Sequence record: PZ386957.1
Origin: a phage
Reading direction: 5' to 3' (one strand)
Length of the DNA: 64,000 nt
In this document: positions 1-64,000 of the stretch, piece after piece
How the letters are laid out: each line of letters begins with the position of its first letter
Numbering within the stretch: the stretch's first letter is position 1
Notes under the pieces: generated by a model
The model's input: the letters and a program-made list of their open reading frames with translations, nothing else
Database searches by the model: none
What the model was told of the DNA's origin: nothing
Translations under genes and position numbers: made by a program

Positions 1-53
1 CGGAATATAGATTGATTAAGGTATACAATTCTAACTCCGGCTGCGTTACTCTG

Positions 54-1751
54 TCAAATGTTAACATTCATTTCAGTGAATCGCCCACGTTTAACCATCT
101 TGAGATGACGGCTAAAATCATCAGGGTTATGGTCACGATGGCTGATAATATACACGTTATCATCTAACTTGTCAATGATGGAATCAAGTGCTTTTACGCC
201 TTGAACGTCCGTAGCCCCATCATAAATTTCGTCGAGTACCAACAAAGAAATATTAGTACCAGATACTTTACCAGCAACATCACGCCACGTAAAGAGCATC
301 GCAAGATCAATACGTGCTTTTTCGCCTTGACTGAATGATGTATACGAAAACGATTCACGCCCCCGTGATTTAATTGTTTCGTTAAACTCTTCATCTAACG
401 TAAAGATATAATCCGCTTCCATGATATCAAGATAATACGCAATCCGATCATTGAAATATGGAATATATTTCTTGACGATAGACGCCTTAACACCGGAATC
501 CTTCAACATTTCTGTCACAAATCCACGATGATATTTTTCAAGAACTAGCTTTGATTTTTCATTAGTGATCTCTACCAGTTCGTGTTCCAGTTTAGCAAGT
601 TCTTCGGAATTGTCAACCCTTTCTTTTTGCAATTCCTGCATTGCTTTCTGAATCTGTTTAGCACGACCTACAGATGCCGTTAAATTCGCTCTCTGCGACT
701 CTATAGCGCGTTTAATTTCCAAGACCTTAGTTTGTGCTGTCTGGAAAGAATTGGCTTTCTCTGCGTATTCTACGCGTTTCTCGTCAATCAGAGACAGTTT
801 ATGTTCCGCTTGTGCTTTTTGTTCGCGTACAGCTTGATCATTACCTTGAATGATCGGTTGTGTGCACGTAGGACAGACCCCGCCTTTCTCATGCATATGA
901 ATAACACGGTCAAAGTTCTGGATCTGCGCACCAATCTGTGCGATAGCCGTATTAATTTTAGCCAATGCCGCGCTAGGATCTTCCGGCATAACAACAGCCA
1001 ATAGCTCATCGGTCAAGCGAGTTTCTTCGGCTTTAAATGCTTTAGCCGATTCTACCTCTTTATCATACATATTCTGTAAACGCTGGAGATTCTCGGCACT
1101 CGCCTTGCCAGCGTCTTCTATGTACTTTTTATGAGTGTTGATTTGTTGCTGAACGTGATTAGCTTTCATTTCCTGCATTTGGATATTCTGGGTTATCTCG
1201 CGCACATACGCTTTATTCAGTTTATCCATTTCGCCTAGCGTAGCAATATCAAGCAAATCCTCGACCAGTTTACGGCGACCCGCTGCCGGAAGACTCATAA
1301 ACGGAACATAACCAGCAGTGCCTAAAACAACGATCTGTTTAAAGCTGGCTAGGTTCATGCCTATGATACCTTCAAAATATTCCTGAAAGTCTTTGGTGCT
1401 TGCGCTCTCGTCGATCTTTTGACCGTCGCGATGCACTTCGAATACTTCCGGTTTTTGACCACGTTTGATGTAAAACTCTTTCCCGTCCAGTTCAAACCAG
1501 ACTTCGACTAACAGTTTCTTTTTGTTGACGCTGTTAATCAATTGGCCTTTCTTGATACTACGAAACGGTTTACCGAACAACACAAAGCAAAGCGCCTCGA
1601 TCATTGTTGATTTACCAGCACCGTTAACACCAGTGATTAGTGTCTTTTTGAATCCGTCTAGCTGAATCTCAACAGGTTCAGCACCCACGCTCATTATATT
1701 TTGATAGCGCAAGGTTTTAAAATTTAACTTTGCCATTAATCCACTCCGCAA
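54..1751 (-). CDS. 46: Recombination endonuclease subunit gp46 (SbcC/Rad50-like ATPase)
   Basis: 565 aa; N-terminal Walker A GVNGAGKST; long coiled-coil middle with CPTC zinc hook-like motif; adjacent to gp47 as in T4. Confidence 0.9.
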   Translation of the reverse strand: MRSGLMAKLNFKTLRYQNIMSVGAEPVEIQLDGFKKTLITGVNGAGKSTMIEALCFVLFGKPFRSIKKGQLINSVNKKKLLVEVWFELDGKEFYIKRGQKPEVFEVHRDGQKIDESASTKDFQEYFEGIIGMNLASFKQIVVLGTAGYVPFMSLPAAGRRKLVEDLLDIATLGEMDKLNKAYVREITQNIQMQEMKANHVQQQINTHKKYIEDAGKASAENLQRLQNMYDKEVESAKAFKAEETRLTDELLAVVMPEDPSAALAKINTAIAQIGAQIQNFDRVIHMHEKGGVCPTCTQPIIQGNDQAVREQKAQAEHKLSLIDEKRVEYAEKANSFQTAQTKVLEIKRAIESQRANLTASVGRAKQIQKAMQELQKERVDNSEELAKLEHELVEITNEKSKLVLEKYHRGFVTEMLKDSGVKASIVKKYIPYFNDRIAYYLDIMEADYIFTLDEEFNETIKSRGRESFSYTSFSQGEKARIDLAMLFTWRDVAGKVSGTNISLLVLDEIYDGATDVQGVKALDSIIDKLDDNVYIISHRDHNPDDFSRHLKMVKRGRFTEMNVNI

Positions 1752-1980
1752 TCACACATTCCATAATATTAAATGCTAACACATCTTCATCAATGTTGTA
1801 AACACTTGCCGCCTTCACTTTAACTAATGTGTCTCTGCGATCTGGCAGCATGATCACATAATCCAGTGTCGCAGGGTCATATGTCATAAAGGGATCAATG
1901 TAAATCCCTTTATTCAATGCCAGATATTCGCGAAGACCTTCTATAACCCTGTGTCTAAGGTAGGTCATCGATAGAATCAT
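1717..1980 (-). CDS. Hypothetical protein
   Basis: 87-aa minus-strand ORF tiling between flanking genes; no recognisable motif. Confidence 0.45.
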   Translation of the reverse strand: MILSMTYLRHRVIEGLREYLALNKGIYIDPFMTYDPATLDYVIMLPDRRDTLVKVKAASVYNIDEDVLAFNIMECVIAEWINGKVKF

Positions 1981-2561
1981 TTTAGTTTATGTTCCTCTAA
2001 AAATTCTTCAATTTCACCTTGCAGGTCTTCCGCTTGCTGTTCCAGAATATCGCGAAACTCACCTACACTCAAGCGGTAATCACATTTCACCAGTCGATGC
2101 GGGAGAATATACCCTTTATACATCGTCTCTGACGCTTCCAGGAATACCCCGCTATGCATAACAGAGATCCACCCTGTTAACGTCAAAGGTGTATTCGGAA
2201 AATAATATTTGCTGGATTGTTTCCACTGGACGAAAGCACCATATACAATCGGATTATATTCACCGACAACACTCTTAATAATGGATTCTACCCTGTCTTT
2301 TACAAAGTCGCCAATGTCCATAGTCACCATCAACTCTTGTGGGTGAATCACTTTAAGGTAACGACGATAATCATCATCATAGTACAGCTTAACCACTGGT
2401 CCACCCCACATAGACGAAATATTCGCTTTCAGATATCCATAAATCGGATTCTTATCATAGGATTGTTTTAGCGTGTAGTTATGCAACAGCGTAATAAAAT
2501 GTTGCATCACCTCAACCGCGCCCGTAATCGTATTCATAATATGTCCCCCTTTCAATTTCAT
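1977..2561 (-). CDS. Hypothetical protein
   Basis: 194-aa ORF, start overlaps stop of upstream gene (coupled); no motif recognised. Confidence 0.55.
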   Translation of the reverse strand: MKLKGGHIMNTITGAVEVMQHFITLLHNYTLKQSYDKNPIYGYLKANISSMWGGPVVKLYYDDDYRRYLKVIHPQELMVTMDIGDFVKDRVESIIKSVVGEYNPIVYGAFVQWKQSSKYYFPNTPLTLTGWISVMHSGVFLEASETMYKGYILPHRLVKCDYRLSVGEFRDILEQQAEDLQGEIEEFLEEHKLK

Positions 2562-2856
2562 ATTGTTTCAGGTCTTCTAAAAGCTCATCCATTGCTTGTT
2601 TCAGCACATGACGCAGAGTAAAGTAATAGCTTTCATCAAATTCTATTTCCGCGCGAGGGATAGAGCGAATCTTACACTTAACGGTAGTATCAGTGAGTCG
2701 CTTTTCGACCATCATCCGAACTTCTTCATGCTCTTTGGAATACCATACATCAACGGAGATCCCCTTACGTCGAGCAAACATAGGCAAAGCTGCATTAAAT
2801 TCTACTACTTTTTGTGCAAGTGTTTTCATTTTACATACTCCACGATTCACGGGCAA
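2512..2856 (-). CDS. Hypothetical protein
   Basis: 114-aa ORF; true start probably the internal Met (MKTLAQ) near 2832. Confidence 0.5.
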   Translation of the reverse strand: MPVNRGVCKMKTLAQKVVEFNAALPMFARRKGISVDVWYSKEHEEVRMMVEKRLTDTTVKCKIRSIPRAEIEFDESYYFTLRHVLKQAMDELLEDLKQYEIERGTYYEYDYGRG

Positions 2857-3094
2857 TCACATTCTGGGTAATATCAGCAATCTTACGGGATACGATGTTT
2901 GTTAGCCCCTCTTTGGTGATATTTTCACGATCAAATGGGATTTCGTCATGAGTCCATAACCCAGAGTTAGACCGAAATGATAGCATATACTGACCATCTC
3001 GTACAACCTCAAATACATGGATCTTAGTGAACTTCGCTAAACCTTCGTTGATTTTGTTCAGTGCATCAGTAATCATAATATAACCTCCAATCAA
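2831..3094 (-). CDS. Hypothetical protein
   Basis: 87-aa ORF directly downstream of a promoter/stem-loop module at 3104-3132. Confidence 0.5.
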   Translation of the reverse strand: MIGGYIMITDALNKINEGLAKFTKIHVFEVVRDGQYMLSFRSNSGLWTHDEIPFDRENITKEGLTNIVSRKIADITQNVIARESWSM

Positions 3095-3103
3095 TTTTTA
3101 GAG

Positions 3104-3132
3104 AGTATAACGGGGATTTCTCCCCGCGTCAA
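3104..3132 (-). promoter_or_regulatory. Sigma70-like promoter, TTGACG-17-TATACT, spacer is inverted repeat CGGGGAGAAATCCCCG
   Basis: Read on minus strand directly after the gp47 stop; followed by RBS GGAGG and ATG of 2831-3094. Confidence 0.6.
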
Positions 3133-4158
3133 CTAATTTTTTGCGCTATTTACTTCGGCTAAAAGTTCATCAGAAATACGCTTGACCGCCGCAAGTTCTT
3201 CCGGTTCTAGGTTTTGTTCTTCCAGATATTCATAGACCATCTGAATAGTGCTTTTAACCTCAATAACACCAGTTTCCTGTGATGCGCTACTCTCCAGCTT
3301 ATGGACCACTTTTAGCTTGTGTACAACGGCCTCTAACGCGCTTTCTAACTTAGTTAACCCATTATCAGCGACCGTTGCGATAAGACGCACACTAAGCCCC
3401 TTATAGCGTTCTACATCGATTTTATCATCTGACGGGTAAGTGATACGCACATGATAAGTTTTGTCGTTCTGGATAAACTCTTTTTTGTGTGTATCGGTAT
3501 CAAATACCCAAAAACCACGCGGATCATTTTCGTCACCAGCCGTTAGTGTGTATGGTGTACCGATATACGTTACGTTACCGCCATCACTGATAGTATGAAA
3601 GTGACCAGAAAACACTTCACGGTATTTCTTGAGGAAGTCCGCGCTATAACCTTCGGATTTTAACCCTTTATAGAAATAGTAACCGGACAATTCCCAATGA
3701 CCTACACAATATTCGCTAAATGAATTTTGAATAAACTCTAAAACCTCGGATTTATTGTCATCACAAAACCACGGGAACAGGTCGAATGATACCCCGTCAA
3801 AGCTAACGGTTTCCGGCTTATCAATGACCTTAATGCAATCATACTGGCTTAACACTTCACGCGGTGCGTTAGGCTGGATCTTGTTTCGTTTAAACATATC
3901 ATGATTGCCTACCGTGATATAACAGGTGATTCCTGCCTCTTCCAGTAATGGGATGACCTTAGTACGGTTAAATTTCATGGTTTCATGAGTTATCGCCTTG
4001 CGGCAATCAAACCAATCCCCTGTCTGAATCCATGTCTTAATATCATGTTCTTTTGAGTATTCAACCGCTTTCTTGATGGTATCAAGAATATAATCATGTA
4101 CCCACGGATCATCGCCACCGATACCAGTATGCAGATCACCCAAAAGCAAAATTTTCAT
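3133..4158 (-). CDS. 47: Recombination endonuclease subunit gp47 (SbcD/Mre11-like phosphoesterase)
   Basis: 341 aa; calcineurin-like motifs LGDLHTG, TGDWFD, GNHDMF; T4 gp47 is about 339 aa. Confidence 0.9.
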   Translation of the reverse strand: MKILLLGDLHTGIGGDDPWVHDYILDTIKKAVEYSKEHDIKTWIQTGDWFDCRKAITHETMKFNRTKVIPLLEEAGITCYITVGNHDMFKRNKIQPNAPREVLSQYDCIKVIDKPETVSFDGVSFDLFPWFCDDNKSEVLEFIQNSFSEYCVGHWELSGYYFYKGLKSEGYSADFLKKYREVFSGHFHTISDGGNVTYIGTPYTLTAGDENDPRGFWVFDTDTHKKEFIQNDKTYHVRITYPSDDKIDVERYKGLSVRLIATVADNGLTKLESALEAVVHKLKVVHKLESSASQETGVIEVKSTIQMVYEYLEEQNLEPEELAAVKRISDELLAEVNSAKN

Positions 4159-4197
4159 AGTCTCTTCCTCTCTTCGTTTTCGATGCTCTCACTATAT

Positions 4198-4226
4198 CAT
4201 AGAAAAATAAAAAGGGAAACCCCTTT
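4198..4226 (-). terminator. Putative intrinsic terminator (weak stem)
   Basis: Hairpin AAAGGG-GTTT-CCCTTT followed by TTATTTTT on minus strand. Confidence 0.4.
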
Positions 4227-4248
4227 CAGAGTCTCCCTTATAAAGCCA

Positions 4249-4536
4249 TTACAGCATACTTAATACCGTTTGACGTGTACTAACCCACATAGCGGAAAGC
4301 AGTTCTGGAGTGTGTGGCTGTTTGTAGATATCACGTAATTTTCCGATAGCGTAGATATACGCATCACGGTTATCATCGATGATAGCTTGTTCAGCCCACC
4401 GCTTAAGGCGTGCAATCTCTCGCGAGTTCTTACGCAAGATCTTTTCCGCTTTCTTAGCGGCTTTCGCCTCTAGTTCTGCTTGTACTTTGTCTACTTCATT
4501 CACTACAATCTGGTCATGTTGTTCATCGTAAGTCAT
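4249..4536 (-). CDS. Hypothetical protein
   Basis: 95-aa ORF in the slot where T4 carries a-gt; charged/helical composition. Confidence 0.5.
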   Translation of the reverse strand: MTYDEQHDQIVVNEVDKVQAELEAKAAKKAEKILRKNSREIARLKRWAEQAIIDDNRDAYIYAIGKLRDIYKQPHTPELLSAMWVSTRQTVLSML

Positions 4537-4537
4537 A

Positions 4538-4771
4538 TTATTTTCCTTCTGGGATATAGTCGATGATTAAAGAAAATTCATCTTCTGATACATTATAGCT
4601 ATGTGAGATTGTACCCGTCAAGACCTCAAGATCCGGTGACTTGATATTACACGGATCGATAATCACCGGAACGCCGCAATCTCTCAAAAATAATTTGGCG
4701 AAATACGGCACAAGGTCAGTTTCAAACTCTGCTTCTTCCAGCAAACGGGAAATATTAATTTTCAATCTCAT
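4538..4771 (-). CDS. Hypothetical protein
   Basis: 77-aa ORF between previous ORF and gene 55. Confidence 0.45.
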
Positions 4772-5288
4772 AGAATTGGTCCAGGCTAGGCAATTCCTCG
4801 GTCAATACATCTTCAACCTTCGGCGCTTTCGGCTTATTGACCGATTCCTCGTAATTGTTGATCTTATCGTAAATGTCCTGAATGAATGCCTCATCAGCAA
4901 TCTGGCACATATCAGCGTCGCGTTCGTCATATACATGATGCACAAAATACTTATATTTTGCGGCTGTCGCTGTTCTTTCTTTTTTAATGCGCTGTACAAA
5001 GGCATTAAAGCACGCTTGCGTAATGTAAGCATGAGGATTTTTATACTTTGTCTCGTCAAAATTAATCAAACCTTTGACCGCCGCTTCGATTCCATCGTCG
5101 ATCATTTCTTCGCGCCATGTTTGACTATAACCAGAAAAGTTAAAACGCCGTGATAGATTTTTAGAGATTTGCATAATTGCTAGACCGATTTGATCGCTCA
5201 TTGGAACTTGTCGACCTTCGGCTGCAATTCGCTGTTTCCAACGACAAATTTCTTCGTAAAGTTCTTTATTGTTTACATAATCAGACAC
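4755..5288 (-). CDS. 55: Late-transcription sigma factor gp55
   Basis: 177 aa; size, position after 47 and sequence character match T4 gp55 (185 aa). Confidence 0.8.
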
Positions 5289-5328
5289 TTCGCACCCTCG
5301 CTATTATTTAGGAAATAACCCTTTCGGG

Positions 5329-6801
5329 CTATCTCCATTCTCGTTTATATTTGCGGTCTTTATCAATCCACTGTTGCACCATCTCTATTGATTCAGGATC
5401 ATTTTCATCAAGGGTAAACCCTTTCTTCTTCATGCGGTATTTGAAACCATCAAATCTTTTAGCCTCATCACTGGTCATATTATGTTTCTTTTTAAATGAT
5501 TGCTTACTCTTACGTTGACCACAATCAAGCTGAATCATTTTATCAGTGATAATTTTTGCATTAGGGAAAAATTCTTTGATGTATTCAGCCAAAGGCCAAT
5601 CAGGAACATAGAGATTTACTTCCTGTGTTGATTCGTTATCACGCAAATTGCTACGGAGACACAACTGAAAAGCCGAATCAAGATAATCGGTTAAATGACG
5701 CGCATCAACAAAATCATTGACAGGAAGATCACAACTACGTGCTAATCCGCGAAGAATATCAATTTCCCACGGACGAGCGTTATAGCTATACAATACCGCA
5801 ACATTAGTATGATGTATATAATAGTTAAGACCATGTGGACCATATGATAAGCGAACACCTTTACCGCGTGTTGCGTATTCACGGTCTTTGTTTACTGTAT
5901 AGATGAAATTATCACCACATTCATTTATAACCAGGTCAATCATCTTTTCAAATGTACCATTAACCTTAGATTGATTTCGTGACCATCTCTCGGAATCGGT
6001 CATCAAAATGATGTTAACCCGGTGAGTATTCTTATACTCAGTAAAATACAATCTAGATCTTAACTCACTTTCGACAAATTCGCAACCAACATAATGTTTA
6101 AGATACTTCCCGCTATATGTTCGTTCCAGTTCAGCACTTGCTATAGTGACTTTCTTGAAATTTTCCCATACATGATGCTTTGTGTCGTTCAGGAAAATAA
6201 CCCGTGATCCATTTTCTCGATGGCCATCATTATGCTTCACCATAACGCGAATCTTACTATTCAATAACGCTCCATAAAGCGATGTAAGCGCACTATCGAT
6301 ATAATCTAACCCTTTCTTACCCTCATCTAGTTTTTGCTTGATATAGGGCGTTTCAGAAGGTTTTAGAATTAATTCCTGCATATCTTCCGATTTATCGGCT
6401 ATTGGTTCGCAATATTTCAGAATCATACCCAAATTAGATTTAAGTGCGCATTCTTCAAACTCAACCAATTTAGGAACTTCGTCAATATAAAGGCTATAAT
6501 CATTGAATAGCTTAGAAGGTTCCAGCGAGGCAAGCGCGTTATGTGTAATAAACAACACATCAATATCATCTCTAAGAGATTGAATAATAGACGCTTGCAC
6601 TGTCATGTAACTTTTTAGTTTGCTGTCACTATCAATCAAGACAGCACGACCGCCTAACTTCATAAACTTATTGTAAGATTGTTCACTTAAAACACGCGTT
6701 GGTGAAGCAATAACCGCTTTTTCTTTTGTCTCTAGGACGTGGGAAAGAATTGCGTCAGTCTTCCCCGCTGCTGGTAATGCGATTAATGTTTCAATTTTCA
6801 T
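5329..6801 (-). CDS. P-loop NTPase of unknown function (helicase-like N-terminus, basic C-terminal tail)
   Basis: 490 aa; N-terminal Walker A-like LPAAGKTDA, Walker B-like LYIDE; Lys/Arg-rich C-terminus. Confidence 0.6.
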   Translation of the reverse strand: MKIETLIALPAAGKTDAILSHVLETKEKAVIASPTRVLSEQSYNKFMKLGGRAVLIDSDSKLKSYMTVQASIIQSLRDDIDVLFITHNALASLEPSKLFNDYSLYIDEVPKLVEFEECALKSNLGMILKYCEPIADKSEDMQELILKPSETPYIKQKLDEGKKGLDYIDSALTSLYGALLNSKIRVMVKHNDGHRENGSRVIFLNDTKHHVWENFKKVTIASAELERTYSGKYLKHYVGCEFVESELRSRLYFTEYKNTHRVNIILMTDSERWSRNQSKVNGTFEKMIDLVINECGDNFIYTVNKDREYATRGKGVRLSYGPHGLNYYIHHTNVAVLYSYNARPWEIDILRGLARSCDLPVNDFVDARHLTDYLDSAFQLCLRSNLRDNESTQEVNLYVPDWPLAEYIKEFFPNAKIITDKMIQLDCGQRKSKQSFKKKHNMTSDEAKRFDGFKYRMKKKGFTLDENDPESIEMVQQWIDKDRKYKREWR

Positions 6802-7106
6802 TAGAAACCCTTACGTCGTGCTTTCTGGCATTTCTTGATCGCCTTATCCGAAATTTCACGTTTCGGGGCGATCTCTTTAACGCCAAATGCTTTCACTCCA
6901 AATTCAGAAAGAATATATTCTACCATCAATTCACGCACACGCGCTTTACCGATATTCACACCATTATTTTTCAGATATTGCTGGCCTTCTACTTGCATAA
7001 GGTCCAGATCTGCATCAGTGATATTAATCTCTTCCATGCGTCCAAATCGAGAGTAAACCATGTGTGCGATTGCATTGTGTACTAACATAATATATTCCTC
7101 ACTCAA
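6801..7106 (-). CDS. Hypothetical protein
   Basis: 101-aa ORF with basic C-terminal tail. Confidence 0.5.
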   Translation of the reverse strand: MSEEYIMLVHNAIAHMVYSRFGRMEEINITDADLDLMQVEGQQYLKNNGVNIGKARVRELMVEYILSEFGVKAFGVKEIAPKREISDKAIKKCQKARRKGF

Positions 7107-7109
7107 GAA

Positions 7110-7217
7110 TTACTTAATGATACTTACTTTACCAGATCCGTGACAATGAGCGCAACACCCATCACCACGCAATCCTGTTCCGTTACAGTGTTTACACTTC
7201 TTCAAAGGTAAAGCCAT
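7110..7217 (-). CDS. Small zinc-ribbon protein (35 aa)
   Basis: Hand-translated MALPLKKCKHCNGTGLRGDGCCAHCHGSGKVSIIK; CxxC...CxxC pattern; below the 60-aa track cutoff. Confidence 0.45.
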   Translation of the reverse strand: MALPLKKCKHCNGTGLRGDGCCAHCHGSGKVSIIK

Positions 7218-7257
7218 TATGGCAAATAAAGCAATAATGAACACCGAAACTAAATTC

Positions 7258-7527
7258 TCAATAATCATAAATCGCCCTCAGTTCTTTATAGCCTCCAATG
7301 TGCTCGTTGTCAATGAATATCTGGGGGTATACAAATCGGAGGCTGTCTTTACCCAACCTCCCCGCCAGTTCTTCAATCATATCACGGTCGGGAATAATGT
7401 CAACCCCGACCTGCTTGAATACTGGTTTAAGTGTATACGGAATACCCAGATCATCCAGTAGCTTCATTGCACTAATACAACCATAACAATGATAAGCCTC
7501 TTTCGGTATACCGTATATCTCGATCAT
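7258..7527 (-). CDS. nrdH: Glutaredoxin-like protein (NrdH-like)
   Basis: 89 aa; CYGC redox motif near N-terminus; YPQIF...HIGGY glutaredoxin fold signature; T4 nrdH position. Confidence 0.75.
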   Translation of the reverse strand: MIEIYGIPKEAYHCYGCISAMKLLDDLGIPYTLKPVFKQVGVDIIPDRDMIEELAGRLGKDSLRFVYPQIFIDNEHIGGYKELRAIYDY

Positions 7528-8024
7528 TTCTCAGCCTTTAATCTTTCCAGTTCTTCTTCCAGTTCCTTGATGCGTTGTTCTCGTTCAAAATCACGCTGTA
7601 ACTTAGTGGCGAATACTCGTTTAAACTGATTGTAATCATCGATTTTAAACACTTCTTCTTCGCCATAGCGACGTACAGAAACTTCGTAGTTATTGAAGAA
7701 TTGTTGCATCATTGCTTCGGATGATAGTTCTGCTGATACTACTTTAAAATATTGATCTTCTGTAGGCGAAAACCAATTGCAAGCATAAAGATAAACCTTT
7801 TCATTGTCTGGACACTGGTAAGCCTTACCATCGATTTCAATCACAGAAACATATTCAGGTATAGTAGATGAATCAATAGCTAAGACTTTAAACTGACGGT
7901 CCCCGATAAACTCGGAGATCGCACGATTCGCATCACTGATCGCAAATGCTTTACGCGCTTGTTCGTTTTTCCACTGATAGGTCATGCCAACAACAAACAT
8001 ATTACCAACCTCGCTCTTTACCAA
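7524..8024 (-). CDS. Paralog-family protein (GKTY-WK module + C-terminal coiled coil)
   Basis: 166 aa; MTYQWKNEQARKAF module; C-terminal KELEEELERLKAEK. Confidence 0.6.
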   Translation of the reverse strand: MVKSEVGNMFVVGMTYQWKNEQARKAFAISDANRAISEFIGDRQFKVLAIDSSTIPEYVSVIEIDGKAYQCPDNEKVYLYACNWFSPTEDQYFKVVSAELSSEAMMQQFFNNYEVSVRRYGEEEVFKIDDYNQFKRVFATKLQRDFEREQRIKELEEELERLKAEK

Positions 8025-8835
8025 TCAAAAATTCAACTTCACGACGTTTAATGTCTTCTTGAAGGTCTTTAATCTTCTGGCGATCTTGCATGATTTCGTC
8101 CATTTTGTCAAGTGCTGCGATGAAATCATCGAAACGTTCAAAGGTTTTACCTTCATTTGCTTCGCCAAATTTAACCATTGTCAGGCCGTAACGACTACTA
8201 AACAGACGTTTCAACTGTCCAACGACCTTAGAATCATCGTTCACCTTTTCTTCTGGTTCTTTCACTGTTTCAACTTCACGAAAATATTTTCGTTCAAGCC
8301 CAACAAACCACACAGCATCAACATCATCATCAACACCCGCCGAATGAGGATTAAATGTTCCACAAGCATTATCATTATTGACGTCGATCATAGTAACGAA
8401 ACCAACAGAATCAACGGAAGATACCGTAAAAGTCTCATCTCCTATCCAATCAGCAATTTTACGGTTGATATTAGAACAGTGAGAAAACGTCACTTTTGCG
8501 TTTACATCTTTCCAAGTATAAGTTTTACCAACTTCCCATTTAGGAGGAACTTCTTCAACTTCACGAAAGAATTTTCTATCGAATGGACTAAAGAAATATG
8601 TTGATGTCCAAATGTCTTTTCCTGTAGCAGTTTTCGCCGTATGATAAACACCGTCTAGCTCTATTGCATCAATCCAACCGTTACCCTCGATCTCGATGAT
8701 GGTAAATGGCTTGTCACCAATAGCTACACTAATATCGCTGTTAAGTGGAGAAAGACAACCGTCTACGTTAGTAATAAACTCAGTTTTAGCGTTTTCGTCT
8801 TTCCAAGTGTAAGTTTTACCAATTTCCCATTTCAT
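8002..8835 (-). CDS. Paralog-family protein with two tandem GKTYTWKD modules
   Basis: 277 aa; WEIGKTYTWKDENAKTEF and WEVGKTYTWKDVNAKVTF, each followed by ERKFFREVE-type motif; coiled-coil tail. Confidence 0.6.
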   Translation of the reverse strand: MKWEIGKTYTWKDENAKTEFITNVDGCLSPLNSDISVAIGDKPFTIIEIEGNGWIDAIELDGVYHTAKTATGKDIWTSTYFFSPFDRKFFREVEEVPPKWEVGKTYTWKDVNAKVTFSHCSNINRKIADWIGDETFTVSSVDSVGFVTMIDVNNDNACGTFNPHSAGVDDDVDAVWFVGLERKYFREVETVKEPEEKVNDDSKVVGQLKRLFSSRYGLTMVKFGEANEGKTFERFDDFIAALDKMDEIMQDRQKIKDLQEDIKRREVEFLIGKERGW

Positions 8836-8847
8836 AATATAATCCTC

Positions 8848-9327
8848 TTAACCGATTTTATCAAGTTCGTTTAATGCTTTCTCTGCTTCCTGTATAGCTT
8901 GCACCCTTTCCGGCATTTTGTCAAGAAAATCTTTCAACTCTTCAAAACTGGAGATATGACGCAAGGCGTTAGCACCGATAGCCGCATGTGATTTGCATTC
9001 AAAGCGAATTTTATAATTATCCATCGCCAACTTGAGAAGATCAATTAGTTTAGATTCTTCTGGAATAATAATTTCTTCAAATCTGCTACGGTCATGATCC
9101 AGAAACCAACAAGATAGACCTACATCGGTTGAACTCATATAAGTTCCATCATGAAGATATACAGACCGCACGTATCCTTTTTTCGCATCAACCGACGCAA
9201 CTTTAAACGGTAATCTCAGATATTTCAAATAATCAACATCATACCATTTAAAAAATTGGTTTGCATCTTTTACATCTTTCCACGCATAGGTCTTACCAGC
9301 TTCCCATTTCATAATATCATCTCTCAT
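8848..9327 (-). CDS. Paralog-family protein (GKTY-WKD module)
   Basis: 159 aa; KWEAGKTYAWKDVKDANQF; coiled-coil tail. Confidence 0.6.
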   Translation of the reverse strand: MRDDIMKWEAGKTYAWKDVKDANQFFKWYDVDYLKYLRLPFKVASVDAKKGYVRSVYLHDGTYMSSTDVGLSCWFLDHDRSRFEEIIIPEESKLIDLLKLAMDNYKIRFECKSHAAIGANALRHISSFEELKDFLDKMPERVQAIQEAEKALNELDKIG

Positions 9328-9856
9328 TTTTGATACGTGATTCTAATTGGATCATACGGTCGCGCGTTTGCTTGTATTCACGGATAGCACCGATCCGGCT
9401 AGGCATACCATCTAGGACGCTCTTAATCCCTTCTAGGGTAGTGATTTTAGCAATGCTATTATGTAACCCCATCTTATCGATCAACTGAATGTCGTAGGCT
9501 TCCATAAGCAGTCCCAGACGTTCTAAGGTTAAATCTTGTTCTTTATCTTCTTCCGATTCTGGAATCTTAGGTTCAATAGTAACTTCGGTAAAGAAACGAC
9601 GCTCACCACCCCAAAACCACACACCGGAACAGTCAATAGGGGATTCTTTTAAAGTCATGGAGTCGAAATCACTACCAATAATAGTAATTTCTCTAACATC
9701 ACCATCGTCGTCAATGTCTTCTACCTTAAACGGGCGACCAGCCAACAGGTCCATAATACATCTGTTAATACCAGACGAAAATTTAGTCAGTTCGGCTTTC
9801 GACGCTTCGCATTCAATCTTGTAAGTTTTACCAACTTCCCATTCCATAATAATCAC
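9317..9856 (-). CDS. Paralog-family protein (GKTY module)
   Basis: 179 aa; EWEVGKTYKIECEASKAEL; ERRFFTEV motif; coiled-coil tail. Confidence 0.6.
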   Translation of the reverse strand: MIIMEWEVGKTYKIECEASKAELTKFSSGINRCIMDLLAGRPFKVEDIDDDGDVREITIIGSDFDSMTLKESPIDCSGVWFWGGERRFFTEVTIEPKIPESEEDKEQDLTLERLGLLMEAYDIQLIDKMGLHNSIAKITTLEGIKSVLDGMPSRIGAIREYKQTRDRMIQLESRIKNER

Positions 9857-9857
9857 C

Positions 9858-10367
9858 TCAAATAATTTTCACTGGAATACTATTAACAATCTTGTATTGT
9901 ACTTGATTGTCAGACCCCCGCCACGGCTTCTTCGTTGGCATATCTTTAATATAACGCCCATCGATGAACATGTCAACTGATTCTACAATTTTTCTTTGCT
10001 CATCATTCAATTGGTCAAGGGTATAACCGGACCATAGCCAAATATCTTTATTTGGCATCCATGATTTTACTTCATCGATGATCCGCTGTACACCCTTTAA
10101 ATTGCGTTTATACAGTGGATCACCACCTAAGAATGTTAGCCCCTGAATAAAATCAGGTCTAAGCAGATCCAGAATCAATCCCATTGTATCATCGGTGAAT
10201 GGTTCCCCGTTCTTAGGATTGAGTAGGCTAGCATTAAAGCAACCATCACATGCGTGTGAACATCCGGTAACGTAAAGGGAGACTCTCACTCCCTCACCGT
10301 TAACCATATCACAATCTTTAATATCGGCATAGCGTAGTTTGCCGTATGTATCAGAACTCATATTCAA
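9858..10367 (-). CDS. nrdG: Anaerobic ribonucleotide reductase activating protein NrdG (radical SAM)
   Basis: 169 aa; CSHACDGC (CxxxCxxC) radical-SAM cluster motif; adjacent to nrdD. Confidence 0.9.
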   Translation of the reverse strand: MNMSSDTYGKLRYADIKDCDMVNGEGVRVSLYVTGCSHACDGCFNASLLNPKNGEPFTDDTMGLILDLLRPDFIQGLTFLGGDPLYKRNLKGVQRIIDEVKSWMPNKDIWLWSGYTLDQLNDEQRKIVESVDMFIDGRYIKDMPTKKPWRGSDNQVQYKIVNSIPVKII

Positions 10368-10503
10368 TTACCCCGAACTCGTTTACAATCTGCGCTTTAT
10401 AGTAACCACCGCGAGATGCTAATAGATAAGCTGGGCTTAGGTATTCGTATTCACGGATTTCTACTTGTGCGTTTTCAGTTTCCCAAATCAGTAAAGTCCA
10501 CAT
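10351..10503 (-). CDS. Small hypothetical protein (about 50 aa)
   Basis: The track ORF 10351-10578 runs through the promoter at 10546-10574; the ATG at 10503 follows RBS GGAGAA. Confidence 0.35.
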   Translation of the reverse strand: MWTLLIWETENAQVEIREYEYLSPAYLLASRGGYYKAQIVNEFGVIEYEF

Positions 10504-10545
10504 ATTTGATTCTCCTGTAAAGTTGTATCTCGTCTTGATGAATAT

Positions 10546-10574
10546 AGTATAGGGGATCTCGCGATCCCCGTCAA
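10546..10574 (-). promoter_or_regulatory. Promoter TTGACG-17-TATACT, spacer palindrome GGGGATCGCGAGATCCCC
   Basis: Minus-strand read; leader ends in AGGAGAATCAAAT-ATG. Confidence 0.6.
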
Positions 10575-10578
10575 GCAT

Positions 10579-11127
10579 TTATTTTAAATTTTTTCGAATG
10601 TATTCAGACCATTCCTTCCCTGTCAGTTCGGTCCCATTCTGGAAACTGAAATATTCATACGGCATCGAGTCAAGATAAAACAGGATCATACATCGCGCCA
10701 TATAATACCAATCACGATTAAAGTAAACTACGTTATCACCAGTACCATCAACCCCTTTATCATAACCATCGCTGGTACGGGCGACCCATTGAATAGTATC
10801 ATTTTTCTCACGGATAGTCACAGGTTCCCAATATCCAGCACATCCAGCATGACCACACGAACAAGTAAGGAAATATTGCCCTTTTGCTTTGTTGTCATCC
10901 CATTCACGATGGATTGGTTCGATCTCGTGAAACAGTGCCAAACAATCATGATTATGCAACACTGGCTTACCATCAATCAATGCATGGAATGTATACAAAC
11001 GACCCGTAGACAAATAGCTATCCTCACGCTCAACCAGTTCAATAGCAATCTTTTTAGCTCGTTCTTTGTGTCGTTGTGCTTTACGCTTACGGTTTAATGA
11101 TTTCATATTCACCTCACACATTATCAA
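10579..11127 (-). CDS. Hypothetical protein (Cys/His-rich)
   Basis: 182 aa; basic N-terminus; CSCGHAGCAGY cluster. Confidence 0.55.
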   Translation of the reverse strand: MIMCEVNMKSLNRKRKAQRHKERAKKIAIELVEREDSYLSTGRLYTFHALIDGKPVLHNHDCLALFHEIEPIHREWDDNKAKGQYFLTCSCGHAGCAGYWEPVTIREKNDTIQWVARTSDGYDKGVDGTGDNVVYFNRDWYYMARCMILFYLDSMPYEYFSFQNGTELTGKEWSEYIRKNLK

Positions 11128-11665
11128 AGGTCGCGATATAGTACATTATGAAAATGAGAACTTGCATTACCAATATTGTAGATAACAAATTCTTCATCCG
11201 GCGCTTGCGCTACAAATTGAGTATGAGCAACCGCTACGACTTTAAAAATACGATCCGTGATCTTGTGCTTAATTTCTGCCCCTACTTCCATAGGAACATA
11301 TTCATTTGTTTCTGTTTCAGTCGCAAAACAGCCATCTTCTTCATAAGCACGAACAAATCGGTCGCAATCAGTACGCTTAACAAATTCAAGAGTATATAAT
11401 TCTCGTGAATTGTCGGTATAGACCAATACAGAATTATTATGATAGCGAATCACATACAGGTTATTATCATCGTCAATTACGCAAAAGCTACGGATTCCTT
11501 CGCCTTGACTCCAGCAGATATTAACCACCGTTCCTCTAATAAAAAAACTTTCCTTTAAATTAAAACTAGTCAATGTGCTAGCGTGCATTTTAACAACAAC
11601 ACCATCACCAATTTCCAGTTTACGAAGTTTAACTTCTTTGCTCAGTACACAAAACATCATCATAT
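11124..11665 (-). CDS. Hypothetical protein
   Basis: Start reassigned to MMMFCV after the promoter/leader at 11692-11719; about 180 aa. Confidence 0.55.
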
Positions 11666-11691
11666 TGTCCTCTCTTTGTTTCGATGTGAGC

Positions 11692-11719
11692 ATTATACAT
11701 GAGCTAATCATGTTGTCAA
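11692..11719 (-). promoter_or_regulatory. Promoter TTGACA-16-TATAAT with CATCGAAAC leader
   Basis: Minus-strand read; preceded by nrdD terminator. Confidence 0.65.
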
Positions 11720-11725
11720 CACCCC

Positions 11726-11757
11726 AAAACGAAAAAGCCGACCCTTTCGGATCGGCT
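11726..11757 (-). terminator. Intrinsic terminator after nrdD
   Basis: GCCGATCC-GAAA-GGGTCGGC hairpin then TTTTTCGTTTT. Confidence 0.75.
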
Positions 11758-11762
11758 AAAAA

Positions 11763-13625
11763 TTACATGTGCTTAACGCGGTTTACCATCTCGGAGTGTT
11801 TCCCGTGGTTAAATGGACGCAGATCAACAGATCCAAGATATCCACTAACGCGGCGGATAACATTCATCTTTTCCAGATTGTCATTGCCGCAATCAGGGCA
11901 AACAAAACCAGACTCGGTCGCTCTCATTTCCTTATTAGATCCGCATACATGACATACATCAGAAGGAGTATTAACACCGAAGTAGTGCAATTTATCCATT
12001 GCATAGTCTACTACAGTTTCAAGACCTTTCAGGTTGTTTTTCATGTCTGGGAACTCAACATAAGAGATCATGCCACCGGACGCCAGACAGTGATAATCTT
12101 TCTCAAAGTCGATTTTCTCAAACGGTGTAACCTTCCGGTCTACGTCAAGGTGGAATGAGTTGGTGTACCAGTCTTTATCGGTAGCACCCTTAACAATACC
12201 AAATTGCTCTCGGTCCAGTCGATTAAATCGATAGCAAAGGCTCTCGGCTGGCGTACCGTAAAGACTAAAACCAAGTCCGGTTTCGTCCTTCCATTTTTCA
12301 GTATAATGACGCAAGATCTTAAGAATATGTTTACCGTATCGCTGCGCATCTTCCGAATCAAACGGATGAACACCAAACAGGACGCTCAATACCTCATGTA
12401 AACCAATATACCCAAGAGAGATACTAGCGCGACCATCTTTCAGCACTTCCAAAATTTCATCGTTTTGATGAATACGGAAAAATGCACCTTCGGTATACAG
12501 TACAGGGGCAACATTGGCTTTAGCACCTTTTAAAGCGTCTACGCGACTCATGAGAGCATCAAAACAAATAGGCATACGATTAGCTAGCTCTTGTTCGAAT
12601 AGCTCAATTCTGCGCATTACAGACGCTTTACCAGCACGACGCGCGGCAATAAGGGCAATACGCGGAAGATTCAGAGTCACAACACCCAAGTTATTACGTC
12701 CGTCTAATACTTCTTCGCCTTTCTCATTATGCCACACACCCAGGAAGCTACGACAACCCATCGGGCTAACCGGAACACTAGATCCGGTGATACTACGGTT
12801 ATTCTTCGCAGAGATATAATCAGGGTAAAGACGCTTACTAGAACATTCCAATGCAAGTTGCTTAATGTCGTAGTTCGGATCTTCCGGTTTAAGGTTTAAT
12901 CCTTCTTCTAAGAACATCACCAGCTTAGGAAACACCGGAGTTATACCATCTTTACCTAAACCTTTAGTTCGAACTTTCAGGATCGCTTTCTGAATCAGTT
13001 TTTCTTCCCAGCTAGTACCCATACCAAAGGTTAAAGTCACAAAAGGCGTTTGACCGTTGGTGGAGAACAAAGTGTTGATTTCATATTCCAACGCTTGATA
13101 CCCGTCTAAAGTTTCTTTTTCTGTCTTCTCTTGTGCATAGAGAGTATCAGCTTTGATTCCGTAGGTTTCGGCATCAGCAAGGTGTTTATGATATGTTTTC
13201 TCAACATACGGTGCTAACACCTGATCGATGTTTGCAATTGTGGTCCCGCCATATTGATGACTTGCCACCTGTGCGATAATTTGAGCGGTTACAGCACAAG
13301 CAACGCCGATTGATCTCGGACTTTCGATTTGTGCACTACCCAATTTAAAACCATTCTCTAACATGTCCTTGAGATTAACAAGACAGCAGTTAGTAAACGG
13401 CATAGCGGGTGCATAATCCATATCATGATAATGAATATCACCGTCTACATGCGCTTTATAGATGTGCTCAGGTAACACGGTTTTAGCAATCTGTTTAGAC
13501 ACAGCGCCAGCAATCAGATCTCGACGTGTCGGGAATGTTCGCGCGTCTTTGTTCGCGTTCTCTTTGCTTACTTCGTTTTCTTTACCCGTTGCAATCTCTG
13601 TAATGTCTTTGATTAGTTTTTCCAT
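11763..13625 (-). CDS. nrdD: Anaerobic ribonucleoside-triphosphate reductase NrdD (class III, glycyl radical)
   Basis: 620 aa; C-terminal CPDCG zinc motif and glycyl-radical motif RRVSGYLG; uninterrupted ORF. Confidence 0.92.
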   Translation of the reverse strand: MEKLIKDITEIATGKENEVSKENANKDARTFPTRRDLIAGAVSKQIAKTVLPEHIYKAHVDGDIHYHDMDYAPAMPFTNCCLVNLKDMLENGFKLGSAQIESPRSIGVACAVTAQIIAQVASHQYGGTTIANIDQVLAPYVEKTYHKHLADAETYGIKADTLYAQEKTEKETLDGYQALEYEINTLFSTNGQTPFVTLTFGMGTSWEEKLIQKAILKVRTKGLGKDGITPVFPKLVMFLEEGLNLKPEDPNYDIKQLALECSSKRLYPDYISAKNNRSITGSSVPVSPMGCRSFLGVWHNEKGEEVLDGRNNLGVVTLNLPRIALIAARRAGKASVMRRIELFEQELANRMPICFDALMSRVDALKGAKANVAPVLYTEGAFFRIHQNDEILEVLKDGRASISLGYIGLHEVLSVLFGVHPFDSEDAQRYGKHILKILRHYTEKWKDETGLGFSLYGTPAESLCYRFNRLDREQFGIVKGATDKDWYTNSFHLDVDRKVTPFEKIDFEKDYHCLASGGMISYVEFPDMKNNLKGLETVVDYAMDKLHYFGVNTPSDVCHVCGSNKEMRATESGFVCPDCGNDNLEKMNVIRRVSGYLGSVDLRPFNHGKHSEMVNRVKHM

Positions 13626-13635
13626 TGTATCACCT

Positions 13636-13660
13636 ATGAAAAAGCGGGATTTCTCCCGCT
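13636..13660 (-). terminator. Hairpin plus U-tract between 13670-14164 and nrdD (possible attenuating terminator)
   Basis: GCGGGA-GAAA-TCCCGC then TTTTT, 15 nt before the nrdD ATG. Confidence 0.5.
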
Positions 13661-13669
13661 CGTTGATAG

Positions 13670-14164
13670 TTATTTTACCAGTTCTGCTAATTCTTTTTCC
13701 GCCGCTTCCAGTTCAGCTTTCAGTTGTTTGATCTCTTGTCGCTTCTTATTAGCGGCTTCCTGCTTACTATTTCGGATAACCTGATCTAGATACAACTCCC
13801 AATCCTGAATATTTTTGATAATGTAGCCGTCAACATTAATTGGTCGGAGATTCAGTACAGCTTCCAGTTTAGTTGCAAAAACTTTAATTGCTGGGGTGAA
13901 GTATTCATATTCGTTATCTTCAAACCAATAACCTAGACTTGCATTCTCAATACGAAGATGAAGTTTAAGATCAAGGTCTTTATCATCGGTATATAGGTCT
14001 TTTACACACCCCATAGAATTAACAACAACTTTAAAACGAATTTTATCTACACCACCAAAAACATCTTCAAGAATATCAGCAATTGAGCTATTAGCGCAAG
14101 ATTGGTCGCTGAATGCGTCAAGGTTTTCTTTAGTTACAGTATACCAAACATCTTGTACCCACAT
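13670..14164 (-). CDS. Paralog-family protein (related module + coiled-coil tail)
   Basis: 164 aa; ASLGYWFEDNEYEYF motif; C-terminal KQLKAELEAAEKELAELVK. Confidence 0.55.
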   Translation of the reverse strand: MWVQDVWYTVTKENLDAFSDQSCANSSIADILEDVFGGVDKIRFKVVVNSMGCVKDLYTDDKDLDLKLHLRIENASLGYWFEDNEYEYFTPAIKVFATKLEAVLNLRPINVDGYIIKNIQDWELYLDQVIRNSKQEAANKKRQEIKQLKAELEAAEKELAELVK

Positions 14165-14193
14165 AATATAATCCTCTCGTTGTTAAGTGGGAG

Positions 14194-14221
14194 TATTATA
14201 GCATACTCCCTTCGCATGTCA
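14194..14221 (-). promoter_or_regulatory. Promoter TTGACA-16-TATAAT, -10 inside inverted repeat GGGAGTAT...ATACTCCC
   Basis: Minus-strand read upstream of 13670-14164. Confidence 0.65.
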
Positions 14222-15397
14222 AGCACTAACTTTTTTCTTTACTGCTTTCACCTTCTGGCGAATTGCTCGAATCTCTTCGATCTCTTTTTCAGTCTCTTTA
14301 ACAATTTCTTTGCGATTCTGAATATCTGTATCGAGATTATCATCAAGTTTAGGCAGCATGTCAATCAAGAACTTTTTAAAGTCTTTCAGGTTTCGAATAA
14401 CAGCACCTTCGCCCATTACCGCAACACCCACACCATCCGGCAGATCACCAAACAGCTTAACCAGTTCAGACAGATGATCATGATCTTCTAGTGCTTCTTC
14501 CGGTTCAGATGGCAGTTCAACAAAGTTATAACGTTCATCATTGCTGATCAAGTGATACCAGCAAAGCCCGAAAGATTTCGGTGTATATTCTACACCATCA
14601 ATTTCAACCGCGTCAACACTTCCATAATCATCTACTTTAGTTACCTTAAATCCTTGTCCCAGCTTTTGAACAATTTCAACAACATGACTTGATACAGTTT
14701 CAGCGGTAAACCAATATGGCAAATTATGCTGATTTGGCTTGTAGCGTTCACCTACTTTAAATCTCTGACCATCCGCTTGCATAGAATGAAATTGTTGTTT
14801 CGTGATTTCCGCGAAGTATTCAAATTCGCCACCATCAAACACACAAGCCCATTGATCACAAAAACGATCTGCCTTAACAGTTTCACCTTTCGCGGTGATC
14901 ATGGTAGCTGATCCGTGCAATTCTTCTTCAACTAAAAAGCCATATTCGACAAAATCAACAAGTTTCATAGCTTCTTTGTGATCTGGATCATGCTCTCCCC
15001 AGAATCGCTTAAATTCTTGCAAACCTTCTGGGGTAAACGAATAACATTTACCTTTTTCAAAGTAAGTCGGCATTGCATCCTCTTTCTTGTTCATCGCTTC
15101 GTATGCCTCTTTTGAGATGCGTTTAAAGTATTTACGCTCATTGTGCATAATCATAGTAGCCCAATAATCAACAATATCATTAGCGGAATAAACTACATCT
15201 CCAGCTTCAATAGTAATAACATGACCGTGGTCATCTTTTTCTAATACTTTAAAGCCCTTTTCTACGATTTCAGCAACCCGAATATGACCACGGCGCGAAG
15301 CATCGGTCAGAATAATTGAATAGCGAGAAAAGTCTAGAAACTCATCTTTACCGCCTTCACGGAATGCATAGTAATGACCTTCAAAGAATTTAGCCAT
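14219..15397 (-). CDS. Paralog-family protein with multiple tandem modules
   Basis: 392 aa; repeated GFKV..D..G.V..IE.DG..Y units; NERKYFKRISK motif; coiled-coil tail. Confidence 0.6.
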   Translation of the reverse strand: MAKFFEGHYYAFREGGKDEFLDFSRYSIILTDASRRGHIRVAEIVEKGFKVLEKDDHGHVITIEAGDVVYSANDIVDYWATMIMHNERKYFKRISKEAYEAMNKKEDAMPTYFEKGKCYSFTPEGLQEFKRFWGEHDPDHKEAMKLVDFVEYGFLVEEELHGSATMITAKGETVKADRFCDQWACVFDGGEFEYFAEITKQQFHSMQADGQRFKVGERYKPNQHNLPYWFTAETVSSHVVEIVQKLGQGFKVTKVDDYGSVDAVEIDGVEYTPKSFGLCWYHLISNDERYNFVELPSEPEEALEDHDHLSELVKLFGDLPDGVGVAVMGEGAVIRNLKDFKKFLIDMLPKLDDNLDTDIQNRKEIVKETEKEIEEIRAIRQKVKAVKKKVSA

Positions 15398-15428
15398 AAT
15401 ATAATCCTCTCGTTGTTTAGATGGGAGT

Positions 15429-15457
15429 ATCTTACTACTCCCGTTTCATCATGTCAA
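15429..15457 (-). promoter_or_regulatory. Promoter TTGACA-17-TAAGAT, -10 inside inverted repeat GGGAGTAG...TACTCCC
   Basis: Minus-strand read upstream of 14219-15397. Confidence 0.6.
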
Positions 15458-16038
15458 GCGTTAAATGACTTTTGGATCTCTTTCAGTTCAGCTACTTTAT
15501 CGGCGCTATATTTTGCTTGATGTTCCATGCGCTTAAGCTCACCTTTGATATAGGTTTCTAGCTTAGGTTTATTCTCAATCAGAAAATCTTTCAAGTCATC
15601 GGCATTTTTAAAGTATAGCTGATTATCAAAGCTAAAATCTTCCAGCGTCAAGGATACCAAAGAAGATTTCGCAAACAAGTTAATCAGATCTTCCAGAGAT
15701 TCTTCTTTCTTAACTGGTTTCATTTCTTCAAACTGCTTTTTAGTGATGCGTTTAAAGTATTTGCGCTCGTTTGCAGCAATCAGAACAGATGCACCTTCAT
15801 ACCCATGAGTTTCTACCAGATACACACGCCCCATCGCATCAACAGTGAGAACTTTAAAGCCGTTACAAAGCACGTCATACAAGAACTTATTATGTTGCGG
15901 ACATCGTTTGATAAATTCTGCGGCTGTTTCTGCACTACGGAAAGTGTAATAACGACCTCGTTCAAAAGCAGCATCATTTGAAGACTTAGCCGGATACAAT
16001 TTATACGTTTTCTGTACCATAATATAATCCTCTATCAT
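15454..16038 (-). CDS. Paralog-family protein
   Basis: 194 aa; NERKYFKRITK motif shared with 14219-15397; coiled-coil tail. Confidence 0.6.
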   Translation of the reverse strand: MIEDYIMVQKTYKLYPAKSSNDAAFERGRYYTFRSAETAAEFIKRCPQHNKFLYDVLCNGFKVLTVDAMGRVYLVETHGYEGASVLIAANERKYFKRITKKQFEEMKPVKKEESLEDLINLFAKSSLVSLTLEDFSFDNQLYFKNADDLKDFLIENKPKLETYIKGELKRMEHQAKYSADKVAELKEIQKSFNA

Positions 16039-16307
16039 TTCACTAATTGAACAGCACGAAACAGAATGCGGTCACACGGAAGAAGCATAAATTCCCAACG
16101 CGGATCAAAGTCTTTAGCGGTATATGTTTTCCCATCAACCGAGATTTCACTTACATAACCAATAGGTGACACTTTAAGAACAGTAAACCCATTCTTGATG
16201 ACTTCGTAGGTATCTTTCAAACCTTCGTAGTCATCCTCTAGGAAGTCTTTACGTGCTTGCTCAGATTTAAAAACATAGGCCACACCGGATTTAAACATCT
16301 TACGCAT
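16035..16307 (-). CDS. Paralog-family protein (single module)
   Basis: Start reassigned to MRKMFKSGVAYVFKSEQARKDF after promoter at 16339-16368; about 90 aa. Confidence 0.5.
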   Translation of the reverse strand: MRKMFKSGVAYVFKSEQARKDFLEDDYEGLKDTYEVIKNGFTVLKVSPIGYVSEISVDGKTYTAKDFDPRWEFMLLPCDRILFRAVQLVK

Positions 16308-16338
16308 TGTTGATTCTCCTTCTTGATTAGATGGGAGT

Positions 16339-16368
16339 ATTTTACTACTCCCATTTCTTATTGTCAAC
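16339..16368 (-). promoter_or_regulatory. Promoter TTGACA-17-TAAAAT, -10 inside inverted repeat GGGAGTAG...TACTCCC
   Basis: Minus-strand read upstream of 16035-16307. Confidence 0.6.
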
Positions 16369-16370
16369 TA

Positions 16371-16859
16371 CTATCTTAATCTTTGTATAAATTGTTTCTT
16401 ATACTTCTTCGTGATCTCTTCTCTTGTATCAGCGTCACAGTAATCGAAACCTTCTGCGTCCATAATAGCAACCATCTCCGCGCGTGTCAAGCGTGAAAAT
16501 CGTTTTACTTTATCAACAGCATATTGAGGATGTAAATGATTGTTGGTGTAGTCTCCTTTGATGTAATTAACATAGTTTGTAGCCCAAACAACGAAATCAG
16601 CACCTAAAGCACCAACACCAAACCGTTTAAAGTCTCCGGTCAACGATCCTTCTAGGCGGTTGCAACACGAATGAAGCAATCCCCTTACGCGGCCTTGCCC
16701 TTTACCATCTAGATCGTGGTCGTGGTCAAGATGGTTTTTGCTCATATCCTCAAAAAGTGGCAATTGACAAAGGGGGCAAATGCCCCCCTGTTTTTCGAAT
16801 AGTTCTTGTTTGTACTCTTTAGCACTCTTAGCAGTCAGTAACATAAATTCACCCTCCAA
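16371..16859 (-). CDS. 49: Endonuclease VII (Holliday junction resolvase) gp49
   Basis: MLLTAK..CPLC..HLDHDH..VRGLLHSCCN..DYTNNHLHP..RFSRL match T4 endo VII; likely start at internal MLLT (about 16844). Confidence 0.88.
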   Translation of the reverse strand: MEGEFMLLTAKSAKEYKQELFEKQGGICPLCQLPLFEDMSKNHLDHDHDLDGKGQGRVRGLLHSCCNRLEGSLTGDFKRFGVGALGADFVVWATNYVNYIKGDYTNNHLHPQYAVDKVKRFSRLTRAEMVAIMDAEGFDYCDADTREEITKKYKKQFIQRLR

Positions 16860-16868
16860 AGAAGGTAT

Positions 16869-17162
16869 TTAACCATGAATCTTGTTTTTGACTACAAAGG
16901 ATCGGAACTCATCAAAGCCACCAATATAATCACCATCATAGAAAATCTGCGGCATGGTGGCAATAACTTCTACCCCTGCGCGATCCTGAATATCGGCAAT
17001 GATAGAATCAATCTTTACAGGGCGACCGTTTTCGTCCACACCATCATTAACCGGAATGTAGATGTAAGGGATCTTACGCGCTTCACAAAGGCGCTTTGCA
17101 TTCTGGCAATACTTACAGTTGTAACCTTCAAAACCAAAAATTTCTACCATGTTATACCTCAA
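16869..17162 (-). CDS. nrdC: Thioredoxin/glutaredoxin NrdC
   Basis: CKYCQNAKRL active site and MPQIF..IGGFD, matching T4 NrdC pattern. Confidence 0.85.
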   Translation of the reverse strand: MRYNMVEIFGFEGYNCKYCQNAKRLCEARKIPYIYIPVNDGVDENGRPVKIDSIIADIQDRAGVEVIATMPQIFYDGDYIGGFDEFRSFVVKNKIHG

Positions 17163-17971
17163 TCTACGTTAGTTACATAAACTTCTTGCGTATCAGAAGA
17201 CTTGCCACCTGAACGATCTAGGCAATAGGTCTTATTCAACAGGACGCAGTTTAAATCATTCCGCTTGATAAAATCAAGCAAATGGTTGTTAACTTTCCCT
17301 TTGTGGTGAGTAACATTGCTTAATCCAAACTTAGTACCGCTAGACATTAATGATTCTATCCACATGTAGAATTTAATCTCTTCTTCTTCACTCCAGAACT
17401 TATTATATTCTGCCGACGTGATCCAATATGGCGGGTCCAAATAAACGAAATCACCGGGCAAGATCTCGATCTCGTCATAACGACCAGACGTAAAATTGAT
17501 TCGACCGTCTTTGTTTTCTTCTTTAAAATTCAGGACACGCTCTACCGCGTTTTCGTTAAAAGTCCGGCGACCAAAATTAGCATTAAATTCGCCCTTTCGG
17601 TTATGGCGGTTAATGTTGCTAAAACTATGCTGAATCAGAACAAACAGAGATAGCGGATCTGGATTCTCGTTATACTTCTTGCGGAATGCCATATAAGAAT
17701 CTTTATCATCACGAGACAAACCATTCTCGGCAATAATCCGCTTGATCGTAGAAACCGGATCAGGGCACTCGTCAATCGCTTTGTAAGCATCAATTAAGCG
17801 GTGATCATAGTCATTAGCCAGAACATCCCCTTCGACGTACAGAGACACGCTCAAACCGCCACAAAAGGCATCGACAAAGCGGTTATAGTGCTTAGGGAAA
17901 TACTTACTAACACCTGGCAATAACTTTTCCTTATTGCCAGTATAGGGAATTAAACCTAATGCTTTCTTCAT
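17159..17971 (-). CDS. dam: DNA adenine methyltransferase Dam (alpha-class N6-adenine MTase)
   Basis: 270 aa; N-terminal FCGGLSV SAM motif, C-terminal DPPY catalytic motif, YNKFWSEEEE; closely matches T4 Dam. Confidence 0.9.
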   Translation of the reverse strand: MKKALGLIPYTGNKEKLLPGVSKYFPKHYNRFVDAFCGGLSVSLYVEGDVLANDYDHRLIDAYKAIDECPDPVSTIKRIIAENGLSRDDKDSYMAFRKKYNENPDPLSLFVLIQHSFSNINRHNRKGEFNANFGRRTFNENAVERVLNFKEENKDGRINFTSGRYDEIEILPGDFVYLDPPYWITSAEYNKFWSEEEEIKFYMWIESLMSSGTKFGLSNVTHHKGKVNNHLLDFIKRNDLNCVLLNKTYCLDRSGGKSSDTQEVYVTNVD

Positions 17972-18402
17972 TATCCCTTCCTCAAATAAGTTCTTTCAAT
18001 TTCTACCAGTTCGAAAAATTCATCCCAATCACACGGAAAATTGCAGTTTCCGAAATGATCCTCTTTGTAAAGTTCTTTACCGGATGGCAGCTTAATATCT
18101 GTTACGCTGTAGTATCCGCAACAATCGCAATCACCATCTGTATATTCTGTTTTGGTAGGAATATCCATCATTGCCAGATACAAAGGTACATCGTCTTGCT
18201 CAAAGTTCATGTAACCTTCATGGTCGAATGAAACAAAGTTATCATCGCCACCGAAAGGGATATAGTGGTCATAATCGGTTACAGGTTGACCGTGCAATTC
18301 CCATTCTACAATTTTAACATTACCGCTAAACTTGATACCCATAATTTCAACAAGAAAATGAGTATCGTCAATGTAAATCTTACTAGGAGTTGGATAAACC
18401 AT
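17971..18402 (-). CDS. Hypothetical protein (Cys-rich, acidic)
   Basis: 143 aa; DGDCDCCGYY and CNFPCDWDEF clusters. Confidence 0.5.
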   Translation of the reverse strand: MVYPTPSKIYIDDTHFLVEIMGIKFSGNVKIVEWELHGQPVTDYDHYIPFGGDDNFVSFDHEGYMNFEQDDVPLYLAMMDIPTKTEYTDGDCDCCGYYSVTDIKLPSGKELYKEDHFGNCNFPCDWDEFFELVEIERTYLRKG

Positions 18403-18412
18403 TATATAATCC

Positions 18413-18709
18413 TCATATCTCAGAGAATAGAATCTCTGTTAGCTTCACTGACTGCTCTCTGAATGTTAGCGTATACTCGAAAGGAAAGTCAACACCCAAT
18501 TTCAGAAGAGAATAGCCTACCGCCTCTTTATGCTTGTCGGTTAGGGCGATCCTAACCAATTCCCGTTGAATCTCTTTAGGCGGTGAATGGATAGTAACAC
18601 GGGTATCATGCAATGTCCAGTCACCATTACGAATCAAGATTAACGGTTTATCGTCATTGAAGATCACCGACCCCTTTCCGGTCGGTGAGTGTTTTATACT
18701 AATCATCAA
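18413..18709 (-). CDS. Hypothetical protein
   Basis: 98-aa ORF. Confidence 0.5.
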   Translation of the reverse strand: MMISIKHSPTGKGSVIFNDDKPLILIRNGDWTLHDTRVTIHSPPKEIQRELVRIALTDKHKEAVGYSLLKLGVDFPFEYTLTFREQSVKLTEILFSEI

Positions 18710-18920
18710 ATTCTAAGAAATATTCTGGAACGATATAACCGTTAAAGTCATTACACTTATAAAAATGTGGTGCATTTAATGCTGGATGAGCATTAGTAAA
18801 GAGTGTACCCTCTAGAAACAGAATGTAATTAACAGGTCTGATACCGACAGAATCTGGATCTAATCCTTTTTCTCTCAGTTCAGCCAGCGTTAAAACTCGT
18901 CCAGATCGTCCCTTAGTCAT
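18699..18920 (-). CDS. Hypothetical protein
   Basis: 73-aa ORF. Confidence 0.45.
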   Translation of the reverse strand: MTKGRSGRVLTLAELREKGLDPDSVGIRPVNYILFLEGTLFTNAHPALNAPHFYKCNDFNGYIVPEYFLEFDD

Positions 18921-19206
18921 GATTTACCCCAAATTCATCAAGATTATGTCGCAGCATTTCAGAGTATTTTTCTACTTCTTTAATCTTAGTGTGGATCTCC
19001 ACGATCTCATCTCCAATATCAGAAAGTTTAATGGCAATTGCGAGCGTGCTTTTACCAGCTTTCGCAATCTCTTTCAGTTCAACCAATAGATCCGCGTATT
19101 TCAGTAGCAGTTCTTCACGTCGAACATAAGCGACGGTCAAAGCCTCATCAGCGATTTCTAAAGCATTTTCAGCGACACCAACAACCATTTTACGAGTAGA
19201 CAGCAT
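18913..19206 (-). CDS. Hypothetical protein (helical)
   Basis: 97-aa ORF. Confidence 0.5.
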   Translation of the reverse strand: MLSTRKMVVGVAENALEIADEALTVAYVRREELLLKYADLLVELKEIAKAGKSTLAIAIKLSDIGDEIVEIHTKIKEVEKYSEMLRHNLDEFGVNHD

Positions 19207-19220
19207 AAATTCACCTCACA

Positions 19221-19529
19221 TTATTTCACGTTAACGCCGTCATCAATCCAGCCGACGCTATTTGGTTTAACAGTTTTACCATAGGATGCATACTTAATCA
19301 AGCATGGTTTAACATCATTATCAAATCTTCCTAAACGTACTCCCAAATCAGGAATATCCATGTATGCGGCTTTATATCCCCATGTACAATATTCAGCATC
19401 AATCTCAACCGGACGGCCTTTAAAAGCATACACTACACCGTGACGGTCAACGATAACATAGCGATAGCCAGCCGGAAGATACACAGTTTCGCCGTAAACT
19501 TTAACTGGAGTAGCAGAAGAGATAAACAT
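19221..19529 (-). CDS. Hypothetical protein
   Basis: 102-aa ORF preceded by RBS GAGGAT. Confidence 0.5.
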   Translation of the reverse strand: MFISSATPVKVYGETVYLPAGYRYVIVDRHGVVYAFKGRPVEIDAEYCTWGYKAAYMDIPDLGVRLGRFDNDVKPCLIKYASYGKTVKPNSVGWIDDGVNVK

Positions 19530-19564
19530 AATATAATCCTCACATCGTTCATTTGATGCGGTTA

Positions 19565-19592
19565 TTATAGGATAACCGCATTTTCATATCAA
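19565..19592 (-). promoter_or_regulatory. Promoter TTGATA-16-TATAAT, -10 inside inverted repeat GCGGTTAT...ATAACCGC
   Basis: Minus-strand read upstream of 19221-19529. Confidence 0.6.
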
Positions 19593-19599
19593 CAGTTTT

Positions 19600-19974
19600 T
19601 TAAAAATCTTCTTCCGGTTTATATCGACCGTCATCGACTGGTTTTGGACTGAATCCTTTATGCGTGCGCGGCTTCGCTTCCGGTTTACCAGCAATCATCA
19701 AACCAAAACATTTCAGCCCCTTATAACACATAACAATATCAACCACGGTCCACGTTATAGGCCATACGATTGCAGCAATACAAAATGCTCCTGTATCGAC
19801 CTCTTTGGTGTCCTTGTCGAATCTGGCATACAAGCAGAATACTAGATACGAGATCATTGCACCAGTAGTCCAGATATAAAGTACATTAACAATATCTTGT
19901 GTTGTCACATTGTCCTCCTTACATGTCTTGCAGTGCGTAAAAGCATTTTTCTTCGTAGTCATAGAAAATGTCAA
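19600..19974 (-). CDS. Membrane protein (2 TM predicted)
   Basis: 124 aa; hydrophobic segments MISYLVFCLYARF and FCIAAIVWPITWTVVDIVMCY. Confidence 0.5.
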   Translation of the reverse strand: MTFSMTTKKNAFTHCKTCKEDNVTTQDIVNVLYIWTTGAMISYLVFCLYARFDKDTKEVDTGAFCIAAIVWPITWTVVDIVMCYKGLKCFGLMIAGKPEAKPRTHKGFSPKPVDDGRYKPEEDF

Positions 19975-20197
19975 AGTATGCTTTTTCTACATACTCGCCA
20001 TTGATCCAAGAGGCAGTAACAATCATAGTTGTCCAGTTAGATCCACTCTCAACAGCAAAGGTTTTGATGCCCAGCTTCGCTGCTAAGTCGAAAGCAAACC
20101 GGACGCAACCACGGCAGGAAGTGATATTGGAAGTTTTGATTTTGATGCCACCGCGAGTTTTGGAAATTTCTACTTTAGCGAAAGACAAGTTGCTCAT
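19919..20197 (-). CDS. Hypothetical protein
   Basis: 92-aa ORF after promoter/leader at 20240-20268. Confidence 0.5.
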   Translation of the reverse strand: MSNLSFAKVEISKTRGGIKIKTSNITSCRGCVRFAFDLAAKLGIKTFAVESGSNWTTMIVTASWINGEYVEKAYFDIFYDYEEKCFYALQDM

Positions 20198-20239
20198 TTT
20201 GATTCTCCTTAAGAAAGTGTGTTTCGTTTTGATGTGTGT

Positions 20240-20268
20240 AGTATAGGGGATACGTGATCCCCTGTCAA
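20240..20268 (-). promoter_or_regulatory. Promoter TTGACA-17-TATACT, spacer palindrome GGGGAT-CACGT-ATCCCC, CATCAAAACGAAACAC leader
   Basis: Minus-strand read upstream of 19919-20197. Confidence 0.6.
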
Positions 20269-20276
20269 CAACTTTT

Positions 20277-20606
20277 TTATGATTTTAGTGAATTAACCAC
20301 TACATCAAAATGATGTACAGAGCACACCTTACGAAACACATATTCATCATGTTTAGGAATCGCCCCTAACCGCTCTATTTCGCTTGCTGACACGATAAAC
20401 TGTTTATCTGGTGCATATGCCTTGCGTGCTTCAACAACGCACGGGAAACGCGTTTCAGAGAGTTCTGGATAGTTTTCTGAATCCATCAGGACAATGAATA
20501 CCCTGTTACATTGATTGTAGAATCCTGTTTTTGATTTCATCAAGTTTTCTTCTCTGTACAATTCGTGCAATCTTCCTTTCATGATTTCGTTGGTTCTTGT
20601 CTTCAC
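20277..20606 (-). CDS. Hypothetical protein
   Basis: 109-aa ORF; start may be an internal Met. Confidence 0.45.
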   Translation of the reverse strand: MKTRTNEIMKGRLHELYREENLMKSKTGFYNQCNRVFIVLMDSENYPELSETRFPCVVEARKAYAPDKQFIVSASEIERLGAIPKHDEYVFRKVCSVHHFDVVVNSLKS

Positions 20607-20862
20607 AGTTTACCCATTCAACAAGATCTTTACCTAACTCGAAAGCCCATTCTCGGTCTTGCTTTACGTTTTGTAGGTATGGACTTTCTGACACTCTACG
20701 AAGTGATGTTGTCGTAACAAGAATGATCCCAGGAATGGTCGGATGTTCCTTTCCATATACAATAGGACGAGAGTCACGCTCGACACCTTCCAAGAAGGTG
20801 TATCCTGAATCATTTAGAATCATATACATTTTCGGTTCGTTCATCACAGATTCCTCAGCCAA
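20506..20862 (-). CDS. Hypothetical protein
   Basis: 118-aa ORF overlapping the next. Confidence 0.45.
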   Translation of the reverse strand: MAEESVMNEPKMYMILNDSGYTFLEGVERDSRPIVYGKEHPTIPGIILVTTTSLRRVSESPYLQNVKQDREWAFELGKDLVEWVNCEDKNQRNHERKIARIVQRRKLDEIKNRILQSM

Positions 20863-21098
20863 TTGTTAAAACGAGCAAACAATGATGCTTTTCGTGCTTC
20901 TTTTACTCTACTCGCAGATAAGCCACTGAAACACCACTCATAATTATCGTGAAACTCAGGATCAACGGGAACGCCAGCTTTGCGTAATTCTCCGGTTGTT
21001 ACTAAGAATCCCTCATAGTATGGCGTACCTTCAACAATAATTGGAAGGTTAACTTCATCCAAGAATGAATAACGTCGGCAGAAAATTTCAATTTTCAT
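20844..21098 (-). CDS. Hypothetical protein
   Basis: 84-aa ORF. Confidence 0.45.
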   Translation of the reverse strand: MKIEIFCRRYSFLDEVNLPIIVEGTPYYEGFLVTTGELRKAGVPVDPEFHDNYEWCFSGLSASRVKEARKASLFARFNNWLRNL

Positions 21099-21343
21099 TT
21101 TACATTGTCTCCATAGATCTTGCCATCAATATCAATCTCACCAGCACGAACATCTAAGATAAGATGCGGTAGGTGTATGCAGTTTTCCCAACCTACGCGC
21201 TTCATTTCGGCTACAGCAACGTAAGCCCATCCGTTCGCTGTAATAAAGTCTACTTCAACTTTCAGGGGAAAGCAAGACTTTTCTATGTCTTCGAATCCGA
21301 CAATGTGTTTTGTTGTTGAATATGGAATGTATCCGGTAATCAT
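21095..21343 (-). CDS. Hypothetical protein
   Basis: 82-aa ORF, coupled starts and stops. Confidence 0.45.
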   Translation of the reverse strand: MITGYIPYSTTKHIVGFEDIEKSCFPLKVEVDFITANGWAYVAVAEMKRVGWENCIHLPHLILDVRAGEIDIDGKIYGDNVK

Positions 21344-21588
21344 TTTGTGATCTCCTTGTACTCAACACACCATAAGCGAGTAGCCCATGATAAACGCTCG
21401 TAACGCTGGCAGAAATCAGACCATAGGTATTGTGTACCGTCGTCCTGCATGGTTGAAATATGCGTCTTCTCTCCTACTTTCACGAATGAAGTATTCGATT
21501 TTGTGATCTCGACCGGAGTATAGCCAACTAGCGCCGCATGTACTTTAGTCTCGATTTCATCCATATCAGCCAATGTTTTAACCTTCAT
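21340..21588 (-). CDS. Hypothetical protein
   Basis: 82-aa ORF. Confidence 0.45.
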   Translation of the reverse strand: MKVKTLADMDEIETKVHAALVGYTPVEITKSNTSFVKVGEKTHISTMQDDGTQYLWSDFCQRYERLSWATRLWCVEYKEITK

Positions 21589-21598
21589 AATTTAATCC

Positions 21599-21889
21599 TC
21601 AAATGGTAGTTTTGCGAAGATGGTCATTACATGCTTTTAATGCATCAGTCGCGGTGTCATAGCGAGTATTATCATAGCACCAATCACCATCCGTCAACTG
21701 ATAAATTAATCCATCCTTTTTAGCTTCGATGAAAGATAACTCTTTGAAAGTTTCTACTTTCTTTGCTGACACTCCACGGTCACGGCGTTTGTAAAGTTTC
21801 TTTAAAACTCTTTCCGCTTGTTCTTCTTTCTCGCCAGACAGATCCCAGATAATGCTACGGATATGTTTGATCATTTGTTCGGTGTTCAT
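21599..21889 (-). CDS. Hypothetical protein
   Basis: 96-aa ORF after promoter/leader 21919-21946. Confidence 0.5.
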   Translation of the reverse strand: MNTEQMIKHIRSIIWDLSGEKEEQAERVLKKLYKRRDRGVSAKKVETFKELSFIEAKKDGLIYQLTDGDWCYDNTRYDTATDALKACNDHLRKTTI

Positions 21890-21918
21890 CTTTGATTCTC
21901 CTTAGTTGGTATGTGCGC

Positions 21919-21946
21919 ATTATAACATTGGGATTTTCATTGTCAA
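21919..21946 (-). promoter_or_regulatory. Promoter TTGACA-16-TATAAT
   Basis: Minus-strand read; immediately downstream of terminator 21958-21988; RBS AAGGAG. Confidence 0.7.
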
Positions 21947-21957
21947 CACCTAAAAAC

Positions 21958-21988
21958 AAAAAGGCTATCCCGAAGGACAGCCCATAAA
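21958..21988 (-). terminator. Intrinsic terminator after the glycine-rich protein gene
   Basis: GGGCTGTCC-TTCG-GGATAGCC hairpin then TTTTTGTTTTT. Confidence 0.7.
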
Positions 21989-21990
21989 AA

Positions 21991-22809
21991 TTACACGCGA
22001 GCACCGTAGATCGTGCCAACTTTAGTCCATGTTGGGGCATTACCAGTAACAGCTTTACCAGCAGCACCACCAGGCCACGGAACACCAGCGCGACCAGTAC
22101 CATCATACCATGAGTCGTTAGCCTTAGCACCTGCTTGACCAGCGTCACCACCGTTACCAGCATAATATATATTACCGTTATACGATCCTCTACCCGGCGC
22201 GGTATATGTAGCAGCGGTTGACCCTATTTCCATGTTGGAATATGCACCAGCCGCACCATAAGGACGACCACCACCACCACCCATTGACAACCCAATGATC
22301 GGATAATATGAGTAATAAGCACCGCCACCGCCACCGCCACCGCCAGCGATGACACCATTATTTGTGATGCGTAGACGTGTACCGATACCATTATTGATAG
22401 CAGTCCCGCCAGCTTGTCCAGGACCAGTGCTGGAATTAGTACCGCCATCACCACCCTTACCACCACGACCCCAAACATGGACACCTGGGTTAATGTTTAA
22501 TGTAATATACTCATTAGCAAGATCGCTAGGAAAATCGAGACACGGAACACTAGCAGAATGAGAAACAATATCCCCGGTAATGGTAATTACTACCGGAGTA
22601 GACCCGTGTGATCTTAGATAACTAATCAAAGTATCTTTATTGTAACTATGGTTAGACCCAATACTATAATAAACCTCTTTAGAACGTCCCACCATCGCAC
22701 TCATCCAAGCCGGACGACCTAAGCGTACAGCTTCCATTGCGGCACTCATCCACCGTTGGCCTGTTTCATTAACGGCAGATGATCCTACCCATCCAGAAGA
22801 TATTGCCAT
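21991..22809 (-). CDS. Glycine-rich protein (N-terminal globular region + Gly/Tyr-rich low-complexity region)
   Basis: 272 aa; runs GGGGGGGG, GGKGGDGG, MGGGGGRPYGAAG; correct strand and terminator; alt-frame ORFs over it are GC artefacts. Confidence 0.6.
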   Translation of the reverse strand: MAISSGWVGSSAVNETGQRWMSAAMEAVRLGRPAWMSAMVGRSKEVYYSIGSNHSYNKDTLISYLRSHGSTPVVITITGDIVSHSASVPCLDFPSDLANEYITLNINPGVHVWGRGGKGGDGGTNSSTGPGQAGGTAINNGIGTRLRITNNGVIAGGGGGGGGAYYSYYPIIGLSMGGGGGRPYGAAGAYSNMEIGSTAATYTAPGRGSYNGNIYYAGNGGDAGQAGAKANDSWYDGTGRAGVPWPGGAAGKAVTGNAPTWTKVGTIYGARV

Positions 22810-22825
22810 AAAATTTCCTCACAAG

Positions 22826-22850
22826 AAAAGCCCCAATTAAGGGGCATTGA
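22826..22850 (-). terminator. Intrinsic terminator
   Basis: GCCCCTTAATTGGGGC hairpin then TTTTCTTG. Confidence 0.55.
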
Positions 22851-22863
22851 TTAATAATATTAC

Positions 22864-23085
22864 TTAGATGATCTCTGCTTCAACATTCAGGAAGAAAGAC
22901 CATGTTTTGTTTGGGTAACGAAGCGCCCAAGATTCGGCAGTTTTAACACCAACTTCGAACAATTGACGGCTGGTTACTTTAGCCATACCATCTTCGATGA
23001 TAACGTTTTCAATAATCATCGGGTACTTAGCTCCACGCATGAAACCAAAGCCAGCAGATGATTTGATGATTTTAACAGTTGCCAT
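22864..23085 (-). CDS. Hypothetical protein
   Basis: 73-aa ORF after promoter/leader 23125-23152. Confidence 0.5.
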   Translation of the reverse strand: MATVKIIKSSAGFGFMRGAKYPMIIENVIIEDGMAKVTSRQLFEVGVKTAESWALRYPNKTWSFFLNVEAEII

Positions 23086-23124
23086 TTTGATTCTCCTAGA
23101 AAGTGTCGTGTTTCGATGTGTGCA

Positions 23125-23152
23125 TTATGATATATCCAGATCCGGCTGTCAA
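23125..23152 (-). promoter_or_regulatory. Promoter TTGACA-17-CATAAT with GCACACATCGAAACACGAC leader
   Basis: Minus-strand read upstream of 22864-23085. Confidence 0.6.
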
Positions 23153-23171
23153 CACTTTCTAAGAAAAATTT

Positions 23172-23456
23172 TTAAATTAATCGAATGTAGCCCAAAATTT
23201 CAGCACTTTTAGCCAGACCTAAAACTTCCCATTCAAGGTCGCCGTAGTCATAATTTGCAACCATCAGTTCACCGTTTTTCATACAGCAATCATGAGAGAA
23301 AATTTGCCCCGCATAAACCACGATAGTGATAAACTTTCCTGATTCTGGCGGTGTGGAAGACAAAGCGACCATATGACCATTCAGTTTAGTCACAAGTGAT
23401 GGAACAATAAAATTCGGGTTTACCTGAATCCCTTTCAATTCGTTAGTATCTTTCAT
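23172..23456 (-). CDS. Hypothetical protein
   Basis: 94-aa ORF. Confidence 0.5.
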   Translation of the reverse strand: MKDTNELKGIQVNPNFIVPSLVTKLNGHMVALSSTPPESGKFITIVVYAGQIFSHDCCMKNGELMVANYDYGDLEWEVLGLAKSAEILGYIRLI

Positions 23457-23833
23457 GCCATACCTCTTAAAACACTAATAGCATAATCATGCTGGTTATT
23501 CATAATATCGATTGCATTGTGGTAACGAGCTAAACCATCGAGGATAAATTCTTGTTTATCCTGTTTCAGCTTAGTATCACGCGCAGCCATCAGAGCATCA
23601 AGGACAGGTCCAAAGTGATTGTCTAATTCATATTCGGTCGCAATGTTTCCTATGGCCTCATCGATCCGTGATTCCAATGCTTGTTTTTCGTTGATCACTT
23701 GCTGGGTATATTCCAACACATCAAGAATATCGCGGGTAACATCGCCGTGATAAGGTATTCCCGCGTGAAGGTGATCAATTAGTCTTTGAATATCAATGTT
23801 CAATTGTAGCCCTCCTCTGAAAGTACATCCCAA
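23453..23833 (-). CDS. Hypothetical protein
   Basis: 126-aa ORF. Confidence 0.5.
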   Translation of the reverse strand: MGCTFRGGLQLNIDIQRLIDHLHAGIPYHGDVTRDILDVLEYTQQVINEKQALESRIDEAIGNIATEYELDNHFGPVLDALMAARDTKLKQDKQEFILDGLARYHNAIDIMNNQHDYAISVLRGMA

Positions 23834-24138
23834 ATCGTTGCGTCAAGATGCATTAAGTTCCACATAATAGAGTCATAACTACCGAAGCCAGAAGTAAAAA
23901 TTACATCACACTGTCGATAGGTCTTATGAAAATCGGTGGCTGTCTCTGCATCAATCGGCATATCGTCACCGGAAAGCACCAGACATTTAAGAATCATAAC
24001 TCTGTTAGCCGTCGGCGCTTGCTTAGTCTTTTCAGCATATTTTTCGATGATCCGTTTTGCCTTTTCTTCTTTGATACGTCCAGACATAATCCGGTTTTGG
24101 TATTGATTCATAATAACTTCAATTACATCATTTTGCAT
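23800..24138 (-). CDS. Hypothetical protein
   Basis: 112-aa ORF. Confidence 0.5.
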   Translation of the reverse strand: MQNDVIEVIMNQYQNRIMSGRIKEEKAKRIIEKYAEKTKQAPTANRVMILKCLVLSGDDMPIDAETATDFHKTYRQCDVIFTSGFGSYDSIMWNLMHLDATIWDVLSEEGYN

Positions 24139-24337
24139 TCTTCACGGTCTCCATAATTGTTTTGTAAGCCAGTTTAAGATGATCACCGAAAAACTTTGCG
24201 GTATTACCTTTCGGATCGCGAAGCATTGTTTCTACGATCTCGTCAGCAGTAACAATTTCTCCTTTCTTTGCGGCATGTTCTACCATATACTTCAAAGTTT
24301 CTTCGGAAGCAAGTGCTGCGGCTACTGGATTAATCAT
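24128..24337 (-). CDS. Hypothetical protein
   Basis: 69-aa ORF after promoter/leader 24367-24395. Confidence 0.5.
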   Translation of the reverse strand: MINPVAAALASEETLKYMVEHAAKKGEIVTADEIVETMLRDPKGNTAKFFGDHLKLAYKTIMETVKNAK

Positions 24338-24366
24338 TTTGGTTCTCCTTTGTTGTCGATGTGTGC

Positions 24367-24395
24367 ATTATGCTATACCTTATTCTTGTTGTCAA
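24367..24395 (-). promoter_or_regulatory. Promoter TTGACA-17-CATAAT with GCACACATCGACAAC leader
   Basis: Minus-strand read; downstream of terminator 24401-24431. Confidence 0.65.
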
Positions 24396-24400
24396 CACCT

Positions 24401-24431
24401 AAAAACGAAAAAGCCACCCTTTCGGATGGCT
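24401..24431 (-). terminator. Intrinsic terminator after the 715-aa gene
   Basis: AGCCATCC-GAAA-GGGTGGCT then TTTTTCGTTTTT. Confidence 0.75.
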
Positions 24432-24443
24432 TTTGATTACATT

Positions 24444-26591
24444 TTATTCTCGTCCATTTGTATAGTAGTGTTTGAATCGCCCATAGCCAGTTTCAATAGA
24501 CATATCTTTCTGTCGGACAATCGCCCAATAGCCATTGCATGAATCTTGCAAATACAGATCCTTACCTTTTAGGAACTCGTTAAAGATCGTAATCTGCCAA
24601 TCATAATAGACGGCATCAGCGAGACTATCCATCCAACCATGTGGATCATCCATCAGTTCGACAAGCTCATCGATAACCCAATATGGACACGGGCTAAATT
24701 TACCTTTACTAAAATCATTGAACAAGGTAACAAGTTTAACTTCCGGTCGCGGTTCATCCGGCTGCACAGGTCGTTTATTAACCACAACCTGTACATATTT
24801 CGTATACCCGATGATTTCGCCGGAGTCAAGAGTATCGTTATTGTTCTTATCTGCATAAGCCACAAAACGATAAACACCGGAATCATTTATTGTTGCATTA
24901 GCTTTACGGTAAATCGGCACGCGAGAATCAGCAATAGGTAATTTAACACCAGCTTTGCTAAACTCATAGGTAGGTACATAATCAGCCGGAGGCTTCAACA
25001 TGGTAGCCTCAAGAACAAGCGGTTCACCTTCCGTAATCTGTACCGGATGCGGACCATCAAATTCCATATTAGGCACTACCTCAACATGGTAGGTAGCGCG
25101 TGCTGCAATATCGTAATCGGTATGCGCACTATATGGATCTTTACTCGGACTATCGCGGTATTCATGCGACCAGATACCGTTATGGTCTCGGTCTGCGGAA
25201 TCAGTGATCTTATACTCTTTCGCTTCAATAGGCAAATCTGCGACTTTAACATCATTTTTCAGAATTACTAATGAACGCGTTTGAGTCGGATCACCGCTTG
25301 CTGGCGGTTCTGGATCGACGATCTTAATTACAATCGGTTCACCAATCTCAATATTACGATAATCATATTCTTTATCGTAAATGTCAAGCATACGGCGGTC
25401 ATAGAACAAAGGACGTCCGGTCGGTGTTCTCTGCGGATCATCATCACGCGCGGGAGCCACCAACAGTTGAAGTGCTACGCTATCGTCATATTGCAATTCA
25501 TTAAGCGTAATGCGGTCATATCCCGGATCACCGTATTTCTTGCTTTGGAGTTGCTTACCGCCTAGCATCCACGTAAAGTAAACATTATTTGCAAGCATAC
25601 CATAATGGCGGTTCCATGAGTTATCCGCTGGTAATACTGGCATATCAAAGTTTACTTCCGATCCAGAAGGATAACGAAATTCGATTGCTGCAAAGTCATT
25701 ACGGAAAAATTCGTTTTCCTTAACTTTGACAGTAAATCGGTGTCGCTGCCCTTCAATGAATGATTCACCAGCACCAGGTCCATTAACCACTTTATAGGAG
25801 CGAACGCAAGCTACATATTCACCTGCATCATTTTCGGTAGCATGTTTGGTTGCATAGAGTGTTTTGTTGGTAGACTCATAAACAAGAGTACCGTCGCCAC
25901 GCTCTAAGCGATACCTTACAATGGTATGCTCTGCGTCATTAGGCGCATCATCTTCTACCGTGAAATAAGCTGGTGCATATTTCTGGACATTGAATACTGC
26001 GGGATTTTCCTTAATATCGGCAACAAACGGATAAACAAATTTAACGTCGCCGTGTTCGTCGCTCAATTCCATTCGGTAATTACCGGAAAATTCAGGCCAT
26101 GCAAATTTTGCAATTTTAAATTCACGATGGTCTAATCCCAGATCACCATCAATGGAATCAACGAGGCCATTATTATAATACAGGTCAACCGAAATATTAG
26201 CCGGAATATTACTACGGAAAACAATTTTTGCTTTAATTTCATCACCAATATCAAAAGACGTTGGAGGATGAACATATTCGACAAAGACATTATCGAATAA
26301 ACTAAAGGTAAAGTTTTCCGTGCCGATATCTACGGATTCGCCAGAAAAATTTTCATCATCTTGCGCATAACCACGAAGGTTAACAGACCATCCGGTTTTA
26401 TCCTCTTCTTTCACTGAATCCAATACATAGGAAGGAGTTGCAGTAGTCGCAATGACCTTATTGTCTTTCTTCCACGTAAAACCCTTTTTAGGTTTAGTTG
26501 GTTCAGGGGATTCCCCAGCAAGGGAACAAGCGAAAGTATGAGGAAGCCAAATGGTAGTATTAACGCTAGTATCTTTATTTTCTACTGGCAT
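24444..26591 (-). CDS. Large protein with Ig-like repeat signatures
   Basis: 715 aa; repeated D.G.Y.C motifs (DAGEYVACV, DSGVYRFVA) typical of Ig-like beta-sandwich domains. Confidence 0.6.
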   Translation of the reverse strand: MPVENKDTSVNTTIWLPHTFACSLAGESPEPTKPKKGFTWKKDNKVIATTATPSYVLDSVKEEDKTGWSVNLRGYAQDDENFSGESVDIGTENFTFSLFDNVFVEYVHPPTSFDIGDEIKAKIVFRSNIPANISVDLYYNNGLVDSIDGDLGLDHREFKIAKFAWPEFSGNYRMELSDEHGDVKFVYPFVADIKENPAVFNVQKYAPAYFTVEDDAPNDAEHTIVRYRLERGDGTLVYESTNKTLYATKHATENDAGEYVACVRSYKVVNGPGAGESFIEGQRHRFTVKVKENEFFRNDFAAIEFRYPSGSEVNFDMPVLPADNSWNRHYGMLANNVYFTWMLGGKQLQSKKYGDPGYDRITLNELQYDDSVALQLLVAPARDDDPQRTPTGRPLFYDRRMLDIYDKEYDYRNIEIGEPIVIKIVDPEPPASGDPTQTRSLVILKNDVKVADLPIEAKEYKITDSADRDHNGIWSHEYRDSPSKDPYSAHTDYDIAARATYHVEVVPNMEFDGPHPVQITEGEPLVLEATMLKPPADYVPTYEFSKAGVKLPIADSRVPIYRKANATINDSGVYRFVAYADKNNNDTLDSGEIIGYTKYVQVVVNKRPVQPDEPRPEVKLVTLFNDFSKGKFSPCPYWVIDELVELMDDPHGWMDSLADAVYYDWQITIFNEFLKGKDLYLQDSCNGYWAIVRQKDMSIETGYGRFKHYYTNGRE

Positions 26592-26612
26592 ATTATCCCC
26601 TTATTGCTGACA

Positions 26613-27011
26613 CTAAGCCAGCTTAGTGAGTTTATAGATGGTTTTAAAGCATAGAACTTTAATATCGTCTAAAACGCTCTGTAGAGAGCTATCAACATCA
26701 TTATAAATCTCACTTGCCATTTGCGCTAATTCCTGCAAATAGGCAACTTCGCTAATCTCCTTTCGGACGACCAACGTCGGTTGATATCTTCCGGTAATAC
26801 CGATATTAGTTTCCGTGAAAGTATCAACCAATTCTTGCATTTCAAGATAGAACTCTTCTAGCGCCTTATGTTTTGCGTAAGACCCCGGACCAGTTACCCC
26901 AAAATGCGCAGAATGCATATAAGTAACGCTCATTAGGCATTCACCAATAAAGCGGTCCACATTATTAGCCTTTCCTTCATCGGAAGTTTTTCTAAATTCG
27001 CTGAATTTCAA
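26613..27011 (-). CDS. Hypothetical protein
   Basis: 132-aa ORF. Confidence 0.5.
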   Translation of the reverse strand: MKFSEFRKTSDEGKANNVDRFIGECLMSVTYMHSAHFGVTGPGSYAKHKALEEFYLEMQELVDTFTETNIGITGRYQPTLVVRKEISEVAYLQELAQMASEIYNDVDSSLQSVLDDIKVLCFKTIYKLTKLA

Positions 27012-27301
27012 TTTCGTCGATTCTCCACATTATAAGCAACTACAAATTGCTTCGCAGCATATTCGCCCATCATAAAACATTGTCTTGCATCCATACACCT
27101 ACTACGTGCATATGTTTTCATTAAATGCTCATGAAATTTTTGGCTAGTTTCAACGGATGGTTGGATCTTGCTTATATAGACAATCATCGCACCATCAAAA
27201 TAATCGGTAAAATCACCGACTGGATTATTTTGGTCGGCACTTACACTACCGACTGCCATTAGACAAAATGCTGCGGTTAAAGTTTTACGAATAAATGACA
27301 T
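27008..27301 (-). CDS. Secreted/periplasmic protein with N-terminal signal sequence (rI-like position)
   Basis: 97 aa; N-terminal hydrophobic LTAAFCLMAVGSVSA; sits next to tk where T4 carries rI (97 aa); TATAAATA late-type promoter upstream. Confidence 0.5.
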   Translation of the reverse strand: MSFIRKTLTAAFCLMAVGSVSADQNNPVGDFTDYFDGAMIVYISKIQPSVETSQKFHEHLMKTYARSRCMDARQCFMMGEYAAKQFVVAYNVENRRN

Positions 27302-27334
27302 AAGTCATTCCCCCAGATTAAAAAAGTTCAAGTA

Positions 27335-27342
27335 TATTTATA
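27335..27342 (-). promoter_or_regulatory. T4 late-type promoter TATAAATA
   Basis: Exact TATAAATA on minus strand about 34 nt upstream of the 27301 start. Confidence 0.45.
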
Positions 27343-27363
27343 ATCTAGGGTATATTTTAACCC

Positions 27364-27960
27364 TTATTGGGTAGTACCATCAGTAAAATGTTTACGACAA
27401 ACAGAAACATATTTATCCTCGGCACCGACTTCTATTTGAGCACCATCACGGATAACGTTTCCATCTTTATCAACACGAAGGACCATTGTCGCTTTCTTGC
27501 CACAATGACAGATACCCTTCATTTCGACCAGTTTATCAGCCAATGCCATTAATGCCGCAGATCCTTCAAATAAATTTCCCTGAAAGTCGGTGCGAAGTCC
27601 ATAGCACAAAACAGGGATATTGGCATCATCAACCAGTGCACATAAGCCTAAAACATGTTCTTTAGTCATAAATTGGGCTTCATCCACAAATACAGCATCA
27701 GGACGCCAGCGTTCCGGTCTACGCTTACCTAGTGATTCACGGTACACAAGGTCGAAAAGATCATCAGATTTAGTGAATGTGATCGCTGGAGCACTTAGAC
27801 CAATCCGTGAAACAACTTCACTTTCTGAATCTCGATTATCAATCGCTGGTTTAAGAATTAATACTCGCATATCACGTTCTGTATAGTTATAAGCACTTTG
27901 TAACAGGGAAGTAGACTTACCAGCGTTCATAGATGCATAGTAGAAATATAGTTGCGCCAT
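27364..27960 (-). CDS. tk: Thymidine kinase
   Basis: 198 aa; Walker A MNAGKST; FVDEAQF; CHCGKKA zinc motif; matches T4 Tk throughout. Confidence 0.92.
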   Translation of the reverse strand: MAQLYFYYASMNAGKSTSLLQSAYNYTERDMRVLILKPAIDNRDSESEVVSRIGLSAPAITFTKSDDLFDLVYRESLGKRRPERWRPDAVFVDEAQFMTKEHVLGLCALVDDANIPVLCYGLRTDFQGNLFEGSAALMALADKLVEMKGICHCGKKATMVLRVDKDGNVIRDGAQIEVGAEDKYVSVCRKHFTDGTTQ

Positions 27961-28253
27961 TAATTAATCTCCAAAAATCCAGCAAGACCTAAACCGATAT
28001 AAGTCCAGATACCAATGAAAAAGATGTTAATACTCATGGCAAGGATAAACCCTTTTAGCGTTTTAGGATACCCAACCCAATATTCCCGACCATCTTCTAA
28101 CCGGATCAGTTTATTGCCTTGCGAGTCCATATCAACTACAACATGTTTATTTCGAGATTGCAATAGATATTGGTTTACAATCTCTACACCAGCCATAATA
28201 CAAATAACGAAAAGAAAAGTCCACACAACAAGATTAATGATAGTCTCAAGCAT
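27960..28253 (-). CDS. Membrane protein (2 TM)
   Basis: 97 aa; N- and C-terminal hydrophobic helices. Confidence 0.5.
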   Translation of the reverse strand: MLETIINLVVWTFLFVICIMAGVEIVNQYLLQSRNKHVVVDMDSQGNKLIRLEDGREYWVGYPKTLKGFILAMSINIFFIGIWTYIGLGLAGFLEIN

Positions 28254-28500
28254 TTTCTATCACCTCAACCCAATCCGGTAGTTCTTGAAAGACTCCATCG
28301 CCTTCATGATGTTTACAGCCTTTATTGGTGCAATACATCCACCAATCCCACATTCCCCACGGTAAACGCTGCATATCGTCGTTGCAGCAAGTGAAGATAA
28401 TAGGCCAACCACATCTAACACATCGGCAGTTTTCCTTCATGTGAGCGCTATTAGGCTTCATATTCCACCACCACAATATTGATATCCGGCGTAAAATCAT
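28246..28500 (-). CDS. Cys-rich small protein (putative Zn-binding)
   Basis: 84 aa; CRCVRCGWP..FTCCNDD..YCTNKGCKHH. Confidence 0.45.
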   Translation of the reverse strand: MILRRISILWWWNMKPNSAHMKENCRCVRCGWPIIFTCCNDDMQRLPWGMWDWWMYCTNKGCKHHEGDGVFQELPDWVEVIENA

Positions 28501-28906
28501 TAATGATTTCTTCTACGCATTCCCATTCTAGGCCGCCAATCCCACAACCAATTTTAGGAATATAGAACGGCTTAACAGTACCTTCAAATGCGAAGTTAAG
28601 TTGTTCGAATCCACGGATGATAGCGGAATATTCAGCATTTGGTCCTGGACGGAATTGCGTATAAAGATTAATACCCATCCAGTTATAACCATTAACGGTA
28701 TGATGCCAAACATTAAACTCGCCTAGCTTACTAGCCGTTCCTCTCGGTGTCTTTTTGTCAGTAGCCAATGCTTGTGGGAACTCTTTTGCGATCTTTGCAG
28801 CAATACCAGCGCCCATAGTATGAAAACAATTACAACCATGAATCAAATGACCGTTTCCTTGTTTAAACAGGGCGATGAGATCGCCCTTTACAGTATCAAT
28901 AATCAT
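28451..28906 (-). CDS. Macro-domain protein (TARG1/OARD1-like ADP-ribose hydrolase fold)
   Basis: 151 aa; GDLIALFKQGNGHLIHGCNCFHTMGAGIAAKIAKEF fits the TARG1-type macro core (H-C-x-x-x-MGAGIA). Confidence 0.6.
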   Translation of the reverse strand: MIIDTVKGDLIALFKQGNGHLIHGCNCFHTMGAGIAAKIAKEFPQALATDKKTPRGTASKLGEFNVWHHTVNGYNWMGINLYTQFRPGPNAEYSAIIRGFEQLNFAFEGTVKPFYIPKIGCGIGGLEWECVEEIINDFTPDINIVVVEYEA

Positions 28907-28921
28907 AATATAAACCTCTCA

Positions 28922-29281
28922 TTAGTCACGGGAAGACAACCCAGCCATAAAACGGCTTAAAAGCGTGTCACGATAAGCAAAGCATAATTGCTTATCAGGG
29001 GCAGTATCACACAGGTTGCGTTTTGTTTTAGCAAAGCTGGCAATACTCAGATCCCATGCTCGATTTTTTCGTTTTTCGTCTCGGCCTTGTTTGTAGGCTT
29101 CGTCGAGTTCAAGTGCGATAAAATCGCTACACATGTTATCATCATCACAGAAGGTTTTAATGATCTTTTTGTTGATCTCAAATCCTTTGTATTCGAATTT
29201 TGGATAAGGTCGCTCATTACTAGCAAGCGCACCAGCAGAGAACATCATAGCAATCATAGCAATTATTGTCAACTTTTTCAT
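28922..29281 (-). CDS. Secreted protein with signal peptide
   Basis: 119 aa; MKKLTIIAMIAMMFSAGALA signal peptide. Confidence 0.5.
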   Translation of the reverse strand: MKKLTIIAMIAMMFSAGALASNERPYPKFEYKGFEINKKIIKTFCDDDNMCSDFIALELDEAYKQGRDEKRKNRAWDLSIASFAKTKRNLCDTAPDKQLCFAYRDTLLSRFMAGLSSRD

Positions 29282-29288
29282 ATATTCC

Positions 29289-29879
29289 TCAATAGCGTTT
29301 AGTTTTAAGGATGCCTTTACTCTTTAAATGGTTAGCCTTTTTTAGTACATCATCAGCATAACCCAATCCGGCTTTATAGTTCCATCCAGCATTGTAAGAA
29401 GCTAGCGCGAGTCGGATATTACCGTTTCGAACATCCAGCCAGTATGCTAACTCATCCATCGCGTAGAATGCAGAAACCTCGCGATTCATGATAAAGTTAA
29501 TTGTCTGGCGATCACTCATTTTAACACCGCGCTTTGCATTTTTCGCTTTCACCGTTTTAAGGTAATTTTGAAATAATCCATAAGCATGATGATTTTTCTT
29601 TGGTGCTAAGTTTGCACCCGCGCTTGATTCTTGCCATGCGATACCCGCCAGGATGTGACCTAAACCCTTTCCGTTATAGCGAATATTCGGATGGTCATTT
29701 TTCAACTTACCGCTTTTCTCGAATTGTTCGCCGTATTGATAGGCGAAATGTAAATTATCTAGTTGGTGTGCTGTAAAGTTGTCTATCGGCGCTTTTTTGA
29801 TCGGTGCGCTAGTCGATGCGTGTGCAGCACCAACGGCTAGTGACAGACTCAATACTATCGCTTTTAGAACTTTTAACAT
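29289..29879 (-). CDS. Secreted lytic transglycosylase (SLT domain) with signal peptide
   Basis: 196 aa; signal peptide LSLAVGAAHAS; SLT motifs WQESS, GLFQ, SYNAG. Confidence 0.7.
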   Translation of the reverse strand: MLKVLKAIVLSLSLAVGAAHASTSAPIKKAPIDNFTAHQLDNLHFAYQYGEQFEKSGKLKNDHPNIRYNGKGLGHILAGIAWQESSAGANLAPKKNHHAYGLFQNYLKTVKAKNAKRGVKMSDRQTINFIMNREVSAFYAMDELAYWLDVRNGNIRLALASYNAGWNYKAGLGYADDVLKKANHLKSKGILKTKRY

Positions 29880-29913
29880 TAATTTCTCCTGTTTGGCTTA
29901 ACTTTCTGATTCC

Positions 29914-29942
29914 ATAATATAGCCCTATCACCAGAAAGTCAA
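29914..29942 (-). promoter_or_regulatory. Promoter TTGACT-17-TATTAT
   Basis: Minus-strand read upstream of the SLT gene; RBS CAGGAG. Confidence 0.55.
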
Positions 29943-29964
29943 GCATTAATTTAACCAATTTCCA

Positions 29965-30429
29965 TTATTGGTCCACTTTCAAAACAACCGCCGACATTTT
30001 ACCAGCCAGTCGTTTTGGATTCTCTATAATCATTCGGCAGCATAGACCGTGATACGGTTTACCCTCTTCGATTAGATCTACTGTCATCCCGATCCACATG
30101 TTATTGTCAGTGATTTCTAATCGATTAGGTCGGTCTTCCATTTTCAGGAAGTCGAAGATCTCTGGCAAACGAGTTTCAATCTTATTGAATAGTTCCATCG
30201 TTTTATGTTCATCAATATGACGATCTGTTAGTCGATCAATCATGTGTGGACTAAAACGAATGAAAATATATTCACCGTAACCATCATTCAAGCATTTTTC
30301 TTTAATCTGCGCGTTAGTCTTACGCATTTCGGTTTCGAAGAATCTGCGCAGCTTGCTACGGCGAACGTGTACGTTAATTGTTTCCATTTTATTCTCCTTT
30401 CTTAAACAAATTGTGAAGCCAGTATACAA
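29965..30429 (-). CDS. Hypothetical protein
   Basis: 154-aa ORF; likely start at internal METINVHV. Confidence 0.5.
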   Translation of the reverse strand: MYTGFTICLRKENKMETINVHVRRSKLRRFFETEMRKTNAQIKEKCLNDGYGEYIFIRFSPHMIDRLTDRHIDEHKTMELFNKIETRLPEIFDFLKMEDRPNRLEITDNNMWIGMTVDLIEEGKPYHGLCCRMIIENPKRLAGKMSAVVLKVDQ

Positions 30430-30700
30430 ACGGGATTTCTTTAAACTTGAACTTACCCATATTGAGCATATTCACGCCGACACTTAAATCCCATAATTCT
30501 TTTGGGGTGATAATATGCCATTGATGGTCATGAAGATAAACACAACCGTGGCCTTTTGCAATAATAACATCAACCCAAATGCCTTGTTTTGTTCTAACTT
30601 TTGCGGTAATGCCATCCCCATTATCAATGGCAGCATAAGGTTTAAACGCTTCGAAATATCGGCTTCCGTCGTAATTTGTATAAATCAAAATTTCTTTCAT
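30389..30700 (-). CDS. Hypothetical protein
   Basis: 103-aa ORF after promoter/stem-loop 30728-30757. Confidence 0.5.
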   Translation of the reverse strand: MKEILIYTNYDGSRYFEAFKPYAAIDNGDGITAKVRTKQGIWVDVIIAKGHGCVYLHDHQWHIITPKELWDLSVGVNMLNMGKFKFKEIPFVYWLHNLFKKGE

Positions 30701-30727
30701 TTGGTTCTCCCTTGTTTCGATGGGGGT

Positions 30728-30757
30728 ATATTACTACCCCCCGTTTCATGTTGTCAA
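30728..30757 (-). promoter_or_regulatory. Promoter TTGACA-18-TAATAT, -10 inside inverted repeat GGGGGTAG...TACCCCC
   Basis: Minus-strand read upstream of 30389-30700. Confidence 0.55.
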
Positions 30758-31018
30758 CTACTTTTTCAAGAATTTTTTAATTGCGTTCCAAAGACCTTTA
30801 TTCTCAGGTTGTTTTGGTTCTTCGATCAGTGTCCATGTTCGACCGTCTAAGTGTGCACAATTTTTAAGGCAAATAAAAATCTGGTGTCCCTTATCATCAC
30901 GGATATAACCACTATTCGCAAATCTTTCATGTGGTGTATATTCATACAGTGTATTTGGTGTAATATACTTGCGGTTACTATAAGGTGTCATCACATACAT
31001 CATGGTATTAACTCCCAT
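30758..31018 (-). CDS. Small protein, paralog A
   Basis: 86 aa; shares Y.FTP...GYI.DD.G..I.I.L..C.HL.G..W.LI pattern with 31000-31194. Confidence 0.5.
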   Translation of the reverse strand: MGVNTMMYVMTPYSNRKYITPNTLYEYTPHERFANSGYIRDDKGHQIFICLKNCAHLDGRTWTLIEEPKQPENKGLWNAIKKFLKK

Positions 31019-31194
31019 TTATCACCGCGAAGATGAGAACATCCACCATCAAGAAGTATCGTAATACGATAACCTATATCATCTTTGATGTAACCGATTG
31101 TCGGTGGATTTTCGTCGTCTCGTGTCGGGGTAAAATCATACATCTTTCCGGGCGTAATATCTTGTCCTTTATTGCTATTGGTATAAACTTGCAT
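31000..31194 (-). CDS. Small protein, paralog B
   Basis: 64 aa; same pattern as 30758-31018. Confidence 0.5.
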   Translation of the reverse strand: MQVYTNSNKGQDITPGKMYDFTPTRDDENPPTIGYIKDDIGYRITILLDGGCSHLRGDKWELIP

Positions 31195-31215
31195 TTTCTT
31201 AATCTCCTATATTAA

Positions 31216-31914
31216 CTAACCACGTGTATAGTGTTCCAGAACAACGGTCAGATGAATATCTTCTAATAAATCTTTCCAAAAGTCAACATATGGTTCTTCC
31301 GGCATACCGTTTTTCTTTGCCTCTTCACGCGCGAGTTTAACACGCTCGTAGAGATCTTTCAATTCTTCCCGCACATCATCAAAGGTTCTTTCGCCCATCT
31401 TACATGCTAAGATAGAATCACGTTGAGATAGCGGGAATTGTAGATCACCTGTCTGATAGATTTCAAGTAGCTGATAACCAACACGCAGAGCATGAGAAAG
31501 ATCTTTCCAGTTACTGAAATACTTTTCAGATTTGGCTACCTGTTTCTTGAGATAACCAGACAAACCCCACATCCCAACATGATAGAATTTATCGCGATGT
31601 GTTCGGATGTATTCCCATTCTCTGGAGGATTCAATCAACATGTTACTAGGCGCGTGCACCATGTCAATAGCGCCAATATCACCTTTACATGCCAGATTGA
31701 TAAACCGTTTTAGACTGAACATATTAACGTCAATATCGTCTTTGGTGTTCTTGATACCTTGACCGCTAGTGCTTTGGTCATAGTGTTCTTTCATCGATCC
31801 TAAGATAATTTCTTTAGCAGTCGGAACAAAGATACCACGATAATCTTTATCGGAATTTTCAGTATTAAGGCCGTATAAGTGAGATCCGAAGACCATTTTA
31901 ACCATTGTATGCAT
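31216..31914 (-). CDS. Pol-beta superfamily nucleotidyltransferase
   Basis: 232 aa; N-terminal GSHLYGLNTENSDKDYRGIFV (GS-x9-D-x-D nucleotidyltransferase signature). Confidence 0.6.
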   Translation of the reverse strand: MHTMVKMVFGSHLYGLNTENSDKDYRGIFVPTAKEIILGSMKEHYDQSTSGQGIKNTKDDIDVNMFSLKRFINLACKGDIGAIDMVHAPSNMLIESSREWEYIRTHRDKFYHVGMWGLSGYLKKQVAKSEKYFSNWKDLSHALRVGYQLLEIYQTGDLQFPLSQRDSILACKMGERTFDDVREELKDLYERVKLAREEAKKNGMPEEPYVDFWKDLLEDIHLTVVLEHYTRG

Positions 31915-31956
31915 AATTAAACCCTCAGTTGATTAAGAGATTGCATCATATCATCA

Positions 31957-31989
31957 TAAAAAGAAAAAGCCAACCCTTTCGGATTGGCT
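31957..31989 (-). terminator. Intrinsic terminator after the GrcA-like gene
   Basis: AGCCAATCC-GAAA-GGGTTGGCT then TTTTTCTTTTT. Confidence 0.75.
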
Positions 31990-31995
31990 TAGAGT

Positions 31996-32412
31996 TTACA
32001 TTGATTCCGTAAAGGTTCGAGTAATAATATCTAATTGTTGCTCACGAGTTAAGCTATTGAAGCGGCAAGCATAGCCCGAAATTCGTACAGTTAGCGACGG
32101 GTATTTTTCAGGATTTTCCAGCGCATCCAGAAGAAGATCGCGATTCATTACGTTGACATTGATATGTTGAGCACCGCGATTAGTTCCGATCTCACCGTCA
32201 ACCATCACCGAACGGAAGCTAGTTGTGTGCAGTGCCAGCGAATCTACGTCTTCGGCAGTGATCACATGGTCTTCTGCGAAAGTCTTACTAACAATTACTT
32301 TAGCACCGATCAGTGCTTTCGGTTCTGATACCAGAATCATAGGCGCGAAGTGTCCACCAATAACAGTACCTTTATGCTCACCTTTCATGATTTGAATTGC
32401 TTTAAATTCCAT
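31996..32412 (-). CDS. Autonomous glycyl radical cofactor (GrcA/YfiD-like)
   Basis: 138 aa; C-terminal GAQHINVNV..PEKYPSLTVRISGYACRFNSLTREQQLDIITRTFTESM closely parallels E. coli GrcA glycyl-radical motif. Confidence 0.8.
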   Translation of the reverse strand: MEFKAIQIMKGEHKGTVIGGHFAPMILVSEPKALIGAKVIVSKTFAEDHVITAEDVDSLALHTTSFRSVMVDGEIGTNRGAQHINVNVMNRDLLLDALENPEKYPSLTVRISGYACRFNSLTREQQLDIITRTFTESM

Positions 32413-32547
32413 AATTCACCTCTTATAGATCAGGACGTTCGTCATTAATTTTACCAACCAAAACCCCATAGAGTTTATCAGGTTGGACTTTACGATTCTT
32501 TTTAATTGTAGCACGAAATCGACGAGCTACGCTATCTTTATTTTTCA

Positions 32548-33039
32548 TCAGTTGATACCTAAGCCAATGAAAATAGGTTGGTCTTCTACATTACCCATCC
32601 CAACACTAAGTCGATTTACTTCTAAAAACTGCAATACGCTGTCAGTAAATCCGCGCATGGTAGTATCTAGGATAAAAATTGTTTTGTCAAGCCGACGACC
32701 TCGCCATGTAATCGGATTCAGGAAAGTTCGGATAGACGTGCAATCTATATTTGAAATGTTGATATTTTCACCACGACCGCGATCTCGGATCGTTTTGGCA
32801 TGTTCCCGCGTCGTTGAAACGATAAAGACACTATAGCCTTTTCGCGTATAATGGTCATATAACTTGATTGTAGCGTCTGTATGCCCTGTTTGACGTCCTA
32901 AATTGATTGAGACGATGGAATCTAGGTCATCAGCAAAATTGCGCTTCTTACGGCGTTCTATGATGCCATTTACGGAAGAAACACACATAGCATAAATCAA
33001 ATCTTTACTTTCTAATTCTAAATCAATGTCAATATTCAT
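32548..33039 (-). CDS. Hypothetical protein
   Basis: 163-aa ORF. Confidence 0.5.
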   Translation of the reverse strand: MNIDIDLELESKDLIYAMCVSSVNGIIERRKKRNFADDLDSIVSINLGRQTGHTDATIKLYDHYTRKGYSVFIVSTTREHAKTIRDRGRGENINISNIDCTSIRTFLNPITWRGRRLDKTIFILDTTMRGFTDSVLQFLEVNRLSVGMGNVEDQPIFIGLGIN

Positions 33040-33099
33040 AATAAGTCTCCAGTAAACGGGGAGAGATCCTTAGATTGTCTCCCCATTGATGGTTAATAA

Positions 33100-33489
33100 T
33101 TATTTTGGATCTGGGTAAGCAGAACTCAGCAATTCAAAATGCACACCGTCTTTGAATGCCAAAAAATCCCCGCCCCATTTAATCGGAATATTCAATTCCT
33201 TACTAGCTTGTTTAAATGCATCAGCGATCATTCGGTAATATTTCATGTTCCATGTATCCTTATCTTTCGGATACGCTACAACATCAACCGCGAAGCCATG
33301 AAGATGGCGAGATTTCATAGTCTTAGACTTACCTTCCGCAAAATATTTCTTCTGCGTTTCCAGACTGCGCACACCTTCCGTAATGCCAAAATCTACAGGA
33401 GTTAATTCAAGTGCGCGAGTCGCCACCTTAACCAGATCTGGATGCACACCAACAAGTCGGTCTTTACTTCTTTGAGATAATTTAAACAT
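33100..33489 (-). CDS. Peptidase M15-type cell-wall hydrolase (putative endolysin, L-Ala-D-Glu peptidase-like)
   Basis: 129 aa; zinc-peptidase motifs SRHLHGFAVD and DGVHFE. Confidence 0.7.
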   Translation of the reverse strand: MFKLSQRSKDRLVGVHPDLVKVATRALELTPVDFGITEGVRSLETQKKYFAEGKSKTMKSRHLHGFAVDVVAYPKDKDTWNMKYYRMIADAFKQASKELNIPIKWGGDFLAFKDGVHFELLSSAYPDPK

Positions 33490-33517
33490 TATTCACCCCC
33501 TTTGTGAGTGATAATAT

Positions 33518-33709
33518 TTAGATTCCGGTGATCCTGCATAGAGTTCTTGTATTAGCACCAATCAGGATAGCATTAACGACAACCATTCCCCAATCAACCC
33601 ACGGATTATTATAAATGCTGAATCCGTTTGCAAGGCCAAATACAAGCATTCCGGTACACATACTCAGAGCAATAATCAACATCACGGTAAAACCAAATGC
33701 AAATTTCAT
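33518..33709 (-). CDS. Small membrane protein (2 TM)
   Basis: 63 aa, almost entirely hydrophobic. Confidence 0.5.
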   Translation of the reverse strand: MKFAFGFTVMLIIALSMCTGMLVFGLANGFSIYNNPWVDWGMVVVNAILIGANTRTLCRITGI

Positions 33710-33710
33710 A

Positions 33711-33941
33711 TTATTTTCCTTTTCTCTGTTTACGTTTATAAAAGTAATACATTACCTCATCGCGTCCGGTGATCCAACATGCTAGGGCAGTAAACAAGTT
33801 TACAATTCCCAACACACCTACGGATGCGGCGCTATCAACGGACATAGGAACAGTAAAGGCCATAGCTAGCATCGCAACGCCACAAATGATATTAAGCACC
33901 ATTATAATAAGACCGAAGAAAACCATTGTCAATCCTCCCAA
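33711..33941 (-). CDS. Small membrane protein (2 TM)
   Basis: 76 aa hydrophobic with basic C-terminus. Confidence 0.5.
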   Translation of the reverse strand: MGGLTMVFFGLIIMVLNIICGVAMLAMAFTVPMSVDSAASVGVLGIVNLFTALACWITGRDEVMYYFYKRKQRKGK

Positions 33942-34120
33942 ATAAGAAAACCAACAATCACACCCATAATAAGAGAGGATGCACCACTAATCAAGCAACC
34001 CGCGCCAAGTGATTCCCACCAGATCAGGGAAGCGACAATAACGCAAAATCCCCAGACTACCGCAATTATAACATAGACAAACATAATCCAAAATAGATAC
34101 TTGTTCATAATAAATCCCAT
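33929..34120 (-). CDS. Small membrane protein (2 TM)
   Basis: 63 aa hydrophobic. Confidence 0.5.
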   Translation of the reverse strand: MGFIMNKYLFWIMFVYVIIAVVWGFCVIVASLIWWESLGAGCLISGASSLIMGVIVGFLIWED

Positions 34121-34293
34121 TCACCAATCAAATATGAAAATAGCCAAATAAACAGAAACGAGACAATTGATCCAGCAAGCAAAATAATATTAGAGAATCC
34201 GCCGTTTATCCAGTCGATCAAACAGAATATTCCAGTATAGAAACACAACCCAATTACAAAACAGACGATAAGCAACCATAGGTAAAACGCCAT
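34105..34293 (-). CDS. Small membrane protein (2 TM)
   Basis: 62 aa hydrophobic. Confidence 0.5.
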   Translation of the reverse strand: MAFYLWLLIVCFVIGLCFYTGIFCLIDWINGGFSNIILLAGSIVSFLFIWLFSYLIGEWDLL

Positions 34294-34515
34294 AGAAAGC
34301 CCTCCAGTGAGCTAAATTAGTGCGGGTAGTACATTCTCCTACCCGCGTTGTTAATCATCGTATAGCGTGTTCTATGGCGACTCCTACAAGGCCACTAACA
34401 ACACCAGTACAGAAAGCAACTAGAGCATTCATTCGGTCTTTAGGGATCATTGCAAACAGTACAACACCCACACAGAAAGCCATCACCATTGAAGTTAACA
34501 TTTGTTCCATCATTA

Positions 34516-34854
34516 TTACACCTTTAAAGTCATAGACGCATAAACATTAATACCAGGCCAATTGGGATCACAATTATACTCAACATCCCACAAATAAAGC
34601 GGTTTGGATGTATCAGCCAAGTTTTTAAAATCTTCTACCCACATTTCAAGGCTATAGGATGGATAAACTAGGCTATCATATCCACCGTAACGTTGGCCTA
34701 CTGGTCTGTCAGTAAAAACTACCTCAAGATCCGGTAATTCTTTTTCTAGGATAACCGCCAGCGCATAAATCAGGCGGTCTTCCTTGTTACGCTGCCGTAG
34801 GACCGTTGTCAGTTGGTTCTTCTGGTTCACTAGCAAGTACCTCCACATTTTCAC
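34516..34854 (-). CDS. Hypothetical protein
   Basis: 112-aa soluble ORF. Confidence 0.45.
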   Translation of the reverse strand: MKMWRYLLVNQKNQLTTVLRQRNKEDRLIYALAVILEKELPDLEVVFTDRPVGQRYGGYDSLVYPSYSLEMWVEDFKNLADTSKPLYLWDVEYNCDPNWPGINVYASMTLKV

Positions 34855-35125
34855 AGAATGAAATTTTCACGGACACAATTTTACCATAAGTGAAGAATGA
34901 ATATACATTATCGAGATATTCAACATCACCTACAATCACATCAAACTGCGGGTCAGCCACTGCCGCAACATATTCTACCAGTTCATCAAGAGAATGCAAC
35001 TTAATTTCATCAATTCGGCTATATTTGGTTGCATCTTTAATTTTAAAACCACGTTCTTTCAGCTTATCAATCAGAATTTCACGCGGAGTTTCAAACAGTT
35101 TGCTCATAATATAATCCTCACACAA
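34787..35125 (-). CDS. Hypothetical protein
   Basis: 112-aa ORF; start likely the internal MSKLFETP. Confidence 0.45.
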   Translation of the reverse strand: MCEDYIMSKLFETPREILIDKLKERGFKIKDATKYSRIDEIKLHSLDELVEYVAAVADPQFDVIVGDVEYLDNVYSFFTYGKIVSVKISFCENVEVLASEPEEPTDNGPTAA

Positions 35126-35129
35126 TTAA

Positions 35130-35324
35130 TCAATGGTCAATAATCTTACACATTACAATTGAAAGAACAAAGACAGCAACCCACATATAGATCCCAGCAA
35201 TCAGGGCAATTTCAATCTCACAGTATCCAAGAAGTACAACAGGAATAAAAACAAACATACAGACCAGCGCAAAGAAACTAGCAAAGGCGCTCGAAAATCC
35301 GATGGCAGTATTAGTAATCTTCAT
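35130..35324 (-). CDS. Small membrane protein (2 TM)
   Basis: 64 aa hydrophobic. Confidence 0.5.
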   Translation of the reverse strand: MKITNTAIGFSSAFASFFALVCMFVFIPVVLLGYCEIEIALIAGIYMWVAVFVLSIVMCKIIDH

Positions 35325-35330
35325 ATTAAG

Positions 35331-35528
35331 TCATCTCACAGTTTTATAAATGAAAACAATAAAATCCCAGACAAAAAAGACAGTGAAAATAATCATCGTC
35401 AAGACAGTAAACACTGTCAGATTTTCATCGTTAGTTAATTCATAGTCGCCCATCCATACAATCACAAGATATAGCATTGAAAGAACGGAAGCACCTACGA
35501 AGTTGAAAAACATATTCTTGAGCGTCAT
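35331..35528 (-). CDS. Small membrane protein (2 TM)
   Basis: 65 aa hydrophobic. Confidence 0.5.
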   Translation of the reverse strand: MTLKNMFFNFVGASVLSMLYLVIVWMGDYELTNDENLTVFTVLTMIIFTVFFVWDFIVFIYKTVR

Positions 35529-35529
35529 A

Positions 35530-35712
35530 TTAACAATCCTCGCGGCTTAAGTCAACTGCAATTGCATACAGCATAATGAATATGCTAGCAGATCCTAGAA
35601 TCAATGCACCTTCACATGTTGTAACCCGCTCGTCAAAGTATAGCATCAGCCATCCGAGGATGTTAAAGGCGCATACAGCGCCTATGTTGGCTAACCAATT
35701 AATCTTTTTCAT
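35530..35712 (-). CDS. Small membrane protein
   Basis: 60 aa hydrophobic. Confidence 0.5.
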   Translation of the reverse strand: MKKINWLANIGAVCAFNILGWLMLYFDERVTTCEGALILGSASIFIMLYAIAVDLSREDC

Positions 35713-35720
35713 ATTGTACC

Positions 35721-36048
35721 TTAGAAAGAAACTGTTTTCAAGAAATCCAGATTTTCAGTGCCGAAAGTAGAAAAGTAGTGTTTTCCTTTTTCGGTTTTAG
35801 AGAAAGCGATTGTCTTCTCTACATGGTGACGGAAGCCAGACAGACGATCACCCAGATCAAGGCGGCAAGCGTAAGTAGTGCCGTTTTCGAAAGTAACCTC
35901 GATTTGAGTTTTGTCATATTCGCCTTCATAGGCTTTTGCTGCGGCGTCCTGTGCTTTACGCTCGAAGTCTTCGAAGTGGAATACTTCGTTTGCGTTAGCG
36001 AATACGGAAGATTCAGAGAAGATAACTTTAACAGATACTGGTTTCATT
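35721..36048 (-). CDS. Hypothetical protein
   Basis: Start reassigned to MKPVSVKV after promoter/leader 36085-36113; about 109 aa. Confidence 0.5.
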
Positions 36049-36084
36049 TTGATACTCCTTTGTGTGTTTCGTTTCGATGGGTGT

Positions 36085-36113
36085 ATTATGCTATACACCC
36101 TATCGTATGTCAA
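36085..36113 (-). promoter_or_regulatory. Promoter TTGACA-17-CATAAT, -10 inside inverted repeat GGGTGTAT...ATACACCC, CATCGAAACGAAACAC leader
   Basis: Minus-strand read upstream of 35721-36048. Confidence 0.65.
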
Positions 36114-36120
36114 CAACTTT

Positions 36121-36309
36121 TTAGTCTTTTTTCATAATTTCTAGGGCAGCTTCTACCGCACCTTTCCAACCTTCCCACATGATGGACATGGTAAGGAAGT
36201 TAAAGCACCCGCAGGAATCGGCCTTTTTAGAAATAAACCATTCTACAAACTCTGTGCTAATGCCATTCTCTTTAGCAGATTCGCGCAGTTGTTCAATCTG
36301 GTCTTCCAT
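36121..36309 (-). CDS. Hypothetical protein
   Basis: 62-aa ORF. Confidence 0.45.
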   Translation of the reverse strand: MEDQIEQLRESAKENGISTEFVEWFISKKADSCGCFNFLTMSIMWEGWKGAVEAALEIMKKD

Positions 36310-36318
36310 AGTATCACC

Positions 36319-36507
36319 TCAACACTTAACGTTATTCAAACGGTTTTGAAAATAAACATAACATGCATAATTCTGTTTTGGCTGTACCGTATCAGATAAG
36401 CACGCTTTTACCGCTTCGCGATCCGATGGATCTACACCCTCAGCTTTAAGTAGTGCTAAGATCTGGTAGTAGCGTTCTCTCAGTTGCGCTAATGGTTTCT
36501 CTCCCAT
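36319..36507 (-). CDS. Hypothetical protein
   Basis: 62-aa ORF. Confidence 0.45.
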   Translation of the reverse strand: MGEKPLAQLRERYYQILALLKAEGVDPSDREAVKACLSDTVQPKQNYACYVYFQNRLNNVKC

Positions 36508-36516
36508 AATACCCCC

Positions 36517-36738
36517 TTACAGTTGATCAGCAATGTAAGCATGACAAGCTCGAAGTTTCATTAATGCACTACCTTTCACTTCGCCTACGATGTTCATAAC
36601 TTCTAAGCGGTCAGATGGATTCATTTTAGAGCACCAGATCTGGTTAGCCAGTTCCAGCTTGCTCATATTAGGTTCCATCTCAAACAGTTCACGCTCAAAG
36701 TCGATAATTTCTTTTGCTGCTTCTTTAAAGTTGATCAT
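36517..36738 (-). CDS. Hypothetical protein
   Basis: 73-aa ORF after promoter 36768-36796. Confidence 0.5.
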   Translation of the reverse strand: MINFKEAAKEIIDFERELFEMEPNMSKLELANQIWCSKMNPSDRLEVMNIVGEVKGSALMKLRACHAYIADQL

Positions 36739-36767
36739 TTTGATTCTCCCGTTCAGTTGATGGGTGT

Positions 36768-36796
36768 ATTGTAGGGGAGTTGTCCTCCCCTGTCAA
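36768..36796 (-). promoter_or_regulatory. Promoter TTGACA-17-TACAAT, spacer palindrome GGGGAG-GACAA-CTCCCC
   Basis: Minus-strand read upstream of 36517-36738. Confidence 0.6.
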
Positions 36797-36806
36797 CACT
36801 TTTTTA

Positions 36807-36992
36807 TTAGAAATATGCAATATAGTTTGCCAGTCCTACAGAGTCATCATTCGGCATTGCTTTTACTGCCAGTTCAAATCCTGCTTCAACTTTCTGTTTA
36901 GCGGATTCTTCGTTATAACCCCAGATCACCAGAATAGCTACTACGTTTTCTTTGCTTACTGCTTTCAGTGCTTTAGTGATGCGACGTGCCAT
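36807..36992 (-). CDS. Hypothetical protein
   Basis: 61-aa ORF after promoter/leader 37039-37068. Confidence 0.45.
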   Translation of the reverse strand: MARRITKALKAVSKENVVAILVIWGYNEESAKQKVEAGFELAVKAMPNDDSVGLANYIAYF

Positions 36993-37038
36993 AATTTGAT
37001 TCTCCTAGTTAGAAAGTGTATCTCGTTTCGATGGGTGT

Positions 37039-37068
37039 ATTATGCTATAGACCGGATCTGGTGTCAAC
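37039..37068 (-). promoter_or_regulatory. Promoter TTGACA-18-CATAAT with CATCGAAACGAGA leader
   Basis: Minus-strand read upstream of 36807-36992. Confidence 0.55.
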
Positions 37069-37091
37069 AACTTTTTTAAAAAAATTTAGGT

Positions 37092-37120
37092 AATAAAAAA
37101 GCCACTCCGAAGAGTGGCTT
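37092..37120 (-). terminator. Intrinsic terminator capping the ORF-free region
   Basis: AAGCCACTC-TTCG-GAGTGGCTT then TTTTTTATT. Confidence 0.7.
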
Positions 37121-37269
37121 ATAGGGAAGGTAGCGAATCTTCCTTGTCTCCAACCTGCTAGCGGCCTAGCAAGTGAATGCTTTAGCGTACCGGATTACCC
37201 CCATACGCTGTAATAAATGCGGCTAGGTGACGTCCAAATCATTCTAACCGCGCTGTTTTTAGTTCACTA
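37121..37269 (-). ncRNA. Putative structured small RNA (ORF-free, terminator-capped)
   Basis: About 150 nt with no ORF on the coding strand; several local hairpins; ends in intrinsic terminator 37092-37120; T4 carries stable RNAs in the analogous region. Confidence 0.25.
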
Positions 37270-37488
37270 TTATTTATATAGCTTTCTATCGCTACGTTTC
37301 CGGTCTTCTTCCTTGATACAATTAAATGCATCAAACAGACACATACCGCTGATAGTGAACATGATCAGGTTTTCGACGATATCCCACGTTTTAGCCCCTG
37401 TGCAGATATTCCAAACAGTCATAAAAGCAAATAGTGCAGAAGAGATCACAAGCATGATACTTGCTAAGATATAAAAAGTCATTTTCAT
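37270..37488 (-). CDS. Small membrane protein (2 TM)
   Basis: 72 aa hydrophobic. Confidence 0.5.
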   Translation of the reverse strand: MKMTFYILASIMLVISSALFAFMTVWNICTGAKTWDIVENLIMFTISGMCLFDAFNCIKEEDRKRSDRKLYK

Positions 37489-37679
37489 GGTTTTACCTCA
37501 ATTCTTCGATATTCATCACACATCCACGCAGTAAGCAAGAATCCCATCACATAAGCAACAAAATACGTTAATGCTTCTTCTGGTTCGGTGCTATGCGCCA
37601 TCATCAGACCAGCGAGAAAGGTCTTAACAATTACATTTAAAATAATTAGCCACGCAAATAATTTCATCGTTTGCCCCAT
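37485..37679 (-). CDS. Small membrane protein (2 TM)
   Basis: 64 aa hydrophobic. Confidence 0.5.
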   Translation of the reverse strand: MGQTMKLFAWLIILNVIVKTFLAGLMMAHSTEPEEALTYFVAYVMGFLLTAWMCDEYRRIEVKP

Positions 37680-37906
37680 TTCGGACGAGATTTTTCAAAT
37701 TTATACATTCCGTAACAATCTCGGATCATCCACGTAACAAGAGCACCAGTCAATACAGAAAGTACACAGAAAAAGTAAAACGGTCCAGTTGCATTGTCAA
37801 CATGAGCAAGCCAGGTAAAGAAAGCACATGCTAAGAACGTAAAGAACATCATAAAACACAGGAAAGCGAAATATTTTATGCTACTCATAGCGCCACCATA
37901 CAACAA
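37664..37906 (-). CDS. Small membrane protein (2 TM)
   Basis: 80 aa hydrophobic. Confidence 0.5.
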   Translation of the reverse strand: MLYGGAMSSIKYFAFLCFMMFFTFLACAFFTWLAHVDNATGPFYFFCVLSVLTGALVTWMIRDCYGMYKFEKSRPKWGKR

Positions 37907-37991
37907 ATCATAAGAAAGCCCAACGCAATAAGAATTGCATCAAATTTAGTGAACTCCGGTCCACCTATCAACATCATTCGTTCTATCTCGT

Positions 37992-38237
37992 TCATAGCGT
38001 ACATACCCATCTGAAAGCTCCACATAAAGCGATCAGTAGACTAGGTATAAACGAGACTAAAACAAGATAACAAAAATCATCTAAGGTAACACCGGAATAG
38101 CTACCAACTGTAATCACACCGATGATCAGACACAGAAAGAAAACAAATGCAATCAGAAACAAAGTATTGCTAAACAGTTTAGTGATCATTAGACACCCCA
38201 CGACGGTCAATTTCAAAAACTTTCTTATCACCAACAA
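37992..38237 (-). CDS. Small membrane protein
   Basis: 81 aa hydrophobic; start may be internal. Confidence 0.45.
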   Translation of the reverse strand: MLVIRKFLKLTVVGCLMITKLFSNTLFLIAFVFFLCLIIGVITVGSYSGVTLDDFCYLVLVSFIPSLLIALCGAFRWVCTL

Positions 38238-38388
38238 AGCAGGTCACTACCGCCTCGTTGACTTCCGCAAATTGTTGTGTTACCCACTTAAGGTCATTGC
38301 GCATCAATGTTTTATTAATAACAAATGTTGTGCCTTTCTTATCCTTACCCATAAATTTTGCTTTAACCACATCAAAATCATATTCCAT
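38179..38388 (-). CDS. Hypothetical protein
   Basis: 69-aa ORF. Confidence 0.45.
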   Translation of the reverse strand: MEYDFDVVKAKFMGKDKKGTTFVINKTLMRNDLKWVTQQFAEVNEAVVTCFVGDKKVFEIDRRGVSNDH

Positions 38389-38397
38389 ATTATCACC

Positions 38398-38568
38398 TTA
38401 TTTGCTAATCGCTAAACCCAATCCAAAGAGAGCACCCGATGCTACAGTATATCCGAAAGTTTCAAGGGCAGTAAAGATATCGAAGCCACCAGCTAACAGA
38501 GTTGCAGCAAACATAGAGCCACCTGCGAACATAAACACATTTCCAAAAGTTTTAGCAATAATTTTCAT
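38398..38568 (-). CDS. Small hydrophobic Gly-rich peptide (56 aa), unannotated in track
   Basis: Hand-translated MKIIAKTFGNVFMFAGGSMFAATLLAGGFDIFTALETFGYTVASGALFGLGLAISK; RBS AGGAGAA 6 nt upstream; promoter 38600-38628. Confidence 0.55.
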   Translation of the reverse strand: MKIIAKTFGNVFMFAGGSMFAATLLAGGFDIFTALETFGYTVASGALFGLGLAISK

Positions 38569-38599
38569 GTTGATTCTCCTCTCGTTTGTTTGTGGGGGT

Positions 38600-38628
38600 A
38601 TCTTACTACCCCCGTTTCATGTTGTCAA
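38600..38628 (-). promoter_or_regulatory. Promoter TTGACA-17-TAAGAT, -10 inside inverted repeat GGGGGTAG...TACCCCC
   Basis: Minus-strand read upstream of the 56-aa peptide gene. Confidence 0.6.
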
Positions 38629-38634
38629 TTGTTT

Positions 38635-39012
38635 TTAAGAAAATTTTACTTCGTCTACAATGTCTTTCATGACATTGATTTCCATTCCGGTCAGAACACG
38701 TTGGAACATGTGCTGCACATACGCTTTCAGGTATCCATTTGATGGCTTGCTATCAAAAGTCTTTTTAGTGTAGTAGTCATCACCGAAAGCTACTGTAATT
38801 ACATTTTCGTCGTCGTTCCAAGCGATATAAGCAAATTTGCCGTTATCCCAGAAGCGAGCACTAATTGCTACTTTTGTTGAATCGAATCCTACTTCGCTGT
38901 GAGATTCAAGAACTACTTGCGTGCCAGTTTCTTTATGAATGTAGTAGCGGGATACTAAGTCAAAGTTACGGGTGTAGTGACATTCGAAGTTATCTTTAAA
39001 CATCATCATCAT
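38635..39012 (-). CDS. Hypothetical protein
   Basis: 125-aa ORF starting MMMMFKD after promoter/leader 39051-39079. Confidence 0.55.
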   Translation of the reverse strand: MMMMFKDNFECHYTRNFDLVSRYYIHKETGTQVVLESHSEVGFDSTKVAISARFWDNGKFAYIAWNDDENVITVAFGDDYYTKKTFDSKPSNGYLKAYVQHMFQRVLTGMEINVMKDIVDEVKFS

Positions 39013-39050
39013 TTTTGATTCTCCTAAGTGTGTTTCGTTTCGATGTGTGC

Positions 39051-39079
39051 ATTATGCTATAGTCGTTTATGGTTGTCAA
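39051..39079 (-). promoter_or_regulatory. Promoter TTGACA-17-CATAAT with GCACACATCGAAACGAAACACAC leader
   Basis: Minus-strand read; downstream of terminator 39085-39115. Confidence 0.65.
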
Positions 39080-39084
39080 CACCT

Positions 39085-39115
39085 AAAAACAAAAAACCCC
39101 GAAAAAATTCGGGGT
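39085..39115 (-). terminator. Intrinsic terminator after 57B
   Basis: ACCCCGAA-TTTTTT-CGGGGT then TTTTTTGTTTTT. Confidence 0.7.
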
Positions 39116-39121
39116 ATAGAA

Positions 39122-39592
39122 TTACAGTTTGGTCGTCCACTCCAGATCTAGATCTTCGACATACTCATGAGATCGGACAATCTCTAAATCGAACTCTAGG
39201 TCAGTGCCAAATTTACGCGCACCAACATCATAAGAAAGCGTGATATGCGGTACATATTCAGGATAATCCCACGTCGCACCTAAAGCAGTTCCGATATCGT
39301 GTCTGAATTGCATGTAGTCGCTTTCAAATGCCAGCACAAGTGCATTAGTACCGGATTGAGTTTCAAACACTTTCAGATGGCATAGAGAGCCTAAGAACTT
39401 CTCCCCTTCTTCTGGGATAAACGGAACATAAACACGAGAATATAAGATAGTGCTATGCAGTTTATCACGAGGAACGGCATTAGGAAGATCGTAGAACTCT
39501 TGCAATTTTTCAATGCGGTCTAGTGTATCCTCAGTGAATTTAACCGCCGCATATGTACCTTTAACGGATTCTTTGAACGGGGTCATAATCAA
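39122..39592 (-). CDS. 57B: 2H phosphoesterase (gene 57B position; Acb1-like)
   Basis: 156 aa; two H-x-T/S-x motifs (LHSTIL, PHITLS) diagnostic of the 2H superfamily; located upstream of 57A/1 as in T4. Confidence 0.7.
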   Translation of the reverse strand: MIMTPFKESVKGTYAAVKFTEDTLDRIEKLQEFYDLPNAVPRDKLHSTILYSRVYVPFIPEEGEKFLGSLCHLKVFETQSGTNALVLAFESDYMQFRHDIGTALGATWDYPEYVPHITLSYDVGARKFGTDLEFDLEIVRSHEYVEDLDLEWTTKL

Positions 39593-39855
39593 GCCTCCGT
39601 GATCAGTTCTACTTCCTCTTTAGCGTCTTCCGCTGCTTCGTCTTTAGAGAGAAGTGCTTTTACTTCTTCAACAATTGCATCAAGGGAAACAGTGCCATTT
39701 TCATCTGGCTGAATACCCAGAATACGCACCAATTCCATCAAGACGCGCTCACGATCTTTCAGTTGGCCTTCTAAGAATGCGGCTTTTTCTTGAGTGTCAA
39801 ACAGACGTACTTTCAGGACATTAATCATTTGTTCATGCTGATTGGACATATTCAC
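39589..39855 (-). CDS. 57A: Tail-fiber assembly chaperone gp57A
   Basis: 88-aa coiled-coil acidic protein; KVRLFDTQEKAAFLEGQL resembles T4 gp57A; conserved position. Confidence 0.7.
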   Translation of the reverse strand: MNMSNQHEQMINVLKVRLFDTQEKAAFLEGQLKDRERVLMELVRILGIQPDENGTVSLDAIVEEVKALLSKDEAAEDAKEEVELITEA

Positions 39856-39881
39856 ATCTCCTACTTGTTGATAACTTTTTA

Positions 39882-40538
39882 TTAAATGTTCGCGAGAATC
39901 GCGCTTTCAAATTCTTCTAATGTACCATTATTTATGATAATGGTTTCACCGTCAATAGGCAAAATTCCTTTTTCGGTGGAGTGAGTCGATACAATACCAG
40001 TATCACGCTGAATATGCAACACCTTAGCACCCATAGCACGCATGAGAGCAATTTCAATAGGCTGACGAACATCAACCACTACAAAATACCCTTCTTCATT
40101 TTTGCGCTTCATAAACTCATTCACGAAGAGATTACACCAGTAAAGCGGATTAATCAAGTTAACCATTATATCAGTACCGAGAGTGGTTAACATGAGACGA
40201 ATAGACCAGACGTTATTATGTTTTTCGCCGATCTCATTAACGACCTTGTAAATCTCAACCAGACGGTCACACGTAAAGGAACTACCGCCACACTTCGAAT
40301 CTAGCATAAGAAGACACTGGATAAACCATTTATGCGCTGTGTAGGTATCAATACCTAGATCGGCTTCTCTGTCACGCCCTAGCCCATCAAAATCAAGATA
40401 CGTTAGACCTAAATCCGGTTGACATTCACATAAGACTTCTTTGATCGGTGCTGCTAGTTGATAACTATGACCATCAATGATTAACGCGGCAGTATCTTTC
40501 CCCACTCGTTTTTTACCACAAAGTGCAATCAATTTCAT
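39882..40538 (-). CDS. 1: Deoxynucleoside monophosphate kinase gp1
   Basis: 218 aa; MKLIALCGKKRVGKDT P-loop; LAAPIK, RLMLTTLGTD, LYWCNLF, MRAMGAKVLH match T4 gp1. Confidence 0.9.
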   Translation of the reverse strand: MKLIALCGKKRVGKDTAALIIDGHSYQLAAPIKEVLCECQPDLGLTYLDFDGLGRDREADLGIDTYTAHKWFIQCLLMLDSKCGGSSFTCDRLVEIYKVVNEIGEKHNNVWSIRLMLTTLGTDIMVNLINPLYWCNLFVNEFMKRKNEEGYFVVVDVRQPIEIALMRAMGAKVLHIQRDTGIVSTHSTEKGILPIDGETIIINNGTLEEFESAILANI

Positions 40539-40553
40539 AATATAATCCTCGTA

Positions 40554-41144
40554 TTACTTTCTAAAAGCTGGATGCATTGCTTTGATACCCTCAACCCTCT
40601 GGCGGTCAGCCGCCTGAATTGCCGGACGAGGAACGATCAATTGTCCATCCCGTTCAATGCTCATTGTTTTAAATGGAAGAATTGCAGTACATACCAGAGA
40701 TTCATGCATATCATCGGTGTATGTTAACTCAAGTTCTCCTAATTGGGAACACCAACAACCATAAAAGTTAAATGTGCATACAATGTTACGGCGTTCATTG
40801 TCCATCATGTGAACTTGAACGGCTTCCGGCATTGAATCCTTCCACGCAGTGGAGTTCCCGTTATTGTAGTCTACTATAGAAAGCATCCAGGTGTAAAGGT
40901 TTAGATAGCTTTCTAGATGTTCATCGACAATAAACCGGACTACCAACGGATCAAACTCTACATGACTAGAAGGATAGTCTGCCATAGCCAAACCATATTG
41001 ACCAGCAACTTGTTTAGTCGGTGGAATTGTTATAGCAGGAAGTGTAACACCTTGACAGTTTAAAGTAAAGCCTTTTGTTAGTTGACCATCTGGAATGGTT
41101 ATTTGCCAGTTACTAGGATTAGCATAGTTAAAGAGATTAGACAT
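40554..41144 (-). CDS. 3: Tail completion/sheath stabiliser gp3 (by position)
   Basis: 196 aa; occupies the T4 gene 3 slot between 1 and 2; no motif check possible. Confidence 0.55.
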   Translation of the reverse strand: MSNLFNYANPSNWQITIPDGQLTKGFTLNCQGVTLPAITIPPTKQVAGQYGLAMADYPSSHVEFDPLVVRFIVDEHLESYLNLYTWMLSIVDYNNGNSTAWKDSMPEAVQVHMMDNERRNIVCTFNFYGCWCSQLGELELTYTDDMHESLVCTAILPFKTMSIERDGQLIVPRPAIQAADRQRVEGIKAMHPAFRK

Positions 41145-41349
41145 GTTAATACCTTCTTAAATGAAAATATTTATCAAATAGTATCGCTTCGCGAGTGCCG
41201 GAGGCACTATTTTTGTTATTATTTTTGATGATTAATTATTAATCAAACGTGTATCTTTCAGGATAATAAAGATCACCGTTTTGGTGCTTTTTTAATCACT
41301 ACCTGTAAATTTATACAGTAATAAATAAAAGGGATAAACCGTTAGAGTA

Positions 41350-41610
41350 TTGCTTATGTCAGAAGATATTTTGTTAAAACTCTATGATCGATTAGATAAC
41401 GAGTTAGCAACATTACGTGGTGAAGTTCTCTATTTGTCTAAATGTAATCAGGATCTGCTTAAGCAGATTGCAGAAAGGGATGACCAAATAAAATCCCTTT
41501 CCGGTGCATTACGTGATCGTGACAAGGCATTAGAGATTTTACAGCGTGTAACCAATAAAGAAGAATTGAAAGATTTTCTACATGGTTATGCTCACGCCAT
41601 CGATCTATAA
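41350..41610 (+). CDS. Small coiled-coil protein (opposite strand to neighbours)
   Basis: 86 aa, heptad-rich; followed by hairpin terminator 41610-41636. Confidence 0.5.
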   Translation: MLMSEDILLKLYDRLDNELATLRGEVLYLSKCNQDLLKQIAERDDQIKSLSGALRDRDKALEILQRVTNKEELKDFLHGYAHAIDL

Positions 41611-41636
41611 TAAAAAAGCCCGTCAATGACGGGCTT
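41610..41636. terminator. Bidirectional hairpin terminator between the plus-strand small ORF and gp2
   Basis: AAGCCCGTCA-ATGACGGGCTT flanked by A-run upstream and T-run (minus read) downstream. Confidence 0.65.
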
Positions 41637-41649
41637 AATTGTATGTAGT

Positions 41650-42477
41650 TTAAAACAGTTTCCAGACTTTTCGAGCGTCGTAATTTTTTCCTTTGGACAA
41701 AAATTTATAGGTCGGAAGATATACTGCCCTAGCCCAATCTTTTGGCGATATCTCTATCAGTTTTGTCCTGATATGTCCTGGCAAATATGCTTTGATCATG
41801 TGATCACTTCCACGCATACCCTTTACGTCGCTCCATTTGATTTTTAAGCGAGTTTTATTGCTTAGACTAGGGGTAGATGCGTATTGCTTTAAAAGTGCTT
41901 CTAAGAACTGTTGACGCGCTTTAGGAGGCGCATAGTGCAAGTTCAAGCCTAACATGATCGTATTACCCGCTTTACTGGTTCCTTCACCTAGACAGATGAT
42001 CAACGGAAAAGCATCGTAAAATTCAAGAGTATTCTTATATTTTGGGTCATATGCATAAGTATAGATCCGGCCTACTTGTGGTTTTACTACCTGGTGACCT
42101 TTTACTCCTGCTTTGATAGTCTTCATAAACCATTCTTGCGACTTCTCTTTAGGTCGGGATACTTTAGCCATATCCCGGAGGGACGCACGAAAATCATTAA
42201 TAAGCATCATAGCACGTTGTTGCTTATTCAAACCTTTAGCACTTTTACCCTTTAATCGTGCAATCTCAATTGCTTGTTTAATCTCTCCTGAATAACGAGA
42301 CATACTCTTAGTGAATGTGGTATAGGGTATTCCTTTTTCTTGAGCAAATGCTTTAGCTGTAATGCCTTTTGCTTTCGCTTTAGCGAACTCTATACCCAGG
42401 TCAATCCACTGTTTAGCCTTTCTTTGTTGTGGCGTTTGCTTAACGTCTTCTTCTGTGATTATTTCAAATACGCTCAT
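41650..42477 (-). CDS. 2: DNA end-protector protein gp2
   Basis: 275 aa (T4 gp2 is 274 aa); conserved position between 3 and 4; basic DNA-binding character. Confidence 0.75.
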   Translation of the reverse strand: MSVFEIITEEDVKQTPQQRKAKQWIDLGIEFAKAKAKGITAKAFAQEKGIPYTTFTKSMSRYSGEIKQAIEIARLKGKSAKGLNKQQRAMMLINDFRASLRDMAKVSRPKEKSQEWFMKTIKAGVKGHQVVKPQVGRIYTYAYDPKYKNTLEFYDAFPLIICLGEGTSKAGNTIMLGLNLHYAPPKARQQFLEALLKQYASTPSLSNKTRLKIKWSDVKGMRGSDHMIKAYLPGHIRTKLIEISPKDWARAVYLPTYKFLSKGKNYDARKVWKLF

Positions 42478-42488
42478 AATATTATCCT

Positions 42489-42965
42489 CTATTTGTTAAG
42501 CCCTTTAAACCCGAATACTTTCTTTAATGCATGTTCGGTGATGATCTTAAACTCCATGTTATTTTTCTTACATAGTTCCACCGCCGCAGCCCATTTTTCT
42601 GTATTCACTGTGTATGTGTAACATTCTTGCATATATCTTTGCTTAGTCTTTGCCGTTATTCGTTTTGGTTTTTGTGGTGGCATTGTTTCTTTTGCTGGTT
42701 TTATTTCCCATAGATACTCCTTACCATCATCAAATTTAACTGCGATATCCATATAATAACGGCGTTTCTTGTTATCGGCGCTGGACCAGTATGGAATTAC
42801 TACCGTCTCAGATCCCCACCTAACCACATGTGGATTGCGGTCGAGCCAACGGAAAATGTGCAGCTCCCAAGATGACCGATACGTGATTTTATGAATGTTG
42901 GGACCGCGATACTTCTCAGGATTTTCTGGCTTAAATTTGCCCTTGTAAGTGTTAGATCCTCCCAT
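42489..42965 (-). CDS. 4: Head completion protein gp4
   Basis: 158 aa (T4 gp4 is 150 aa); divergent from gene 53 as in T4. Confidence 0.75.
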   Translation of the reverse strand: MGGSNTYKGKFKPENPEKYRGPNIHKITYRSSWELHIFRWLDRNPHVVRWGSETVVIPYWSSADNKKRRYYMDIAVKFDDGKEYLWEIKPAKETMPPQKPKRITAKTKQRYMQECYTYTVNTEKWAAAVELCKKNNMEFKIITEHALKKVFGFKGLNK

Positions 42966-42980
42966 TTTAGCACCCTTTCT

Positions 42981-42988
42981 TATAAATA
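42981..42988 (+). promoter_or_regulatory. T4 late-type promoter TATAAATA (gene 53)
   Basis: Exact TATAAATA about 24 nt upstream of the gene 53 ATG. Confidence 0.6.
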
Positions 42989-43011
42989 CATAATACTATT
43001 TATTAATTGGA

Positions 43012-43575
43012 GTGCGAAAAATGCTCTTTTCTTTCTTCCCAGCCGTAGAATACAATGGCAAGATGATTACTGACATTGTGCGAAATTATCGCGCCTACTT
43101 TAATTCTATCATCTCAGATTATAATATTCAAACTTATTACATTCAGGGTAGCCCACGACCGGAACAAGTTGCATATGAAGTATACGGAAATCAGCAATTA
43201 TATTGGATCTTGTTGATGTTAAATGACGTATATGATCCGTTCCATGACTGGATCACCGATCAGGAGACTGCCTATGAATCAGCCGAACAGCGTTACTCCC
43301 GCGTAGGAGGAAATCAGGTATTATATCACGTTGACATTGACGGAAACAAGTATTGGAACTTAACAGAATATCCGAAGGGATCAGAGAACTGGTATGATAA
43401 AGGCGATATTCATCACCGTCATTTGCAGTTTCATGGTGCATTGTCGGCAGTCGATACACTAGAAGATGCAATTCTTCGTAATGAGGAACGACGCAAGATT
43501 AAAATTATCGATCCGACTCAAATTAAACAATTCATTAACGCGTTTATTCGTGAAATGGAAAAGGCTGATGTGTAA
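43012..43575 (+). CDS. 53: Baseplate wedge protein gp53
   Basis: 187 aa; TATAAATA late promoter at 42981-42988; position before gene 5. Confidence 0.7.
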   Translation: MRKMLFSFFPAVEYNGKMITDIVRNYRAYFNSIISDYNIQTYYIQGSPRPEQVAYEVYGNQQLYWILLMLNDVYDPFHDWITDQETAYESAEQRYSRVGGNQVLYHVDIDGNKYWNLTEYPKGSENWYDKGDIHHRHLQFHGALSAVDTLEDAILRNEERRKIKIIDPTQIKQFINAFIREMEKADV

Positions 43576-43584
43576 GGTGATAAC

Positions 43585-45384
43585 ATGTTAATGATTAATA
43601 ACTCCGTTAAATGGTTTACCGGGATTGTGGAAAACAGGGAAGATCCATTGATGTTAGGACGGTTACAGGTCCGTATTCATGGTGTACACCCTTCATTATC
43701 CGCTCACGGTGATATACAAGGTTTACCGACCGAAGACCTGATATGGATTACTCCAGTACAAGATATTACAAGCGCGGCGATCTCCGGTATAGGCCAAAGT
43801 CCTACTGGTATTGTTGAAGGTTCAATGGTATTTGGTTTAGCCTTAGATGAACGTTATTTGAATTGCCTTATTCTGGGGACAATTGCAGGACAATATACAG
43901 AGCAACCATTAACAACCGAGGGATTTTGTGATCCGTCCGGTGCATATCCTCGCTATATCGGCAACGATGTTAATATTCTTGCTCGCGGCGGGGTTAATCC
44001 ATCAACGGGACAAACAACAAAACCTGATAGTGTCTATATTCGAGATGAAAACACTGGAGTTGCCGTAAATCCAGACGACGAGCCATTAGACCAAATTCCG
44101 GTTGACGATAACCCAGAATACACAATAGAAAAAATGTTGCGGGGCGATGAGGGATATCGCGAGAAATGGTATCTTGATTCAGAAGGATATCCGACAATAG
44201 GCATCGGGCATTTGATCATTTATAAGAAAACCAGTGATCTGGGTATTATCAATAATGAACTTTCTAAGCTGGTAGGGCGTGAAGTTACAAACGGAAGACT
44301 TACCGCCGAAGAAGTTAGTAAAGTATTTGCTGACGATATAGAAAAGACTCGTCGTGATATGCGCAAACATCCACGAATTGCACCTGTCTATAATAAATGT
44401 AATGCCTCACGTCGTATGGCATTAGAAAATATGGCGTTTCAAATGGGTGTTGGTGGATTGGGTAAATTTAAGAATAGTCTTGCTGCAATGCTGGCGGAAG
44501 AATGGAAACAAGCCTATGATGGATTACGTCAATCTGTATGGGCTAATCAAACTCCAGGACGCTCCAGCCGTGTTTCTAAAATTATTTTAACTGGTAACTT
44601 AGAATCATATGGCGTAATTGCTCCAAAGAAAGAGGAATCAATTTCGGATGATCCGCGAGCACGTTTAAGAAATGCCCGTATTGCTGCCTATAAGACACAG
44701 AGAGCAGAAGAAGACCCAGAAGCACCGTTTACCCCACAAGACACACGAATCATGTTTAAAGAGCCTAAGAGTTCGTATTCTGCAAGGTATCCTTATAACC
44801 ATGTGTACGAGTCAGAGAGCGGTCATATTATCGAGATTGATGATACTCCTTCTCATGAGCGATATCATCGTAAACATCCTTCTGGTACATTTGAAGAAAC
44901 CAGACCGGACGGAACGAGGGTAGAAAAGATTGAAGGCGATGACTATTTGATCGTTAAACAAGGCCGGAAAGTAAACGTTAAGGGTAATTTGCAAGTTGTT
45001 GTTGAAGGTGACGCGCAAGTTTATTATATGGGTAATGTTATGCAAACCGTTGATGGTAACGTCACTGAATTTATTCGTGGCAATGTTAATCAGACCGTTG
45101 AAGGCACTGCTAACATGCATGTTGTCGGTGATGTTATCGCACAGCTTGACGCTAATTTGACGGCTAATGTCAAGGGTAATGCTGAATTAATGATCGAGGG
45201 TAACACTACAGAGACAATTAAAGGTAACTATGATTTAACCGTTGAGGGTAATTTTAATATGACCGTCAATGGCACTAAATCAGATCAGGTTAATGGTGAC
45301 TGGTCCCGTAATTGTGGTGCAAGCGTTAAAGATATTGCATCTGGTACAGTTAAAATTGATGGTAGCCGTATTGATCTTGGGTGA
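43585..45384 (+). CDS. 5: Baseplate hub/cell-puncturing protein gp5 with lysozyme domain
   Basis: 599 aa; lysozyme motif GYPTIGIGHL; C-terminal beta-helix VxGxxxxx octapeptide repeats. Confidence 0.9.
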   Translation: MLMINNSVKWFTGIVENREDPLMLGRLQVRIHGVHPSLSAHGDIQGLPTEDLIWITPVQDITSAAISGIGQSPTGIVEGSMVFGLALDERYLNCLILGTIAGQYTEQPLTTEGFCDPSGAYPRYIGNDVNILARGGVNPSTGQTTKPDSVYIRDENTGVAVNPDDEPLDQIPVDDNPEYTIEKMLRGDEGYREKWYLDSEGYPTIGIGHLIIYKKTSDLGIINNELSKLVGREVTNGRLTAEEVSKVFADDIEKTRRDMRKHPRIAPVYNKCNASRRMALENMAFQMGVGGLGKFKNSLAAMLAEEWKQAYDGLRQSVWANQTPGRSSRVSKIILTGNLESYGVIAPKKEESISDDPRARLRNARIAAYKTQRAEEDPEAPFTPQDTRIMFKEPKSSYSARYPYNHVYESESGHIIEIDDTPSHERYHRKHPSGTFEETRPDGTRVEKIEGDDYLIVKQGRKVNVKGNLQVVVEGDAQVYYMGNVMQTVDGNVTEFIRGNVNQTVEGTANMHVVGDVIAQLDANLTANVKGNAELMIEGNTTETIKGNYDLTVEGNFNMTVNGTKSDQVNGDWSRNCGASVKDIASGTVKIDGSRIDLG

Positions 45385-45392
45385 GGTAACTA

Positions 45393-45959
45393 ATGGTTGA
45401 AATTCTTCCGATGAGTTCAAAATTGGAGGATATCAGCGAGCGAGAACTCTTTGAGGTGGTGTTCTCTTATAAAGCAACGCCACCGGATGCAAATACCACA
45501 TACACGATTAAAGAGTTTAAGATCAGCGAGTATCGCCCTAATAAGGGCGTTACCGTTGAAGAAACTAAAATATCTGGTGAGTATCTGGATAGTTTTTCGC
45601 TTGGCGCGGATTCTCTTAAATATATAACGAAAGATCGAATTAAAAAATCTGCCGGAAGTTTTGATGATTTACCAGATCCAACTACCGCAGATCTATATTA
45701 TTTTAACGCTCCTACACGTCTACAGGAGGTTTATACTTATAAAGTAACCCTAACCTATATCCAATCTGTTTCAGAGTCTTCTGGGGGTTCTGGTGAAGGA
45801 AATAGTGGTGGTTCCAATAGCCGAGAGGGTGCTGGTGAAACTAATCCGCCTCCGGTAGTAACAGAGCACACAATAGAGAAAGTTTATACTCAAACCGTTT
45901 TTGGAAATTGGGATGTGTGGGCGCAACAACTAAGAGACTATGTACATAGGGGTGTTTAA
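45393..45959 (+). CDS. Hypothetical protein (5.1 position), Ser/Gly-rich C-terminal region
   Basis: 188-aa ORF between gp5 and the PAAR protein. Confidence 0.45.
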
Positions 45960-46252
45960 TGGCTGGATTATCATATGACAAAGCACGAACAACCGGACAT
46001 GAACAATTTCCACCCACGATAATTAATGCATCACAATCTAAGGTATTCGTTGAAGGTATTCCGGTATTAGTGGAAGGTGATTCTATAATTCCACATACAC
46101 GAACAGTTAAGCCCTATGATACACACGGAGGAACTACCGTAGCCAGTACCCCGAAAGTATTTGTTACCGGAAAGAAAGCAATTCAAATGGCAGATCGTAT
46201 TAGCTGTGGCGATACCGTCGCTATGGCATCTTCTAAGGTTTATATAAGGTAG
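45959..46252 (+). CDS. 5.4: PAAR-repeat spike tip protein gp5.4
   Basis: 97 aa (same as T4 gp5.4); PAAR-like repeats [15 protein letters not shown] and [19 protein letters not shown]. Confidence 0.8.
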
Positions 46253-46256
46253 TAAC

Positions 46257-46811
46257 ATGAAAGAAAACGTCATTCATTACACAGAAGAAGACCGTAATTT
46301 TTATAACGAACTTCATAATGCTTTCGTCTATGATGATGGTATTCTTTATTGGAAACATACAAGATCGAATCGTATAAAACCCGGCGACATTGCAGGTGTG
46401 TTATGGACAAACAATAAAACCGGATATTCTAGTTGGAAGATCGGATTTAATGGCAAGAAATATCATCGGTCATTACTGGTTTATGTTATGCACTATGGAC
46501 ATATACCAACGGCTTCTCAAGTTATCGACCATATAAACAACACATCAACGAATGACAGAATAGAAAATTTGCGGGTCACAACCCAGCATCAAAATACTCA
46601 GAATAAGTCGAAGGCGAGAAATAAAACCAATGGAAAATACAAGGGTGTGTTTTTAACCAAAAACGGAAGATGGAAAACCCAGATTGTCGTGAATGGTCGA
46701 TGTGTTTACTTAGGAACATTTGACTGTGAAGAAACCGCCGCAAAAGAATACAACAAAGCTGCAACTCATTATTTTGGTGAGTATGCGAAATTGAACGAAT
46801 TAAGGGTATAA
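46257..46811 (+). CDS. HNH homing endonuclease with AP2 DNA-binding domain
   Basis: 184 aa; HNH motif IDHINNTSTNDRIENLRVTTQHQN; AP2-like YKGVF..GRWKTQIVVNGRCVYLGTFDCEETAAKEYNKAA; inserted between 5.4 and 6. Confidence 0.8.
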   Translation: MKENVIHYTEEDRNFYNELHNAFVYDDGILYWKHTRSNRIKPGDIAGVLWTNNKTGYSSWKIGFNGKKYHRSLLVYVMHYGHIPTASQVIDHINNTSTNDRIENLRVTTQHQNTQNKSKARNKTNGKYKGVFLTKNGRWKTQIVVNGRCVYLGTFDCEETAAKEYNKAATHYFGEYAKLNELRV

Positions 46812-46812
46812 A

Positions 46813-48717
46813 ATGACAAAGCAAAAGATTACACAAATTCCTGATATTTTTAATGCTGCTACATTCGATGAAATTAAAAGCGCATTAACAGACTGGATGA
46901 GAAACCAGGAAGAATTTAAAGATTTTGATTTTAATGGTGCTGGTATTAACGTATTGATGGACTTGCTTGCATATAACACTCTGTATATTCAGCAATTCGC
47001 TAACGCCGCTCTATATGAATCTTTTATCAGAACGGCAATTAAGCGTAGTTCAGTTGTTCAAGCCGCGCAAGATTTAGGATATTTGCCAGCGAGTAAAACT
47101 AGTGCATCAACTACTATTATGTTGCACGTATCACATCCGCGAAATCCGGCAAGTATTCGAATCCCACGAGGAACTAAATTTATTGCAAGTGTGGATCGCC
47201 AGACTTCTTACCCATTTGTTACTACAGAAGACGTTGTGAGCGTTTTAGGTTCAAATGGTTTATATACGCCTATGCTTAAAGTCGCACAAGGTCGTATCGT
47301 TAGAACAGAAATGTTATTCGATCCTAAAAAGCAAATTCTGATCCGCGATCCAGATATTGACCGCGCTCAGGTTAAATTGTGGGTGGATGGTGCTGAATGG
47401 AAAGACTGGACACGAGAAAGTATTGTTAATGCAACTGGCGCTAGTAATATTTTCTATATGCGCGAAACCGTAGACGGACATACAGAAATTTTCTTTGGTG
47501 AAGGTGAATCAACTTTATCTGCTGCTGGCGGTGCACTGGAAGCAAATTATATTGGTGGACTTAAGCCGTCAACTGGTGCTAATATTGTTATCGAATATAT
47601 CAGCACTAAAGGCGCGGAAGCTAACGGATCTGTCAATTTCACATACGCGGATACATTGTCATCTATCTCTATTGTTAAAATTATTGAGAATCCGACAAAT
47701 GATCGTGATTATGTCGGTGCTGATGGTGGCGGTGATCCTGAATCAATCGAACGTATTCGTGAACTTGCTCCGGTAATGCGTGAATCTCAGCGTCGTTGTG
47801 TAACTGCTTCCGACTATGAGGCTTTTGTTTCAAGCCGATTTGGTAGTATTGTTCAGGCGGTACAATGTTTCACCGATCGAGAAAAACCTGGTTATGCTTT
47901 TGTTGCTGTTAAGCCTAAATCTGGTTTGCGCTTGACAACTGTTCAAAAAGAAGATATGCGGGATTATCTGGCAAAATATAATCTTGCTCCTATCACGCCG
48001 AGCATCATTGACCCTAACTATCTGTATATTAAACAGAATATTAAAGTTTCCTATTCAATCAATGACTTGTCAGAATCAGAGCAGTGGTTGCGCGGTGCGG
48101 TTATTGATCAGATTGATGCATACTATACCGATGAAGTGGAAATTTTTAACCAGACCTTTAGTAAGTCTAAAATGCTTGCGCGTATTGACAAAGCCGATGT
48201 TTCTGTGATAGGTTCTAGTGCAGAGATTGAAATGGTGCGTGAAATTGACAATTTCTATAAAGCGCCTATGGCTGGCATCAAATTTTTAAACCAGTATAAG
48301 AGCGGTGTTAAATCAAGTTCGTTTAACTTTGAGAAAGACGGGAAGCAATATCCGATCCACTATGTGAGCACCGAAATGGACACCGAAAGCGGATTGGCTA
48401 AAATGCTGGTTGGACCATTCCCTGTAGGGGCAACAATAGCATTACCTCATTATGACGGCACTGATTTTGATAAAGAGACTATCGAAGGTGCGGATCTTTA
48501 CTTTGTGGTAGGTGAAGTTGACCATTACAATGATTTAATCTCATGGGATCTGGGTAGACTTAACATTCATTCCGATTTCTTCACTGGTTCTTATATTGAG
48601 TTGACAGCGAAGCCAATCGCTGATAACATCTTTACAAGAGACGGGTCATTGATTGTATTCGAAAATGATCTTCGTCCGCAGTATACAACTATTAGTCTGG
48701 AGGCAATTGCTCAATGA
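46813..48717 (+). CDS. 6: Baseplate wedge protein gp6
   Basis: 634 aa (T4 gp6 is 660 aa); conserved order. Confidence 0.85.
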   Translation: MTKQKITQIPDIFNAATFDEIKSALTDWMRNQEEFKDFDFNGAGINVLMDLLAYNTLYIQQFANAALYESFIRTAIKRSSVVQAAQDLGYLPASKTSASTTIMLHVSHPRNPASIRIPRGTKFIASVDRQTSYPFVTTEDVVSVLGSNGLYTPMLKVAQGRIVRTEMLFDPKKQILIRDPDIDRAQVKLWVDGAEWKDWTRESIVNATGASNIFYMRETVDGHTEIFFGEGESTLSAAGGALEANYIGGLKPSTGANIVIEYISTKGAEANGSVNFTYADTLSSISIVKIIENPTNDRDYVGADGGGDPESIERIRELAPVMRESQRRCVTASDYEAFVSSRFGSIVQAVQCFTDREKPGYAFVAVKPKSGLRLTTVQKEDMRDYLAKYNLAPITPSIIDPNYLYIKQNIKVSYSINDLSESEQWLRGAVIDQIDAYYTDEVEIFNQTFSKSKMLARIDKADVSVIGSSAEIEMVREIDNFYKAPMAGIKFLNQYKSGVKSSSFNFEKDGKQYPIHYVSTEMDTESGLAKMLVGPFPVGATIALPHYDGTDFDKETIEGADLYFVVGEVDHYNDLISWDLGRLNIHSDFFTGSYIELTAKPIADNIFTRDGSLIVFENDLRPQYTTISLEAIAQ

Positions 48718-51700
48718 TTAAAGCGCCTAGTGTTACCAGCTTGACAATTGAAAAATTGTCTGCAAATCAGGCGTATATCACATGGGATGACGTAGGCGAA
48801 AACTTCTTTTATTTTGTGGAGTTAGCCGAAACCAGAACTCAAGACGGGGAGGAAATCCCCGTCGAGGAATTGACATGGGTCAATCTGGGATATACAGCCG
48901 ATAATAACTGGTTTGAAGATAAAAACTTATTCCCTGAATATTTTTACAAGTTCAGGGTAGCTGTTGCCGCAGAAGGGTTTGAACAAAGCAAATGGATCGA
49001 AACAGAAGAATTTCAGACATTTGCGACCAATGCTTATAACTTCTCTATGATGCGTGAATTTAATCTCGCGAATGAGTTTGTTAAACAAAAATTTACTTTG
49101 GATAATCGGGATTATATCAAGTTTAATACTGACTTGATTCAAGCGTCATTGATGAAAGAAGATTTTATCTTTAGTCCAGAATATGCGAATATTACAAATA
49201 TCGCCGATAAAATCATTGTAGATGAGAACTTTCATGAGATCCAAGATCACATAGAAAAAGTCTGTACAGACATTAACCGCACTATGTTAGCGGAAATGAA
49301 CGGCGTGCTATATCTCTTCGAACGTTTTCAGCCGATTGTCAAAGTATCCAATGACAAAGGTCAGACATGGAAAGCATATAAGGCATTCAATGACCGTGTA
49401 GGCAATCCAGTTTCCAGAACATGCGTTTATCAGTCTAAGACGACTACTTACGTGCTAGGGTATGACCGTATATTTTATGGACGACAAGCAAGCGATACTC
49501 GCTGGAGTGCCGACGATGTGCGGTTTAGTGATGATACTATCACATTTGCTAAAATTGGCGATGAGAATGACTTAGGCTTTGATGTTGAAGTCTTTGGTGT
49601 GTTTGCTCGATTGACTGGCGATACCACGAAATACGCCGAAGCAATGGCGTGTAATGACGCTTATTTGTGGGTTGGTGCTAAAGACATTATCCGTCGTATT
49701 CGTCTTACTAATACCCCGGTCGATACCGTGCAAGGATCACCGACTTTCGGGGAGAAGATATTCGATCCTGATGTTATTCGTGTTACTGGTAATGATAAAG
49801 CAGTAATTCAGAAAATGGATGTGGTAGACGGGCAATTATTGGTCTTTGTTACTGGTGAAGTAAAACAGAGATATCAAGATCCGACTAAACCGGAAAACGT
49901 GATTCCGTCCGAGGATGCTGGTGTATATCTTATGGTTGAAGATGGTCTGTCTTTTATTCGTGTATTCGGGAATACCCCAGAAGAACGTGAATACATTCAG
50001 CACGGATTTAGTAACATGTCAACCAATGGTGATGAGGCGTTTATTAGCCATTATAATCATCATTTCGGGGCAATATTACCTGATCCAGAAACTGCCGCAA
50101 AATATGACGGGTTAAGTGCTGCTGTAAAATATTCTCAGGAGCCAACTTATCTAACTGATAAGAAAATTCATCAAACGACATTCCGCGCAAGCTACGATGA
50201 CCTGCGTATGTGGCAATTAGGACCGCAATCCTATTACAATGAGGCCGATTATACATGGATGCGTCGAAATGGTGTGCGAGTATGGATCACTAATGATAAT
50301 AGACCACTGGTTGTTTATCCAGAGGTAGTGTACACTCAGGAAGTAGATCCAACTGGTATTGCTGATGAAAACAGAATTAATAAAGAAGTTTACGATAAAG
50401 GAACAGTCACCTGCTACCTGAATAATGTTAAATTTGAAGGATTCAAACAATATGCATCCGGTGTAATGTTCCATAAGAACACAGGGGAGATCATAGGATT
50501 CTATCAATTTAACTATCGTGTTCGCGACCAAGTTGGTGTATACTGGAAGCCTACTAATGTTGCATTCATCGCAGAATTGCAAAATCAGGTTCGTGAAGTT
50601 CCGTGGGTTCCCGTTCACTATGAGCGTGAATTAGATCCAGATTTACGACCTTTATTGAATAAAATGTCACCGGATAGTTTCTTGCTGGATAATGACGGAT
50701 TCAGAAAATTCTCTGAATATTATCTGCAATTCTTAAGTGATGGTTCCGGCACATATTATAATAAATTAAAAAATCTGATTAAGAACAAATACCCGCGCGA
50801 GCAAGATGCATATGAGTATCTTTGGTCAGAGATGAATAAACGAAATATCTATGCAGATAAAAACAAGCGAGATGCGGTAGTAAGATTCTTTGAATCCCGT
50901 AAATCAGATTTTTATTCCACTAAAGGTGTGGAGGCTTCTTATAAGTTCCTGTTTAAGCTACTTTATAACGAAGATGTAGAAATTGAGGTTGAATCTCAAG
51001 CCGGATTAGAATATGATATTGTGGTTAGTTCGACAAACATTGATGAGGATATTGTAGGCCGCACGATCTATACCCCAACCGGACGGGCTAATGTCACTTA
51101 TCTTGAAAGGGAATATGAAGGAGGTCGCTTGCGTTGGCGAATTACTATTCATAACCTGATTGGACGATTCGAAGAAGGACAGGAGATCAAGTCAGAAAAG
51201 ACTGGTTTTGAGGGTATGATCCTTGTTGGTGTACGTGGTAAAGAGTTGTTGAGTAGTTCAATTGACTATATCAACCGTTCACGCAGCCAATACACCATGA
51301 AGATTAAAAGTGCATTACCAGTTTCGCGCTATGCGAATGATGTAATGCGATTCGTTCATCCGGTAGGTTTTGGATTCATCGGTGTTACCCTGCTTACGAT
51401 GTTCATTAACAGCGGGTTAAGTTTGAAACATACAGAGACGATTATTAATACTCTGAAAAACTATAAATTTGACAGCGGATTGCCTAGCGTGTATCCTGAT
51501 CGAGTTGCTGATCTTGATGTTGATGGAAATATCAAGAAAGATCCTTTGACTGGTAAATCGCTGTATCTTGACGCACCAAATGCAGGACAAGATTTTCCGG
51601 TTCCGGCAAGTTATGATAAAGAGAATAGCGAATTGTTCTATGGACGAAAAGCAAGCGAACGACGATTTGCAATGAGTCCTCTTTTTGATCAATCTGCTGT

Positions 51701-51803
51701 ATCGTTCTCTATGTTCCGTGAACTGGTAGATAAGCGACTAAAAGATAATGTAGGGAATCCGCGAGATCCGAAGAATCCGACACAGAGGAAAGTTAATGGC
51801 TAA
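48714..51803 (+). CDS. 7: Baseplate wedge protein gp7
   Basis: 1029 aa (T4 gp7 is 1032 aa); conserved order. Confidence 0.85.
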   Translation: MIKAPSVTSLTIEKLSANQAYITWDDVGENFFYFVELAETRTQDGEEIPVEELTWVNLGYTADNNWFEDKNLFPEYFYKFRVAVAAEGFEQSKWIETEEFQTFATNAYNFSMMREFNLANEFVKQKFTLDNRDYIKFNTDLIQASLMKEDFIFSPEYANITNIADKIIVDENFHEIQDHIEKVCTDINRTMLAEMNGVLYLFERFQPIVKVSNDKGQTWKAYKAFNDRVGNPVSRTCVYQSKTTTYVLGYDRIFYGRQASDTRWSADDVRFSDDTITFAKIGDENDLGFDVEVFGVFARLTGDTTKYAEAMACNDAYLWVGAKDIIRRIRLTNTPVDTVQGSPTFGEKIFDPDVIRVTGNDKAVIQKMDVVDGQLLVFVTGEVKQRYQDPTKPENVIPSEDAGVYLMVEDGLSFIRVFGNTPEEREYIQHGFSNMSTNGDEAFISHYNHHFGAILPDPETAAKYDGLSAAVKYSQEPTYLTDKKIHQTTFRASYDDLRMWQLGPQSYYNEADYTWMRRNGVRVWITNDNRPLVVYPEVVYTQEVDPTGIADENRINKEVYDKGTVTCYLNNVKFEGFKQYASGVMFHKNTGEIIGFYQFNYRVRDQVGVYWKPTNVAFIAELQNQVREVPWVPVHYERELDPDLRPLLNKMSPDSFLLDNDGFRKFSEYYLQFLSDGSGTYYNKLKNLIKNKYPREQDAYEYLWSEMNKRNIYADKNKRDAVVRFFESRKSDFYSTKGVEASYKFLFKLLYNEDVEIEVESQAGLEYDIVVSSTNIDEDIVGRTIYTPTGRANVTYLEREYEGGRLRWRITIHNLIGRFEEGQEIKSEKTGFEGMILVGVRGKELLSSSIDYINRSRSQYTMKIKSALPVSRYANDVMRFVHPVGFGFIGVTLLTMFINSGLSLKHTETIINTLKNYKFDSGLPSVYPDRVADLDVDGNIKKDPLTGKSLYLDAPNAGQDFPVPASYDKENSELFYGRKASERRFAMSPLFDQSAVSFSMFRELVDKRLKDNVGNPRDPKNPTQRKVNG

Positions 51804-52791
51804 TGAAAATAGTGTGATCTATCGCTCAATCATTACTAGCAAATTCAGGACAGAAAAACTTCTGAATTTCTATAATTCAGTGGGTGATGCATCCAATCAA
51901 ATTACAATCTATGGAACGTTCGGACGTTCTACGCCGTGGTCGGAAAACGAAAAAGAGGTGGGCTTCGCGCCCCCTTTCCCAACTGATTCAACGGCTGGTG
52001 TTGTTGACATGTGGTCACATATGATGGGTGTGGTTAAAATTAATAAATCTCTTCTTGATGCGGTTATCCCTCGTAAAGATTGGGGAGATACCGGACAAGA
52101 TAACCCGCGCACATTCTTTATCAATGATATTGTGGTAGTAAACTCAGCGCCATATAACCGTACAGATGTTGGTAGCGGTTGGATGGTTTATCGTGTGACC
52201 GATGTTCCTGATCGCGGTTACTGCTCGATTTCAAGCATTGACGCTAAAGTAGAGTGTTTGAAGCTGGGCGGAAAGTGGACACCTACCCATGAATCAATTG
52301 CGCCACCTGTAGGAAAGGGAGATTCTATTGATATGGGTGATGGATATCGTTGGGAATATCTGTACACAATTCCGCCTGATGCGGCGATCAACCGTTGCAC
52401 CAATGAGCATATTGTTGTACCGTTCCCTGATGAACTGCGACAAGATCCGGCGCGTTGGGGCTATGACAATGTGATCACCTGGTATAATGACTATAATCTG
52501 CTTTATCGGCTGAAAGTAGTAACTTTGCGTTTTCAGGCTTATATGGACTCTGCGCAATTCCCAACTTCCGCGTTAGTTGGTAACACTGGTTTCCGTCAGT
52601 TAAGCATTATCCTTAACCCATTGGAAAAGAAAGCGCGACCTAGTGATCCAGATGTTAAAGCTGTTAAAGATAAGTACCGTCCGCAAGACTTAGAGCCACA
52701 CTCAGGCGAAATGATCTACATGGAAAACCGACAACCTATCGTTCGTTCACTCGATCAAACAGAACTTGTTTCTGTATTGTTTGAGTTCTAA
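51796..52791 (+). CDS. 8: Baseplate wedge protein gp8
   Basis: 331 aa (T4 gp8 is 334 aa); conserved order. Confidence 0.85.
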   Translation: MANENSVIYRSIITSKFRTEKLLNFYNSVGDASNQITIYGTFGRSTPWSENEKEVGFAPPFPTDSTAGVVDMWSHMMGVVKINKSLLDAVIPRKDWGDTGQDNPRTFFINDIVVVNSAPYNRTDVGSGWMVYRVTDVPDRGYCSISSIDAKVECLKLGGKWTPTHESIAPPVGKGDSIDMGDGYRWEYLYTIPPDAAINRCTNEHIVVPFPDELRQDPARWGYDNVITWYNDYNLLYRLKVVTLRFQAYMDSAQFPTSALVGNTGFRQLSIILNPLEKKARPSDPDVKAVKDKYRPQDLEPHSGEMIYMENRQPIVRSLDQTELVSVLFEF

Positions 52792-52803
52792 GTATATGAT
52801 TTT

Positions 52804-52838
52804 AAAAGCCAATTCGTAAGAGTTGGCTTTTTCTATTT
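52804..52838 (+). terminator. Intrinsic terminator after gene 8
   Basis: GCCAA...TTGGC hairpin then TTTTTCTATTTTG. Confidence 0.6.
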
Positions 52839-52844
52839 TGGGTG

Positions 52845-52872
52845 TTGACAATCTTATCTGGCAAGGTATAAT
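52845..52872 (+). promoter_or_regulatory. Consensus sigma70 promoter TTGACA-16-TATAAT driving the methyltransferase cassette
   Basis: Perfect hexamers between the gp8 terminator and the 52902 ATG; RBS GGAGG. Confidence 0.7.
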
Positions 52873-52901
52873 GCTAGCATCTAAACAACGGAGGATAAAT
52901 T

Positions 52902-53159
52902 ATGGCACGTCGTAAATTTACAGATAATTGTGAAGCAATTCAGGTATCCCCTTGTGGTTGGGAGGTGATCGCGAACGGTGAAAAGATCGGAGAGATCATC
53001 GATCATACTCATTCATCACTAGCCGATTACACCGATGAACTATGGGAGGGTATTAATTGCGCTAACGTAACCAAACGATTCAAGACTATTGATGAAGCTA
53101 TACATTTTGTGTATAATCCAACTTTCGGTATGTGGAGTGATAGAAAATGGCACGCGTAA
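52902..53159 (+). CDS. Hypothetical protein (cassette gene 1, MAR start)
   Basis: 85 aa; first gene after promoter 52845-52872; overlaps next gene. Confidence 0.55.
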   Translation: MARRKFTDNCEAIQVSPCGWEVIANGEKIGEIIDHTHSSLADYTDELWEGINCANVTKRFKTIDEAIHFVYNPTFGMWSDRKWHA

Positions 53160-53476
53160 ATATTAAACTGCATTACACAATGAGTAAACCAAAACATCCA
53201 ATGCATAAAGTGTTTTGGGGCTTGCATCTTCAAGAAAAATGGCATGATAACTATTGGTTTTGTGACCATGATAAGAAGTGGCATTCTCAAGATGAAGTTA
53301 ATGCGATGATGGAACAGGGTATCAAATTTAATTACTCTAATTATGACCATAACATTACTTGTATTCGAAAATTGAAACGGTTTATTCGAAAGAATCCGCA
53401 ATTTAAAAACTTTGTGTTCTTTATGTCTCATGTTTATTTGGGGCATAGCGTTACCATCACTGCAAAGGTTAAATAA
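53147..53476 (+). CDS. Hypothetical protein (cassette gene 2, His/Trp-rich)
   Basis: 109 aa; coupled to flanking genes. Confidence 0.55.
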   Translation: MARVNIKLHYTMSKPKHPMHKVFWGLHLQEKWHDNYWFCDHDKKWHSQDEVNAMMEQGIKFNYSNYDHNITCIRKLKRFIRKNPQFKNFVFFMSHVYLGHSVTITAKVK

Positions 53477-54315
53477 TGGCACGACTTTCTAAACAAGAAC
53501 AAAAATTACACGACCGAGCAATGGAGTTGATCAATTCAGATCGTCAATTGACATATGAAGAAAAAGAATTTTGCTATAACAACTATCAGGGCGATGGTCT
53601 AGGCGGTTCAGGTGCATTCTTTACACCAGAAGGGCTTGCCTGGGATTTTACCATTGATGCACATTGTACAGGAAAGGTATTAGATCTTTGTGCTGGGATC
53701 GGTCGATTGTCTTTCTGTATGTTACATCGTTGCAAACCAGAAAAGATCGTATGCGTCGAACTCAATCCAGAATTTGCGCGGATCGGTAAACGACTATTAC
53801 CGGAAGCAGAATGGATCACAAGCGATGTATTCGAATTCGAATCAAGTGAAAAGTTTGATGTTGTGATCAGCAATCCACCTTTCGGAAAAATCAATACAAC
53901 CGACACAAAGGATGTATTCGAATACACTGGCGGTGAGTTTGAATTTAAGGTTATGACATTAGGCCAGAAGTTTGCCGATGTAGGTTATTTTATTGTTCCT
54001 GCTGGTTCCGCTGGTTTTGCCTATTCCGGTCGGCCTTATTATGATGGTACAGTAAAATCTAATAAATACCTAAAGTGGAGTAAGCAAACTGGTTTAGTGA
54101 CTTATGCCGGATGTGGGATTGATACTTCAATATATCGTGACGAATGGCATAGCACAAATGTACTAACGGAAGTCGTCGAAGTCAGATATTACGAAAAAGA
54201 AGCCGTAGAAGCAACTAAATCACAACCTAACGAACAAATAGAAGAAAGTAAGGCAATCACCTTACCTGATACAGAGAACGCGTCAGTGACGCTCTCAGAC
54301 TTGTTTGACATTTAA
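53476..54315 (+). CDS. Gamma-class SAM-dependent methyltransferase (probable N6-adenine DNA MTase)
   Basis: 279 aa; motif X GAFFTPEGLA, motif I VLDLCAGIGRLS, motif IV ISNPPFG in gamma order; terminator at 54322-54347. Confidence 0.75.
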   Translation: MARLSKQEQKLHDRAMELINSDRQLTYEEKEFCYNNYQGDGLGGSGAFFTPEGLAWDFTIDAHCTGKVLDLCAGIGRLSFCMLHRCKPEKIVCVELNPEFARIGKRLLPEAEWITSDVFEFESSEKFDVVISNPPFGKINTTDTKDVFEYTGGEFEFKVMTLGQKFADVGYFIVPAGSAGFAYSGRPYYDGTVKSNKYLKWSKQTGLVTYAGCGIDTSIYRDEWHSTNVLTEVVEVRYYEKEAVEATKSQPNEQIEESKAITLPDTENASVTLSDLFDI

Positions 54316-54321
54316 TATTGA

Positions 54322-54347
54322 TAGCCGTCCTTGTGGGCGGCTTTTTT
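54322..54347 (+). terminator. Intrinsic terminator after the methyltransferase gene
   Basis: AGCCGTCC-TTGT-GGGCGGCT then TTTTTTG. Confidence 0.6.
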
Positions 54348-54355
54348 GTATGTAT
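54348..54355 (+). promoter_or_regulatory. T4 late-type promoter TATAAATA (gene 9)
   Basis: Exact TATAAATA about 37 nt upstream of the gene 9 ATG. Confidence 0.6.
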
Positions 54356-54391
54356 TTTATAAATAACATATCATAACAAGAGGATTTAATA

Positions 54392-55246
54392 ATGGCACAG
54401 ATTCCAAAGAAAAGAATATCGACCGGTATTATCGGAAATCCATCAACGGGTGATATTCTGTACGATGGCGGTATTAAAATAAATGATAACTTTGATTCAA
54501 TTTATGATGCATTTGCCGATCAACGTTTTAATGATATCGACAACGGCGTAGGTAGAATGGTTATTCACGCTACAGGATATTATCAGAAACATACACGACA
54601 AAGTTATGCAGGGTCGGCAGTAGAGATTGGTAGTTTACATGATATTGATACTACTCAAGGCGCATTAGTAGTTATTCTCCCGAAAGCTAAGGTTGGCGAA
54701 GGTGTTGTTTTCATAAATAGTAACGGTAGCTTTTCTACAACCACACCACTAAACATTCGAGCACAAGCAGGTGATGCTATTGTTGGTTATTCTGGCGATG
54801 CAGCTATTACCCAACCTTACAGCAAAGTTACGGTATGGTGTACGGCAGTTGAAGGTAACAGAATGACGTGGCGCGTTGGTATTGAAAGTATGTTCACCGA
54901 CACAACTACACCAGTAGATAAAACGGTTAACGTAACTGGCGTGGCTACCAACGTAGCAATTGCTTCAAAGACAGAATACAACACAATTAAACTTTTGACA
55001 ACCGCTACAAATACGTCTGGCACTAAAATGCGGTCCAGCGAAACGCTGTTACTAATTGACGCGAAAGCAGGACAAGTTTATGCCACAGAATATGGCGTAC
55101 TACAGAAAACCGAAGATGAACTATACACGGTTCGTTATTTTATCGGTTCCGGTGATAAGGTATATGCAGAATATAAAGCCGTAGGTGAAAACATTCGATT
55201 AGCAATTAAGGCTACGGACACAGTTAAAATCGGGGTTGCTACATGA
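54392..55246 (+). CDS. 9: Baseplate wedge/tail-fibre socket protein gp9
   Basis: 284 aa (T4 gp9 is 288 aa); TATAAATA late promoter at 54348-54355. Confidence 0.8.
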   Translation: MAQIPKKRISTGIIGNPSTGDILYDGGIKINDNFDSIYDAFADQRFNDIDNGVGRMVIHATGYYQKHTRQSYAGSAVEIGSLHDIDTTQGALVVILPKAKVGEGVVFINSNGSFSTTTPLNIRAQAGDAIVGYSGDAAITQPYSKVTVWCTAVEGNRMTWRVGIESMFTDTTTPVDKTVNVTGVATNVAIASKTEYNTIKLLTTATNTSGTKMRSSETLLLIDAKAGQVYATEYGVLQKTEDELYTVRYFIGSGDKVYAEYKAVGENIRLAIKATDTVKIGVAT

Positions 55247-57045
55247 AACAATTAATTAATATCGGGAATGTCGTCGACGATGGCACTGGCGATTATCTAA
55301 GAAAAGGTGGGGAAAAGATCAACTCCAACTTTTCTGAAATTTATACTAAGCTGGGGGATGGTAGTATCCCTCATGCGTCCGGTGCATGGAAAACACACAC
55401 AAAAACACTTTTAAAACCTGCGTTTGGTGACGCGTGGGCTATCAATACTACGAATAATGCTGTAACGGTGGAACTACCTAAAGGTAAAACTGCCGATTAC
55501 AACAAAACAATTAAACTTCGCGATGTTTGGCGTTCATGGGCTGCACATAACGTAACGTTGAAACCAGCGCAAGGTGATACTATTAAGGGTTCACCGAACG
55601 ATCGTGAATTGTATAAAGACTTCATGGATGTTGAATTGGTATATTGTGCACCTGGACGCTGGGAATTTGTCGAAAACAAACGCATCGATACTATCACAAC
55701 TTCCGATTTAAGTACAGTAGCAAAAGAAGTTTATCTAGCTACGGAAGGACAAACTGACTTCCCTAATGTTTTTGGTTCAAATACCTATAATATCAACAAC
55801 GTAGAAGTTTATTATCGAGGAAACTTGCTGTACTATGGTAAAGATTTAACCGCAGATTCTAACTATGGTTCGATCGGCGAGAATGGGACTATTGTACCAC
55901 TTGACGGAAAGAGTATCAAATTACGTTTTCCGTGTTCCGCTGGTGATACTGTCCAGATTATTACCTATATGGACGGTATTGCTTCTTTCCGTTCCAGTTA
56001 CACTACCCACACGATCCGAGTTTATGAAACCGGAATGACTGCTCTTGAATCAATTCCCGGTGAAGTTTGGGTCGGTGAACTTGCTAATAAGAAAGAATTT
56101 ACTAATGCTGAATTAGGTGTGAGTAAACGAGATCTTATTAACCCAAATTCATTTGAATTGCTGATAAACGGCACACAAATGATTAAAGCGGGTGATGCGG
56201 ATTTACCTTCCTTTATTTGTGAAGGTGCTGACGGCGAAACAGAAGAAACGTGCGCACTTGCTGGTGGTCAATGGGTTCAATCTGGTGAAGATTATTCCTT
56301 GCTATTTGATGAAAACAGTGTTGTTACTGGCGTTAAATTGGCTAAACCACTGGATAACCGCGATACTCTTACTATTCGCTGGTTTAATAATGATATTGGT
56401 ACTTTGCTTGATTGGGATGGTGTTGGCGGTATTAAGGAAAAAGCAGATTTAATTTATCTGAATAACGAAGATGAAGTTAATCTGACTAATCAGATCGAAT
56501 ATACCGATTTTCAGAATCCTAGCCAGAAAAACACACGTCCAGTGGAAGAATATTCCGGTCGAATTATGGATATCTATTCCATGTTCGATATTTTCCATCC
56601 GGTAGGAACAATTTACGAAAACGCACATAACCCAGCTAACCCAGCAACATATATGGGATTCGGTATGTGGGTTAGGTATGGTGAAGGTGAATTTTTGGCT
56701 GGGTGGTCTTCCGATGCGGGTAATAAAAATTTTGCATTAAACAACAATGATCTTGATTCACAGGGACAACCGACACACACCGCTGGTGGTAATGGTGGTG
56801 AAATTGCATATCAAATCAAGAAAGATATGATTCCTGAATTACAGACCACTGATAAAGTTTTAGTGAAGGATGAAAACGGGACAGTTATTATCGGTGGTTG
56901 TCAGGTTGATCCTGATGCAACGGGTCCGGCATTTACAAAATACCGTGAGGATATTGTAAAAGTTAATGCAGGGAACACCGATCCATCAATGATGGGTATT
57001 CTTCCTCCATACAGAACTGTTTATCGCTGGTTAAGGGTGGCTTAA
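55243..57045 (+). CDS. 10: Baseplate wedge protein gp10
   Basis: 600 aa (T4 gp10 is 602 aa). Confidence 0.85.
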   Translation: MKQLINIGNVVDDGTGDYLRKGGEKINSNFSEIYTKLGDGSIPHASGAWKTHTKTLLKPAFGDAWAINTTNNAVTVELPKGKTADYNKTIKLRDVWRSWAAHNVTLKPAQGDTIKGSPNDRELYKDFMDVELVYCAPGRWEFVENKRIDTITTSDLSTVAKEVYLATEGQTDFPNVFGSNTYNINNVEVYYRGNLLYYGKDLTADSNYGSIGENGTIVPLDGKSIKLRFPCSAGDTVQIITYMDGIASFRSSYTTHTIRVYETGMTALESIPGEVWVGELANKKEFTNAELGVSKRDLINPNSFELLINGTQMIKAGDADLPSFICEGADGETEETCALAGGQWVQSGEDYSLLFDENSVVTGVKLAKPLDNRDTLTIRWFNNDIGTLLDWDGVGGIKEKADLIYLNNEDEVNLTNQIEYTDFQNPSQKNTRPVEEYSGRIMDIYSMFDIFHPVGTIYENAHNPANPATYMGFGMWVRYGEGEFLAGWSSDAGNKNFALNNNDLDSQGQPTHTAGGNGGEIAYQIKKDMIPELQTTDKVLVKDENGTVIIGGCQVDPDATGPAFTKYREDIVKVNAGNTDPSMMGILPPYRTVYRWLRVA

Positions 57046-57046
57046 T

Positions 57047-57691
57047 ATGATTTCTAAAACACGGTCTAAAGCTAGTGCATTTTCTAATGACGCAGCATTT
57101 ATTTCATATGATCCGGGATCGAAAGATCCCGTTATCGGCAACTCTCGTCCGATTGGTGGTGTGAGTGTTGACCAATCCCGCAAGGGTTCTTATATCAATA
57201 ACGTACAATCGGCTATTGATGACCTGTATTCTTTATCCATGATCCGAATCGGTGATGTGCTGGTAACAACCAATTCAACTCCACCGCAAGCAGCCGGACA
57301 GATTGAAACATTATCTTTTACGGGTACAGTTAATAACCAACATGATCCAGAAGCAAAGAAAGTTCAAATTGATGTATTGGGATATCCGTTTATTGTTGAT
57401 GTTGGTACATCCGGCGTTGCTCTATGTGAGAAAGTTACGGCTAAATTTACTGAATTGATGGGTCAAAATACTATATTTAAAACAGTAAAACGTAAAGGTT
57501 CCGGTAACGACCAGATTGAAATCCATTATATTGATTCAATGGATCATCCAGCGACTAATATTAACAAATATGGAATTTCTATCACCGGGGAAATTAATTC
57601 CCCAGCCAGAACTGGCTATGGTTCATGGTCGCGTATGGGAACAGAAGAAAAGTTTAATACGACGCTTTATTATTTTAAACGCATTGCATAA
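57047..57691 (+). CDS. 11: Baseplate wedge protein gp11
   Basis: 214 aa (T4 gp11 is 219 aa). Confidence 0.8.
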   Translation: MISKTRSKASAFSNDAAFISYDPGSKDPVIGNSRPIGGVSVDQSRKGSYINNVQSAIDDLYSLSMIRIGDVLVTTNSTPPQAAGQIETLSFTGTVNNQHDPEAKKVQIDVLGYPFIVDVGTSGVALCEKVTAKFTELMGQNTIFKTVKRKGSGNDQIEIHYIDSMDHPATNINKYGISITGEINSPARTGYGSWSRMGTEEKFNTTLYYFKRIA

Positions 57692-57698
57692 GGTGTGA

Positions 57699-59105
57699 AT
57701 GATGGCAAACAATACTATTAACCACGTAAAAGACGATGCTCAATATGTCAAATTTAATCCTACAGGGTCATGGCCTACAAATATTAAAAACGTGCAAGCG
57801 GCATTAGCCGCTATTCAGGGCTTTGCTGTAGCTGGTTTACCCGCCGCAACCGAATCTGTTGCTGGCATCGCTGAAATTGCAACTCAGGAAGAAGTTAACG
57901 CAGGGACAGTAGATAATAAAATTGTAACGCCAAAAACGCTGGCAGTTAAAATGTCTCGTCCTGATGCGACTAAACTCGTTAAGGGTATTACCCGTTTTGC
58001 AAATAATCAGGAAGCATTATCGAAAGCCGAAAACATCGCAATTGGTCCTGATACCCTAGACCATTATTTTAATTCTAAAAAATCGACCGAAACCGTTCAG
58101 GGTACTATTAAACTATGTACTATGGAAGCTGCGAAAATCGGTAGCGATGATACGATGGCTGTTACTCCGAAGAAAATGCACGCGGCTATTTCTCAGATCG
58201 TGCCAGGTTTAATTCCAGACCAGAATACTGCATCTGAAAGCACTCAGGGTTTAGTACAATTAGCAACAAACGCGCAAGTATTACAAGGAACAATCCGAGA
58301 AGGATTTGCAATTAGCCCGTATTCGTTCGCTAATGCCCGTGCTAATGAAAATCAGGCTGGTACTGTCAAGATCGCATCCCAATCTCAGATGAACGCAGGG
58401 ACAGATGATACAGTCGCGGTATCAGCTAAAAAATTTGCTAACACAAGAGCAACGACAAGTCAATATGGTATAGTTAAATTGCGCGATACTTTAGGTAGTG
58501 AGGCTAACGCAGCATTATCCTCAAATGCTCGCGTATTATCTTCCGATGGTGGTGTAGTTAACGGTGACGTTTATCGGCATGGACGATCAGACGGAAACCA
58601 GTTTACAACTAAAAACGAGATGGATGCATGGTCTATGCCTATTGGTGCAATTATCTTAACTGCATTCAATAGCAACGACCACGGTGCATTTAAAATCTGT
58701 AATGGACAATGGTTAGAAAAAGATCGTTACCCAACGCTATTTGCTCGTATCGGGTATACTTACGGTGGTAACGGTGGTAGTCATTTTGCGGTTCCAGATA
58801 TGCGCGGCCTTGTTGCTCGTGGATGTGACTGGGGTCGTGGTTTAGATCCAGGCCGTGGATTTGGCACGTATCAAGATGACACTATGCAGCAGATGACAGG
58901 ACATTTCCCGTCTGCTAACAGATGGCGTGGTTGGACAGGTGGTGCATTTACCATTTCAGGTGGTCAATGGAGCACGAACTATAAAAGCGGGGGCGGTGAC
59001 GATTGGGGTAGTACAGTATATTTTGATAGCGCACGTCAAGTCAGAACATCGGGTGAGACACGAGTTAAAAGCCTTGCATTAAACTACGTTATAAGGGTAC
59101 AATAA
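57699..59105 (+). CDS. 12: Short tail fibre protein gp12
   Basis: 468 aa; repetitive N-terminal region and Gly-rich C-terminal receptor-binding region; conserved order. Confidence 0.75.
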   Translation: MMANNTINHVKDDAQYVKFNPTGSWPTNIKNVQAALAAIQGFAVAGLPAATESVAGIAEIATQEEVNAGTVDNKIVTPKTLAVKMSRPDATKLVKGITRFANNQEALSKAENIAIGPDTLDHYFNSKKSTETVQGTIKLCTMEAAKIGSDDTMAVTPKKMHAAISQIVPGLIPDQNTASESTQGLVQLATNAQVLQGTIREGFAISPYSFANARANENQAGTVKIASQSQMNAGTDDTVAVSAKKFANTRATTSQYGIVKLRDTLGSEANAALSSNARVLSSDGGVVNGDVYRHGRSDGNQFTTKNEMDAWSMPIGAIILTAFNSNDHGAFKICNGQWLEKDRYPTLFARIGYTYGGNGGSHFAVPDMRGLVARGCDWGRGLDPGRGFGTYQDDTMQQMTGHFPSANRWRGWTGGAFTISGGQWSTNYKSGGGDDWGSTVYFDSARQVRTSGETRVKSLALNYVIRVQ

Positions 59106-60874
59106 TGATTGAACAGCTAAACATTCGTAACATTCCTAACGTTGATGGTGTTCCGGGCGAAGGTCAACACACTATCATGTGGATGAAAAATGGCGAATGT
59201 TTAAGCGCAGCAACTACCCAGACTGGTCATGATGGTACGCTTAACCGCGTACCTTATGCTATTCAGGAAAACGTTGTTCGCTTAGACGAAAACGCCAAAA
59301 CAACCAAGACAAAAGTTAACGAGATTGTAACGGCAGTAAATGACATTAAAGCAACGCTGGGTGCAGTCGGTGACGGTAGCGTTATTGACATTGTAAACCA
59401 GACTATCGAGCATGTAAAGGTCGTAGAAAATAATGTCGGGGAAACTGCACGGACAGTGCAAACTGCCGTTGATGAACTCGCTCAGGTTAAAATCAAGATC
59501 GGTGAACGTCCGGCGGCAGATCCGAGCACCCGCTCGATCTATGATGACATTTCTTTCATCAAACAGGAAATGGGTGCTTTCCCTAGCTTTAATATCAATG
59601 GCGCACCTGATGCGGGTAGTTCCGGTTCCGGTCTGAAATATCGTGTAATGCAGAATACCGCAGCACTCAATGATCACGGGCAGCGAATCGTCCAGCTTGA
59701 AAGCGATTGGCAGGATTCAGACGTAGGCGAACTGACTACACAGGTTAACAAACTTCGTCTAGAATTAGGTGATTCTGGTCTGGCAACACAGGATAATGTG
59801 TATCTCCGTTTGCGCACCAATACCCGCAATATTGCTAACTTATCAAATGAGATTGTAGAAGTCAAGAAAGCAATTTTGTTTGATGCGGTTCCTGATCTGG
59901 GAACTAAAGTTACTACCCTGCAATCTGATTATGAACGTCTGAATAATGAGGTTAACGGGGTAAGTTCCGGTATTCGTCCACGATTAACTACACTGGAAAC
60001 TAAGATCGGCAATGCTCAAGCCGCAGGAAGTATTGATTATCGTTTAACCAACCAAGAACGTGAATTTGCCACGCTGCAAACTACTGTCGGTGTTAGTGGT
60101 GCTGATGGCCTACGTGGTGAAGTTGCACGCCTTGCTAATCAGATCGGGACCGATGTTGATCGTCATACTCTCGCGGGTCGTATCAAGATTGTAGAGAACA
60201 CACAAGGCCGATTAGAAGCAAGTATTCAGGATATTGAGGATATCATGGGAAACCATGAAGCTGGTATGGTCGCGGGGATGATGAAAATTTCTACCGACTT
60301 ATACGGCGATCCACAAGGTACTGATCAATTTGCACAAGATGGTATTGTGAAAACTGTCAAGGCGATCCAGAAATCTGATGCGGGTAAAGTATCCGATGTT
60401 CCTGATGACGGATTCCATTATCTCCGTAAACACGGCGAATGGGTGCAAGTGGCATATGCGGCAGGGGCATTCAAAAATACCGCTGACATTACAGTAGAAC
60501 TTGATGCACAAGATGCTTATAAGGGCATTCCTTTGACTGATATGACCGCAGAAGTTCCGGTGCGCCAGATGGTTAAAAGTGAATCTCTTGTTACGGTTCA
60601 GGACAAAGGTTTATTCCGTTGTGTATTCCGTACATCAATTCACGCGCAACATAACGCAACCTTCATTGTTGGTATTTTCAAAAACGGACAATTGGCACAC
60701 GAGGTCAAAAATGGTCACTATGGCACTGATGAATTAATTAGCTATTCTACCAGTGCGTTTCTAAATATTGAAAAAGGTGACAATATTGATATTCGTATTA
60801 AGGGTGTTTCTGCCGAGGCAGTAGCCCAGCCAGTACAAATTAAAGAGTTCCTCTTTGGGATTTCTCCGGTTTAA
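59105..60874 (+). CDS. wac: Fibritin (whisker) Wac
   Basis: 589-aa largely coiled-coil protein between 12 and 13. Confidence 0.75.
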
Positions 60875-60883
60875 GAAATATTA

Positions 60884-60908
60884 AAGGGGCGAAAGCCCCT
60901 TTTTCGTT
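60884..60908 (+). terminator. Intrinsic terminator after wac
   Basis: AGGGGC-GAAA-GCCCCT then TTTTTCGTTT. Confidence 0.7.
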
Positions 60909-60921
60909 TATAGGTGATAAT

Positions 60922-61854
60922 ATGTCAGGATATGTAACAAATAATCCGCGTGAATTAAAAGATGCTATTCTCCGTCGATTGGGTGCACCTGTAATTAATA
61001 TCGAGGTGACAGAAGACCAGATTTATGATTGTATTCAACGGGCATTAGAACTCTATGGAGAATATCATTTTGATGGTGTGAATAAAGGTTATAAGGTATT
61101 TCATGTTAGCGCAGAACAAGCACAACACGGGGTATTTGATTTAAGCGATTCCGGTGTGTATGCAGTGACTAAAATCATTCGAACTAACGTAGGCAGCGCG
61201 GCGACGATGGATGGTACTGCCGTTTATCCGTGGTTTACTGACTTCCTGTTAGGTTTAGCGGGTGTAAACGGTGGATTGGGATCTGGTTGCAGTAAATTCT
61301 ATGGTCCAAATGCAATGGGCGGTGATTTGGGTTACTTCGCCCAGCTTATGAGCTATCGCGCTACTATGCAAAATATGCTTAATCCACTTCCAGATTACTG
61401 GTATAATAGTGCAAACGGACAATTAAAAATTACTGGTAACTTCCGTGCGGGTGATCTGATTGTAGCGGAAGTATATGTGAAAAGCTATATTGATGTTCCT
61501 GATATGATGGGGTCGGTGGCTGGTTATGCTCGCGCTGGCGGGTGTGCTACTATCGGTGACATTGATGCAATATATGATAATCCTACCGCTGGATTAAATG
61601 GCATTGTTGCTGGCATGGGTTCTATGCGTGAAAATAATCAAGGTGCATATAATAACCGTTGGGTGAAAGATTGCGCAACGGCGTTTGTTAAGGAATGTTG
61701 GGGTAATATCATGGCTAAACATCAAGGGCTACAATTGCCAGGTGGTGTCACTGTTGATGGTATCAGAATCATAGAAGAAGCGAGAGTAGAAATAGAACGA
61801 CTGCGAGAAGAATTAATGGATCTCGATCCTCCATTTGGTATCCTCATGATTTGA
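60922..61854 (+). CDS. 13: Neck protein gp13
   Basis: 310 aa (T4 gp13 is 309 aa). Confidence 0.8.
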
Positions 61855-61889
61855 TTAATACGGGGAGAAATCCCCGTTTGGAGTAACAC

Positions 61890-62630
61890 ATGTTCAATAA
61901 TACTCTCTTTGCCCGTTTAGAATCCCAAAAGGACTACGAGCATACACGACAAACAGAGATTCTCAATCCCTACGTAAACTTCAATCGACATACTAATACC
62001 CAGACATTAGCCGATGTGATGGTCGCTGAATCTATTCAGATGCGCGGGGTAGAATTATATTATATTCCTCGTGAATTTGTCAAGCCCGATATGATCTTTG
62101 GTGAGGATGTTCAAAGCAAATTTACTAAAGCATGGAAATTTGCTGCATATATCAATTCATTTGATGGATATGAAGGGGCGGGTAATTTCTTCCAATCTTT
62201 CGGTTATACTGCAAACGACGAATTAACTTTTACGGTTAACCCCAACCTATTCAAACATCAAGTAGATGGTCAAGAGCCGAAAGCTGGTGACTTGATTTAT
62301 ATACCAATGAGCAATGATCTCTTTGAAATCAATTACTTAGAGCCGTTCCAGCCGTTTTTTCAGAACGGAAAGAACGCCATGCGTAAAATTATTGCAGAGA
62401 AATTTGTGTATAGCGGTGAAGAACTACGACCAGAATTACAGCGTAATGATGGAATTAATATCGACGAGTTCGCGGATCTGGACCTTGCACCAATCACTAA
62501 TCTGGATGGATTGACAGACATTAATCTTGACCAATATAAAGAAGATAAGCAATTCAGAAGCGAAGGACAGGATTTTATTCAACCGTTCGATCCGATTAAT
62601 GGTGTCGGTTCTCCTTTTGCTGATTTTTGA
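61890..62630 (+). CDS. 14: Neck protein gp14
   Basis: 246 aa (T4 gp14 is 256 aa). Confidence 0.8.
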
Positions 62631-62656
62631 TAAATACTCATAAAAGGAGGTATATT

Positions 62657-63490
62657 TTGTTCGCATGGTCATATAATTCGTCGATTCGACGATATATTGT
62701 ATTGCTAGGTAATTTATTCTCCGGCGTACAGATTAAAAGGGTGCGTAGTGATGGTGAGCGTTATATTAAAGTTCCTATCACCTATGCGAAGAAAGAAAAA
62801 TTCATGATGAGTCTGGACAAATACAACAATATTGCAAGCGAAGAAGATGTTGCAAAGGTAGAAACAATTCTACCGCGTATGTGTCTTTCTTTGATCGATA
62901 TGTCTTACGCTCAGAACTTTAAAACCAATATTGCTAATAAAACAACTCCACGTTATACAGAAAATGGAATAAAGAGCATAACTCAATATAATCCGGTTCC
63001 GTATAAGTTTACGTTTGAGTTAGGGATTTATACTAGACATGAAGATGATATGTTTCAGATAATTGAACAGATTCTTCCTTATTTCCAGCCTCATTTCAAC
63101 TGTAAGATTAAAGAACTACACGGTAATGATGTATGGATCGACCGAGATATTCAGGTCACTATTAGCTCTATTACTCCAGATGAACAGGTAGGCGAAGATA
63201 AGTTTTCTCGTCGCCGTCTTGAGTGGACCATTATGTTTGAGTTTATCGGGTTTATATATCCTCCTGCAACCGACGTTAAAGGAGAGATCAGGACGATTTA
63301 TCTTGATTTTCATGCTAATTCCCGTGAATTAAATCCTAGCGGTAATTTTGAATCGGTGGACCATGAGGTGGTGAGTCGAAATGTAGATCAGAGCAAATGG
63401 GATGGAAATAGCCGAGAATCATATTCTAGTGATATTCCTGTACCAGTTGCACCGACTCCACCGGGTCCACGTATTGTAAGAGAATTTTAA
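62657..63490 (+). CDS. 15: Tail sheath stabiliser/completion protein gp15
   Basis: FAWSYNSSIRRY..PITYAKKEKFMM..VAKVETILPRM..DDMFQIIEQILPYFQPHF match T4 gp15; probable TTG start at 62657 after RBS GGAGG. Confidence 0.85.
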   Translation: MFAWSYNSSIRRYIVLLGNLFSGVQIKRVRSDGERYIKVPITYAKKEKFMMSLDKYNNIASEEDVAKVETILPRMCLSLIDMSYAQNFKTNIANKTTPRYTENGIKSITQYNPVPYKFTFELGIYTRHEDDMFQIIEQILPYFQPHFNCKIKELHGNDVWIDRDIQVTISSITPDEQVGEDKFSRRRLEWTIMFEFIGFIYPPATDVKGEIRTIYLDFHANSRELNPSGNFESVDHEVVSRNVDQSKWDGNSRESYSSDIPVPVAPTPPGPRIVREF

Positions 63491-63503
63491 GAGGTAATTT
63501 ATT

Positions 63504-64000
63504 ATGTCAGATCTAGGCTTAGATATGAAGCAATTAATGAATTTCGAAAGTCTAGGTCTTCCGGGGTCATTCGACGCGGAAGAAGATCGAGTGAGTTATG
63601 ATCCGCTCGTCTTGACTCCGGTCGAAAGTCATCCAGAAGATCGCACAATTGACTTACAACGAGATTATAATGAGGCACGCCAGAACATTCATTTTCAGAA
63701 TCAGATGATGATGGACGCCGCAAAGATTTATCTTGAACTTGCTAAAAATAGCGAGTCTCCACGATTCTTACAAGCATTTAACGGTCTCATGCAGCAAATG
63801 AGCAACAACAATAAAGAATTGCTGAATATCCATAAGGATATGAAGAAAATCACCGAGGAAGCAGGTGCTAAGAAAAAAGATAATAATGTACCCGCCGCAC
63901 CAGTTAATATCCAGAATGCGACTGTCTTTATGGGTTCTCCTAGTGATTTAATGGATGAAATCGAAGACGAAGAAGCGCGAGTTATTGAAGGTGAGACAGT
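63504..64000 (+). CDS. 16: Terminase small subunit gp16 (3' end truncated by window)
   Basis: ATG at 63504; NIQNATVFMGSPSDLMDEI and HFQNQMMMDAAKIYLELAKN match T4 gp16. Confidence 0.85.
   Translation, partial: MSDLGLDMKQLMNFESLGLPGSFDAEEDRVSYDPLVLTPVESHPEDRTIDLQRDYNEARQNIHFQNQMMMDAAKIYLELAKNSESPRFLQAFNGLMQQMSNNNKELLNIHKDMKKITEEAGAKKKDNNVPAAPVNIQNATVFMGSPSDLMDEIEDEEARVIEGET

Follow-up and report, generated by a model that had tools for sequence, protein, structure and literature searches.

Four adjoining minus-strand ORFs (B1–B4), with nrdD on one side and gene 49 on the other, raise the question of what family they belong to, whether they share it with a second group of genes at 7524-9856, and whether they arose by local duplication, by shuffling, or by independent acquisition. 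They are located in the window, a 64,000 nt stretch of sequence record PZ386957.1, which belongs to a Krischvirus (RB49/JSE-like) genome with DNA identity of 95-97% to Krischvirus genomes. Probably, the GoF/Frd.2/MotB.1 family has expanded locally at two sites, one of them this cluster B, which was formed by duplication, remodelled through promoter-early stem-loops (PeSLs), and may code for early accessory proteins. It is a well-documented case of a known kind, GoF family together with PeSLs, and not a new system.

Genome Context and Conservation

The features of both clusters are listed in Table 1. Clusters A and B flank the nrdG-nrdD segment and have in total eight genes with 11 module copies; a ninth gene of the family is located elsewhere in the genome, outside both clusters. 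The genes of cluster A are tightly packed, with intergenic gaps of 12 nt or less, and their starts were adjusted according to the JSE annotation and the M(K/E)WE.GKTY register. No tRNA gene and no Rfam family was found in the window. The sequence-only reading had placed all four cluster B genes correctly as ORFs, but it probably set the start of B3 18 nt upstream of the true one: the start codon is most likely ATG at 16020 instead of 16038, because it follows the AGAGGATTATATT-ATG leader common to B1, B2, and B3 and because the protein is annotated with 188 aa in G2248.

Table 1. Positions of genes, modules, and regulatory elements in the window.
Feature	Position	Strand	Description
B4	16035..16307	minus	90 aa; single GoF-type N-module, no tail; from ORF list
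B3	15454..16020	minus	188 aa; one module and tail
B2	14219..15397	minus	392 aa; three tandem modules and tail
B2 module 1	15074-15397		aa 1-108; HMM domain
B2 module 2	14780-15073		aa 109-206; HMM domain
B2 module 3	14489-14779		aa 207-303; HMM domain
B2 tail			aa 304-392; predicted 55-aa helix at end (AF2)
B1	13670..14164	minus	164 aa; most divergent module and tail
Cluster A (sister cluster)	7524..9847	minus	between nrdG and nrdH
A4	9317-9847	minus	cluster A
A3	8848-9312	minus	cluster A
A2	8002-8835	minus	cluster A; two modules
A1	7524-8000	minus	cluster A
PeSL upstream of B4	16331..16367	minus	-35 TTGACA 16367-16362, -10 TAAAAT 16344-16339; stem-loop ATGGGAGTA/gtaaaa/TACTCCCAT at 16354-16331, then SD AAGGAG and ATG at 16307
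PeSL upstream of B2	15423..15457	minus	-35 TTGACA 15457-15452, -10 TAAGAT 15434-15429; stem-loop GGGAGTA/gtaaga/TACTCCC at 15442-15423
PeSL upstream of B1	14189..14222	minus	-35 TTGACA 14222-14217, -10 TATAAT 14200-14195; stem-loop GGGAGTAT/gctata/ATACTCCC at 14210-14189
Terminator-like hairpin	13639..13660	minus	AGCGGGA-GAAA-TCCCGCT and T run, between B1 and nrdD

Of 59 Krischvirus records, 57 contain the 2.8 kb of cluster B at full length, with 89-97% DNA identity and in constant gene order B1–B4; the exceptions are the two records of KFS-EC. B1, B2, and B4 are 98-100% conserved in comparison to JSE (B1 with 99.4% aa identity and dN/dS of 0.07, B4 with 100% aa identity), and the aa identity of B2 is nowhere lower than 90% among the 59 records. 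B3 is the hypervariable member, with 71-99% aa identity among Krischviruses, and A2 is 78% identical to its JSE counterpart; the variability of these two is far above that of neighbouring genes. The genes of both clusters are conserved and under purifying selection; dN/dS against JSE lies at 0-0.24 in cluster B and rises to 0.5 in A2.

Relationship between the Two Clusters

An N-terminal module of about 90 aa is common to cluster B and the cluster at 7524-9856. An HMM computed from cluster A only recognized B2 (1.6e-13), B4 (2.3e-9), B3 (2.4e-7), and B1 (9e-4), and an HMM from cluster B only recognized A2 (6.6e-17), A1 (4.7e-8), A4 (2.7e-7), and A3 (2.8e-6), while the best unrelated ORF among the 599 ORFs of the window had an E value of 0.05 or more. 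Modules of both clusters were aligned in hhalign with 98.1% probability and E of 9.7e-14. The proposed assignment of both clusters to one paralog family is therefore upheld by cross-cluster HMMs in both directions and, for the N-terminal module, clearly also by profile-profile similarity. Every gene was recovered by HMMs from which it had been left out (E 6e-7 to 4e-30), B1 with 5.9e-7. The module HMM identified no further family member among the 599 ORFs; the ORF at 11124-11711 was considered and rejected, with E of only 0.06-0.44. B2 had been described as a multi-module protein of 392 aa, and both HMM (three domains, iE 1e-23 to 1e-29) and AF2 confirm three tandem modules followed by a tail.

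Identity is 40% between B2 module 1 and B3 as well as between the two modules of A2, and 16-31% between clusters; the modules group by locus, A with A and B with B. Invariant or nearly invariant residues are G, Y, F, F, V, G, and F. The motif NERKYFKRI(S/T)K, thought to be a shared unit, is present in B2 module 1 and B3, but the exact string is found nowhere else; its counterpart in cluster A is (E/D)R(K/R/S)(Y/F/R)F(R/T/E)E(V/I). Nine of the 11 modules have a net charge of -2 to -9, the module of B3 is basic (+5), and that of B4 has +1. Pairwise identities of merely 16-40%, and the lack of Pfam and NCBIfam models for these proteins, could speak for chance or compositional similarity, or for decaying non-functional duplicates. 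This is practically refuted by the cross-cluster HMMs, by the leave-one-out E values set against that of the best unrelated ORF, and by dN/dS of 0-0.5; furthermore, all ORFs are intact and conserved across 59 genomes, and their AF2 domains are confident.

Classification in the GoF/Frd.2/MotB.1 Family

Judged by profile comparison, the module is the N-terminal domain already described for GoF/Frd.2/MotB.1 of T4; neither this family nor the PeSLs had been recognized in the sequence-only reading. An HMM of the window modules, with T4 GoF outside its training set, matched GoF (1.1e-10), Frd.2 (3.1e-5), and MotB.1 (0.011) in a database of 604 sequences, and T4 GoF was matched by the HMMs of cluster A only (2.9e-8) and cluster B only (3.8e-5). 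The PHROG families 8944, 13003, and 2980, designated as 'goF', match B2, B3, B4, A1, and A2. The values for phrog_8944 are 4e-214 for B2 and 5.7e-97 for B3. B4 matches phrog_16115 (4.9e-63), with cross matches to phrog_5347 (5e-8) and phrog_8944 (3.3e-4); cluster A matches phrog_5347 with 1e-59 to 1e-70, and B1 matches phrog_3710 (6.2e-5), which is also matched by A1, A2, A4, and B2. B2 is annotated as 'frd.2' in RB49, Phi1, and JSE, a label that dates from the deposition of the RB49 genome, and as 'goF mRNA metabolism modulator' in RefSeq.

The early proteins GoF (ComC-alpha), Frd.2, and MotB.1 have in common an N-terminal domain of LSm-like/SH3-like type, described as LSm-like in the case of GoF; GoF(D25Y) stabilises a reporter mRNA, wild-type GoF and MotB.1 are without effect on it, and no confident GoF hexamer was obtained in AF3 (Kim et al. 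2025, PMC12152347). RB49-like phages, tandem modules, and coiled coils are not mentioned in that paper. The window proteins resemble the T4 family in a profile-homologous N-terminal domain of about 82-91 aa, forming a five-stranded barrel of about 90 aa, in the same conserved F / FKV / G / E..F pattern, in FeoA and IdeR as structural neighbours (as in PMC12152347), and as acidic proteins of T4-like phages coded in early-gene regions. A linker and variable C-terminal domain follow the module in B1–B3 and A1–A4 but not in B4. With regard to a possible role as early, non-essential genes, the phage context is T4-like, sigma-70 consensus promoters lie upstream, and the natural loss of B4 and B3 in KFS-EC argues for dispensability. 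In T4 the family is limited to three single-module genes at scattered positions; here it comprises nine genes, of which eight form the two tandem clusters. Two of the window proteins have two or three tandem modules, and seven differ from GoF and Frd.2 in a tail of helix, beta-hairpin, and long helix. In the alignment, the site of the T4 suppressor change G84R corresponds to the K/R of ERKYF, a position with K or R in five of the 11 window modules. The alignment of GoF D25 to the modules was rejected as unreliable, as it falls in a variable loop.

Among 1.84 billion proteins, 101 representatives of the family were found at E of 1e-3 or lower, mostly 120-190 aa long and with an N-terminal module; two modules occur in about 14 of them, and three in one other protein. 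BFVD matches are exclusively phage proteins, and the named ones are mostly from T4-like phages (Morganella, Cronobacter, Aeromonas, Proteus, and others). About ten giant proteins (476-4352 aa) matched repeatedly, but only at profile positions of about 10-70, and were regarded as repeat or compositional matches. A word-indexed homologue search returned close Krischvirus relatives only; the family became visible in the exhaustive search of representatives.

Predicted Structure of Modules and Tails

AF2 models of the modules (pLDDT 80-90) have a strand, helices, three strands, a strand, and a helix. They predict a bent five-stranded antiparallel beta-sheet, as in the GoF family, with FeoA-type neighbours in PDB: an SH3-like barrel with FeoA as the closest structure, and IdeR also among the neighbours. 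The model of B2 (pLDDT 74) has three repeated beta-barrel units, the arrangement of which is not confidently predicted (pTM 0.35). FeoA and the C-terminal SH3-like domain of the metalloregulators DtxR/IdeR/ScaR/SloR have weak fold scores against the phage modules, which differ by a two-helix insert after strand 1. The modules were not classified with FeoA/DtxR, a group recognized by Pfam FeoA and a context of metal transport or regulation, as sequence similarity to these proteins was undetectable and a metal-related context absent. The FeoA and DtxR SH3-like folds are protein-interaction domains. Pfam and NCBIfam searches gave sub-threshold noise only (RecT, LYR, rpoE), far under the curated cut-offs, and a profile search of PDB sequences gave nothing credible.

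With Hfq and Sm/LSm proteins, the modules share a small bent five-stranded beta-sheet and, through the GoF mutant, a genetic link to mRNA stability. However, the helical insert of the phage module comes after strand 1 while the LSm helix is N-terminal, most phage modules are acidic, LSm and Hfq are absent among the top structural matches, and a ring is predicted neither in the published AF3 analysis of GoF nor in the AF2 model of B2. The Sm/LSm/Hfq fold, defined by an N-terminal alpha-helix with five bent strands, Sm1/Sm2, ring, and RNA binding, was thus rejected as an assignment.

In B1–B3 and A1–A4, linkers of low pLDDT connect the module to a tail modelled in AF2 as a helix and a beta-hairpin followed by a long helix (37-55 aa). 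Coiled-coil tails had been ascribed to all four cluster B genes; a long helix is predicted for B1–B3, with a heptad pattern in the C-terminal helix of B1, but B4 is tail-less. The term coiled coil here means long AF2 helices and heptads seen by eye, because a heptad score devised for this purpose gave no distinction between tails and N-modules. The tails of B2 and B3 are related to each other and have no demonstrable relation to those of cluster A. Homology of tails between clusters was not significant in hhalign (23% for the window tails, 30% for enlarged alignments, P about 5e-4), leave-one-out searches on tails across clusters gave mostly E of about 1, and the tails of B1–B3 and A1–A4 had no match to T4 GoF or Frd.2.

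PeSL Cassettes and Putative Expression

The cassettes upstream of B4, B2, and B1, located by promoter scan, regex, and hairpin search, are the already described PeSLs, mobile regulatory cassettes of RB49 and phi1 (Arbiol et al. 2010, PMC2839356; Comeau et al. 2014, PMC4122927). All three have promoter, stem-loop, upstream stop codon, and SD with ATG. Their promoters match the consensus in 10-12 of 12 positions, with 11 for B4 in the promoter scan and all 12, plus an extended TG, for B1; the stem-loops fold with -13.8, -11.9, and -14.5 kcal/mol (z of -3.8, -2.7, and -3.4) for B4, B2, and B1, respectively. The -35 box upstream of B2 includes the TGA stop codon of B3 (15456-15454), and the one upstream of B1 includes that of B2 (14221-14219). 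The B4 PeSL aligns with five other PeSLs and is an annotated terminator in G2248. Further copies at 30757, 36113, and 38628 can be aligned with the three cluster B PeSLs and have compensatory changes in their stems. The anatomy is that of the published PeSLs: a stop codon in an AT-rich stretch, TTGACA, hairpin, SD, and ATG, with the G-rich/C-rich hairpin between -35 and -10 and overlapping -10, as in the common subclass. Nothing essential is different.

B3 has neither promoter nor hairpin of its own, retains only the SD/leader part of a complete PeSL, begins 14 nt after B4, and is most likely co-transcribed with it. The idea that each gene has its own promoter/stem-loop module thus applies to B4, B2, and B1 but not to B3. 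No PeSL and no TTGACA with hairpin was found in cluster A. The hairpin between B1 and nrdD folds with -17 kcal/mol (z -4.4) and is annotated as terminator in G2248; it is absent from the consensus scan list.

Promoter and terminator/attenuator activity in vivo was shown experimentally for PeSLs 211/210 and 206/205; PeSL 193/192 was also assayed, but mutant clones alone were recovered (Arbiol et al. 2010, PMC2839356). From the consensus and these experiments on other PeSLs, we infer promoter activity, attenuation, and early timing at cluster B. Host sigma-70 RNA polymerase would switch the PeSL promoters on immediately after infection. The hairpin would form solely in read-through RNA from upstream and attenuate read-through, so that each cassette would be expressed from its own promoter. 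The putative transcription units are a B4+B3 bicistron and two single-gene units, B2 and B1, with termination at the hairpin in front of nrdD.

Recombination and Origin of the Clusters

KFS-EC lacks exactly the B4+B3 cassette, an indel of PeSL-flanked ORFs as expected from PeSL–PeSL recombination. The lost segment lies between two PeSLs with starts 910 bp apart, and the junction of gp49 and B2 in KFS-EC is a single chimeric PeSL, with the left half similar to the gp49/B4 cassette of the window, the right half similar to the B2 cassette, and the crossover within the stem/loop. Shuffling via promoter/stem-loop modules, one of two origins put forward earlier, is supported by this case. In cluster A, modules are lost by recombination at repeated coding sequence: one-module variants of A2 have their breakpoint at a repeated 28-mer encoding RK(Y/F)FREVE, and an in-frame A4::A2 chimera exists.

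The other suggested origin was independent acquisition, by which the four genes would have arrived horizontally as separate PeSL cassettes, with no local duplication. Three genes do have their own PeSL, and PeSL mini-circles with single ORFs were demonstrated in RB49 and phi1 (PMC2839356; PMC4122927), but this origin is very unlikely, as the closest relatives of the modules are within their own cluster, in B and A alike, the related tails of B2 and B3 are unlike those of cluster A, the order is identical in 57 of 59 genomes, and tblastn with B2 and B3 against 50,697 phage records matched Krischvirus only. Grouping of modules by cluster, cluster-specific tails, and fixed order together fit an old local tandem duplication, with occasional cassette loss and allele replacement afterwards. 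The duplication would include intragenic duplication of modules (two in A2, three in B2), and three processes would account for later remodelling: exchange between PeSLs by recombination, unequal crossing-over of module-coding repeats, and, at B3 and A2, replacement of alleles.

Possible Function

Wild-type function has been demonstrated for no member of the GoF family, and the link of the family to RNA rests on one gain-of-function mutant, GoF(D25Y). Tentatively, and with somewhat less than even probability, we propose that the proteins are ligand-binding barrels with oligomerising tails, which act as non-essential early factors tuning mRNA fate. A conserved hydrophobic scaffold under divergent, mostly acidic surfaces would suit ligand-binding modules; the modelled helical tails would oligomerise the barrels, and tandem modules would raise valency. 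The effect on mRNA would more probably be mediated by host RNA-handling proteins than by direct RNA binding. Direct binding would be expected of true LSm/Hfq-like RNA chaperones, in which tandem modules and tails assemble into an Hfq-like ring, e.g., three modules in a dimer or two modules in a trimer. The LSm-like domain of GoF and the mRNA stabilisation by GoF(D25Y) (Kim et al. 2025, PMC12152347), the basic or neutral modules of B3 and B4, and the K/R at the G84R position in five of 11 modules speak for such chaperones; they are nevertheless improbable, considering the nine acidic modules, the reporter unaffected by wild-type GoF and MotB.1, the AF3 hexamer without confidence (PMC12152347), the helical insert after strand 1 in every module, and the unpredicted inter-domain packing of B2.

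It is also conceivable that the proteins have nothing to do with RNA metabolism and serve host range or anti-defence as accessory factors, with the barrels as protein-binding decoys or inhibitors whose diversification is driven by an arms race against host factors. We regard this as rather unlikely, but several features point to it: PeSL cassettes in hyperplastic regions, typical of variable accessory genes (PMC2839356; PMC4122927), B3 and A2 much more variable than their neighbours, the natural loss of B4 and B3, acidic divergent surfaces over a conserved core, and nearest folds that belong to protein-interaction domains. Against it, dN/dS is below 1 for every gene, B1, B2, and B4 are almost unchanged in JSE, and no match to a characterised anti-defence protein was found. 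Beside the proposed tuning of mRNA fate by ligand-binding barrels, a more speculative reading, to which we give little probability, is that the Krischvirus expansion provides diversifying multivalent adaptors, which would capture a factor of host RNA metabolism or defence. Chains with as many as three tandem barrels would be multiplied by coiled-coil tails into assemblies, and hypervariable B3 and A2 would track host variation; in a sub-variant, 3x2 or 2x3 modules would close into an Hfq-like pseudo-hexamer. If true, this would be the first wild-type function for the long-enigmatic GoF family.

Significance

These findings extend known concepts and open none new, and a specialist would not be surprised by them. 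The locus is a clean natural case in which a cassette was lost through PeSLs and the crossover could be mapped to the hairpin, and the in-frame recombination between module-coding repeats is a second case of recombination; both support the published model of how T4-like phages evolve in their hyperplastic regions. Geneticists have puzzled over GoF since the 1970s, and its family was recognised only in 2025. RB49-like phages have three times as many family members as T4, including natural fusions of two or three modules, B4 as a module by itself, modules of basic and of acidic charge, and deletion and chimera variants, which makes them richer than T4 for tests of ligands and valency.

Organization of the locus

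The 2.8-kb segment at 13600-16400 is 95-97% identical to the Krischvirus genomes RB49, JSE, Phi1, ECD7, and KMB43. By transcription, the minus-strand order is dam, nrdC, gene 49, B4 to B1 (cluster B), nrdD, two unknown ORFs, nrdG, A4 to A1 (cluster A), and nrdH. The four ORFs placed between nrdD and gene 49 by the sequence-only reading were all present in the ORF list. The ATG at 16020 appears a better placed start of B3 than that at 16038, as it is preceded by AGAGGATTATATT, with the same SD and spacer as before B1 and B2, and as a product of 188 aa is annotated in G2248. The nrdD gene of JSE is annotated in two pieces with a homing endonuclease gene between them; nrdD of the window is intact. 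The two unknown ORFs encode 182 and 195 aa and occupy 10579-11711 on the minus strand. A 52-aa ORF at 7110-7268 (minus strand) encodes two CxxCxGxG motifs (CKHCNGTG ... CAHCHGSG) behind a hydrophobic N-terminus, a DnaJ-type zinc-finger pattern. The GC skew turns from negative to positive at about 42000-44000, which would fit a place where minus-strand early genes give way to plus-strand genes.

Coordinates of the genes of both clusters, their neighbors, and regulatory elements
Feature	Position	Strand	Remarks
gene 49 (endonuclease VII)	16371-16859	-	
B4	16035-16307	-	90 aa, without tail
B3	15454-16020	-	188 aa
B2	14219-15397	-	392 aa, three modules
B1	13670-14164	-	164 aa
Terminator-like hairpin	13643-13660		-17 kcal/mol; between B1 and nrdD
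nrdD	11763-13625	-	single uninterrupted 620-aa ORF
A4	9317-9847	-	
A3	8848-9312	-	
A2	8002-8835	-	277 aa, two modules
A1	7524-8000	-	
Further PeSLs	TTGACA starts 30757, 36113, 38628	-	layout as in cluster B cassettes

Shared module and its range

The proteins of both clusters carry an N-terminal module of about 90 aa with the pattern F/W-x-x-G-x-x-Y, a helical segment with a final F, F-K-V-x-x-V-D-x-x-G-x-V-x-x-I-x-x-D-G, and W-x-F-x-x-x-E-R-x-Y-F. B2 proved to be the multi-module protein it had been taken for. An HMM built from cluster A only matched all cluster B genes (E 1.6e-13 to 9e-4), and the cluster-B-only HMM matched all cluster A genes (E 6.6e-17 to 2.8e-6), the top unrelated ORF among 599 ORFs of the window being at E>=0.05. 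When the module profiles were aligned in hhalign, the probability was 98.1% (E 9.7e-14); leave-one-gene-out HMMs found each gene again (6e-7 to 4e-30), and the independent PHROG profiles phrog_5347, 622, and 3710 tie both clusters. As profile-profile similarity was found, the clusters are truly paralogous, as first proposed. The string NERKYFKRI(S/T)K, regarded earlier as common to the clusters, occurs exactly in B2 module 1 and B3 but is restricted to those two, whose DNA is 77% identical over a 53-nt stretch at this string. Glycines and an aromatic/aliphatic core are invariant, and the surfaces are divergent; nine of the 11 window modules are acidic, those of B3 and B4 basic or neutral. Matches of the 195-aa ORF (11124-11711) to the module HMM all stayed below threshold (E 0.06-0.44).

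The family is the GoF/Frd.2/MotB.1 family defined by Kim et al. 2025 (PMC12152347), whose genes are early and non-essential and whose products have a five-stranded N-terminal barrel, called LSm-like, and variable C-terminal domains. B2 is named "frd.2" (a label dating from RB49 sequencing) or "goF mRNA metabolism modulator" in some records; no model or relative of the cluster A and B proteins was found in Pfam, NCBIfam, or PDB sequences. A profile search of 1.84 billion proteins with the module returned only 101 representatives at E<=1e-3, mostly of 120-190 aa with the module from residue 1. Two modules occur in about 14 of them, and three in a single protein besides B2 (354 aa). Giant proteins of about 800-4350 aa (P0036, P0042, P0063, P0066, P0073, P0074, P0086, and others) also appeared in this search, matching central profile positions ~10-70 only, 4-10 times each; these matches are probably repeat or compositional. 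All BFVD matches of the B2 model are phage proteins, those named mostly from T4-like phages of Morganella, Cronobacter, Pectobacterium, Aeromonas, Proteus, Klebsiella, Citrobacter, and Serratia; a 211-aa ECD7 protein, "Dc2", is among them. In tblastn, the three-module B2 orthologue was found only in Krischvirus, with at least 90% aa identity in 59/59 records. A scan of the rest of the near-identical KMB43 genome (OR525698.1) revealed a ninth member outside the window (L009, 12570-13205), adjoining the gene 41 helicase/primase region. It is annotated as a 211-aa CDS, and its module covers aa 15-111 of a 217-aa ORF (HMM E 1e-7 to 1e-9), so that the genome total is nine genes and twelve modules.

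Tails

Coiled-coil tails had been ascribed to all four cluster B genes; B1-B3 are tailed, but B4 is not. In the AF2 predictions, the other tails consist of a short helix and a beta-hairpin followed by a long helix (37 aa in B3, 55 aa in B2). A coiled coil is plausible but unproven, as a simple heptad score was uninformative. Tail sequences are related pairwise within clusters only (B2-B3, A3-A4, and, by BLAST, A1-A2), similarity between clusters A and B being below significance.

Promoter/stem-loop cassettes

A promoter and stem-loop of its own, noted for each gene in the sequence-only reading, was read upstream of B4, B2, and B1, but B3 has neither and starts 14 nt past B4. The layout is TTGACA, 6-9 nt, a hairpin GGGAGTA(T)...(A)TACTCCC, a conserved leader, SD, and ATG, with the -10 box (TAAAAT, TAAGAT, or TATAAT) in the hairpin loop and 3' arm. 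B3 and B2 each end with a stop codon inside the next -35 hexamer. Folding energies of the three hairpins are -12 to -14.5 kcal/mol (z -2.7 to -3.8). No such cassettes were found in cluster A, where intergenic gaps are <=12 nt. The cassettes are promoter-early stem-loops (PeSLs) known from RB49 and phi1. Arbiol et al. (PMC2839356) described sigma-70 promoters with stem-loops mostly between -35 and -10 or over -10, demonstrated promoter and terminator activity on copies other than those of cluster B, and reported that PeSL-PeSL recombination gives ORF mini-circles.

By analogy with other PeSL copies that were studied experimentally, transcription by the host sigma-70 RNA polymerase would start about 7 nt past each -10 box. 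Because this start falls within the hairpin 3' arm, the cassette's own transcript would be unable to fold the hairpin, which would form in read-through RNA from upstream and attenuate it. Three early units would result: B4+B3, B2, and B1.

The three PeSLs elsewhere in the window have compensatory stem variants, GGGGGTA/TACCCCC and GGGTGTAT/ATACACCC, and pairing, not stem sequence, is kept. A further PeSL-type cassette (11692-11757, minus strand) lies directly downstream of nrdD, ahead of the 195-aa ORF; its GC-rich hairpin has 9 bp and a T run (11757-11736) and is followed by a perfect TTGACA-16-TATAAT promoter (11719-11692) and a leader 77% like that of B1/B2.

Evolution and rearrangements

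Module identity is 40% for B2m1-B3 and for A2m1-A2m2 (first and second modules), and 16-31% between clusters. Synteny of cluster B is constant in 57 of 59 genomes. As the modules group by cluster, the tails are cluster-specific, and the order is fixed, the sequences indicate old local tandem duplication, intragenic included, and not the independent acquisition suggested before.

Compared with JSE, all genes are under purifying selection (dN/dS 0-0.5). B3 has 73% aa identity to JSE (71-99% over the genus; dS 0.68) and A2 78% (dS 0.34), and the flanking paralogs are 95-100% identical (B4, B2, A1, and A3 97.5-100%). This pattern indicates that B3 and A2 are mosaic/allelic hot spots, with probable allele replacement by recombination among Krischviruses.

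Copy-number variation, the check proposed with the first reading, was found in relatives. KFS-EC lacks B4 and B3 and has one PeSL after gene 49, its left part matching the window gp49/B4 PeSL and its right part that of B2; the crossover can be placed within about 12 nt of the stem 5' arm and loop, and the absent segment corresponds to the 910-bp PeSL-PeSL spacing. Each A2 module ends with a 28-nt repeat coding for RK(Y/F)FREVE, and this repeat is the breakpoint in several relatives whose A2, at about 180 aa, has one module. In one metagenomic contig, A4 and A2 are fused in frame (A4::A2), with about 1.36 kb removed. Cluster A is only 1.9-2.2 kb long in KFS-EC, ELT4, AV108, and E26; for most other records the figure is about 2.45 kb.

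The core observation of the sequence-only reading is confirmed with four corrections, and its interpretation is partly supported. The family and the PeSL cassettes are both already described. Apparently undescribed are how far the family has expanded in Krischvirus, the proteins that join tandem modules to a helical tail, and the natural rearrangements as mapped.

Putative function

Judging from the proteins, the barrel would be a binding scaffold and the tail an oligomerization device, and tandem modules would raise valency. Kim et al. called the GoF N-terminal domain LSm-like, with FeoA and IdeR-type SH3-like domains as the closest neighbors of the barrel. Hfq or Sm proteins were absent from the top structural matches, so the fold is more aptly termed "SH3-like barrel" than "LSm". 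That the proteins are direct Hfq-like chaperones is improbable, and an anti-defence or host-range role, although somewhat less so, is also unlikely. The sole functional handle on the GoF family is mRNA stabilization by GoF(D25Y), which the wild type does not provide (Kim et al. 2025), together with suppression of rho alleles. For this reason it is tentatively favored that the proteins tune the fate of mRNA in early infection, rather via host RNA-handling proteins than by direct RNA binding. The T4 goF suppressor change G84R aligns with a native K or R in five of the 11 window modules (ERKYF, DRKFF, ERRFF). This alignment is a suggestive hint on function, and the Krischvirus paralogs may already bear the "gain-of-function" basic residue.

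Follow-up and report, generated by a model that had tools for sequence, protein, structure and literature searches.

The second of the two methyltransferases discussed here, both encoded in the window (the whole 64,000-nucleotide stretch of phage DNA that was analyzed, PZ386957.1), appears from its sequence to end in the same type of sliding-clamp-binding peptide as the DNA polymerase of the phage, which is apparently a new observation. This second enzyme, hereafter methylase 2, is most probably a DNA adenine methylase tethered to the sliding clamp, because its C-terminal TLSDLFDI tail matches that of the polymerase gp43, the preceding linker is predicted to be disordered, and beta-clamp motifs occur in its homologs. 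The whole explanation that we propose, to which we assign a probability of roughly two in three, is that of a Krischvirus with ordinary cytosine that carries a T4-type Dam together with an early-made, clamp-tethered orphan adenine-N6 methylase of gamma motif order. Dam, the second methylase as such and the lack of genes for hydroxymethylcytosine (hmC) and its glucosylation had been known or annotated in the genus before.

The window belongs to a Krischvirus (RB49/Phi1/JSE group), an RB49-type relative of T4. Fifty-nine sequenced phages are 88-96% identical to it and share the same layout at all three sites under study. The genes of gp43 and gp45 lie outside the window; the tail comparison was made with RB49, which has about 85-95% nucleotide identity to the window over the aligned blocks.

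In the earlier note on this DNA, it was proposed that the slot occupied by alpha-glucosyltransferase in T4, between genes 47 and 55, holds only two small ORFs. The features of this region are as follows.

3133-4158, minus strand: gene 47, SbcD-like nuclease subunit (T4 gp47, 56% identity, E = 3e-116)
4249-4536, minus strand: a-gt.4 ortholog, DUF2654, 95 aa (Pfam 5.8e-23; T4 a-gt.4, E = 7e-13; named a-gt.4 in RB49)
4538-4771, minus strand: a-gt.5 ortholog, 77 aa (T4 a-gt.5, E = 6e-8; phrog_1169; named a-gt.5 in RB49)
4755-5288, minus strand: gene 55, late sigma factor (61% identity to T4 gp55), with its C-terminus (10 residues) as a clamp-binding epitope, as defined in PMC2988020

The results confirmed that the gap between gp47 and gp55 contains just these two ORFs, the orthologs of a-gt.4 and a-gt.5, and no glucosyltransferase. 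In tblastn searches of the window, no homolog of T4 gp42, a-gt or b-gt was detected (best E of at least 0.2, and 2.5 for gp42). The search for gene 42 and glycosyltransferases beyond the window, which the earlier note had asked for, gave none in the complete RB49 genome: gp42 retrieved only the expected weak paralogy to thymidylate synthase (td, E = 0.006), a-gt and b-gt had no homolog (best E of at least 0.5), and no hmC or glucosyltransferase product was present among the 299 annotated RB49 features. Moreover, HpaII and NheI, both sensitive to C modification, cut RB49 DNA (PMC4041780), and the DNA of Krischvirus TB34 has canonical cytosines by HPLC/MS, the genus being described as devoid of hmC synthases and DNA glycosyltransferases (PMC13390438). 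We propose that the phage studied here would likewise make DNA with ordinary cytosine, retaining the small a-gt.4 and a-gt.5 in the a-gt slot. A modification strategy based on methylation rather than, or in addition to, glucosyl-hmC had been suggested; the first of these options agrees with the missing genes and with the cytosine of RB49 and TB34, and was already established for the genus, whereas the second finds no support in them.

A pathway of cytosine hypermodification that escapes recognition would make methylation something other than the main protection, and there is a precedent in Krischvirus SAP, whose DNA was reported to contain 5-hmdC with glucosylated or gentiobiosylated derivatives although genes of such a pathway were not detected (PMC13390438). 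We regard such a pathway as most improbable here, considering that the same study reports canonical C for TB34, whose identity to SAP is 99.96%, that RB49 DNA is open to HpaII and NheI, and that homologs of gp42 and the glucosyltransferases are absent from both the window and RB49. The modification profile of SAP is that of the Tequatrovirus phages in the same collection, and a mixed stock would, in our reading, also explain it. A window segment of about 2 kb that is absent from RB49 was considered as the seat of a hidden modification gene and was dismissed, its product being an Ig-like/Hoc-like protein. Elsewhere in the genome, RB49p189 is a third methyltransferase-like gene, which the earlier note did not include; its signal as a member of the C5-methylase family was too weak for this assignment.

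The first methylase was identified as Dam, with the following features.

17159-17971, minus strand: dam, alpha-class (D12) DNA adenine-N6 methyltransferase, T4 Dam ortholog, 270 aa (profiles, alignments and the RB49 annotation dam)
17849-17866, minus strand: Dam motif I FCGGLS, residues 36-41, AdoMet binding
17564-17623, minus strand: Dam DNA-recognition hairpin, residues 117-136, FSNINRHNRKGEFNANFGRR (from alignments to 1yfj and 2g1p)
17426-17437, minus strand: Dam catalytic motif IV DPPY, residues 179-182

The ORF scored well above the cut-offs of PF02086 (107.3 bits against 22; 1.4e-30) and TIGR00571 (147.6 against 114.85 bits), aligned over its full length with the T4 Dam structures 1yfj/1q0s (E = 7e-65) and shared 46% identity with T4 Dam in tblastn, so the T4-like alpha-class Dam placed here by the earlier note is borne out. 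Its motifs follow the alpha order, from the AdoMet-binding motif I through the target-recognition region to DPPY. When the residues known to contact GATC in EcoDam and T4 Dam (PMC4417163) were located in the alignments to 1yfj and 2g1p, R122 corresponded to the Gua4 discriminator (EcoDam R124, T4 R116) and R136 to T4 R130, and F117, S118 and I120 of the hairpin were conserved or conservatively replaced; the one change in the hairpin is N132 in place of EcoDam P134 (T4 P126). As far as these alignments tell, the GATC-contact residues are largely conserved, and Dam would be a T4-type alpha-class GATC-specific adenine methylase made from early leftward transcripts. It resembles T4 Dam (M.EcoT4Dam; PDB 1Q0S, 1YFJ) in its full-length homology, in the order FxGxG/hairpin/DPPY, in keeping the contacts R116, R130, F111 and S112, and in being an orphan enzyme of a T4-type phage. 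It differs in the P126 to N change, in its gene neighborhood (next to nrdC and gene 49, whereas the T4 gene lies between genes 56 and 61), and in that it would work on cytosine DNA and not on glucosyl-hmC DNA.

Methylase 2 has a different motif arrangement. The following features make up its catalytic core and tail.

53476-54315, plus strand: second methyltransferase (RB49p143 ortholog), 279 aa, gamma-order NPPF amino-methyltransferase, orphan
53611-53628, plus strand: motif X GAFFTP, residues 46-51
53680-53712, plus strand: motif I LDLCAGIGRLS, residues 69-79
53872-53883, plus strand: catalytic motif IV NPPF, residues 133-136
54187-54288, plus strand: acidic, sequence-divergent, predicted disordered linker, residues 238-271
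54289-54312, plus strand: C-terminal octapeptide TLSDLFDI, putative gp45 sliding-clamp-binding motif (from its likeness to the RB49 gp43 tail)

Motifs X, I and IV succeed one another in the gamma permutation of class-I methyltransferases, with VCVELN (residues 92-97) between motif I and NPPF. Among 34 homologs, G46, F49, T50, P51, N133, P134 and F136 are invariant and P135 is nearly so. The same motifs in the same order, with motif X as G-x-F-F-T-P, are found in the gamma-class N6-adenine DNA methyltransferases (M.TaqI, Eco57I-type, Type I HsdM), and the Eco57I Pfam model matches methylase 2 just above its cut-off (27.1 against 25.3). In contrast to those enzymes, methylase 2 falls below the N6_Mtase cut-off (16.7 against 20.4), is without a restriction partner, has a putative clamp-binding tail and is much smaller, with about 100 residues after the core in place of their large target-recognition domain or separate S subunit. 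The small size of this region means that the target specificity cannot be guessed.

The catalytic core of about 240 residues is followed by the linker and the terminal peptide. The model confidence (pLDDT) is below 50 at residues 246-273, and disorder is predicted through residue 279. Methylase 2 ends in ...GTLSDLFDI and RB49 gp43 in ...ASLTDLFDI, at the gp45 clamp-binding position, which amounts to six of eight residues in common, the final five among them. A screen of all 1035 RB49 ORFs showed that the methylase alone exceeds 3/8 identity to the gp43 octapeptide. Furthermore, homologs with 64-68% identity retain the terminal motif (TLTDLFDI, SLSMFDI), but their linkers vary in both length and sequence. 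Ligands of gp45 have been defined by an extreme C-terminus of hydrophobic-acidic character that is carried on a flexible, divergent linker and can be exchanged among gp43, gp55 and gp33 (PMC2988020), and methylase 2, with a hydrophobic-acidic extreme C-terminus behind a divergent linker predicted to be unstructured, fits this definition.

These data inspired us to propose that the terminal peptide of methylase 2 may copy the gp45-binding tail of the phage's own DNA polymerase. The tail would dock the enzyme on gp45 clamps, either those being loaded onto replicating phage DNA or those remaining there, and the nascent DNA would be methylated processively and completely ahead of packaging. The cytosine-unmodified DNA could thereby be shielded from host restriction at a probably short target sequence. 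Such a tail would offer a concrete mechanism for methylation to keep pace with rapid replication in phages that lack hypermodified bases, and would extend the few known clients of gp45 and the beta clamp by a methyltransferase. The likeness to the known T4-family ligands (the C-termini of gp43, gp55 and gp33) lies in the short hydrophobic-acidic terminal peptide on a divergent flexible linker and in the five final residues shared with RB49 gp43; the difference is that those ligands comprise a polymerase, a late sigma factor and the co-activator of that factor, with no methyltransferase described among them. No clamp-binding methyltransferase of a phage or bacterium was found in the literature searched, which is not proof of absence. 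The nearest parallel is DNMT1 with PCNA, where a short clamp-binding motif brings a DNA methyltransferase to newly replicated DNA (PMC9690074), as predicted for methylase 2. However, DNMT1 is an unrelated C5-cytosine enzyme with its PIP box in the N-terminal region, it uses eukaryotic PCNA and not phage gp45 or the bacterial beta clamp, and it serves epigenetic maintenance, whereas the role of methylase 2 is probably anti-restriction.

To see this tail in a wider context, we turned to the family of methylase 2 (phrog_3820), which occurs in 287 phage records. Its bacterial homologs are located at prophage edges and have no restriction-enzyme partner, a context that agrees with an orphan enzyme and offers no clue to specificity. 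Among 119 diverse homologs, 70 have Qxx[LM]F, the beta-clamp pentapeptide, within the last 18 residues, including QLSLF (15), QLDLF (6) and QLTLF (5), in keeping with the QL(S/D)LF beta-clamp consensus (PMC9690074). In 500 shuffles of the tails the mean was 0.2 and the maximum 2, an enrichment of about 350-fold, and the motif occurred once in the rest of the same proteins, which independently favors the reading of the tail as a clamp ligand. Exact co-variation between the methylase and gp43 tails is confined to Krischvirus. The methylases of Slopekvirus and Pseudotevenvirus end in ...DLFTFTIE and ...NLFTFTIE and the gp43 proteins there in ...SLNDLFGDW and ...SLNTLFGDDW, which share just a [DN]-x(0-1)-LF core, and strict co-variation beyond Krischvirus was given up as only partial. 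The tail is missing in Aeromonas T4-type phages (CC2), in phiM7 and in enterobacterial prophage copies, from which it follows that tethering is not obligatory for the family. A separate observation is that the paper on DNA modification in KP15/KP27 overlooks this family.

Methylase 2 might instead be a free orphan DNA methylase, the gp43-like tail being due to chance, to a recombination scar or to recognition by a different partner, for example as a signal for degradation or packaging. The many tail-less members would suit this idea, as would the departure from the gp43 tail outside Krischvirus (FTF[RT]IE against LFGD(D)W), but we consider it unlikely. The match of 6/8 with the five last residues as in gp43 is unique among the RB49 ORFs, the terminal motif is conserved despite a diverging linker, the beta-clamp pentapeptide stands at the same position in distant homologs at about 350 times the frequency in shuffled tails, and the architecture is that of the published gp45 ligands (PMC2988020). 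For the family at large, we lean slightly towards a general rule, in which phrog_3820 proteins are a widespread family of small orphan adenine methyltransferases recruited to replicating DNA by a C-terminal peptide matched to the clamp that the phage uses, gp43-like in T4-type phages and QL[SD]LF in phages and prophages relying on the host replisome. If this is true, clamp-matched phrog_3820 proteins would be the prokaryotic and viral counterpart of DNMT1-PCNA, that is, of replication-coupled processive methylation, and cytosine-unmodified phages could complete their protective methylation during very fast DNA synthesis.

The tail also bears on the substrate of methylase 2. The best Pfam match is the generic MTS model (the RsmC/PrmC small domain), below its cut-off; the top NCBIfam model is PrmC, at 37 against a cut-off of 199, with RsmC at 29 against 295; and the best PDB sequence match is RsmC. 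By fold comparison, the DNA N6-adenine methyltransferases TaqI, BseCI, HsdM, PacII, CamA and MmeI score almost as well. Sequence matches to RsmC, PrmC and TaqI are generic or sub-threshold, and assignment of the substrate from Pfam, NCBIfam and PDB sequence matches was discarded. Could methylase 2 act on RNA or protein, modifying the host translation apparatus through rRNA or tRNA m6A/m2G or the glutamine of release factors or ribosomal proteins? Besides these top matches, the RB49 record describes methylase 2 as 'similar to rRNA guanine-N2-methyltransferase', and in some relatives the annotation reads release factor glutamine methyltransferase. We nevertheless judge an RNA or protein substrate to be quite improbable: the PrmC and RsmC scores lie far under the curated cut-offs, the DNA N6-adenine enzymes are nearly equal by fold score, and a clamp-binding tail, putatively present in methylase 2 and matched by the beta-clamp motif of 70 among the 119 homologs, can be understood only if the substrate is DNA. 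In addition, occurrence without a partner gene, at the ends of prophages and in lytic phages, is the typical distribution of an anti-restriction DNA methylase. We infer DNA as the substrate from the clamp-type tail and the orphan phage/prophage context; adenine N6 would be the target atom, and methylase 2 would be an orphan phage- or prophage-borne NPPF adenine-N6 methyltransferase of gamma order. The gamma class given to this gene by the earlier note is upheld by motifs X, I and IV, while adenine in DNA as its target is a reasonable reading. The putative tail speaks against the 'PrmC' and 'rRNA methylase' annotations in many of the 287 phage records, and methylase 2 is a candidate cause of differences in restriction resistance among therapeutic Krischvirus, Slopekvirus and Pseudotevenvirus phages.

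Analysis of the surrounding DNA revealed the genetic setting of methylase 2.

52804-52831, plus strand: terminator-like hairpin 3' of gene 8, upstream boundary of the cassette
52845-52872, plus strand: sigma70 early-type promoter TTGACA-16-TATAAT of the three-gene cassette (perfect consensus, hexamers 12/12)
52902-53159, plus strand: cassette ORF 1, 85 aa, phrog_16603
53147-53476, plus strand: cassette ORF 2, 109 aa, phrog_12630, whose stop overlaps the start of methylase 2 (TAATG)
54323-54342, plus strand: terminator-like hairpin at the cassette end, upstream of gene 9 (54392-55246)

Methylase 2 apparently resides in a terminator/early-promoter/terminator cassette of its own between the late genes 8 and 9, which has, it appears, not been described before. 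A self-contained cassette with its own sigma70 promoter among late baseplate genes implies that methylase 2 is probably expressed early. The arrangement resembles the PeSL cassettes of RB49 and Phi1 (PMC2839356, PMC4122927), in which small accessory genes are flanked by the same terminator-plus-promoter design.

PeSL elements combine a sigma70-consensus promoter with a GGGG...CCCC stem-loop and an AT-rich region upstream, and they recur across the genome (PMC2839356). The earlier note had drawn attention to GATC within promoter palindromes, for which the relevant sites are as follows.

10546-10574, minus strand: PeSL-type early promoter TTGACG-GGGATCGCGAGATCCCC-TATACT, with two GATC in the spacer stem (identical element at RB49 33335)
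20240-20268, minus strand: PeSL-type early promoter TTGACA-GGGGATCACGTATCCCC-TATACT, with one GATC in the stem
23124-23152, minus strand: promoter-like TTGACA-N17-CATAAT, with GATC in an imperfect 10-nt palindrome

GATC is indeed present at both of the places then named: positions 10551-10568 form a true palindrome with a 7-bp stem in the -35/-10 spacer, and 23136-23145 an imperfect one (8/10). PeSL-type sites were found at 3104-3132, 10546-10574, 20240-20268 and 36768-36796 in the window, and 12 in RB49; compared with the published PeSL cassettes (PMC2839356, PMC4122927), those of the window are nothing new in kind. It had further been suggested that these GATC couple the activity of early PeSL promoters to the methylation state set by Dam, and GATC does lie in the stems of GGGG...CCCC spacers at two of the four window sites (10546-10574 and 20240-20268) and at 8/12 in RB49. 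However, the sigma70-like promoter matches as a whole contain 10 GATC in the window against 10.8 expected and 28 in RB49 against 29.7, a background frequency that the earlier note had itself named as contradicting the coupling. The GATC-bearing PeSL copies are homologous repeats spread by recombination (PMC2839356) and therefore cannot be counted independently; GATC is missing from sister sub-families whose stems read GGGGAGG...CCTCCCC; the GATC is in the spacer and outside the -10 and -35 hexamers; and methylation goes unmentioned in the PeSL papers. Coupling to Dam is in our view highly unlikely, and the promoter-palindrome GATC is a by-product of one PeSL sub-family with the stem GGGGATC...GATCCCC. 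Genome-wide avoidance of GATC was likewise rejected, with 354 sites and an observed/expected ratio of 1.01 under a Markov model. The GATC in the stem of this one PeSL sub-family had previously gone unremarked.

Each of three parts of the window matched the same 59 records in a megablast search of 50,697 phage records, all of them Krischvirus (RB49, Phi1, JSE, ECD7, GEC-3S and others) with 88-96% identity and a shared gene layout, and its colinear counterpart in RB49 is 22,207-84,983 (gene 46 to gene 17). The earlier note had read two methyltransferases of differing class in this DNA, and our analysis bore this out: the motifs stand in alpha order in Dam and in gamma order in the second enzyme, methylase 2. 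The latter is encoded by the third and last ORF of a self-contained unit:

52804-52831, terminator-like hairpin directly after gene 8
52845-52872, sigma70 promoter of the cassette (12/12 consensus)
52902-53159 and 53147-53476, cassette ORFs of unknown function
53476-54315, plus strand, methylase 2 (279 aa, RB49p143 ortholog)
54323-54342, second terminator, before gene 9

The stop and start codons of these ORFs overlap. The unit matches the cassette design associated with promoter-early stem-loop repeats (PeSLs) in RB49 and Phi1 (PMC2839356), which implies that it would be expressed early, although it is placed among late baseplate genes.

Methylase 2 carries GAFFTP (residues 46-51), LDLCAGIGRLS (69-79), the acidic motif II VCVELN and NPPF (133-136), and in an alignment of 34 homologs its key residues vary little or not at all. 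Among Pfam models the generic MTS domain scored best, with Eco57I slightly above and N6_Mtase below cut-off; the NCBIfam scores for PrmC and RsmC fell far under their cut-offs, and the top PDB sequence matches (RsmC, PH1948 and TaqI) were all weak. An alignment-based AlphaFold2 model was confident for residues 1-245 (mean pLDDT 83.8) and predicted residues 246-279 to be disordered. The chemistry is likely adenine-N6, for which DNA and RNA substrates are not separable by fold alone, and we consider methylase 2 to be probably a DNA adenine methylase. Enterobacteriaceae chromosomes commonly carry homologs (about 55-60% identity), which lie at the outer prophage edge behind tail-tip and lysozyme genes; their genomic context revealed no restriction enzyme nearby. 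The family also occurs in 287 phage records, including Pseudotevenvirus (RB43-like), Slopekvirus (KP15/KP27/Matisse), Aeromonas T4-type phages, phiM7 and some jumbo phages.

Alignment of these proteins showed that the prophage copies end at about residue 238, and that the copies of large lytic phages extend further, through an acidic linker to a terminal peptide that is conserved. The gp43 and gp45 genes of this phage lie outside the window, and the RB49 proteins were used for comparison. Methylase 2 ends in ...ASVTLSDLFDI and its RB49 ortholog in ...SGTLSDLFDI, while RB49 gp43 ends in ...KVASLTDLFDI; the terminal octapeptides of methylase 2 and gp43 are identical at 6/8 positions, including all of the last five. 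Among 1035 RB49 ORFs (stop-to-stop, at least 50 aa), only the methylase matched the gp43 octapeptide at more than 3/8 positions. At the corresponding position, T4 gp43 (...KASLDFLFG) and gp55 (...SLDFLYEAND) carry known epitopes for binding gp45, the sliding clamp, and such epitopes sit on divergent unstructured linkers and are freely interchangeable (PMC2988020). In homologs with 64-68% identity the ending persists (TLTDLFDI, SLSMFDI), on linkers of varying length and sequence. These likenesses suggest that the methylase 2 tail binds gp45, with a probability of roughly 0.55-0.6. In Slopekvirus and Pseudotevenvirus, the methylase tails (...SDLFTFTIE, ...QNLFTFTIE) have no more than a short core containing LF in common with the gp43 of those phages (...SLNDLFGDW, ...SLNTLFGDDW), and the tail is absent from the copies of Aeromonas CC2, phiM7, Vibrio 13VV501A and Yersinia fHe-Yen9-04. 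The Dickeya JA33 copy (L018, 389 aa) has a different C-terminal fusion in its place. In the family members P0164 and P0189 (389 aa), the extra C-terminal domain found instead of the tail is PF01555 (N6/N4 DNA methylase).

A distant homolog, P0120, ends in NQLSLF, and a search for its relatives yielded 119 diverse family members. Qxx[LM]F was found within the last 18 residues of 70/119 (QLSLF in 15, QLDLF in 6, QLTLF in 5, and others) and the stricter QL-x-LF in 42/119. For Qxx[LM]F, 500 shuffles of the last 40 residues gave 0.2 on average and at most 2; the remaining approximately 240 residues contained a single occurrence across all 119 proteins. All 70 carriers are among the 102 members whose C-terminus is extended; the 17 short members include none. 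As the beta-clamp-binding consensus is a C-terminal QL(S/D)LF (PMC9690074), this enrichment suggests that the family has repeatedly carried a C-terminal clamp ligand, that of Krischvirus being of the gp45/gp43 type. This recurrence is the strongest argument for a DNA substrate and for clamp tethering of methylase 2. Our literature search, incomplete in coverage, returned no account of a phage or bacterial methyltransferase that binds a clamp; the sole precedent given in a clamp review is eukaryotic DNMT1-PCNA (PMC9690074). The polymerase-like tail and the beta-clamp motifs of the family thus point to replication-clamp-tethered DNA adenine methylation, and the tail, absent from the earlier note, is the part worth following up.

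The other methyltransferase is assigned as follows:

17159-17971, minus strand, Dam (270 aa; Pfam D12 MethyltransfD12, 1.4e-30)

It scored 147.6 bits against NCBIfam TIGR00571 (curated cut-off 114.85), aligned end to end with solved T4 Dam structures (E = 7e-65), and is 46% identical to T4 Dam by tblastn. Motif I FCGGLS (36-41), the recognition hairpin (117-136) and DPPY (179-182) follow one another in the alpha permutation. Contact residues that PMC4417163 gives for EcoDam were mapped through alignments to 2g1p and 1yfj: R122 corresponds to the Gua4 discriminator R124 of EcoDam (T4 R116), R136 to T4 R130, and F117 to the intercalating aromatic residue; S118 and I120 are conserved or conservative, and the sole differing contact is N132, where EcoDam and T4 have P134 and P126. 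With these contacts kept, GATC specificity is well supported at the residue level, and Dam is very likely a GATC methylase. The window showed no counter-selection of GATC (354 sites; observed/expected 1.01 under a second-order model and 1.5 from base composition). RB49 has a third methyltransferase-like gene outside the window, RB49p189 (238 aa, NC_005066.1 115890-116606), so a count of two is incomplete for the genome. Its FPPCTNL and ENP motifs are reminiscent of C5-cytosine methylases; it matched phrog_757 'DNA methyltransferase' at 7e-90 but Pfam DNA_methylase only at E = 0.059, and a PDB sequence search gave no match.

The a-gt slot, where T4 encodes alpha-glucosyltransferase, has these boundaries:

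3133-4158, gene 47
4755-5288, gene 55

It holds two ORFs, orthologs of T4 a-gt.4 (E = 7e-13; Pfam DUF2654) and a-gt.5 (E = 6e-8), named identically in the RB49 record, and lacks 47.1, a-gt, mobB, a-gt.2 and a-gt.3 of T4. T4 gp42, a-gt and b-gt gave no tblastn match in the window; the sole signal in the whole RB49 genome was gp42 against thymidylate synthase (E = 0.006), an expected distant paralogy. RB49 has a single 62-aa ORF between uvsX and gene 43, the place of b-gt and gene 42 in T4. HpaII and NheI cut RB49 DNA, and the paper concerned describes hydroxymethylase and beta-glucosyltransferase as missing there (PMC4041780). HPLC/MS showed canonical cytosines in Krischvirus TB34, and the genus reportedly has neither hmC synthases nor DNA glycosyltransferases (PMC13390438). 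Since these experiments agree with the gene absence, the proposal of a slot without glucosyltransferase and of methylation instead of glucosyl-hmC is correct and already known for RB49-type phages, and cytosine hypermodification is very likely missing from this lineage. Krischvirus SAP is reported with hmC and glucosyl and gentiobiosyl cytosine modifications, its pathway genes not found, although TB34 with canonical cytosine is 99.96% identical to it (PMC13390438); because Tequatrovirus phages of that collection have a profile equal to that of SAP, a mixed stock seems possible.

Several other genes were also observed. RB49 gene 56 (9490-10008, outside the window) encodes a homolog of the T4 dCTPase/dUTPase gp56 with 49% identity despite ordinary-cytosine DNA, and may act on a different range of substrates from the T4 enzyme. 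RB49 td (136870-138102, outside the window) is annotated as a 410-aa thymidylate synthase; T4 td has about 286 aa, and the much greater length suggests a large insertion. The HNH endonuclease RB49p040 lies between gene 47 and a-gt.4 in RB49 (26380-26934), and the window counterpart (4159-4248) has no gene. Adjoining gene 55 is a 490-aa ORF (5329-6801, minus strand; weak DEAD-helicase N-terminal match; phrog_2467), kept in RB49 as RB49p044. A 715-aa ORF (24444-26591, minus strand), weakly matched to Ig domains and to Hoc-like head decoration, lies on the early strand and adjoins an rI.-1 homolog, in a segment of about 2 kb without nucleotide match in RB49.

GATC had been noticed inside promoter palindromes and proposed to couple promoter activity to Dam methylation. 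Both sites named do contain such promoters: the first, on the minus strand, is the sigma70 promoter TTGACG-GGGATCGCGAGATCCCC-TATACT, whose 17-nt spacer forms a hairpin with a 7-bp stem; it has an AT-rich upstream region and is a PeSL as defined in PMC2839356; the second is TTGACA-N17-CATAAT with an imperfect palindrome. The frequency is at background, an outcome that the earlier note had itself named as refuting: across all promoter-like matches (up to 2 mismatches), GATC occurs 10 times versus 10.8 expected in the window and 28 versus 29.7 in RB49. We saw no sign of methylation-dependent control, and the proposed coupling is not supported. The GATC-bearing sub-family TTGACA-GGGGATC-N3-GATCCCC-TATACT accounts for 2/4 GGGG...CCCC spacers in the window and 8/12 in RB49, and sister sub-families have stems without GATC. 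The GATC-bearing copies are homologous repeats, and recombination is known to move them (PMC2839356). The PeSL at 20194-20278 shares 96.6% identity with an RB49 PeSL outside the syntenic position (123217-123304), and the syntenic RB49 copy has a different loop, a pattern consistent with PeSL-mediated exchange or conversion. In a second early promoter class, with all sites on the minus strand, a hairpin extends across the -10 hexamer (GGGAGTAG-TAAxAT-ACTCCC) instead of lying within the spacer:

14195-14222, minus strand, second-class early promoter
15429-15457, minus strand, second-class early promoter
16339-16367, minus strand, second-class early promoter
30728-30757, minus strand, second-class early promoter
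38600-38628, minus strand, second-class early promoter

Follow-up and report, generated by a model that had tools for sequence, protein, structure and literature searches.

At the center of the locus lies gene 38 (g38), an open reading frame (ORF) on the minus strand of the 64-kb window, by which we mean the whole stretch of phage DNA that was analyzed (Table 1). Residues 1 to 115 of its product are of ordinary composition (8.7% Gly). Gly accounts for 29.9% of residues 116 to 272, Ala for 13.4%, and Tyr for 7.6%, and glycine runs occur at residues 156 to 163 (GGGGGGGG, 8 Gly) and 177 to 181 (GGGGG). The longer run is encoded by a perfect tandem repeat of the hexanucleotide CACCGC (4.3 copies, positions 22320 to 22345), and homologues carry 7 to 9 Gly at the same position. 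The glycine pattern of gp38 is not chance low complexity: across 44 homologues, 42 alignment columns are invariant and 26 of these 42 are Gly. The ORF and its composition confirm the original prediction of a 272-residue protein with a nonrepetitive N-terminal part of about 115 residues, a glycine-rich remainder, and a run of 8 Gly. The claim that the gene is real also holds; its ORF is ATG-initiated and correctly delimited. The GC content is 0.49 to 0.50 over positions 21950 to 22550 versus approximately 0.40 in the surroundings; the Gly and Ala codons account for the raised GC, which was not taken as a sign of foreign origin.

The flanks of the window are 87 to 90% identical to Krischvirus genomes (RB49, Phi1, JSE, GEC-3S, and relatives), and on sequence grounds the window is assigned to a coliphage of this group, that is, to the RB49-like T4-type myoviruses (RB49/Phi1/JSE group). 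The slot that holds gene 38 is flanked by dam, nrdC, and 49 on one side and by rI, tk, vs, and regB on the other, in the midst of small ORFs that have sigma-70-type promoters. Gene 38 is annotated at the syntenic slot of Phi1, RB49, and GEC-3S, also on the early strand, and the junction between the ORF080 homologue and g38 was found in 44 database records of Krischvirus.

Table 1. Positions of gene 38, the parts of its product, and the surrounding regulatory elements in the window, in the order of transcription
Feature	Position	Strand	Basis or remark
TATAAATA, T4-type late-promoter motif between tk and rI	27335..27342	minus	nearest on the g38 strand, 4.5 kb upstream
Sigma-70-type early promoter, TTGACA-17-CATAAT, nearest upstream of gene 38	23124..23152	minus	conserved; annotated in GEC-3S
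73-aa ORF, homologue of RB49/Phi1 ORF080	22864..23085	minus	ORF list, synteny
Weak hairpin, GCCCC-TTAATT-GGGGC, then TTTTCTT	22830..22845	minus	5-bp stem; terminator annotated in GEC-3S
Shine-Dalgarno sequence GAGGA, 6 nt 5' of ATG	22816..22820	minus	sequence; invariant in 8 phages
Gene 38 ORF, ATG start, 272 aa plus stop	21991..22809	minus	ORF list, Pfam, PHROGs, PDB, fold, synteny
N-terminal attachment domain, aa 1-45	22675..22809	minus	Gp38_N covers aa 1-40
β-Helix domain portion, aa 46-113 (approximate bounds)	22471..22674	minus	β-strands of the model, alignment with S16 gp38
Polyglycine-II sandwich receptor-binding domain, aa 114-256 (approximate bounds)	22042..22470	minus	invariant Gly, conservation tracks, pLDDT
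8-Gly run, aa 156-163	22321..22344	minus	encoded by the perfect hexanucleotide tandem repeat
Conserved C-terminal strand, aa 257-272	21994..22041	minus	last 26 aa conserved
Strong intrinsic terminator, 9-bp stem, UUCG loop, T-tract	21962..21983	minus	−15.3 kcal/mol
Sigma-70 early promoter of the next ORF, TTGACA-16-TATAAT with TG	21919..21946	minus	12/12 hexamer matches; conserved

The original prediction had placed the gene in promoter-driven early cassettes and had given it a terminator of its own, and both statements are borne out: the gene lies on the early-gene strand amid small ORFs with sigma-70-type promoters, and the terminator is the strong hairpin that follows the stop codon. The proposed coupling to the upstream gene is wrong, because the two ORFs are separated by a spacer of 54 nt that holds a hairpin and the Shine-Dalgarno sequence of gene 38 itself. 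A Pfam search with the 73-residue product of the upstream ORF gave no match. Shine-Dalgarno sequences of the TGAGGA type are used by many early ORFs too. The idea that gene 38, unlike its early neighbors, escapes RegB cleavage by having GAGGA without GGAG was rejected, as GGAG occurs in only 22 of 79 minus-strand genes.

Eight Krischviruses have nearly the same bases in all the regulatory elements around gene 38. The stem of the upstream hairpin is invariant in all eight, with one substitution in the loop, in W115, and the downstream terminator is conserved with one substitution, where pairing is kept through G-U. A special element was also considered for the near-invariant 54-nt spacer and rejected, given that the whole 420-nt region shows 95% mean column identity. 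These elements coincide with the published predictions for RB49: the early promoters Pe:46502 and Pe:45336 are equivalent to those on the ORF080 side and of the next ORF, respectively, and the TransTerm terminators at 46164 to 46179 ("38<--RB49ORF080c," 5 bp, confidence 90) and 45339 to 45360 (9 bp, confidence 100) are equivalent to the upstream hairpin and the downstream terminator, respectively.

The product of gene 38 was identified with profile searches. The Pfam family GP38 (PF05268) matches residues 45 to 272 over the whole profile (1 to 218 of 218; 1.6e-70, 237.8 bits against a cutoff of 25), and Gp38_N (PF21721) matches residues 1 to 40, again over the whole profile (1 to 40 of 40; 66.6 bits against a cutoff of 25). 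At E values of ≤0.1, the Pfam scan returned no family besides these two and no tail-fiber assembly chaperone. In PHROGs, the protein matches positions 3 to 267 of 267 of phrog_2056 ("tail fiber protein; host specificity") with an E value of 1.8e-98, and no NCBIfam model matched. Searches of the PDB sequences with phmmer aligned residues 1 to 270 with gp38 of phage S16 (6F45_D, 1.5e-52) and also retrieved the receptor-binding domain of PP01 gp38 (9V85, 2.8e-37). The glycine-rich ORF is the full-length long-tail-fiber adhesin gp38 and no novel type of early protein. The reading implied by the original prediction, something other than a tail-fiber adhesin, fails on the GP38 and Gp38_N matches, the end-to-end homology to S16 gp38, and a fold shared with gp38 only. 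Indeed, a match of the N-terminal region to a structural adhesin had been named in advance as one result that would count against that reading, and residues 1 to 40 are Gp38_N (1.9e-18).

The AlphaFold2 model of the protein, built with 44 homologues, has a mean pLDDT of 89.5 and a pTM of 0.85; 179 of the 272 residues reach a pLDDT of 90 or more, and every segment stays at 50 or above. When the model was compared with the PDB using Foldseek, the sole significant matches were 6F45_D (E of 9.9e-24, TM scores of 0.77/0.84) and 9V85 (E of 4e-20), with TM scores to these solved gp38 structures of up to 0.86, and no structure other than gp38 was found below an E of 3. The three-domain fold, consisting of attachment domain, β-helix domain, and polyglycine-II sandwich, is recovered in the model, where the β-helix portion consists of β-strands with a pLDDT of 91 to 98. 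Pfam, PHROGs, the PDB sequences, and the model are four independent lines that all point to a gp38 adhesin. Its identity, fold, and architecture are shown in this analysis, the fold by way of a predicted structure.

The published architecture of gp38 consists of five glycine-rich motifs (GRMs) that alternate with four hypervariable loops (HVSs) between conserved N and C termini (PMC12032242). Here, the GRMs lie at approximately residues 114 to 120, 133 to 163, 177 to 188, 218 to 227, and 247 to 256, and the HVSs lie between them at approximately residues 121 to 132, 164 to 176, 189 to 217, and 228 to 246. Tracks of per-residue conservation and gaps show the blocks between GRMs to be poorly conserved or rich in indels, and dips in pLDDT are confined to the loop blocks at residues 121 to 130, 161 to 170, and 231 to 240. 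The poly-Gly tracts are the conserved GRMs that build the polyglycine-II sandwich, and, with a confident prediction and fold matches to gp38 only, they are not disorder. The Tyr-rich stretches between GRMs are, judging from the alignment, the hypervariable receptor-binding loops. In the S16 structure the attachment domain docks gp38 on the tip of the gp37 fiber, and the C-terminal strand packs back onto the β-helix domain (PMC12032242).

By analogy with the work on S16, PP01, and RB49, one gp38 monomer would cap each long tail fiber, held at the tip of the gp37 trimer by its N-terminal ∼45 residues. After the β-helix domain, the glycine-rich motifs are predicted to fold into a three-layered polyglycine-II sandwich, from which four hypervariable loops rich in Tyr and Trp would project and bind an outer membrane protein of the host and/or O-antigen. 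Binding to the gp37 tip and presence in the virion are suggested by the identity of the attachment domain to that of RB49-group gp38 (89 to 96%) and by the S16 complex. RB49-like gp38 is known as the long tail fiber protein that binds the receptor, and the host range mutations E230K and Y231S map in gp38 of RB49 and relatives (Golomidova et al. 2022, PMC9569957).

Two other identities can be weighed against that of an adhesin. The position of gene 38 on the early strand amid small sigma-70-driven ORFs, together with 30% Gly and sparse DSSP secondary structure in the C-terminal half of its product, is what would be expected of a novel disordered glycine-rich early protein without a structural role, acting in condensates or host takeover. 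Missing DSSP helices and strands are, however, expected for polyglycine-II helices. A disordered protein is at odds with the end-to-end homology to the solved adhesins 6F45_D and 9V85, with a confident model that resembles gp38 only, and with the mapping of RB49 host range mutations to gene 38 (PMC9569957), so that we regard this identity as extremely improbable. Scarcely more credible is a tail-fiber assembly chaperone of the T4 gp38 type, absent from the virion, although the records of RB49, JSE, GEC-3S, PHB13, JEP8, and ELT4 label the gene "distal long tail fiber assembly catalyst" or "tail assembly protein." Pfam gives adhesin families only at E values of ≤0.1, the S16 adhesin that sits on the gp37 tip has an equal fold, and T4 gp38, a lambda-derived, Tfa-like chaperone not found in the virion, shares the gene number but belongs to an unrelated family (Trojet et al., PMC3157838). 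These labels were carried over from the name of the T4 gene, and the identification as an adhesin corrects this frequent misannotation as "assembly catalyst," "tail assembly protein," or "hypothetical protein."

The usual place of g38 in T2-type phages is directly after gene 37 in the late operon (PMC3157838), whereas here it is displaced. In Phi1, genes 34 to 37 occupy positions 144,965 to 154,585 on the strand opposite g38; g37 itself (151,643 to 154,585, plus strand) and g38 (44,989 to 45,765, minus strand) are ∼55 kb apart on the circular map, and the usual place of g38 behind g37 is taken by the small ORF252 and the holin gene. Adjacency to g37 in the late fiber operon, a trait that is usual in the family, is not seen at this locus; since it does not define the family and nonadjacency is normal in this lineage, the position does not contradict the identification as gp38. 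Gene 37 lies outside the 64-kb window. The odd position of g38 among early genes has reportedly been in the literature since the description of the RB49 genome. An adhesin-like module in an early region, which had drawn attention to the gene, is a genuine oddity, and a published peculiarity of RB49-like phages: the g38 of RB49 was described as "displaced elsewhere in the genome" (Trojet et al. 2011, PMC3157838).

Since no late promoter is found nearby and hairpins stand on both flanks, gene 38 lies between two terminator-like hairpins and is without a recognizable promoter of its own. On the strand of gene 38, the intergenic DNA from position 22810 to 27335 has no match to TATAAATA with one mismatch or less. 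The sole one-mismatch match in this interval, TATGAATA at 23504 to 23497, falls within a coding region, and the two one-mismatch matches nearest gene 38, at 22399 and 23504, are both within coding regions. The only late promoter predicted on the g38 strand in this region of RB49, Pl:48756, matches the motif between tk and rI.

The hairpin upstream of gene 38 is probably a terminator or an attenuator, and we infer that the gene is expressed by read-through of its weak 5-bp stem. Early in infection, transcription would begin from the sigma-70 promoter that serves the ORF080 homologue, and/or, in the late phase, from the late promoter at rI, which lies 4.5 kb upstream. As an attenuator, the hairpin would keep the dose of gp38 low, which fits six copies per virion. 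The same layout of promoters and terminators is predicted in RB49 and is consistent with read-through. A transcript from the late promoter would have to cross two terminator-like stem-loops, at 24434 to 24409 and at 22845 to 22830. Given the TransTerm confidence of 90 for the RB49 hairpin and the finding that one PeSL stem-loop is an effective terminator (Arbiol et al. 2010, PMC2839356), read-through could be poor. A search of the literature for Krischvirus transcript or proteome data found none.

The flanking terminators, which would otherwise insulate gene 38, also speak for a different arrangement, in which the spacer TAAGTAATATTATYAATCAATG holds an unrecognized promoter of gene 38, for example, a degenerate late one, and the hairpin stabilizes the 5' end of the mRNA. 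Late transcription is what is expected for a late structural gene, and the spacer is nearly invariant in the eight phages; its conservation is, however, no higher than that of the neighboring coding DNA (95% mean column identity). The best motifs in the spacer, TATTATTA and TATTAATC, are each two positions off TATAAATA, and Nolan et al. predicted no late promoter at the corresponding spacer of RB49. We therefore consider a promoter within the spacer unlikely. Taken as a whole, the locus is very probably best explained as gene 38 of a Krischvirus that encodes the fiber-cap adhesin, lies in a displaced cassette, and would be expressed by read-through.

The boundaries of this cassette can be compared with those of the cassettes described for RB49 and Phi1, where a PeSL is a stable stem-loop (often GGGG...CCCC) beside an early promoter of sigma-70 consensus (Arbiol et al. 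2010, PMC2839356). Gene 38 forms a self-contained cassette in the hyperplastic early region, away from gene 37 and with putative PeSL-type boundaries. Its downstream boundary is a complete PeSL, made of the strong terminator and the promoter of the next ORF, and its upstream boundary is the GCCCC...GGGGC stem-loop alone, from which the closest promoter is another 280 nt away in the upstream direction. PeSL cassettes usually carry small ORFans of unknown function, whereas this one carries an essential component of the virion. Neither gene 38 nor its flanking ORFs are mentioned by Arbiol et al. 2010 (PMC2839356).

Presence/absence polymorphism with a clean empty site, another trait of PeSL cassettes, was also found for gene 38, and its breakpoints fall in the PeSL elements. 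Gene 38 fills the slot in 44 Krischvirus records, and 14 records, among them FL04, FL15, FL20, kvi, G37-3, and MIZ4/5, match only ORF080. In FL20 and kvi, the empty site is precise: the stop codon of ORF080 directly joins an early promoter that has a GGGG...CCCC hairpin in its own spacer. In kvi, the one empty-slot phage checked for this, a T2-type g38 stands in the canonical order g37, g38, ORF252 homologue, and holin. Judging from these sequences, g38 would occur in Krischvirus in two mutually exclusive configurations, in the displaced slot or at the canonical site. The g37 of kvi is 42% identical to that of Phi1. The variable loops of kvi gp38 and of the displaced gp38 of Phi1 are almost the same, and the N-terminal halves differ, a pattern that GRM-mediated shuffling would produce. 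The slot polymorphism has already been glimpsed in the literature.

The gene family, the structure, the RB49-like function, and the displaced position of g38 are already published; the divergent loops of this allele, the empty slot in 14 Krischviruses, and a g38 without a recognizable promoter of its own are new here. We can also envisage, as a tentative extension that we find somewhat doubtful, that the RB49-type adhesin is made mainly early, from a sigma-70 promoter through a leaky 5-bp attenuator, and stockpiled, that its cassette can be swapped without g37, and that the present allele perhaps recognizes a new receptor. If so, a fiber-tip adhesin would be uncoupled from the late operon, a structural protein of the virion would be made early, and a PeSL-bounded cassette could allow the gain, loss, or exchange of a receptor-binding gene without any change in gene 37. 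The locus points to the timing of expression and the choice of promoter when a structural gene lies in an early cassette with terminators on both sides.

Compared with its relatives, gene 38 of the window has the same slot order as that of RB49, Phi1, JSE, GEC-3S, and other Krischviruses (ORF080 homologue, hairpin, g38, terminator plus promoter, and ORF078 homologue) and shares the strand, the regulatory elements, and the domain architecture of the RB49-group gp38. It differs from them in overall identity, in the loops, in two insertions, and in aromatic content. With gp38 of S16 (6F45 chain D) and PP01 (9V85), the protein shares the attachment domain, the β-helix domain, and the polyglycine-II sandwich, whereas the identity is 41 to 44% and the receptor-binding loops are others.

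The divergence of the allele is modular along gp38. Overall, the product is 62 to 65% identical to the gp38 proteins in the phage collection. In a set of 5.8 billion clustered proteins, the nearest is P0001, which is metagenomic and 92% identical, and the next one is 71% identical; P0001 lies on a 1.5-kb contig and so offers no usable genomic context. The attachment domain is 96 to 98% identical to the closest sampled homologues and 89 to 96% identical to the 44 displaced-type Krischvirus gp38 proteins, with at most 73% identity to anything else. The last 26 residues are 96 to 100% identical to gp38 of the Tequatrovirus type (e.g., P0011 and P0042), closer than to the gp38 of Krischvirus.

The differences in the loops are larger. 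In the hypervariable segments at residues 164 to 176 and 189 to 246, identity to every sampled relative except P0001 is no higher than 47%, and two insertions, at residues 121 to 126 and 232 to 237, go with a length of 272 residues versus ∼258 to 260 in other Krischvirus gp38 proteins. The Tyr/Trp-rich loops of the allele possibly confer a new receptor specificity, and an allele with aromatic-rich variable loops could help to predict or engineer host range. Indeed, the aromatic content of the binding domain is 9.6% versus 5.5 ± 1.3%, the highest of the 44 sampled sequences.

Gene 38, which encodes the long-tail-fibre adhesin gp38, occupies one of two mutually exclusive positions in the genus Krischvirus. 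A total of 44 Krischvirus records share the arrangement of the window, with the gene in the early hyperplastic slot, and this slot is without the gene in 14 others. The sole empty-slot record checked, kvi, carries a T2-type gene 38 after gene 37 in the canonical late position (locus L011, 4493-9071, in the order g37-g38-holin), and its gene 37 is divergent, with 42% identity to that of Phi1.

The gp38 encoded at the canonical site of kvi (L011, 7299-8075) was compared with the displaced gp38 of Phi1 (locus L002, 8107-8883). The variable loops, spanning roughly aa 150 to 240, are nearly identical, and the N-terminal halves differ. This combination indicates that the specificity region of gp38 has been exchanged between genes of two different loci or lineages.

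In place of the gene 38 cassette, the empty-site phages FL20 and kvi have an early promoter, the -35/-10 spacer of which holds a GGGG-AGAAAT-CCCC hairpin (TTGACAcGGGGagaaatCCCCgTATAAT). A hairpin within the promoter spacer is an unusual arrangement. It may mark the recombination scar.

Coordinates of features at and around the early slot of gene 38
Feature	Location	Strand	Remark
Empty-site sequence	L009 2400-2560		FL20
Empty-site sequence	L010 2400-2560		kvi
Early promoter	L009/L010 about 2440-2500	minus	Replaces gene 38 cassette in empty-site phages
715-aa ORF	window 24444-26591	-	Between rI.-1 homologue and PeSL (promoter-early stem-loop) at 24434-24367
Overlapping ORF	window 21855-22163	-	Other frame than gene 38
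Overlapping ORF	window 22224-22484	-	Other frame than gene 38
Overlapping ORF	window 22013-22138	+	Other frame than gene 38
Overlapping ORF	window 22349-22561	+	Other frame than gene 38
Perfect CACCGC x4.3 tandem repeat	window 22320-22345		Encodes 8-Gly run of gene 38

The labels given to the syntenic gene 38 differ among Krischvirus database records. "Distal long tail fiber assembly catalyst" and "tail assembly protein" are misnomers inherited from the unrelated T4 gp38 chaperone; other labels include "hypothetical protein," "receptor-recognizing protein," and "tail fiber adhesin."

Of the Krischvirus records, just six (JK32, Brandy, UPWr_E1, SSG23, SFHK24, and G2248) have a syntenic full-length homologue of the 715-aa ORF, with 77 to 83% identity and in every case the label "hypothetical protein." The ORF is reduced to a C-terminal remnant, ORF084.1, in Phi1 and to a 36-aa N-terminal remnant in several further records. 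The 715-aa protein is weakly similar to Ig-like, Hoc, and whisker proteins: Pfam Ig_2 scores 22.7 bits, under the cut-off of 27, and the Hoc protein of a Klebsiella phage is 26% identical.

The four overlapping ORFs, 41 to 102 aa long and read in frames different from that of gene 38, are by-products of its stop-poor, GC-rich Gly/Ala codon periodicity and do not merit annotation as genes. The CACCGC repeat is likely a slippage hotspot; gp38 homologues have 7 to 9 Gly at the corresponding position, and an equivalent repeat is annotated in one record, TB34.
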